A DNA stretch of 24,000 nucleotides from Methanolapillus ohkumae. GTDB taxonomy: Archaea > Halobacteriota > Methanosarcinia > Methanosarcinales > Methanosarcinaceae. Every line of letters begins with the position of its first letter. Position 1 is the first letter of the stretch. A model generated the notes under the pieces. That model did no database searches and was not told where the DNA came from. It was given only the letters and a program-made list of their open reading frames with translations. Shown here piece by piece: positions 1 to 24,000 of this stretch. The stretch covers positions 1,580,011-1,604,010 of the forward strand of contig NZ_CP131061.1 in assembly GCF_032594355.1 (NCBI RefSeq), given 5' to 3'. The position numbers and the translations under genes were made by a program.

Positions 1-2
1 AC

Positions 3-752
3 ATTCGGACGCGGACGGTTCCGGATTCACTTTGGGGAAAGTTGCTGCTGCTGACATTTCCAATTTTAATATTGGAAACCATGAAAATCGGAGCAGAAAT
101 CGGGATTGGATCCGGATTTCAATATATTTTTCAAATCTTTTTTTCCGGACTTTTGATGTTTGTGGCCAGCACCGGACTTTTTTACATGAAAATATTCGGT
201 GGTGCCGACGCCAAAGCACTCATTTGCTTGTCTCTTATTTTTCCGGTTTCGTTTGCGGACATTTTCTCCGCTTTGAATTCCATCGCTTTGGCAACGCTTT
301 TGAATTCCGTTCTTTTTGTGTCTTTCTTGCCAATCTTGTTTTTTTTGAAAAATCTATTCCATTTAAAAAATCAAAATCAAACTCAGAAAATGAATTTTGA
401 CCTGCTTTTGTGTGGAATCGGATTTAGAACCGATATCCCAAAAATAATTCAAAAAAGTAAATCCGGGAAAGATTTTTATTATTTGCTGCTCCTGGAACGG
501 TATGATTTCTCAAGTCCGGACCCAGCGTCAACAAAAAAAATCCGGCTGCAAGGAATAGATTTTCGAGACGAGAATGAAACGGTGTACACTTGCCGGCTTT
601 TGGAATCCATCCAAAGCGGAAAAATCAGCAAAAGCGGATGGGTGACGGTGGGATTGCCGTATTTGGTTTGGATTGCCGCCGGATTTGTTGCCGCCCTATT
701 TTTTGAAAACTTAATTTTAAAAATTATTTTAAAAATCATTGTTTTATTTTGA
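3..752 (+). CDS. A24-family aspartic membrane peptidase (archaeal preflagellin/prepilin peptidase, FlaK/EppA-like); 5' end lies outside the window
   Basis: The frame is open from nt 3, with no stop before the listed TTG at 42. It reads ..IRTRTVPD.., then polytopic hydrophobic segments and 'FGGADAKAL'. These match the two catalytic-Asp contexts of A24 peptidases. Stop TGA is at 750-752. Confidence 0.7.
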   Translation: MRTRTVPDSLWGKLLLLTFPILILETMKIGAEIGIGSGFQYIFQIFFSGLLMFVASTGLFYMKIFGGADAKALICLSLIFPVSFADIFSALNSIALATLLNSVLFVSFLPILFFLKNLFHLKNQNQTQKMNFDLLLCGIGFRTDIPKIIQKSKSGKDFYYLLLLERYDFSSPDPASTKKIRLQGIDFRDENETVYTCRLLESIQSGKISKSGWVTVGLPYLVWIAAGFVAALFFENLILKIILKIIVLF

Positions 753-3554
753 TTTTTTGCCGGATTCATTTTTTGCCGGATTCATTTTTTGAAGAAGAAA
801 AGCTTTGACCAAGCGGGTTTCGCCGTCAGAACAATCTTTGCCGGACCGCTCGACAATGACGGAAGTCTCCAACCGTTTTAGAAATTCCAACTGAAGGCTT
901 TGGATAATATTTTCAATTTCCGCCTGCCTCTTTTCAAAAACAAGACCGGATAAATGAGTAATCCGGCCGGCCAAAATCAACGCTTCCAAATGAGCCGTGA
1001 TTTTAGAGACGGAAAGACCACGAATCTCAGAAATCTCACCAGCGGATAAGCCTTGGGAATATAATTTGTAGGTTTTATTCAAATCATCTTCGGAAAAAGA
1101 CTCACCCGATGCGAAATTTTTTTTCAAATCCATGCCCAAATCAGAATCGGAATCCAAATTCATATCCGAATTCATGTCCGAATTCATATCAGGATCAAAC
1201 TCAATTTCCGAACTCAATTCCAGATCTGAATTCGATTCAGAATCAGACCTCGATTCCAAATCCGAATAAGAATTTGAATCAAAATCCGAATCCGGTTTTG
1301 ATTTTTTTATTTTGGATTTGCTTTTATCCGAACCGGAAACATTTTGTGAACTGCCGGTAGCGGATTCCTCTCCCAAATAATCGACGATTTCCACAATAAA
1401 CAGGCGTCCATACTTATGAAGTTTGTATTCGGCAACGCCTGAAATTTTCAAGAAGGAAACGTCATCCGTCGGAAAATCAGTCGCCATCTGGCGCAAACTG
1501 GTGTCCGCAAAAATGATGTACGGCGGAAGATTCTTTTCGCTTGCGATTTTTTTCCGAAGGATTTTGAGGCGGTCAAACAAAACCGGATCAAAGCTGCCTT
1601 TTTTAACTTTTCTTGCCGGCGGCTTATCAAAAGAATCCAAAGCGGAAACCTTTGTCTTCGATTTTGGTTTTGAGCCGGATTTCGGAGAAACGGGTTCCTC
1701 AAAGGACACCGGACCTTTTTTAGAGGCGGGAACCGAAATCTGATTTTTCTCCAATTCCTCCGACAAAAGAGAGCGTTTGCCGTTATAGACCATGGCCCCG
1801 CCGGATTCATCCGCCCCATCTTCCGATTCATTGTCAAAGCCTGCATCAAAATCAGAATCGGATTCGTTGAAATCAGCCTTAAAATCAGAGTCCGGTTCTT
1901 TGGAATCAACAAGTTCGCCGGCAAATTCATCATTGTCAAAGTCAAGCGGTTCAGATTCAAAATCCGACGGGTCGGCGTTAAATACGTCCGGCTCGGGTTT
2001 CTTCCCGGCTTCGGAAATATGAGAAATCAGCGGCTGTGTCAATTCAACCGTCAGCGTTCCCGCCGTAATTTTTCGGCTCTTTTCATTCAATTTGACAATC
2101 GGGTACCGCTCCCCGCTGACACTTAAATATCCGGACTGAATGAGTTCATTTCCGACACGTTTCCACTCGTCCTTAGAATAATTCTTTCCGGAACCATGAG
2201 CGTCCAACCGGTCGTGCCGAAATTCTTTGACTTTTTTGGTTTTGGCGCCGTACAATACATCAATCACATGCGACAGCCCGAATTTTTGACCGGTCTGGGA
2301 AATACAATCAATCAAAAGACAGGCTTGCGCCGTTCCGTCAAACTTTTTCCGGGGGCGCAGACAAGAATCACAATTGTCGCACGGCTCCGTCCAATTTTCC
2401 CCGAAATATCTCAAAAGTGTATTTCTGCGGCACTCCGTACTTTCGCAATAGCTCATAATTTGAGACAGCTGTTGGAAAGCCAAATCGCGCTCCTTTTTGC
2501 TCGGCTTTTTCTCAATGAAAAAACGGATTTTGTGCCAGTCCCCGCGGTTGAAAAAGAGAATACATTCGCATTCCAACCCATCCCGACCGCCGCGTCCTGT
2601 TTCCTGATAATAGCTTTCCAAATTTTTCGGCAAATCGTAATGAATCACGAAACGAACGTCGGGTTTATCAATGCCCATTCCAAAAGCGACCGTGGCAACA
2701 ATGATATCCACATCGTCGCGGATAAATTTTTCCTGGTTTTTGGAACGTTTGGAATCCGCAAGTCCCGCATGATACGGCAAAGCCGAAAAACCGGCTTTCG
2801 TAAGCCTTTCCGCCAACCGCTCCACCGTCTCCCGGCTTTGACAATAAATAATGCCGGATTTTTTGCGGTTTTTTTTCAGATAAGAAATAATTTGTTCGTT
2901 GGGATCCTTTTTTTCAATAATTTTGTAAGATAAATTCGGGCGGTTGAAACTGGAAATCACCACAACCGGATCTTTCAGGTGCAGAACTGATACGATATCC
3001 TTGCGCACCCTCTCGGTTGCGGTCGCCGTCAGCGCAATCATGCTGACATTTGGAAAATGAGTCCGCAGTTCGGACAGTTTTCGGTATTCCGGGCGGAAAT
3101 CATGCCCCCATTCGGAAACGCAATGCGCTTCATCAATCGCAAACAAACTGATATTGATTTTTTGAAGCAAAGAAAGAGTTCCCGGCATCATCAGCCGCTC
3201 GGGCGCCATATAAAGGATTTTGAGTTTTCCATCCGTTAATTTTTTTCGGACTTCCACAAATTCGGAGTCGGATAGCGTACTGTTCAAATACGCGACGGAA
3301 ATTCCGTCCGCCAAAAGTCCGTCCACTTGGTCTTTCATGAGTGAAATGAGCGGTGAGACCACAATTGCCGTTCCTTTCATCATCAGTGCCGGGATTTGGT
3401 AACATAAAGATTTACCACCTCCGGTCGGCATGAGAACAAAAACATCTTTTCCCTGCAAAACGGATTCAATCACTTCTTCTTGGTTCGGGCGAAAAGAAGT
3501 AAACCCAAAGTTTTTTTCAAGAACCGTTTTCATTTCAGTCCGAAGGCTTGTCAT
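744..3554 (-). CDS. recQ: ATP-dependent DNA helicase RecQ, long form with low-complexity acidic inserts, an HRDC-like block and a C-terminal HTH-like tail
   Basis: It contains 'FGFTSFRPNQEEVI', the Walker A motif 'MPTGGGKSLCYQIPAL', the DEAH box 'FAIDEAHCVSEWGHDFRPEY' and 'YCQSRETVE..LPYHAGL'. The zinc motif C-x16-C-x2-C-x2-C is present as 'CRRNTLLRYFGENWTEPCDNCDSC'. An HRDC-like block reads 'LFDRLKILRKKIASEKNLPPYIIFADTSLRQMA'. Confidence 0.93.
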   Translation of the reverse strand: MTSLRTEMKTVLEKNFGFTSFRPNQEEVIESVLQGKDVFVLMPTGGGKSLCYQIPALMMKGTAIVVSPLISLMKDQVDGLLADGISVAYLNSTLSDSEFVEVRKKLTDGKLKILYMAPERLMMPGTLSLLQKINISLFAIDEAHCVSEWGHDFRPEYRKLSELRTHFPNVSMIALTATATERVRKDIVSVLHLKDPVVVISSFNRPNLSYKIIEKKDPNEQIISYLKKNRKKSGIIYCQSRETVERLAERLTKAGFSALPYHAGLADSKRSKNQEKFIRDDVDIIVATVAFGMGIDKPDVRFVIHYDLPKNLESYYQETGRGGRDGLECECILFFNRGDWHKIRFFIEKKPSKKERDLAFQQLSQIMSYCESTECRRNTLLRYFGENWTEPCDNCDSCLRPRKKFDGTAQACLLIDCISQTGQKFGLSHVIDVLYGAKTKKVKEFRHDRLDAHGSGKNYSKDEWKRVGNELIQSGYLSVSGERYPIVKLNEKSRKITAGTLTVELTQPLISHISEAGKKPEPDVFNADPSDFESEPLDFDNDEFAGELVDSKEPDSDFKADFNESDSDFDAGFDNESEDGADESGGAMVYNGKRSLLSEELEKNQISVPASKKGPVSFEEPVSPKSGSKPKSKTKVSALDSFDKPPARKVKKGSFDPVLFDRLKILRKKIASEKNLPPYIIFADTSLRQMATDFPTDDVSFLKISGVAEYKLHKYGRLFIVEIVDYLGEESATGSSQNVSGSDKSKSKIKKSKPDSDFDSNSYSDLESRSDSESNSDLELSSEIEFDPDMNSDMNSDMNLDSDSDLGMDLKKNFASGESFSEDDLNKTYKLYSQGLSAGEISEIRGLSVSKITAHLEALILAGRITHLSGLVFEKRQAEIENIIQSLQLEFLKRLETSVIVERSGKDCSDGETRLVKAFLLQKMNPAKNESGKKSK
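752..791. repeat. 16-bp tandem duplication 'attttttgccggattc' x2 plus a partial third copy, inside the last codons of recQ
   Basis: Copies lie at 752-767 and 768-783, with a partial copy from 784. The repeat abuts the stop of the convergent peptidase gene (750-752). Confidence 0.8.
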
Positions 3555-3637
3555 TTCAAAACCATTAGAACATTACTCCTAAAAGGGCTTTTGGTTAGCG
3601 CAGTGAAAGTAAAAAGTAATCCAATAAGAAAGTATAT

Positions 3638-3737
3638 GCGGTGAATTGCAATAAATTGCGGTGAATTGCAATGAATTGCGGTGAATTGCAATAAATTGCG
3701 GTGAATTGCAGTAAATTATGGTGAATTGCGGCAAATA
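3638..3737. repeat. 20-bp tandem repeat x5 'gcggtgaattgcaataaatt' between divergent promoters
   Basis: Units are at 3638, 3658, 3678, 3698 and 3718. Units 1-3 each contain the perfect 8-bp palindrome ATTGCAAT, and units 4-5 are degenerate. The array sits between recQ (start 3554, minus strand) and the ORF starting at 3820 (plus strand). Confidence 0.9.
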
Positions 3738-3819
3738 CCCAAGAAAATAGGTTTTATAGATTTAAAAGTATAATATATGAAAATAAAAATAAAACCATGA
3801 GTCAAAAAGGTTTTTTCAA

Positions 3820-4239
3820 ATGAAGAGGAACGGAAAAAAAAAAGGAGACGTTAAAACGGCAAACGCATTGAACAGTGAAATGGTAAAAGAATATGGACTT
3901 AAGGCCGGAGCGCATGTCGTTAGAATTGCCGCTGCCAAAGATTTTGGTTTAGCGCCGGACGGATTTAAACCGACGGACGTTCTGGAAGGATTCCTTTCTG
4001 TGATTGTTTTTGGTTCCCCTTTTCCAAAAGAAACTCTCCTCGGCGATTCAGACTCATATATTGACGTACGAACCGCAATGAATGAAAATGTGTTGAAATG
4101 TGTCCGTCCGGAGCACTTGACAATCCGGCCTCATTCGGAAAGAAAAGTTGTTCCAAAACGATTGTTTAAGATGGTGAATAAAAAGTGGAAAAATAAAGTG
4201 TTATTTATGCCGTACTGTGTGCCCCCATCGTTTTGGTAA
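3820..4239 (+). pseudogene. Probable truncated or frameshifted Fe-S protein gene (N-terminal block resembles QueG / reductive-dehalogenase-like archaeal proteins)
   Basis: The first ~75 aa read 'EYGLKAGAHVVRIAAAKDFGLAPDGFKPTDVLEGFLSVIVFGSPFP', which resembles the N-terminus of that family from memory. The rest of the ORF is basic and atypical. A different frame at 4089-4118 reads 'CVEMCPSGAL', a C-x3-C-P ferredoxin-motif remnant directly preceded by a stop at 4083. Confidence 0.4.
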
Positions 4240-4285
4240 AATGGGCTGATCGCATTTATAGAACAGTTTCATCGAGTGTGTTATT

Positions 4286-4708
4286 ATGGAAAATATGGAA
4301 AAATCAAAACTTGCAATATTTCTGACATTTTCGGGACAGGCGGAAGAGGCGATGCAATTTTATGCGTCCCGCCTCCCGGATGCAAAAATCACAACGCTTG
4401 TGCGTTACGGAAAAAACCATCCCTTTGCCGGAGACGGTGACGAAAATAAAATTCTTCACGGAGCTGTGTCTTTTATGGGACAGGAAATAATGTTTTTGGA
4501 CATGGACGCTGCCCATCCGGCTCCGAATTTTAGCTGGGCGTCGTCCATCTACGTGAATTGCCAAAGCGAAGAAGAGTTTGATGCCGTTTTTGCCGGATTG
4601 GCGAAAAGTGGCACAGTTATGATGGGACCGGAATCGGTCGGACATATTCGCAAGTGCGCGTGGGTGACTGATAAATTTGGAGTGACCTGGCAGCCGGTTT
4701 GGGAATAA
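4286..4708 (+). CDS. PhnB-like / VOC-superfamily protein (3-demethylubiquinone-9 3-methyltransferase-domain family)
   Basis: It reads 'LAIFLTFSGQAEEAMQFY..', '..ILHGAVSFMGQEIMFLD..', '..YVNCQSEEEFDAVFAGL..' and '..CAWVTDKFGVTWQPV'. This follows the family pattern F-x-G-x-A-E-E-A ... C-G-W-x-x-D-K-F-G-V-S-W-Q. Confidence 0.75.
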   Translation: MENMEKSKLAIFLTFSGQAEEAMQFYASRLPDAKITTLVRYGKNHPFAGDGDENKILHGAVSFMGQEIMFLDMDAAHPAPNFSWASSIYVNCQSEEEFDAVFAGLAKSGTVMMGPESVGHIRKCAWVTDKFGVTWQPVWE

Positions 4709-4711
4709 AAA

Positions 4712-4740
4712 AACCGGATGGATCCGGTTCTTAATTTTGC
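4712..4740 (+). terminator. Palindrome 'aaccggat gg atccggtt' followed by a T-rich tail, 4 nt after the stop codon
   Basis: The 8-bp arms lie at 4712-4719 and 4722-4729 and are followed by 'cttaatttt'. Confidence 0.35.
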
Positions 4741-4762
4741 AGCTGCTGTATTTACTATTTTA

Positions 4763-4970
4763 TTGCCGCATCTCTACGGTTTTAGTTTGCTGCGTCTCTA
4801 CGGTTTTAGTTTGCCGCATCTCTACGGTTTTAGTTTGCTGCGTCTCTACGGTTTTAGTTTGCCGCATCTCTGCGATTTTAGTTTGCCGCATCTCTGCGAT
4901 TTTAGTTTGCCGCATCTTTACGGTTTTAGTTTGCCGCATCTTTACGGTTTTAGTTTGCTGCAATCCGCAT
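4763..4970. repeat. 24-bp tandem repeat x8 plus a partial copy, 'ttgccgcatctctacggttttagt', with no spacers
   Basis: Units start at 4763, 4787, 4811, 4835, 4859, 4883, 4907 and 4931. There are four variants, ordered A B A B C C D D. Confidence 0.95.
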
Positions 4971-5032
4971 ATTATTTTCAGCATCGCTGCGACTGTTTCC
5001 ATCGACATATCTATTCATAATTGCAATCCAAG

Positions 5033-5075
5033 AAATTCGGACGCGGGAACGCGTCCGAATTTTCGGGAGGGTTTG
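5033..5075. repeat. Palindromic element: perfect 13-bp arms 'aaattcggacgcg' / 'cgcgtccgaattt' with loop 'ggaa', plus a conserved flank
   Basis: The arms lie at 5033-5045 and 5050-5062. Positions 5056-5071 are the reverse complement of an identical 16-mer at 12519-12534. Confidence 0.85.
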
Positions 5076-5090
5076 TACGGAATAAAAAAA

Positions 5091-5130
5091 TGAAATGAAT
5101 CGAAATGAAATGAATCGAAATGAATCGAAA
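5091..5130. repeat. Short tandem repeat 'tgaaatgaatcgaaa' x2 plus a 10-bp partial copy
   Basis: The copies were read directly at 5091-5105, 5106-5120 and 5121-5130. Confidence 0.8.
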
Positions 5131-5204
5131 CAAATAGAAAAATGAAAAATCGGATTTTAAAAAAATTAAAAAAAGCTGCCATTCAATCTTGTTTATCTTT
5201 TCAA

Positions 5205-5250
5205 AATTTGCGGTCGTAACGCGCGCGGCAACGCCTCAAAACAACAAACA
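5205..5250 (-). other. GC-box copy a: a GC-rich ~30-nt island with a GCGCGCG core, flanked by A/T-rich sequence and AAAACAACAAA
   Basis: 'gtaacgcgcgcgg' at 5216-5228 is identical to the reverse complement of 18331-18343. 'aaaacaacaaa' at 5238-5248 matches the reverse complement of 11633-11643. Confidence 0.6.
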
Positions 5251-5355
5251 AAAAAAATACCCGCCGGTAAATATTTAAAATAAAAAAGAAAAGACGGGCT
5301 TTTGAAAAAAATCAAAAGCCGAATGAATGAATAAAATTAAAATACTTTTTTAAAA

Positions 5356-5550
5356 TCAGTATTTGGGAGCACGTCTGACTTTTCGGGTCACATAGCCGGC
5401 CACTTTGTTGCGGATGACTTTGCTTTCGATGGTGGTGTACTTGGACACGAGCAATTTGTTTTCGTCAAAGTCACCGGTAAAAGCGTCACCGTATGTGTTT
5501 AAAAGTTTAAATGAAATCGTTTTGATATTTGATTGTCTTATGTTTCCCAT
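5356..5550 (-). CDS. rps17e: 30S ribosomal protein S17e
   Basis: The 64-aa product reads '[29 protein letters not shown]......[15 protein letters not shown]', matching the eS17 pattern. A GGAGA Shine-Dalgarno-like sequence lies upstream on the minus strand (reverse complement of 5556-5560). Confidence 0.9.
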
Positions 5551-5753
5551 AATATCTCCTTCTGCTAGTGTTTAATTCAAATTTAATATTATTTTATTTC
5601 TTCTTTTAAGTCGATGAAATGATCAATAAAATGAAAATGTTATCTTTGGATTTACATTTGAATATCTGATAATCTCCGTAGAGGTCATCCAAATGATTGT
5701 CCTTATTTAAATAAATTCCGTTTCAAATCAAAACTCAGAATTCAAACTGAAAT

Positions 5754-6497
5754 TCAAAATTCAAAACTCATCCCATCATATGCCAGCGGATAATTTTTGC
5801 AATCAATATCGTACGGCTTGTAATAATGACTCAAATGTGTAAAAACCGTATTTTTAGCGCCGATTTTTTTGGCCGTCTCAAATGCGTGATCCGAATTCAT
5901 ATGCTTTTTCACATCCATAAATTCGGGAACAATCGCGTCGGCAATAAAAAGATCCGGATTTTGAATGTAATCTAAGCTCTCTTGCGGAATATCTACCTCA
6001 CAGTCACCGCTGATCACAATTTTATGCTTCCCGTCCGAAATAACAATTCCGGCAGGATGTTTTTCCGGAAAATGCTTGACCTCAAACAACGAAAATTCAA
6101 GTCCGATAAGCGAAAACGGCTCATAGAATTTCACATAATTTTTAGAAGCCGTCAAGAAAAAATAAATGTTTGTAATGTAGTCGACCGTCTCTTGAATGCC
6201 ATAGACGGGAACATTCGACTGAACCCGGTAAAATTCGGCAAATCCGCCGTAGTGGTCATAATGGCCGTGCGTCCAAACAACCGCGTCGACACGTGAAACA
6301 TTCGAGCGGAGAAGCTGTTCGCGCATGTCGGGACTCGTGTCAATAAGAACATTCCCAAGATCGGTCGAGACCAATATCGAAAAACGGGTGCGTCGACTCT
6401 TACTACCCGGATTTTTCGCATCTGTGCAAGCCGGACAAGAACAATTAATCGTCGGCGTTCCCGGAGCATCCCCGGTTCCAAGAAGTGTAATTTTCAT
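5754..6497 (-). CDS. MBL-fold metallo-hydrolase (PhnP-like subfamily)
   Basis: The N-terminus reads 'MKITLLGTGDAPGTPTINCSCPAC'. The metallo-beta-lactamase motif 'WTHGHYDHYGG' is present, and later D and H residues fit the fold. Confidence 0.8.
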   Translation of the reverse strand: MKITLLGTGDAPGTPTINCSCPACTDAKNPGSKSRRTRFSILVSTDLGNVLIDTSPDMREQLLRSNVSRVDAVVWTHGHYDHYGGFAEFYRVQSNVPVYGIQETVDYITNIYFFLTASKNYVKFYEPFSLIGLEFSLFEVKHFPEKHPAGIVISDGKHKIVISGDCEVDIPQESLDYIQNPDLFIADAIVPEFMDVKKHMNSDHAFETAKKIGAKNTVFTHLSHYYKPYDIDCKNYPLAYDGMSFEF

Positions 6498-6562
6498 GAA
6501 AAAGCCACCCGCTTTTTTAAATTATTTATATTTCTTTTTTCATACTTGTGAATTGAATGAAA

Positions 6563-7867
6563 TCAAATTCTTTCGATGTAAGACGCCGATTTTAAGCCGG
6601 AGCGCCGGTCAAAGGATTTGATGGCGTTGTCCAAATCCGTCTGGATGAGATTGTACCGGTTTTCCAAAAGTGCCGACAAAACAGCTTCCCGGACAACCAT
6701 ACGCAAGTCGGAGCCTGTGTATTCTTCCGTTTTTCGGGCAATCGATTCCGTGTCGATTGTTCCTTCAATTTTTTTGAGAATGGAATCCAGAATCTGGCGT
6801 CTCATTTCAAGCGTCGGGCGCTCAAAGTCGACGATTTCGTCAAACCGTCGCCAAACCGCATCATCCAACCTTTTGGTGTGGTTGGTGGCGGCAATCAGCA
6901 AAACCCCATCTTCGACCAAACTGATGTTGTCAATCGCTTTTAAAAGTGTGTTGACGGCTTGTTTGATGGCGGCATGCTCATCGGCGGAACTCCGCGACAT
7001 GGCGATAAAGTCAAATTCATCAATAAACATAATGCATGGATTGAATCTTTTGGAAAGCGCAAACACCCGGTCGATATTTTTGGACGTTTCGCCCAAATAT
7101 TGATCGGTGATCATGGACAGATGAACTTCAATAATCGGAACCGCAAACCTTTTGGAAAGCGCGCGCGCGAATGATGTTTTTCCGGTTCCGGGCGGACCGA
7201 CGAATAAAACTTTTCCGATATCGTAAAGGCCGATTTGTTTCAAATGTTCTTTGTTTTTAATCGCCATTTCGATTTTTTGAAGCTCATTCTTTTGCCGCTC
7301 GGTTAAAATCAACTCTTCCATCGTCTCCCGAACTTCTTCCGGTGCCTTGATGTATGCTAATTTCAGCCACTCTTTGCCGTTTCCTTTGTCGTCCTCCAAT
7401 TCTTCAATAATGGATTGAATCCATTCCCGAGATGCTTCTTTGGGCGGATTTTTGGACGCCGTATCTTCATAATTGACGTTGCTGCGCTTTAAAATTTCTT
7501 GGAAATAATAGGCCAAAACCGGATTTAAATTAATTATTTCCTGTGCCCCCTCTTGTTTTTCAAACCATTGGGCCGCCGCCTCAAGCCCGCCATCGGTCAG
7601 CCGGACGGTGCCCGAATTTTCGTCGATGATGGCATAGCTGAATTTTTTGCCGTTGATTTTTAAAGCCTCTTCCACGTTGTCGATATCGTAAATCTTTTTG
7701 ACCACCGCTTTCGTAACCTTAATCGGTTTTTGGATACCGCGGATTTTGCTGTCCCAAAACGAGCGCCGGATTTCGGACGGGATGTCGTTGGCAAACAAGC
7801 GGTCTTGTGTGTTATAAATCTCAGCCGTCAAAAGCAATTCGATGACGCTTAATGATTTTTCAGTCAT
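6563..7867 (-). CDS. AAA-family ATPase (single classic-clade AAA domain with a ~200-aa N-terminal region of unknown function)
   Basis: Walker A is 'VGPPGTGKTSFARAL' and Walker B is 'CIMFIDEFD'. The second region of homology reads 'LIAATNHTKRLDDAVWRRFD'. Confidence 0.85.
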   Translation of the reverse strand: MTEKSLSVIELLLTAEIYNTQDRLFANDIPSEIRRSFWDSKIRGIQKPIKVTKAVVKKIYDIDNVEEALKINGKKFSYAIIDENSGTVRLTDGGLEAAAQWFEKQEGAQEIINLNPVLAYYFQEILKRSNVNYEDTASKNPPKEASREWIQSIIEELEDDKGNGKEWLKLAYIKAPEEVRETMEELILTERQKNELQKIEMAIKNKEHLKQIGLYDIGKVLFVGPPGTGKTSFARALSKRFAVPIIEVHLSMITDQYLGETSKNIDRVFALSKRFNPCIMFIDEFDFIAMSRSSADEHAAIKQAVNTLLKAIDNISLVEDGVLLIAATNHTKRLDDAVWRRFDEIVDFERPTLEMRRQILDSILKKIEGTIDTESIARKTEEYTGSDLRMVVREAVLSALLENRYNLIQTDLDNAIKSFDRRSGLKSASYIERI

Positions 7868-8145
7868 GTTTTTTCCCCGGGTTCTCTTGAATTTGGATTC
7901 GAATAAAATTGAAAATTTTCAAATTGATTTGAAGTCAATAGAAAAATCAACCTAAAGATTACCGATTTTTTCAAATTCAAAGGTTTTAAAGTGAATAAAG
8001 GATTATTTTTTGAAATAACACGGTATATACTTAAACGTAATAAAATTTTGCTTTCGATTTTGCAGTTTTTCTGTTTTCAAAATAAAAAAATCAGTATCAA
8101 AAAAAGATCCAAATGATTGTCGAAAAAAATTAAATTCTGACAAAA

Positions 8146-8187
8146 TCATCCATTAGCAATGGAATAATTCATCCATTAGCAATGGAA
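8146..8187. promoter_or_regulatory. Two copies, 23 bp apart, of 'tcatccattagcaatggaa', each containing the palindrome CCATT-agc-AATGG
   Basis: The copies lie at 8146-8164 and 8169-8187. They sit in the divergent region between the AAA ATPase gene (start 7867, minus) and the decarboxylase gene (start 8400, plus). Confidence 0.45.
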
Positions 8188-8399
8188 CAATTTATTCATT
8201 CACTATGTAGAGACAGAAAGATGATTCGGCACATGAATACATGAGCGGTTAAAAAAATATATAAGAACCAAATCTATTCATCCATCAATTCATCAAAATA
8301 ATTTTATCCAACATATCAAATTAAAATTCAAATAAAATCAATCCGATCAACTCAATAACTACAAAATCAATAAAAATATCAAAAACAGGAGCAATCATT

Positions 8400-9659
8400 A
8401 TGGTGTCAAAAGACCTGCCGTTTAGCCTGGAAAAAATCGAAAAAGTAATTCAAACCTATCCGACTCCGTTTCATATTTATGATGAAAAAGCAATCCGTGA
8501 GAATGCAAAAGATATGTTGCGCGCCTTTTCGGCCGTGAATGGATTTAAAGAGTTTTTCGCCGTCAAAGCGCTTCCCAACCCGTATATTTTAAAAATTCTC
8601 AAAGAAGAAGGATTCGGCGCCGACTGCAGCTCACTTGCGGAACTCCTGCTTGCGGAAGAGGCAGGAATTACCGGCGAAAACATCATGTTCAGCTCCAACG
8701 ATACGCCAGCGGATGAATTTATCAAAGCAAAAGAACTGGGCGCTATCATCAATTTAGATGATATCAGCCACATTGAAGTGCTTGAAAAAGCCGCCGGCCT
8801 TCCCGAAATATTGTGTTTCCGGTACAATCCCGGACCTCTCAAAGAAGGAAACGCACTCATTGGAAAGCCGGAAGAAGCAAAATATGGTTTTACCCGCGAG
8901 CAACTCTTTTTGGGCTATTCGATTTTGAAGGAAAAGGGTGTTAAGCGATTTGGCCTTCATACAATGGTTGCGTCTAACGAACTGAATCCTGATTATTTCG
9001 TGGAAACCGCCCGCATTTTATTTGAAGTCATTGTTGAAATTTCAAAGAAAGTCGGCATTGACTTTGAATTTGTAAATCTCGGCGGCGGAATCGGAATCCC
9101 GTACCGCCCGGAACAAGACCGTGTGCCGTTTGATAAAATCGCCGGCGGCATTCAAAAAGCCTATGAAGAAATCTTGTCCAAAAACGGCTTAAACCCGAAA
9201 GTTTATTTGGAATGTGGCCGCGTCATCACCGGTCCTTACGGCTATCTGGTTACAACCGTCCGCCATCTGAAATCCATTTACAAGGATTATGTCGGAACGG
9301 ATGCCTGCATGGCGAATCTGATGCGCCCCGGAATGTATGGAGCCTACCACCACATCACGGTTCTCGGGAAAGAAAACGCCCCCCGAAATTTCAAATACGA
9401 TGTCACCGGATCCTTATGTGAAAACAACGACAAATTCGCGGTTGACCGAATGCTTCCAAAAGTAGAGCGTGGCGATATTCTTGTCATTCACGACACCGGC
9501 GCTCACGGCTACGCCATGGGCTTTAATTACAACGGAAAACTCCGGTCGGCCGAACTTCTGATGCGGTCCAGTGGAAGCATTGTCCAAATCCGCCGGGCGG
9601 AAACCATTGCCGATTATTTTGCTACGCTGGACTTGAAAGGATTGAATCATTTCAAATAA
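8400..9659 (+). CDS. lysA: PLP-dependent group IV decarboxylase, diaminopimelate decarboxylase-like
   Basis: It reads 'TPFHIYDE', then 'FFAVKALPNP' (the PLP lysine context), 'GADCSSLAEL' and 'NLGGGIGIPY'. The C-terminal part reads 'VTGSLCENNDKF' and 'HDTGAHGYAMGFNYNG'. An AGGAG Shine-Dalgarno sequence at 8387-8391 lies 8 nt upstream of the ATG. Confidence 0.8.
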   Translation: MVSKDLPFSLEKIEKVIQTYPTPFHIYDEKAIRENAKDMLRAFSAVNGFKEFFAVKALPNPYILKILKEEGFGADCSSLAELLLAEEAGITGENIMFSSNDTPADEFIKAKELGAIINLDDISHIEVLEKAAGLPEILCFRYNPGPLKEGNALIGKPEEAKYGFTREQLFLGYSILKEKGVKRFGLHTMVASNELNPDYFVETARILFEVIVEISKKVGIDFEFVNLGGGIGIPYRPEQDRVPFDKIAGGIQKAYEEILSKNGLNPKVYLECGRVITGPYGYLVTTVRHLKSIYKDYVGTDACMANLMRPGMYGAYHHITVLGKENAPRNFKYDVTGSLCENNDKFAVDRMLPKVERGDILVIHDTGAHGYAMGFNYNGKLRSAELLMRSSGSIVQIRRAETIADYFATLDLKGLNHFK

Positions 9660-9693
9660 GAATCCGTCGCTGTTTTTGTTGAAAAATTTAAAA

Positions 9694-9722
9694 GTTGTTG
9701 CCGCCGAACACGGCGGCACAAC
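9694..9722 (+). terminator. GC-rich hairpin 'tgccgccg aaca cggcggca' downstream of the decarboxylase gene
   Basis: The 8-bp stem pairs 9699-9706 with 9711-9718 and extends to ~12 bp with one bulge. It is preceded by 'ctgtttttgttg' at 9670-9681. Confidence 0.45.
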
Positions 9723-9862
9723 ACAAAAACAAAACCAACAAAAACAAAACCAACAAAAACAAAACCAACAAAAACAAAACCAACAAAAACAAAACCAACA
9801 AAAACAAAACCAACAAAAACAAAACCAACAAAACCAACAAAAACAAAACCAACAAAAACAAA
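9723..9862. repeat. 15-bp tandem repeat 'acaaaaacaaaacca', about 9 copies, composed only of A and C
   Basis: Seven full units run from 9723 to 9827, followed by one 9-bp short unit, one more full unit and a partial. Positions 9717-9862 contain no G or T on the plus strand. Confidence 0.95.
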
Positions 9863-10039
9863 TTAAAAGGTATTACACCTTTTGATTTTTGTATTTGCGT
9901 TCTTTTTTAAAATATATATAAAATTATTCGTATTGTAATATTCTTAGGGATTTGTTTTTATCTGATGGGGAACTTTGCTTATCATTCACTCTTTTTTCTG
10001 AGTATAATAATCAATGAATAAAGATTCCCGGAAAAAAAA

Positions 10040-11581
10040 ATGGCAAGGACAGTGACCTGCCGGGAATTTACGGAAAAAATAAATCCGGAGGAAATTATGG
10101 TTGAAATGAACATTATCGAAGAGGTGGTTGTCGTTGATAAAGACAAAATGGATGTCGAAATCAGCATAGATGCGATGATCATCGATGATAAAAATTCCGA
10201 AAAAACGCAGGAAGAAGCCGAAAAGAAAAAGGCGTTTGAGATGGAAAAATGGTCAGCGCTTTCAATTCGCCACAACCAAATCGATCCGGAACTTTTTGTC
10301 AAATATAAAGTAAACCGAGGCCTTCGGGATGTGCAGGGAAACGGCGTTTTAACCGGACTGACCGAAATCAGCGAAGTTCTTTCCGGCCGCGCCAAAGATG
10401 GGGAACCGGAAGGACACGGCCGCTTGTTTTACCGCGGAATTGAAATCAATGACTTGGTCGATGGTTTTGTTTCGGAGCGGCGGTTCGGATTTGAAGAAGT
10501 CACTTATTTGCTTTTATTTGGAGAACTGCCCACTCAAGAAGAGTTGGAAGAATTTAAAAACCGGCTCGGTCAAAACCGGACACTTCCGATCAGTTTTGTT
10601 CGCGACATCATCATGAAAGCGCCCAGCGACGACATGATGAATACACTTGCCCGCAGCGTTTTAACACTTTATTCTTACGACAAAAACGCAAACAATACCT
10701 CCATCCCAAATGTTCTCCGCCAATGTTTGGAGCTCATTGCTCTTTTTCCACTTTTGGCAGTCTACGGTTATCAAGCCTACACACATTTCCATGACGGCAA
10801 AAGCCTGTTTATTCACAGTCCGAAACCTGAGCTTTCCACCGCGGAAAATATTCTTCACATTTTACGCCCGAGCAGCGAATACACCTTCTTAGAAGCACAA
10901 TTGTTGGACTTGACACTGGTTCTTCATGCCGAACACGGCGGCGGAAACAATTCAACCTTCACCTGCCGGGTGGTCAGCTCATCCGGAACCGATACATATT
11001 CCGCAATCGCGGCCGCATTGGGAAGTTTAAAAGGCCCAAAACACGGTGGCGCCAACATAAAAGTCGTCCAAATGTTTGATGACTTAAAGAAAAATGTCGG
11101 CGACTGGAAAAATGAAGAAGAGGTCGGAAATTATTTGCGTGCGCTTTTGAACAAAGAAGCGTTTGACAAAGCCGGTTTAATTTACGGAATCGGCCACGCC
11201 GTTTATTCTAAAAATGATCCGCGAGCGGATATTTTCAAAAAATTCGTCCGGGAACTATCCAAAGAAAAAGGTTGCTATGAAGAGTTTTTGCTGTATGATT
11301 TGGTGGAAAAACTTTCCCCAATCATAATCGGTCAAGAAAAACGCATTTATAAAGGCGTTTCCGCAAACATTGACTTTTACAGCGGTTTTGTGTACAATAT
11401 GCTGGGGCTTCCCGCGGAACTGTATACCCCGATTTTTGCGATCAGCCGCATTTCCGGATGGAGCGCTCACCGCTTGGAAGAACTCATCAATTCCGGAAAA
11501 ATAATCCGACCGGCCTACAAAGAAGTGTGTGCACGGCGCCCGTATGTGCCCTTGGATCAAAGAACACCACCGGGCGAATGA
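10040..11581 (+). CDS. Citrate synthase (citrate/2-methylcitrate synthase family) with an uncertain N-terminal extension
   Basis: It contains 'RGLRDVQGNGVLTGLTEIS', 'LFYRGIEINDL', 'HAEHGGGNNSTF', 'GSLKGPKHGGAN', 'GIGHAVYSKNDPRA' and 'DFYSGFVY'. Alternative in-frame ATG codons lie at 10148, 10175 and 10241. Confidence 0.88.
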   Translation: MARTVTCREFTEKINPEEIMVEMNIIEEVVVVDKDKMDVEISIDAMIIDDKNSEKTQEEAEKKKAFEMEKWSALSIRHNQIDPELFVKYKVNRGLRDVQGNGVLTGLTEISEVLSGRAKDGEPEGHGRLFYRGIEINDLVDGFVSERRFGFEEVTYLLLFGELPTQEELEEFKNRLGQNRTLPISFVRDIIMKAPSDDMMNTLARSVLTLYSYDKNANNTSIPNVLRQCLELIALFPLLAVYGYQAYTHFHDGKSLFIHSPKPELSTAENILHILRPSSEYTFLEAQLLDLTLVLHAEHGGGNNSTFTCRVVSSSGTDTYSAIAAALGSLKGPKHGGANIKVVQMFDDLKKNVGDWKNEEEVGNYLRALLNKEAFDKAGLIYGIGHAVYSKNDPRADIFKKFVRELSKEKGCYEEFLLYDLVEKLSPIIIGQEKRIYKGVSANIDFYSGFVYNMLGLPAELYTPIFAISRISGWSAHRLEELINSGKIIRPAYKEVCARRPYVPLDQRTPPGE

Positions 11582-11629
11582 TTTAGAAGAATAATATTTC
11601 ATTTTTATTTTTTGGGATCTTATTGATCT

Positions 11630-11680
11630 GATTTTGTTGTTTTTACGCTGCTGTCGCGCGCACTATTGCGTCGGTTTTTA
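11630..11680 (+). other. GC-box copy b: 'tttgttgtttt' - 'tacgctgctgt' - CGCGCGC - 'actattgcgtcgg' - 'ttttt'
   Basis: The core is at 11655-11661, about 75 nt downstream of the citrate synthase stop. Its layout matches the elements at 5205-5250 and 18311-18355, in reverse complement. Confidence 0.55.
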
Positions 11681-12102
11681 ATTATGAACCACAAATCAGA
11701 GAGCGGTTTTTTTTTCAGTTTTTATTTTAAATTGTTTCCATTTTTTAATTCTGTGCAAATTTTAAAAAACTTCGTTTTAAGATATATTTTTTAAAGTTAA
11801 TTTTTCATTTCAGCTGGTTGTCATTTTTCATACATCCTTTTTATAATTATTTGTTAATAATTATAAAACGATTATTATTTATAATATTGTCAAAAATAGT
11901 TTCTTGTGGAAATTCGTGATTGATTTGAAAAAAAGAGTCATGAATTCTGCTGAATGAGGTTCATTTTGAATAAAAATAAGCACTCACCATTCTGATTATT
12001 GTCAAGTAGAAGTTGGCAATAATCACTTGTTTGATGGCGAGTTAATTTTTCAGTGCATACCGAAAATTCACTCCTATTTTGATTTTAAGGTATATTAAAT
12101 AA

Positions 12103-12279
12103 ATGTTTGTAATTGCCGATTGGCAAGAAGGAGCTACTAGAAACCTGATCAATAAAACAGCAACTTGTTATGGGGGAGGTGAGTTTGGGATTGCACCTTA
12201 TGCTTACAAATCTAATATAAGAGTAGAACTAGTATGTAATGCAAATGGAGTGGTAACTCCTATTATAACTCCCCAATGA
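12103..12279 (+). CDS. Hypothetical 58-aa protein (MFVIADWQEGATRNLINKTATCYGGGEFGIAPYAYKSNIRVELVCNANGVVTPIITPQ)
   Basis: This is my own translation, because the ORF falls below the 60-aa cutoff of the ORF track. A perfect hairpin plus T7 follows immediately. Codon choice (aga, ata, cta, gta, cct) differs from neighbouring genes. I recognised no homolog. Confidence 0.3.
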   Translation: MFVIADWQEGATRNLINKTATCYGGGEFGIAPYAYKSNIRVELVCNANGVVTPIITPQ

Positions 12280-12288
12280 TTAAGGTAT

Positions 12289-12324
12289 TGAATAATAGAT
12301 TTCAAATCTATTATTCATTTTTTT
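12289..12324 (+). terminator. Perfect 14-bp-arm palindrome 'tgaataatagattt c aaatctattattca' followed by T7
   Basis: The arms lie at 12289-12302 and 12304-12317, and the T run at 12318-12324. The structure begins 10 nt after the stop of the 58-aa ORF. Confidence 0.6.
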
Positions 12325-12339
12325 AATGGATGTGATAAA

Positions 12340-12471
12340 ATGGATCTTACATATGAATCAATTTATTCTCTTGTTGAAGCAGGTTTTATTTTTTTATTTA
12401 TTGTTGGCATTATTTCGTTTGCTCTTTATATCCTAATCAAACGGATGATTCAAAAAGAGCGAAAAAAATAG
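12340..12471 (+). CDS. Hypothetical 43-aa single-pass membrane protein (MDLTYESIYSLVEAGFIFLFIVGIISFALYILIKRMIQKERKK)
   Basis: This is my own translation. It has one ~23-residue hydrophobic helix followed by a K/R-rich tail. An alternative overlapping frame starts at 12326. Confidence 0.3.
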   Translation: MDLTYESIYSLVEAGFIFLFIVGIISFALYILIKRMIQKERKK

Positions 12472-12512
12472 TAATTTTTTTATTTTAATCAGCATTTCAT
12501 TTTTTTATTCCA

Positions 12513-12562
12513 AGCAACCCCTCCCGAAAATTCGAACGTGTGCCGTGTTTCAAATTTCCCGG
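12513..12562. repeat. Second, degenerate copy of the palindromic element found at 5033-5075, in opposite orientation
   Basis: 'ccctcccgaaaattcg' at 12519-12534 is identical to the reverse complement of 5056-5071. The arms 'cccgaaaattcgaacgtg' / 'cgtgtttcaaatttcccgg' form an imperfect hairpin. Confidence 0.7.
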
Positions 12563-12623
12563 ATTGTCATTTAAGGAAAGATATATTGGTGAAAATGTAG
12601 CAATGCTCAAATGCAAATGATTG

Positions 12624-12707
12624 CAGCAGTTGTAAAATAATAACAGATTACAGCAGTTACAGTATCAGCAGTTACAGTATCAACAGTTACAGTATCAGCA
12701 GTTATTG
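12624..12707. repeat. 15-bp tandem repeat 'cagcagttacagtat': 3 good copies plus degenerate flanking copies
   Basis: Good units lie at 12651, 12666 and 12681, with partial or degenerate copies at 12624-12650 and 12696-12707. The array lies just 3' of the HD gene stop (12752, minus strand). Confidence 0.85.
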
Positions 12708-12751
12708 TGAACAAATATGGCTTTGTTCATGAGAGCTTGAAACATTTGGTT

Positions 12752-13972
12752 TTAATAATCAAGTTCCGTCAGCTTGAATTGCTTGGTTTTCGGTTTTTTA
12801 GAGATACCAAAAAAGTCATAGGCCGCCTTGGAAACAACTTCCAGATGCTCTTTGGGAGAAAAAACACCCATGCGCCAAGCGCCGGCCTGTGCGGTTTCCA
12901 TGACTTTGACAAAAGGAGACGCGTCGGAAAGCCTCTTGACCGTCCGGTCCATAATAAGCGCTTTCATTTCGGCCAGTTCCGGTTTTTGCGGGATGTCCAC
13001 CATAACATATTCCGGATCGACGCCGGCATTTTCAGCAATCTCTTTTTCAACACGGGGAATGTTTTTCCGGTGTTCAAAGACACCGGTCCCGACAACTTCC
13101 AGTCCATCGTAAAGCGCCCGCTTGTATAAATTCCGGTTGTCAAGGCGTTCGGCAATTTCGCCGGGGAAGCCATCTGCGTTTCGAAGGACGCACATGAGTC
13201 CCAAATCATCCAGCCGGGAAAAATCGGACGGCCGAATCGCACCCGATTCCAGCAATCGTCCGCATGCCCGCGAACACATGGTTTCCGAAATCCGGGAAAC
13301 GTGGTGATAGTAAACGGATGAGTTCATCCAATACCGTGACACCAATAAGGATTCCGCTGCCCGGATCGCGTTGTTGGACAGCACCAATTTGTCTTCATAA
13401 TAATTCATGTGGTTTAAAAGCCGCATGTAGTCCACGCTTCCGGAAGAAACACCGGTGTAATGCATATCACGCGCCAGATAATCCATTTTATCGACATCGA
13501 TTTCGCTGCTGAGAATTTGACTTTGTGGCGTGTCGCCGGCGATATGCTTTGCGATTTTGGAGGGCGTAAACCCGAAATCTTTTAAAACGTCTCCGACTTC
13601 GTTTTTAGAGATCAGATGAAACACATCGTCGTGCTTTTTGTGGGTATAATTTTCAATAAGTTTTTCGGTCGCATGCGAAAACGGCCCGTGTCCGATATCA
13701 TGAAGAAGGGCAGAGACAACGATTTCATCTAATTTGCTTTCGCCCACGTTTTCATCCAAATTTTGAATTTTTAAAAAGAGAGAAGCAAGATGCATCGCAC
13801 CCATGCTGTGTTCAAAACGGGTGTGATTAGCACCCGGATACACCAAATTGGAAAAGCCGAGCTGTTTAATCCGGCGCAGACGCTGCATTTGCGGTGTATC
13901 GAATAAGCGCTGCTCCAACTCATGAAATTCAATGTAGCCATGAATCGGGTCAAGAATAACGCTTTTTTCCAT
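12752..13972 (-). CDS. HD-domain phosphohydrolase (COG1078 / dNTP triphosphohydrolase-like)
   Basis: It reads 'ILDPIHGYIEF', 'MQRLRRIKQLG', 'HTRFEHSMGAMHLA' and 'LLHDIGHGPFSH', with 'DVDKMDYLARD' further downstream. Confidence 0.85.
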   Translation of the reverse strand: MEKSVILDPIHGYIEFHELEQRLFDTPQMQRLRRIKQLGFSNLVYPGANHTRFEHSMGAMHLASLFLKIQNLDENVGESKLDEIVVSALLHDIGHGPFSHATEKLIENYTHKKHDDVFHLISKNEVGDVLKDFGFTPSKIAKHIAGDTPQSQILSSEIDVDKMDYLARDMHYTGVSSGSVDYMRLLNHMNYYEDKLVLSNNAIRAAESLLVSRYWMNSSVYYHHVSRISETMCSRACGRLLESGAIRPSDFSRLDDLGLMCVLRNADGFPGEIAERLDNRNLYKRALYDGLEVVGTGVFEHRKNIPRVEKEIAENAGVDPEYVMVDIPQKPELAEMKALIMDRTVKRLSDASPFVKVMETAQAGAWRMGVFSPKEHLEVVSKAAYDFFGISKKPKTKQFKLTELDY

Positions 13973-14200
13973 AAAATAACATCCAAATTTTTAAAACATT
14001 AAACAATAATGGGAATGAATAATGAAAATAGATAAGCGATGTATATGAAACGATGTATTTAAAGGTTCATTTTTTGAACCGGATAAATCCGATTTTTTCG
14101 CAATCAATGTCCATATTGTTTACCGGCATGATTTTACGGCAAGTGAACGATAAATTAACTATATATAGGTTTAGAATTTTGAAATAGTCGGAGATTTCCG

Positions 14201-15313
14201 ATGGATCCAAATAAATTCAAAAACAAAGAGATGTCAAAACGGGAATGTTTAGAACTGTTTGAGAACGATGCGATTTTTTTTGACACTCTCCATGCGGCCG
14301 ACAGTGTCCGCCGGGATCTTTGCGGAGATGTTGTTACCTACATCCTAAACGCCAACATTAATTTCACAAACGTTTGCACCGGAACATGTCAATTTTGTGC
14401 GTTTAAGGTTTCCAAGAATCATCCGTCCGCGTTTTTTTTAACGCCCGAGCAAATCGGACAAAAAGCCTGCGATGCGAAAATGGCAGGCGCGATTGAAGTG
14501 TGTGTCCAGGGAGGATTGCTTCCGGAAATTGATACGCATTATCAGGTTGAAATTCTCAAAAACATTCGCAAGCAAACCGGTCCGCTCGGCGGAATTTCCA
14601 TTCATGCGTTTTCACCCATGGAGGTTTTTGCCGCTGCTGAAAATGCCGGCCTGGATTTAAAAACCGCTCTGACGATGCTCAAAGAGGCCGGATTGGATTC
14701 TATCCCGGGGACCGCTGCCGAAATATTGGTAGACGATGTTCGAAAAACATTGTGCCCGGATAAAATTTCAGCGGACGAATGGGAAAAAGTAATTACTGCC
14801 GCGCACAAAACAAAAATTCCGACCACCTGCACCATCATGTACGGTCATATTGAAGAAAATGAAGACCGTGTGGAACATTTATTCCGGCTTAAAAAGATTC
14901 AGGAAGAAACCGGTGGATTTACAGAATTTATCCCGCTTACGTTTTTACATGAAAACACGCCGCTTTCCAAAAGAGGACTTGTGGAAAGCGGCTCTTCCGG
15001 GCTTTTGGATTTGAAAATGTATGCAATCCCCCGTCTTTTGTTTAAGGAAAAATTGCCCAACATTCAAGTGTCGTGGGTCAAATTGGGAACCAAGTTCAGT
15101 CAAGTCGGGCTTTGCGCCGGCGCCAATGATTTTGGCGGAACGCTAATGGAAGAGAATATATCAAGAGCGGCCGGCTCAAAATATGGATCTTCCATGACCC
15201 GGCAAAAAATAGAAAATTGCATCCGGCAAATCGGACGTGTTCCAAAACTTCGAAACACGCAATACAAAATCATTGATGAATCTCAACAAAAAGGTTCGAT
15301 TCCGGTCTATTAA
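14201..15313 (+). CDS. cofH: Radical-SAM enzyme of the CofH/CofG/MqnC-E family, most likely FO synthase subunit CofH
   Basis: It contains 'NINFTNVCTGTCQFCAF' (C-x3-C-x2-C), 'EVCVQGGLLPE', 'SIPGTAAEIL', 'TCTIMYGHIE', 'GGFTEFIPLTF' and 'GANDFGGTLMEENISRAAG'. cofD lies 1.2 kb downstream. Confidence 0.7.
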   Translation: MDPNKFKNKEMSKRECLELFENDAIFFDTLHAADSVRRDLCGDVVTYILNANINFTNVCTGTCQFCAFKVSKNHPSAFFLTPEQIGQKACDAKMAGAIEVCVQGGLLPEIDTHYQVEILKNIRKQTGPLGGISIHAFSPMEVFAAAENAGLDLKTALTMLKEAGLDSIPGTAAEILVDDVRKTLCPDKISADEWEKVITAAHKTKIPTTCTIMYGHIEENEDRVEHLFRLKKIQEETGGFTEFIPLTFLHENTPLSKRGLVESGSSGLLDLKMYAIPRLLFKEKLPNIQVSWVKLGTKFSQVGLCAGANDFGGTLMEENISRAAGSKYGSSMTRQKIENCIRQIGRVPKLRNTQYKIIDESQQKGSIPVY

Positions 15314-15344
15314 ATCAAAACCAATCGTAAAATGAAATGAAGAG

Positions 15345-15378
15345 CGACACGAAATGAAAAACGACACGAAATGAAAAA
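15345..15378. repeat. 17-bp direct tandem repeat 'cgacacgaaatgaaaaa' x2
   Basis: The copies lie at 15345-15361 and 15362-15378, between the cofH-like gene and the permease gene. Confidence 0.8.
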
Positions 15379-15414
15379 GGCGTAGAATTAAGATTAAATA
15401 GAACTTCCAACTCA

Positions 15415-16392
15415 ATGGAAAATCCTGTTTATTCAAATGAAAATTATTCAAACTGCTTCAATCGTGATTTCATGGATATTATTTTTGTCATTGTGATTTT
15501 GATTTTACTGGGTTTTTTTCTCAAATATTTCGGCATTCTTTCCGAAAAGGATAAAGTGGCACTGAATAATATTGTGATCTATGTGGCGATTCCCGCCACG
15601 CTTTTTTTGTCTCTTCTCAGAAATGTCGACGCGAAGGATTTGGGTTCTTATTTTAAATTAACGATTTTCATTTTAATCATTACCCTTGCCTGTGCTGTCC
15701 TCGCTTATGGAATCGGAAAACTTTTAAAAATGGATATTAAGTCGTTGGCCGCCTTTATTTTGGTGGCGTGTTGCGGCAACACAGCCTTTATGGGATTTGC
15801 CATCGCCACCGGATTTTATGGCGTCGACGGCTTTATCCGCGCGATTTTTTGCGACACCGCCACTCTTTTTGTCATCATCATTTTAGGAACGTACCTGGGG
15901 ATTAAAGTGAGCGGGCGAAAGGTCAGTCTGCTTAAACAGGTTGTTCGATTTCCGCCGATGATTGCTTGGGTCGTGACAATTGTTTTGGTGATTCTCGGAT
16001 TTCAAATCAGCATGCTTCCGGCGTTTGTCGTCACAACGCTTGGGTATTTATCCGGAATTATGGTTCCCTTGATTATGATTTCATTGGGACTGTCCTTGTC
16101 TCCCAAATATCTCAAAGTTGCCGCCATTCCGGCGATTCTTGTCACCGTCATTCAATTATTTTTCGCGCCGGCTCTTGCGGTTATTCTTTCCAATTTTTTT
16201 GCATTATCGGGATTAGACCGAAACGTCGCCATTTTGCAAGCCGGAATGCCGCCGGCAATGACACCCCTCGTGTTTTCCGAAATTTATGGCATGAATTCAA
16301 AACTCATCTCCGGTGCCACTTTTTTGGCGACGGTTGTGTCCTTGGTTTCAATTCCGGCTTTGCATATGATGCTGGATGCGGGATGGATTTAA
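15415..16392 (+). CDS. AEC-family (auxin efflux carrier-type) membrane permease
   Basis: The product has about 10 hydrophobic segments. 'CCGNTAFMGFAIATGFYG' and 'ILQAGMPPAMTPLVFSEIYG' resemble the two AEC repeat signatures. The ATG at 15472 (MDIIFVIVILILLGFFL..) is the more family-typical start. Confidence 0.65.
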   Translation: MENPVYSNENYSNCFNRDFMDIIFVIVILILLGFFLKYFGILSEKDKVALNNIVIYVAIPATLFLSLLRNVDAKDLGSYFKLTIFILIITLACAVLAYGIGKLLKMDIKSLAAFILVACCGNTAFMGFAIATGFYGVDGFIRAIFCDTATLFVIIILGTYLGIKVSGRKVSLLKQVVRFPPMIAWVVTIVLVILGFQISMLPAFVVTTLGYLSGIMVPLIMISLGLSLSPKYLKVAAIPAILVTVIQLFFAPALAVILSNFFALSGLDRNVAILQAGMPPAMTPLVFSEIYGMNSKLISGATFLATVVSLVSIPALHMMLDAGWI

Positions 16393-16549
16393 AAAACCAA
16401 AAAAAAACAAAAAAACTAAAAAAAATGAGGACAATTAAAATAAGAGGAGCCAAAATTAAAATATTTTGACAATTTATTTGAAATGAAATTATTTTTTTAT
16501 CTTTAAAAAAGGTTATATTAAAAAATGACATTGTGAGGCATTTTTTCAA

Positions 16550-17554
16550 ATGATTGTTCTTTCCGGCGGAACCGGCACCCCAAAACTGATTGACGGCCTT
16601 CGGGCCTGGCTTCCCGATGAGGAAATTTCCGTGATTGTTAACACCGCCGAAGACATTTGGATTTCGGGAACATTTGTCTCGCCGGATGTCGATACCGTTT
16701 TGTATCTTTTTTCCGGTGATTTGGATAAAAACCGATGGTGGGGGATGACAGATGAAACGTACACGACTTACAACCAACTCAAAAAGATGGGAAAGCCCGA
16801 ACTTTTGATGCTTGGGGACCGAGATCGGGCAAACAATCTGATCCGGACCGAACTGCTTAAAACCAAAACGTTATCTTACGCGACCTTGGACATCGCAAAA
16901 AAACTTGGCGTGAACGCGAACATCATTCCCATGTCGGATGACCCGGTCAAAACCCGGATTTTTACGCCCGAAGGCGTTATTCATTTCCAGGATTTTTGGG
17001 TCGGAAAAAAGGGCGCTCCGGATGTTTTTAATTTCAGTTACTTTGGCATAAAGAATGCGAAAATTTCTCCAAGAGCGAAGACGGTCCTTTCCAAAGAGAA
17101 CTATGTGATTATCGGTCCCAGTAACCCGATGACCAGTATCGGTCCGATGTTAGCGCTTCCCGGGATGCGGGAAATTTTGAAAAATAAAAAAGTGATTGCG
17201 ATCAGCCCGATTATTGGAACGGAACCGATCAGCGGGCCGGCGGGAAAACTCATGAAAGCCAAAAAAATGGATGTGACGGCAAAAGCCGTTGCCGAATTTT
17301 ATCAAGATATCATTGACATTTTCGTGTATGACATTCGGGATACCGTCATCAATCCGGAAGAGATTCGAAATATGGGAATCAAACCGGTTGCGTTTGACAC
17401 GTTGATGACAGATTTTGAGAAGAGAAAAGATTTGGCGGAAAAGGTTTTGGAATTGTTGGATGTATCCAAAAATAAAAAGCAGGCCCAGGCTCATCAACTC
17501 AACCGGCCTTTGAAAAAACCATCCGGCCGAAAGCCGTGTCGCCGAATTGCCTGA
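16550..17554 (+). CDS. cofD: 2-phospho-L-lactate transferase CofD (F420 biosynthesis)
   Basis: The N-terminus reads 'MIVLSGGTGTPKLIDGL'. Further motifs are 'DVDTVLY', 'IIGPSNPMTSIGPML' and 'VIAISPIIG..PISGPA'. A ~25-aa basic C-terminal tail is atypical for the family. Confidence 0.85.
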   Translation: MIVLSGGTGTPKLIDGLRAWLPDEEISVIVNTAEDIWISGTFVSPDVDTVLYLFSGDLDKNRWWGMTDETYTTYNQLKKMGKPELLMLGDRDRANNLIRTELLKTKTLSYATLDIAKKLGVNANIIPMSDDPVKTRIFTPEGVIHFQDFWVGKKGAPDVFNFSYFGIKNAKISPRAKTVLSKENYVIIGPSNPMTSIGPMLALPGMREILKNKKVIAISPIIGTEPISGPAGKLMKAKKMDVTAKAVAEFYQDIIDIFVYDIRDTVINPEEIRNMGIKPVAFDTLMTDFEKRKDLAEKVLELLDVSKNKKQAQAHQLNRPLKKPSGRKPCRRIA

Positions 17555-17714
17555 TTTTGAAAGAGAAAAAATCCGATTACATATTTAAAAAATACAAACA
17601 ATGATGAGGATTTTGAAAAATATTTGGATTTAAAAATCTTCCGATTTGAAACAAATCAATATATTTTTAAATTATTAGGTTGTGGTTCTAACAAAAGTGA
17701 CGAGGTTTTTAAAA

Positions 17715-18242
17715 ATGGACGACAAAATAAAAGAATTGGGAAAGGACGCTTTAACAGTCATCGCGATTGTCACTGCTTTTCTGATTTTTTGCCAACTCTT
17801 TTTCGGCCTTTGGACACCTATGTATGTCGTCCAATCCGGAAGTATGGAACCGCATATGAAAATAGGGGATATTATTTTTGTCAAAGACAGTGACCGTGTC
17901 ACCATCGAAACAAATGCCCAAGCCGTTTTATCTGAAAACTCGAAAATAAAATTTAGCGGATATGGCGATGTGATTTTATACCGCCCAAACGGCAATAAAA
18001 ACGCAATTCCGATTATTCACCGTGCGATGTATTACGTGGAAGCGGGCGAACCCATGTGGGAAGGCGGCCCTGCGGCTCCACATGCCGGCTACATTACAAA
18101 AGGAGACAACCCACAGACAAATCCGCTTTTTGACCAGCAAACCATGATCAGCTATAACACCCCAATCAAAGAAGAATGGGTCATCGGCGTCTCAACACTC
18201 AAAATTCCATACCTCGGGAAAATCCGGCTGATTTTCTCGTAA
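17715..18242 (+). CDS. Signal peptidase I, archaeal/eukaryotic S26B type
   Basis: It has an N-terminal TM segment, then 'VQSGSMEPHM' (nucleophile Ser), 'PIIHRAMYY' and 'ITKGDNPQTN'. I prefer the ATG at 17715, which has a GAGGT Shine-Dalgarno sequence at 17702-17706, over the listed GTG at 17682. Confidence 0.85.
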   Translation: MDDKIKELGKDALTVIAIVTAFLIFCQLFFGLWTPMYVVQSGSMEPHMKIGDIIFVKDSDRVTIETNAQAVLSENSKIKFSGYGDVILYRPNGNKNAIPIIHRAMYYVEAGEPMWEGGPAAPHAGYITKGDNPQTNPLFDQQTMISYNTPIKEEWVIGVSTLKIPYLGKIRLIFS

Positions 18243-18244
18243 TC

Positions 18245-18310
18245 TTTTTACTTTCGTTTTTATTTTTTTACTTTCGTTTTTATTTTTTTACTTTCGTTTT
18301 TATTTTTTTC
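18245..18310. repeat. 20-bp tandem repeat 'ctttcgtttttattttttta' x3 plus a partial copy
   Basis: Units lie at 18251, 18271 and 18291. The array starts immediately after the signal peptidase stop codon. Confidence 0.9.
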
Positions 18311-18355
18311 ATTCTTGTTTTTGTGCCCGCCCGCGCGCGTTACAGCGGCATATTT
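18311..18355 (+). other. GC-box copy c: 'cttgttttt' - 'gtgcccgcc' - CGCGCGC - 'gttacagcggca' - 'tatttaatttttt'
   Basis: 'ccgcgcgcgttac' at 18331-18343 is the reverse complement of 5216-5228. The box lies about 90 nt downstream of the signal peptidase stop. Confidence 0.6.
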
Positions 18356-18465
18356 AATTTTTTCCAACAAAATCCGGGATTGGCTTTTTCTTTTTTCAGG
18401 ATGAGAGCAAAATCAATCAAAACAAACATTTGGCACTCAAATCGTGACCATACGGAGGAAAATGG

Positions 18466-19605
18466 TCAGAACCATTTCTTTTTTTTGAAATAAAGAAGCA
18501 TCCCCATAAAAATTAAAAACATGCCGCTCAGACAGATATAGTATCCGTATCTTGCTTCAAGTTCCGGCATATAATTAAAATTCATGCCGTAAATTCCGAC
18601 AATAAACGTCAGCGGAATGAAAATGGTGGAAATGACGGTTAAAATTTTCATGGTTTCATTCAGCCGCTTGGAAGTTCCGGAATTATAAATGTCAAAAATA
18701 CCAGTGACGGCAACCCGTCCGGATTCAATGGATTCAATAATTCGGACCACATGGTCTTGAACGTCCCGGAAATAAACACGGGTTGACTTTTTAATGAGCT
18801 TGGAGCCGGATTTTTCCCAATTGTCCGCCACGTTGGTGAGCGGCCAGACCGATTTGTTGAACCGGAAAAGTTCGGAACGCATGTGTATAATTTCACCGAC
18901 AGATTCTTTTTCCGGTTGATTGATCATTCTTTTTTCGACTTCGTCAAACCATTCTTCAAATTCTTCCAAGACAAAAAAATAATGATCGACGACAATGTCC
19001 ATCAAAGCATATGTCAGGTAATCCGTTCCGTTTTTTCGAATCCGTCCATCCTTTTTGATTCTTTTGAGGACCGGTTCGAAAATATCCGCCTCGTTTTCAA
19101 AGAACGTAATGACTGTTTTTTCCAGGGTCACAATGCTGATTTGATTGTCTTGCAATTCTTTTTTCGTATCGTCAAAAACAGTATGCTTTAAAACCGTATA
19201 GAAATAATTGTCAAATTCTTCCATTTTCGGACGCTGCTTCATGCTGAGAATATCTTCCAAAGTCAGCGGGTCAATATCGTATTTTTCACCGATTTTTCGA
19301 ACCGCTTCCGGGTCATTCAGTCCGGCCGCATGAATCCAAGAGAGAGTATCCGGAGAAAATTCCGCACGAATCAATTCATCCACCGTTGCGTATGTTTTCT
19401 CAGAGAATCCGGATTCGTTGTACAATATTACAAAAAACGGATTCATAAATACCGGGACCGATTCAATATTTTGTGGTTCTCCGTCATTTCCGCCGGCCGG
19501 GTCATTTTGATCTCCGGGAACATAAATTAAAGAACCCGGCGGCAAGCCGGCTTTTTTCGATTGTTTAGATACGGCAGACAGATTCATAATCGCATTCATT
19601 TTCAT
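18466..19605 (-). CDS. corA: CorA-family magnesium/cobalt transporter
   Basis: The C-terminal region has two TM segments with 'IVGIYGMNFNYMPEL' (the GMN motif) after a ~300-aa soluble domain. Confidence 0.9.
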   Translation of the reverse strand: MKMNAIMNLSAVSKQSKKAGLPPGSLIYVPGDQNDPAGGNDGEPQNIESVPVFMNPFFVILYNESGFSEKTYATVDELIRAEFSPDTLSWIHAAGLNDPEAVRKIGEKYDIDPLTLEDILSMKQRPKMEEFDNYFYTVLKHTVFDDTKKELQDNQISIVTLEKTVITFFENEADIFEPVLKRIKKDGRIRKNGTDYLTYALMDIVVDHYFFVLEEFEEWFDEVEKRMINQPEKESVGEIIHMRSELFRFNKSVWPLTNVADNWEKSGSKLIKKSTRVYFRDVQDHVVRIIESIESGRVAVTGIFDIYNSGTSKRLNETMKILTVISTIFIPLTFIVGIYGMNFNYMPELEARYGYYICLSGMFLIFMGMLLYFKKKKWF

Positions 19606-19831
19606 ATGTCATCCCCATTTTCATACCCATTTATCTTTATTTTTTTACTTTTCTATTGTTCATTTAATCTCATTTTCCAATTATAATTGAATAAATATAG
19701 ATATTCAGATATATTAGAAACTTTTATATAATTATAATCATATATCATCGGTAAGCGCATAATAAAAAATTGTGCGTGTCCAGAGTTGTTATTTTTGTGT
19801 ATATTTTTAAAATGAGTGTGAGGATATCAAT

Positions 19832-19930
19832 ATGGATGAACAACAAAAGAAATACTTAACTTATGGCGCCGTTGCGATTGTCATTATTTTAATCGTTGCG
19901 CTTGCGGTTTATTATTTCTATTACATGTAA
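19832..19930 (+). CDS. 32-aa membrane mini-protein (MDEQQKKYLTYGAVAIVIILIVALAVYYFYYM), related to the N-terminal anchor of the paralog starting at 23343
   Basis: This is my own translation. A GAGG Shine-Dalgarno-like sequence lies ~9 nt upstream. Compare MDKNTQNYLIVGAIVAIVIVAALLFFFY at 23343. Confidence 0.4.
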   Translation: MDEQQKKYLTYGAVAIVIILIVALAVYYFYYM

Positions 19931-20105
19931 TATTTTTTTTCCGGTTTCTTAATTTTGATTTTACGTTAATATTTAAACCGGAGTTTTTAATATTTAAACC
20001 GGATGGTTTTATTTAAAGGAATTGTCTCAAAAATCGAAACGACTAAACTCGTTTTTGATTTTTGTTTCTTTTTTATTCAAATTCAAAATCAATCAACTTA
20101 ATGCG

Positions 20106-20288
20106 ATGAAAGGCACTTGGTCGATTGATCCGTCCGGCCCGTGTTCCTATGTTTTTGATGTGGACAATAGCGAGGAGGACTTAAAAGCAAAAATGGTTGG
20201 AAATGTTCTTGTTTTTGAACCGTTTGATTATTCCGGTAATAAAGAATGGAATGTGAAAGAATTCGTTTTGAGCCATCCAATTATCTAA
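20106..20288 (+). CDS. 60-aa single-module relative of the secreted paralog family (the ORF track lists a TTG-started 88-aa version from 20022)
   Basis: 'MKGTWSIDPSGPCSYVFDVDNSEEDLKAKMVGNVLVFEP..NVKEFVL' aligns with 'GTWETGGSGYVFTFGG..AILNADGNLEFV' and with the 'FDFEEFVLK' end of the paralogs. It has no signal sequence if translation starts at 20106. Confidence 0.45.
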   Translation: MKGTWSIDPSGPCSYVFDVDNSEEDLKAKMVGNVLVFEPFDYSGNKEWNVKEFVLSHPII

Positions 20289-20321
20289 CACTCAAATCAT
20301 TAGCGAACAAGCACAAATTTG

Positions 20322-20363
20322 GATTTTGAATTGAAAATCAAAATCAATTCAAAATCTTTTTTT
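20322..20363 (+). terminator. Hairpin 'gattttgaattga' / 'tcaattcaaaatc' (13 bp) followed by T7
   Basis: The arms lie at 20322-20334 and 20344-20356, and the T run at 20357-20363. Confidence 0.6.
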
Positions 20364-20596
20364 ATTTTTTCATAAATGTGAAGCGGTTTTTCATATATTT
20401 TTTGATGTTTCTTGATTTTTTTCTTGTTGAAACAGCATTATCTACTAATTTTTATAAGTTTGCGGAAAAAAAAATGTGAAATTGATTTAAAATCCGCGTA
20501 GTTGTTGTCATTGTCTCATTTTTCTGATTTATAGTAATATTTGTGTAAGAACTTGTTTTTTGATTATATATTATTAAAAATATTTATATACCGTTT

Positions 20597-20640
20597 TGAC
20601 AATCTATTGTCGATGCATAATGATTTTTGCATCAACAATA
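20597..20640 (+). promoter_or_regulatory. Nested palindromes built on ACAAT/ATTGT in the leader of paralog 1
   Basis: 'gacaat ct attgtc' lies at 20597-20610. 'tattgtcgatgca' at 20605-17 matches 'tgcatcaacaata' at 20628-40 at 12 of 13 complementary positions. The region lies downstream of the TATA-like 'aaatatttatata' and upstream of the ATG at 20685. Confidence 0.35.
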
Positions 20641-20684
20641 TTTACAGAATAATGAGTTAAATTGACATTTATGGGGCGATATTT

Positions 20685-21752
20685 ATGAACTCGAAAAACA
20701 CAAAAACATTATTCGCAATTGCGTTGATTGCAATTGTTATTTTTGCGGTCGCCGCAAGCGGCTGTACGACCAAACCCCCTGTCGAAAATGAAAGTTCGAC
20801 ACCAACCCCTCCGGAACAACCCAAGAATGAGTCAAATGGTTCCGGTTCAGCCGATGGAAATGGCTCATCCGATGGAAACGGCTCAACGAATGAAAGCACG
20901 CCGGCCACGGGTAGCAACACCGATAAACCGGTCATTCATGTGATTCCGTCAACCGGTGGCGGCGGCTCTTCTTCGGGTCCCTCCTCCATTGTCGGATTTT
21001 GGAAGGTGAACAGTTTGGCTGGAACGATTGGTGAAACAGATGTGGATGAAACGGATGTGAGTGGTGGAAGATATTTCATTGTTTATCCGGACAATACCTG
21101 CGACTTTGAAATTGGAATAGAAGAATATGTTTCAGGAGATACGGGGACTTGGGAAACAGGTGGTTCCGGCTATGTTTTCACATTTGGCGGAACGGATGTC
21201 AATGCCATATTGAATGCGGATGGAAATTTGGAATTTGTTGACGGTTTTAATTTCCACGATGAAGGGATTGACGGTGAAGTCACCGAACTCATTTTGGAAG
21301 AAACTCTTCCGGAAAATTGGAAAGTCATCACAATGAACGCAACTGTAACAACTCCTGTGGGTGACGATCTTGACCTGACTGAAGAAAACATTAGTGAAGA
21401 GGGCAGTAACTTCTTCACATTCACGGTTTCAACACCCGATAACACATTTACTGAAAGCCTGGACTTGTCCGTCGACCTGGACGGGGAAGGAGAAGATGGT
21501 CCGACTGAAGGCAATATCGAAGTGAGTGACGGAACCTGGGAAGTAGACAAATCGACCCGCGATTCCGGAGATTTCATTTTGAAATCTGTCGATGGAGCCG
21601 TCATAACTAAGGCTAAATTGACATATGATTCAGAAAGCGAAGAATCCTATCCGTGGATTTTAACATTTACACCATATGACTTCACAACCCCTGGAAATTA
21701 TGTGTTTGATTTCGAGGAATTTGTTTTGAAATTCTTGGGTTTTGAATTATAA
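20685..21752 (+). CDS. Paralog 1 of an uncharacterised extracellular protein family: lipobox-like signal (..VAASGC), sequon-rich stalk, two-module acidic body
   Basis: The N-terminus is 'MNSKNTKTLFAIALIAIVIFAVAASGCTT', and six N-x-S/T sequons lie at aa 35-70. The blocks 'KPVIHVIPSTGGGG', 'IVGFWKV', 'GTWETGGSGYVFTF', 'LILEETLPENW', 'GTWEVDKSTRDSGDFIL' and 'FTTPGNYVFDFEEFVLK' are shared with the ORFs at 21931 and 23343. Confidence 0.8.
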   Translation: MNSKNTKTLFAIALIAIVIFAVAASGCTTKPPVENESSTPTPPEQPKNESNGSGSADGNGSSDGNGSTNESTPATGSNTDKPVIHVIPSTGGGGSSSGPSSIVGFWKVNSLAGTIGETDVDETDVSGGRYFIVYPDNTCDFEIGIEEYVSGDTGTWETGGSGYVFTFGGTDVNAILNADGNLEFVDGFNFHDEGIDGEVTELILEETLPENWKVITMNATVTTPVGDDLDLTEENISEEGSNFFTFTVSTPDNTFTESLDLSVDLDGEGEDGPTEGNIEVSDGTWEVDKSTRDSGDFILKSVDGAVITKAKLTYDSESEESYPWILTFTPYDFTTPGNYVFDFEEFVLKFLGFEL

Positions 21753-21769
21753 ATTCAATCAAAGTGGTT

Positions 21770-21809
21770 TGAATTGATTTTTAAAAAATCAATTCAATTT
21801 TTTATTTTT
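21770..21809 (+). terminator. Hairpin 'tgaattgattttt' / 'aaaaatcaattca' followed by T6-a-T5
   Basis: The arms lie at 21770-21782 and 21784-21796. The arm sequence is the same as the hairpin after paralog 2. Confidence 0.6.
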
Positions 21810-21930
21810 AAATGTCGTAAATATCATTTTTTGAGCATCTTGTTTTTGTTTTTGAGTGAATATTTTTTTCTGAATGCAAATTCTTATTCTTAAAAAAAAT
21901 CAAAAACGGAATTTACAGAGGTGAAAAATT

Positions 21931-22923
21931 ATGGATTATGAAAAATTAAAAGTTCCTATCGGGGTCCTTATTATTCTTCTTTTTATTATTGCCGCTCTTT
22001 TTTTAATCAGTTCAAGCGGCTGCTTTAACAGCCCGGAAAATGAGACAATTAATGAAACGAATGAGACCGGCGATGTAGCGCCGCCAAAACCCGACCCTGA
22101 GCCGTCCAATGGTACAGAGAATAGAACAGAGAATGAAAAACCGGTCATCCAAGTGATTCCAACGATTGGCGGCCGGTCCACATCAGACTCGGCATCCATT
22201 ATCGGATTTTGGAGAGTGAAAACCATTGTTTTTGAAGAAACGCCGGATTCTTTCCACCAGGGTCAAATTATTGCCGTTTATCCCAATAACTTGTGGGCTC
22301 GCAATGAATACGACACCCCCATGTGGGCCTGGAGACAATCAGGCTCGGACTATATTTTTACGGTTGGTGAAGGAGAAGGATCCTTTGATATTACTGCAAA
22401 ACTGAATGATGATTGTGAGTTGGAATTTGACCCCTATGACGACTCTCCCGAAAACCCGGTGACAACTCTTGTAATGGAAGAAACACTTCCGGAAGATTGG
22501 TACGTTGACTCTTTGGAGGCAATGGTCGAAATTCCGGATACCGGTGAGATCTCTATTGGTGAGGGAAATATCGTGATGGATCCAAATTATTTTACTTTCG
22601 ACGTTGACATCTATTTTGATCCGAGCGATTTTTCCGGAAAGTTGGGATTAAAAAAATCAGTGGAGGGGGAGGATCCAGACGGCATCGTTGAATATGGCGG
22701 AACCTGGGCCGTTAATAAATCCACCCGTAATTCCGGAGATTTCATTCTGACCGTGAGCGAAGGTTCAAGTGCGGGAAATTACAATGTGAAATTAGAATGT
22801 GATATTTCCAATGAAAACCCCTGGTCATTGGTATTTGAAGAACATAAGTTTACGACGCCTGGAGAATATAAATTCGATGTGGATGAGTTTATTTTAAAAC
22901 TAAAATTTCCGGAACCGGAATAA
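21931..22923 (+). CDS. Paralog 2 of the same family (lipobox-like ..ISSSGC)
   Basis: A GAGGTGA Shine-Dalgarno sequence lies 6 nt upstream of the ATG. The product reads 'LFIIAALFLISSSGCFN', with the sequons NET, NET, NET, NGT and NRT. It shares the blocks 'KPVIQVIPTIGG', 'IIGFWRV', 'LVMEETLPEDW', 'GTWAVNKSTRNSGDFIL' and 'FTTPGEYKFDVDEFILK'. Confidence 0.8.
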   Translation: MDYEKLKVPIGVLIILLFIIAALFLISSSGCFNSPENETINETNETGDVAPPKPDPEPSNGTENRTENEKPVIQVIPTIGGRSTSDSASIIGFWRVKTIVFEETPDSFHQGQIIAVYPNNLWARNEYDTPMWAWRQSGSDYIFTVGEGEGSFDITAKLNDDCELEFDPYDDSPENPVTTLVMEETLPEDWYVDSLEAMVEIPDTGEISIGEGNIVMDPNYFTFDVDIYFDPSDFSGKLGLKKSVEGEDPDGIVEYGGTWAVNKSTRNSGDFILTVSEGSSAGNYNVKLECDISNENPWSLVFEEHKFTTPGEYKFDVDEFILKLKFPEPE

Positions 22924-22930
22924 TGATTTT

Positions 22931-22964
22931 TGAATTGATTTTTTCAAAAATCAATTCATTTTTT
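22931..22964 (+). terminator. Hairpin 'tgaattgattttt' / 'aaaaatcaattca' followed by T6
   Basis: The arms lie at 22931-22943 and 22946-22958, 8 nt after the stop codon. Confidence 0.6.
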
Positions 22965-23082
22965 CTTTTTTTAACTTTCTTTTTTTAATTTTTTTAACTT
23001 TCATTTTTTCTTTTTTTAACTTTCTTTTTTTAATTTTTTTAACTTTCATTTTTTCTTTTTTTAACTTTCTTTTTTAATTTTT
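22957..23082. repeat. 45-bp T-rich tandem repeat: 2 identical copies plus a ~36-bp third copy
   Basis: 'cattttttctttttttaactttctttttttaatttttttaacttt' occurs at 22957-23001 and 23002-23046, with a partial copy from 23047. It contains the internal sub-repeat 'tttttttaactttc'. Confidence 0.9.
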
Positions 23083-23342
23083 CAAATGAATTCTTTTTTC
23101 ATTTTTGACTCTTTTTTTCCGCTCGCTCTCATTGTTTTTATATTTCAGCCATGAAATAAAAAAATGAGACTATTTTTATTTATTTCAATTCATTTATTTA
23201 ATATATTTTATAAAATTTTAGAGGAAGTGCAAAAATTATTATACAATTATTCCCTTGAAATAATTATCACACAATTATAATTTTTCATAAAAATTATAGA
23301 TGTGATTAAACGAGTGAATATTTTTTATATGGGGTTGACATT

Positions 23343-24000
23343 ATGGACAAAAATACACAAAATTATCTGATTGTGGGTGCCATTGTTGCCATCGTAATTG
23401 TTGCCGCTTTATTATTCTTTTTCTATTCCGGCAATGACGACAACACACCGCCCGCAACAAATACCACACCAAACACACCATCCAACACATCAAATACATC
23501 CAACACATCAAATGCGACAAATGAAACCGCAAACACAACAAACAGTACGGGAGCCGGTTTATCGAGTTTGCCGCCGATTGTTGTCACGCCATCTCTTGGT
23601 GGCGGCGGTTCTACGTCTTCCAAGGTTTCTCCGGTCGGATATTGGAAAATCAACGATGCTGACATCTCCGTCACATATGGAGAGGAGGGTTCAGAAGATT
23701 TGGATGAAGGCGATTATACTGACCAATATATGTGGATAGACTATGATGGCACATGCTATATGGAAATTGAAGCATTTGGCATATCCATGGACAGCGACGG
23801 CACTTGGAACTACACCGGCTCGGACAGCTATGAATTCTATATGGAAGACTTTAATGCCACCGCCCGTGCAACAATGGACAGTGAGGGAAACTTAGTCTTT
23901 GTGAGCGGCATTCATTTTGAAAATTCCACCGATACTGATTACGGAGTAATCGAAGGAACCATTTCAACGCTCGTTTTGGAAGAAACGCTTTATAATGAAT
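23343..24000 (+). CDS. Paralog 3 of the same family (TM-anchored, no Cys lipobox); 3' end lies outside the window
   Basis: This is my own translation; the ORF is absent from the track because no stop occurs before the window ends. It reads MDKNTQNYLIVGAIVAIVIVAALLFFFYSGNDD, then NTT/NTS/NAT/NET sequons, then 'LPPIVVTPSLGGGG', 'PVGYWKI', 'DGTWNYTGSDSYEFYM', 'DSEGNLVFV' and 'TLVLEETLYNE'. Confidence 0.8.
   Translation, partial: MDKNTQNYLIVGAIVAIVIVAALLFFFYSGNDDNTPPATNTTPNTPSNTSNTSNTSNATNETANTTNSTGAGLSSLPPIVVTPSLGGGGSTSSKVSPVGYWKINDADISVTYGEEGSEDLDEGDYTDQYMWIDYDGTCYMEIEAFGISMDSDGTWNYTGSDSYEFYMEDFNATARATMDSEGNLVFVSGIHFENSTDTDYGVIEGTISTLVLEETLYNE

Follow-up and report, generated by a model that had tools for sequence, protein, structure and literature searches.

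At one end of a 24,000-nt stretch of DNA (the window) from Methanolapillus ohkumae, a methanogen of the millipede gut, three consecutive genes all carry the annotation 'hypothetical', which raises the question of what kind of protein they encode and what it could do for the cell. A first-pass annotation had described them as a tandem, same-strand array encoding an uncharacterised, rapidly diverging family of anchored, glycan-stalked extracellular proteins. Open reading frames are indeed present at these positions, the third running beyond the window. The three paralogues are called p1, p2 and p3, and their parts and surroundings are as follows.

19832..19930, plus strand: small ORF of 32 aa with a single TM segment, MDEQQKKYLTYGAVAIVIILIVALAVYYFYYM followed by a stop; left boundary of the array, adjoining the divergent corA
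19998..20288, plus strand: truncated lone module without leader, about 75% of one barrel module (N-module HMM positions 25-102)
20328..20350, plus strand: family-specific 3' hairpin (GAATTGA..TCAATTC) and T-run after this remnant module (-14.1 kcal/mol, z -4.0)
20685..21752, plus strand: p1, 355 aa, MsAm2_13780; open reading frame 100% identical to P0001, placed in the family by paralogy
20685..20765, plus strand: p1 signal/anchor, ending in lipobox-like AASGC (Cys27); Kyte-Doolittle maximum 2.72, sole hydrophobic segment
20766..20924, plus strand: p1 stalk, N/S/T/P/G-rich, 6 sequons, with an in-frame 18-nt tandem repeat at 20843-20885
20925..20984, plus strand: p1 hinge, KPVIHVIPSTGGGGSSSGPS, kept in 9 members from 3 species
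20985..21311, plus strand: p1 N-module (barrel 1), 10 beta strands in the AlphaFold model
21312..21749, plus strand: p1 C-module (barrel 2), homologous to the N-module, with an acidic low-confidence insert
21771..21795, plus strand: 3' hairpin and T-run after p1
21931..22923, plus strand: p2, 330 aa, MsAm2_13790
21931-22023, plus strand: p2 anchor, ending in SSSGC
22024-22137, plus strand: p2 stalk
22138-22194, plus strand: p2 hinge
22195-22491, plus strand: p2 N-module
22492-22920, plus strand: p2 C-module
22932..22957, plus strand: 3' hairpin and T-run after p2
23343..24000, plus strand, open at the window edge: p3, first 219 of 332 aa, MsAm2_13800; full product P0003
23343-23432, plus strand: p3 TM anchor, ending in YSGN, without Cys
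23433-23567, plus strand: p3 stalk, with 9/18-nt repeats at 23479-23513
23568-23627, plus strand: p3 hinge
23628-23993, plus strand: p3 N-module
From 23994, plus strand: p3 C-module, ending about 340 nt past the window

Paralogy and common architecture

The paralogy of the three proteins is far beyond chance on alignment (34% identity across 356 columns between p1 and p2, E 3e-47; 38% across 157 aa between p1 and p3, E 1e-12), and every conserved island quoted in the first-pass annotation was found in these alignments. Each protein has one N-terminal hydrophobic segment and none elsewhere, and the combination of a PGF-CTERM/archaeosortase motif and a C-terminal TM segment is absent from p1-p3 (the C-termini read ...VLKFLGFEL, ...KLKFPEPE and ...CILSWAT). 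As had been proposed, two of these anchors end in (A/S)SGC while the third looks like a plain TM anchor. The lipobox follows a hydrophobic signal region and is defined as [L/V/I]-3 [A/S/T/V/I]-2 [G/A/S]-1 C+1, and its lipidation is established in Haloferax (PMC12462473). The [A/S]-G-C seen after the hydrophobic region in archaeal lipoproteins (the AliA/AliB pathway of Haloferax volcanii) is also present in p1 (A-S-G-C) and p2 (S-S-G-C), where positions -2, -1 and +1 fit, but in both the residue at -3 is A/S rather than L/V/I, p3 lacks the Cys, and lipidation in Methanosarcinales is putative.

The anchor is followed by a stalk with 6 sequons in 55 aa in p1, 5 in 39 aa in p2 and 8 in 47 aa in p3, counts that were reached in a fraction of only 0.0025, 0.0005 and 0.008, respectively, of composition-preserving shuffles. 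The N-x-S/T density of the stalks (11-17 per 100 aa) is 15-23 times higher than the 0.73 of the 12 other window proteins. The stalks of all three show the sequon enrichment expected of exported segments in archaeal N-glycoproteins, and the proteins are, as far as sequence can tell, anchored and sequon-stalked. Since almost all glycosyltransferases have been lost in the related M. blatticola, which has kept AglJ and AglB (PMC9723798), the stalk glycan, if any, may be minimal. A hinge, (K/L)P(V/P)I.V.P..GG..S, conserved in 9 family members from three species, leads to a body that is strongly acidic (D+E 51-56 vs K+R 9-15), whole-protein pI being about 4 (4.05) for p1, p2 and p3.

A duplicated module with a probable lipocalin-like fold

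The acidic two-module body was confirmed, with the addition that both modules are homologous to each other, the body being a tandem duplication of one module of about 110 aa (hhalign 97.5%, E 7e-12, 108 columns). In AlphaFold, the 109-aa N-module is modelled as an all-beta domain (pLDDT 89.3, pTM 0.80), while the C-module is poorly modelled (pLDDT 50-70, and <50 in its acidic insert). The best 50 Foldseek matches of the N-module in the PDB belong almost without exception to the lipocalins/calycins (lipocalins, FABPs, potempin E and Bacteroides lipoproteins of lipocalin-like type); their probabilities are 0.8-1.0, yet their scores are weak (E 6e-3 or weaker). The earlier hunch of a lipocalin-like barrel is therefore supported by this model at the level of fold class. 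Lipocalin-like proteins (PF13648; Bacteroides PDB 4qrl and 5byp; classical lipocalins) are small all-beta domains of about 110 aa forming an up-and-down barrel, a shape that the modules probably have as well, share with the small-form N-modules a G-x-W at the first strand and are often lipoprotein-anchored. Classical lipocalins have a C-terminal alpha-helix packed on the barrel. In contrast, no helix of at least 4 residues is predicted in the 109-aa N-module, whose last element is a strand (95-107), the scores of the family are below significance and the domain is tandem-duplicated on a sequon stalk.

Profile and family searches point to an uncharacterised family, as had been claimed. No Pfam or NCBIfam family matches p1-p3, and the profile search of PDB sequences gave nothing at E <= 0.01 (best 0.12 and 0.017, at chance level). 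Lipocalin_4 (PF13648) is the only Pfam family that recurs among the modules (2 of 17, best E 0.019), without reaching its gathering threshold and without matching whole p1-p3. GLUG (PF07581) is absent from the three window proteins at E <= 1, and DUF1180, New_glue, MG2, PExPT-CTERM and LppA were dismissed as sub-threshold matches, all on the low-complexity leader. Each window protein forms a singleton cluster, named 'hypothetical protein'. The best whole-body Foldseek match is E. coli NlpE (PDB 2z4i; E 5.7e-3, probability 0.94), with a TM-score of only 0.21-0.28. NlpE is lipid-anchored through a flexible tether and has two small beta-barrel domains, a layout like the one predicted here, but its domains are of different folds and there is no sequence similarity, which makes it an analogy only.

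Relatives, synteny and turnover

In the databases searched, the family is restricted to the genus Methanolapillus, with relatives found only in two sister species, M. africanus and M. millepedarum. A phmmer search against 1.84e9 representatives gave 4 matches, which is only a lower bound because the search did not recover Ma_337, Ma_350 or the small protein of M. millepedarum. A metagenome scan found no relatives. In a word-indexed homolog search, full-length p1 was swamped by stalk words and a body profile returned p1 alone despite relatives being present in the collection, so that absences in that search are not evidence.

The family is not isolated, since its leader and body are common to GLUG-motif proteins of the sister species (e.g. 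MsAg5_07620-07650, P0005-P0009), which have the same anchor, stalk, hinge and head. In these large, adhesin-like forms (855-938 aa), full-length relatives of which are found only in Methanolapillus, leader and body flank a GLUG-repeat core of about 500 aa that the window proteins lack, and the C-terminal ~235 aa (in 5 proteins of M. africanus and 1 of M. millepedarum) align end to end with the body. In the M. africanus large paralogues GLUG scores 36-50 bits against a Pfam cut-off of 20.5. The heads of the small forms make up a clade apart from the large-form heads, to which those of the window proteins are only 17-29% identical. As each of the three species also has intact small forms, this type must be older than the divergence of the species.

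The array is syntenic: it begins beside corA, where the large GLUG genes also lie, and its other side is flanked by a Na/Ca-exchanger gene in the sister species. Gene content varies, with three small genes and a fragment in M. ohkumae, one small, one large and one stalk-only gene in M. millepedarum, and three small, five large and one stalk-only gene in M. africanus. In two species the array ends with a conserved gene for a stalk-only lipoprotein, which suggests by synteny that at least one such gene follows past the window in M. ohkumae, and also that the glyco-stalk may be functional by itself.

A family-specific hairpin with a T-run lies 3' of the stop codon of every family gene checked (3/3 in the window and 7 genes of the family in M. 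africanus, large GLUG genes included) and nowhere else in those loci, against a chance expectation of about 0. These hairpins fold at -10.6 to -14.6 kcal/mol and are followed by U-runs, and a GGGG or GAGGTG ribosome-binding-like motif is found upstream of family genes. Rfam gave nothing in the window, and a sigma-70 promoter/terminator scan, a model not applicable to an archaeon, showed no enrichment.

The first-pass annotation had the array start at 19832, but 19832-19930 lies outside any family gene and is a separate 32-aa ORF. An ORF of equal length is found downstream of corA in M. millepedarum and M. africanus, with synonymous to non-synonymous codon differences of 9:6, 14:6 and 9:2, and its upstream TATA/leader is conserved while the downstream sequence is not. 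It is 47% identical to the N-terminus of p3, resembles the TM-type leaders of the family and aligns with the MDEQQKK-type leaders of Ma_L2/L4. A pseudogene stump was rejected as the whole story, as length is kept in three species and changes are mostly synonymous or conservative. The next feature, at 19998-20288, is matched by the N-module HMM (E 7e-7) and the C-module HMM (E 3e-4), then carries the family hairpin and has no counterpart in M. africanus or M. millepedarum; it is probably the 3' remnant of a decayed paralogue.

Divergence is fast. Between M. africanus and M. millepedarum, positional homologues of the family share 33-35% identity, compared with 80% for the neighbouring CorA, and dN is 0.68 for the family against 0.095 for corA. 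Overall, dN ranges from 0.62 to 0.76 in the family and from 0.095 to 0.24 in corA, amino-acid change being about 7 times faster. The claim of rapid divergence thus stands, whereas that of diversifying selection does not follow, because gene-wide omega is 0.36-0.41 and dS (1.65-1.94) is saturated, so that dN/dS cannot test it.

What the proteins might do

The reading that we consider somewhat probable is that the three genes encode cell-surface proteins whose head is a ligand-binding or adhesion module. A Sec-type N-terminal signal would insert the protein, leaving its N-terminus on the cytoplasmic side. The lipobox-like SGC of p1 and p2 would receive a lipid (thioether archaeol, on the Haloferax model) and the signal would be cleaved off, whereas in p3, with Asn in place of Cys, an uncleaved helix would serve as the anchor. 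The Pro/Thr/Ser/Asn-rich, sequon-dense stalk of 39-55 aa, possibly N-glycosylated, would act as an extended spacer under and through the S-layer, connected by the hinge to an acidic head of two homologous lipocalin-like up-and-down beta-barrels. This head would be the working part; in the sister species it is also found at the distal end of long, adhesin-like GLUG-repeat proteins that start with the same leader. Each gene is a cassette of its own (ribosome-binding-like motif, leader, head, family-specific hairpin and T-run), and the locus between corA and, in the sister species, the exchanger gene quickly gains, loses and reshuffles such cassettes.

This fits the lifestyle of these methanogens, which are immotile, have an S-layer and have been proposed to attach to the gut wall (PMC11362671), and the related M. 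blatticola has acquired GLUG proteins with a proposed role in adhesion (PMC9723798). Adhesin-like proteins of gut methanogens are lineage-specific, expanded and rapidly changing and have been proposed to mediate attachment (PMC9723798; PMC11362671). Those of Methanobrevibacter, Methanomassiliicoccales and Methanimicrococcus blatticola, all non-motile and host-associated, resemble the window family, but they carry Flg_new, GLUG, Big and collagen-binding domains, and the double-barrel head is not among the domains described. Against this reading as a whole, one should weigh the poor model of the C-module, the A/S at position -3 of the lipobox, a stalk glycan that may be minimal and a gene-wide omega below 1. 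Furthermore, lipocalin-like barrels more usually bind small hydrophobic ligands than mediate adhesion.

More tentatively, the corA-flanked locus may be a hypervariable surface-protein island of exchangeable cassettes, with leaders of two types, presenters that are short or extended by GLUG, a double-barrel head specific to the genus, and a private terminator hairpin that could additionally serve as a hotspot of recombination or duplication. The head could then be an undescribed host- or partner-recognition domain, its changes tracking the arthropod host or the gut-wall niche.

Another role, which we regard as unlikely, is that these are tethered small-molecule scavengers whose two barrels bind a hydrophobic or otherwise scarce nutrient (lipid, vitamin or cofactor precursor) on the surface of a genome-reduced, auxotrophic methanogen, acting like substrate-binding lipoproteins or bacterial lipocalins and not as adhesins. 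The best fold matches are lipocalins that carry ligands (odorant-binding protein, PGDS, tear lipocalin, OMCI and FABP) and a lipoprotein-type anchor is typical of binding proteins. However, the array has no linked transporter gene, the C-terminal helix of true lipocalins is missing from the modules and long adhesin-like GLUG proteins end in the same head. A nutrient site would, moreover, normally be conserved, but the bodies are 24-41% identical within one genome.

A structural or shielding part in the envelope, without specific adhesion, is improbable: the proteins would be glycosylated acidic S-layer-associated spacers or inhibitors of foreign proteases, like the potempin lipoproteins of Tannerella. 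One of the best fold matches of the N-module is potempin E (TM 0.46-0.52, probability 1.0), and the very acidic body, the sequon-laden stalk and the conserved stalk-only lipoproteins would suit such a role. Nevertheless, Pfam, NCBIfam and PDB searches with p1-p3 revealed no sequence similarity to either potempins or the S-layer protein of Methanosarcina (MA0829 type), and fast divergence together with copy-number change is unusual for structural envelope parts. It is very improbable that the small genes arose from GLUG-type genes by deletion of the GLUG core and are now decaying, with hardly any function left in M. ohkumae or none. Leader and head do match the large proteins, which differ only in having the core, the truncated module next door shows that decay does occur at this locus, and the large-form relatives include no M. 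ohkumae protein that joins GLUG to the head. However, the small forms are intact in three species as a clade older than the species split, with open frames, upstream GGGG/GAGGTG motifs, terminator hairpins and an omega of ~0.4 that indicates constraint.

Significance

The favoured reading, surface proteins with a ligand-binding or adhesive head, does not overturn current ideas, and an adhesion or binding role would be unsurprising and of specialist interest. The proteins are of a known kind, but their double-barrel head appears to represent a new domain family and would merit its own domain-family entry. The natural leader variants with and without Cys, side by side, are test substrates for lipoprotein processing in Methanosarcinales, and p1-p3 could be used for studies of N-glycosylation in a group where M. 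blatticola has lost nearly all its glycosyltransferases. The persistence of immotile methyl-reducing Methanosarcinales in arthropod guts is attributed to their attachment to the wall of the hindgut. For the molecules involved, this locus, whose copy number differs sharply among three sibling species, provides concrete candidates, in the form of a genus-restricted putative binding head presented on a short, putatively glycosylated stalk or a long GLUG-repeat core.

Architecture of the tandem paralogs

The window belongs to Methanolapillus ohkumae Am2, which is a methyl-reducing methanogen that was isolated from a millipede hindgut (PMC11362671). The first-pass annotation had described three genes sharing one architecture (N-terminal anchor, stalk, hinge and acidic body), and their ORFs, p1, p2 and p3, lie where it had placed them. 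They are clear paralogs, p1 being 34% identical to p2 (E 3e-47) and 38% identical to the portion of p3 inside the window (E 1e-12), and every conserved island quoted in that annotation is found in their alignments.

Genes and in-frame repeats in the window
744-3554: RecQ-type helicase of 936 aa, with RQC, HRDC and HTH_40 domains
20685-21752, same strand as p2 and p3: p1 (MsAm2_13780), ORF of 355 aa
20843-20885: 18-nt tandem repeat, in frame, coding part of the p1 stalk (GSADGN...)
21931-22923, same strand as p1 and p3: p2 (MsAm2_13790), ORF of 330 aa
23343->24000, same strand as p1 and p2: p3 (MsAm2_13800), ORF leaving the window
23479-23513: 9/18-nt tandem repeat, in frame, coding part of the p3 stalk (NTS NTS...)

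p1 is 100% identical to WNY27576.1, and the full p3 product has 332 aa, so that its gene ends ~340 nt beyond the window. A GGGG or GAGGTG motif is found upstream of each start codon. Elsewhere in the window (14201-17554), a Mem_trans-family transporter gene sits between CofH-like radical-SAM and CofD genes, the latter two being ordinary F420-biosynthesis genes.

Each of the three proteins has a single, N-terminal hydrophobic segment and a pI of 4.05. As had been noticed, this segment ends in a lipobox-like motif in p1 (AASGC) and p2 (SSSGC), but not in p3 (YSGN). Since the p3 leader type also occurs in a large M. africanus paralog, there ending in YSGC, the p3 leader, judged from sequence, looks like one of lipobox type whose cysteine has been lost. 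The stalks (55, 39 and 47 aa in p1, p2 and p3) contain 6, 5 and 8 N-x-S/T sequons, respectively. The richness in sequons ascribed to them is thus genuine, with 11-17 per 100 aa versus 0.73 in 12 other window proteins, and counts matched in only 0.0005-0.008 of composition-preserving shuffles. The in-frame repeats in two of the stalks suggest a simple path to length variation through slippage. Nine members of the family, drawn from three species, retain the conserved hinge reported after the stalk, (K/L)P(V/P)I.V.P..GG..S. The body of p1-p3 is, as stated, strongly acidic (D+E 51-56 versus K+R 9-15).

A duplicated module with a predicted barrel fold

When the two halves of the body are profiled separately, from eight sequences each, the profiles match one another with 97.5% probability (E 7e-12, 108 columns), with the same outcome in a local hhalign, so that the two-module body previously described is one module duplicated. 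Common to both modules is the signature W ... DG(T) ... GTW.(Y/V)(D/N).ST..GD(Y/F)(I/L)F ... A.L...G.L.F ... L.L. An AlphaFold2 model of the whole body (four sequences) has a pLDDT of 67.8 and a pTM of 0.70, the first module scoring 76-91, the second 50-70 and the acidic insert <50. The first module alone (nine homologous module rows) reaches a pLDDT of 89.3 and a pTM of 0.80, and is predicted to have ten strands and no helix of >=4 residues.

A Foldseek search of the PDB with this first-module model gave no match at E <= 1e-3; the best 50 matches are nearly all lipocalins/calycins (probability 0.8-1.0, E 6e-3 to 8.5e-2, TMq 0.36-0.56). They comprise odorant-binding proteins, prostaglandin-D synthase, Bla g 4, tear lipocalin, OMCI, MUP and FABP/CRABP, and also include the Bacteroides 'lipocalin-like' lipoproteins 5byp and 4qrl and potempin E. 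For the whole body, the top match is the two-barrel lipoprotein NlpE, with a poor TM-score. The sole Pfam family recurring among the modules is Lipocalin_4 (2/17, best E 0.019). From these models and matches we conclude that the fold class of the modules would be the lipocalin-like barrel, an assignment that does not extend to any curated family; the earlier hint that GTW...Y.F recalls lipocalin-like beta-barrels is thereby supported at the level of fold class. It was also correct that no named family can be assigned, Pfam and NCBIfam searches of window proteins giving no family match for the paralogs and PDB sequence searches nothing beyond chance level.

Distribution of the head and array synteny

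A phmmer search with p2 of 1.84 billion representatives retrieved only p1, p2, p3 and one M. africanus protein, encoded in a syntenic locus just downstream of corA. In a clustering of about 15 billion sequences, each of the three paralogs stands alone as a singleton, and a metagenome scan for family relatives found nothing. The M. africanus array reads, in this order, corA, a 32-aa ORF, genes for proteins of 855, 338, 854, 930, 938, 863, 337 and 350 aa, a 118-aa stalk-only lipoprotein and a Na/Ca-exchanger gene. The array is minimal in M. millepedarum (corA, the 32-aa ORF, a 329-aa small form, an 856-aa GLUG form, a 135-aa stalk-only gene and the Na/Ca exchanger). Gene content between corA and the exchanger gene thus varies widely among the sibling species, with nine family genes in M. 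africanus, three in M. millepedarum and at least three in M. ohkumae. The stalk-only lipoprotein at the right end, conserved in two species, has a lipobox leader, a long, almost pure N-x-T repeat tract and, at its end, GGFIHVT or GGFIHVQ.

Stalk-only lipoproteins, each just before the Na/Ca-exchanger gene
M. africanus locus L004, 15864-16220: 118 aa
M. millepedarum locus L003, 12816-13223: 135 aa

The 855-938-aa M. africanus proteins score above the Pfam GLUG threshold. These large proteins share the anchor, stalk and hinge leader of the small forms, and over their final ~235 aa they match the small-protein body along its full length (HMM E 1e-72 to 1e-77 for sequences used in model building, and 3.5e-39 for the independent M. 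africanus paralog Ma_L5). A large-protein profile has full-length relatives only in M. africanus and M. millepedarum; its other matches, mostly in gut Clostridia and Treponema, and in M. blatticola, cover the GLUG core only. No large GLUG-plus-head protein was retrieved from M. ohkumae. Considering these relatives, alignments and singleton clusters, the 'uncharacterised family' is therefore the double-barrel head, found only in Methanolapillus in the databases searched and in two settings: mounted straight on the stalk, or carried by a GLUG-repeat core at its far end.

A neighbour-joining tree separates small-form from large-form heads and unites the three copies of M. ohkumae (p1/p2 being the closest pair, at 41%), finer relationships being unreliable because branches are long. 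Rapid divergence, as had been claimed, is evident: small-form homologs at matching positions in M. africanus and M. millepedarum share 33-35% identity, versus 80% for CorA of these two species, and by the Nei-Gojobori method family pairs have a dN of 0.62-0.76 versus 0.095-0.24 for corA. On the accompanying suggestion of diversifying selection, omega is 0.36-0.41 with dS saturated at 1.65-1.94, values that speak neither for nor against it. Overall, the family evolves fast and is under constraint.

The left end of the array and its 3' hairpins

The array had been taken to start at 19832, but what lies there is not a family gene.

Features at the left end
Window 19832-19930: 32-aa single-TM ORF (MDEQQKKYLTYG...YYYYM)
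M. millepedarum locus L003, 8267-8365: the same ORF
M. africanus locus L001, 6592-6690: the same ORF
Window 19998-20288: leaderless truncated module, about three quarters of one module (E 7e-7)

The 32-aa ORF lies between corA and the surface-protein array, at the same length, in three Methanolapillus species, with interspecies changes that are mostly synonymous or conservative. It is preceded by a conserved TATA-like box and a leader of about 100 nt, the downstream sequence being unconserved. Leaders of the MDEQQKK type, found in some large paralogs, are similar to this ORF, which may encode an independent micro-protein or be an ancient 5' stump that has been retained. The truncated module, with the family hairpin behind it, is confined to M. 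ohkumae among the three species and is probably the remnant of a decayed paralog. Between the two is a 21-22-nt direct repeat (TTAATATTTAAACCGGATGGTT; 2.1 copies, 19966-20011).

The hairpin corresponds to a palindrome, GAATTGA-N(3-14)-TCAATTC, present in three copies in the 24-kb window, 9-40 nt past the stops of the remnant, p1 and p2.

Family palindromes
Window 20328-20350: hairpin and T-run after the remnant
Window 21771-21795: hairpin and T-run after p1
Window 22932-22957: hairpin and T-run after p2
M. africanus: L001 9713, 11031, 13862, 17032, 20107; L004 12602, 14106
M. millepedarum: L003 12588

All copies, including the seven in the M. africanus locus and the one exact match in M. millepedarum, are 3' of family genes and none is elsewhere in the loci (chance expectation about 0). 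The RNA would form an 11-14-bp stem (-10.6 to -14.6 kcal/mol) followed by a U-run, with a compensatory species difference at a loop-proximal position (GAT/ATC in M. ohkumae versus GAAC/GTTC in the other two species). Most simply, this is a terminator or 3'-end element duplicated along with its gene; it may be private to the family and is possibly a recombination hotspot. Directly after the p2 hairpin, the p2-p3 spacer contains a T-rich 45-bp tandem repeat (2.9 copies, 98% matches, 22955-23082).

Possible function

The overall description of an anchored, stalked surface-protein family holds up well. In the best-supported reading, its members are surface proteins tethered at the N-terminus and probably N-glycosylated; we infer their export, lipidation, glycosylation, exposure and expression. 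The double-barrel head would be the functional, ligand-binding part. An adhesion-type role is suggested because the head caps the GLUG adhesin-like proteins at their far end, because the locus is expanded with rapid turnover and because these methanogens are immotile, S-layered gut-wall colonisers (PMC11362671; PMC9723798). The main rival, in keeping with the predicted fold, is that these lipocalin-type barrels capture a small ligand. A structural, shield or inhibitor role is less likely, as is the notion that the family consists of products of gene decay. For the tethered surface proteins favoured here, what is new is the domain family and its modular use, inside a well-known kind of protein, the lineage-specific surface or adhesin-like proteins of gut methanogens.
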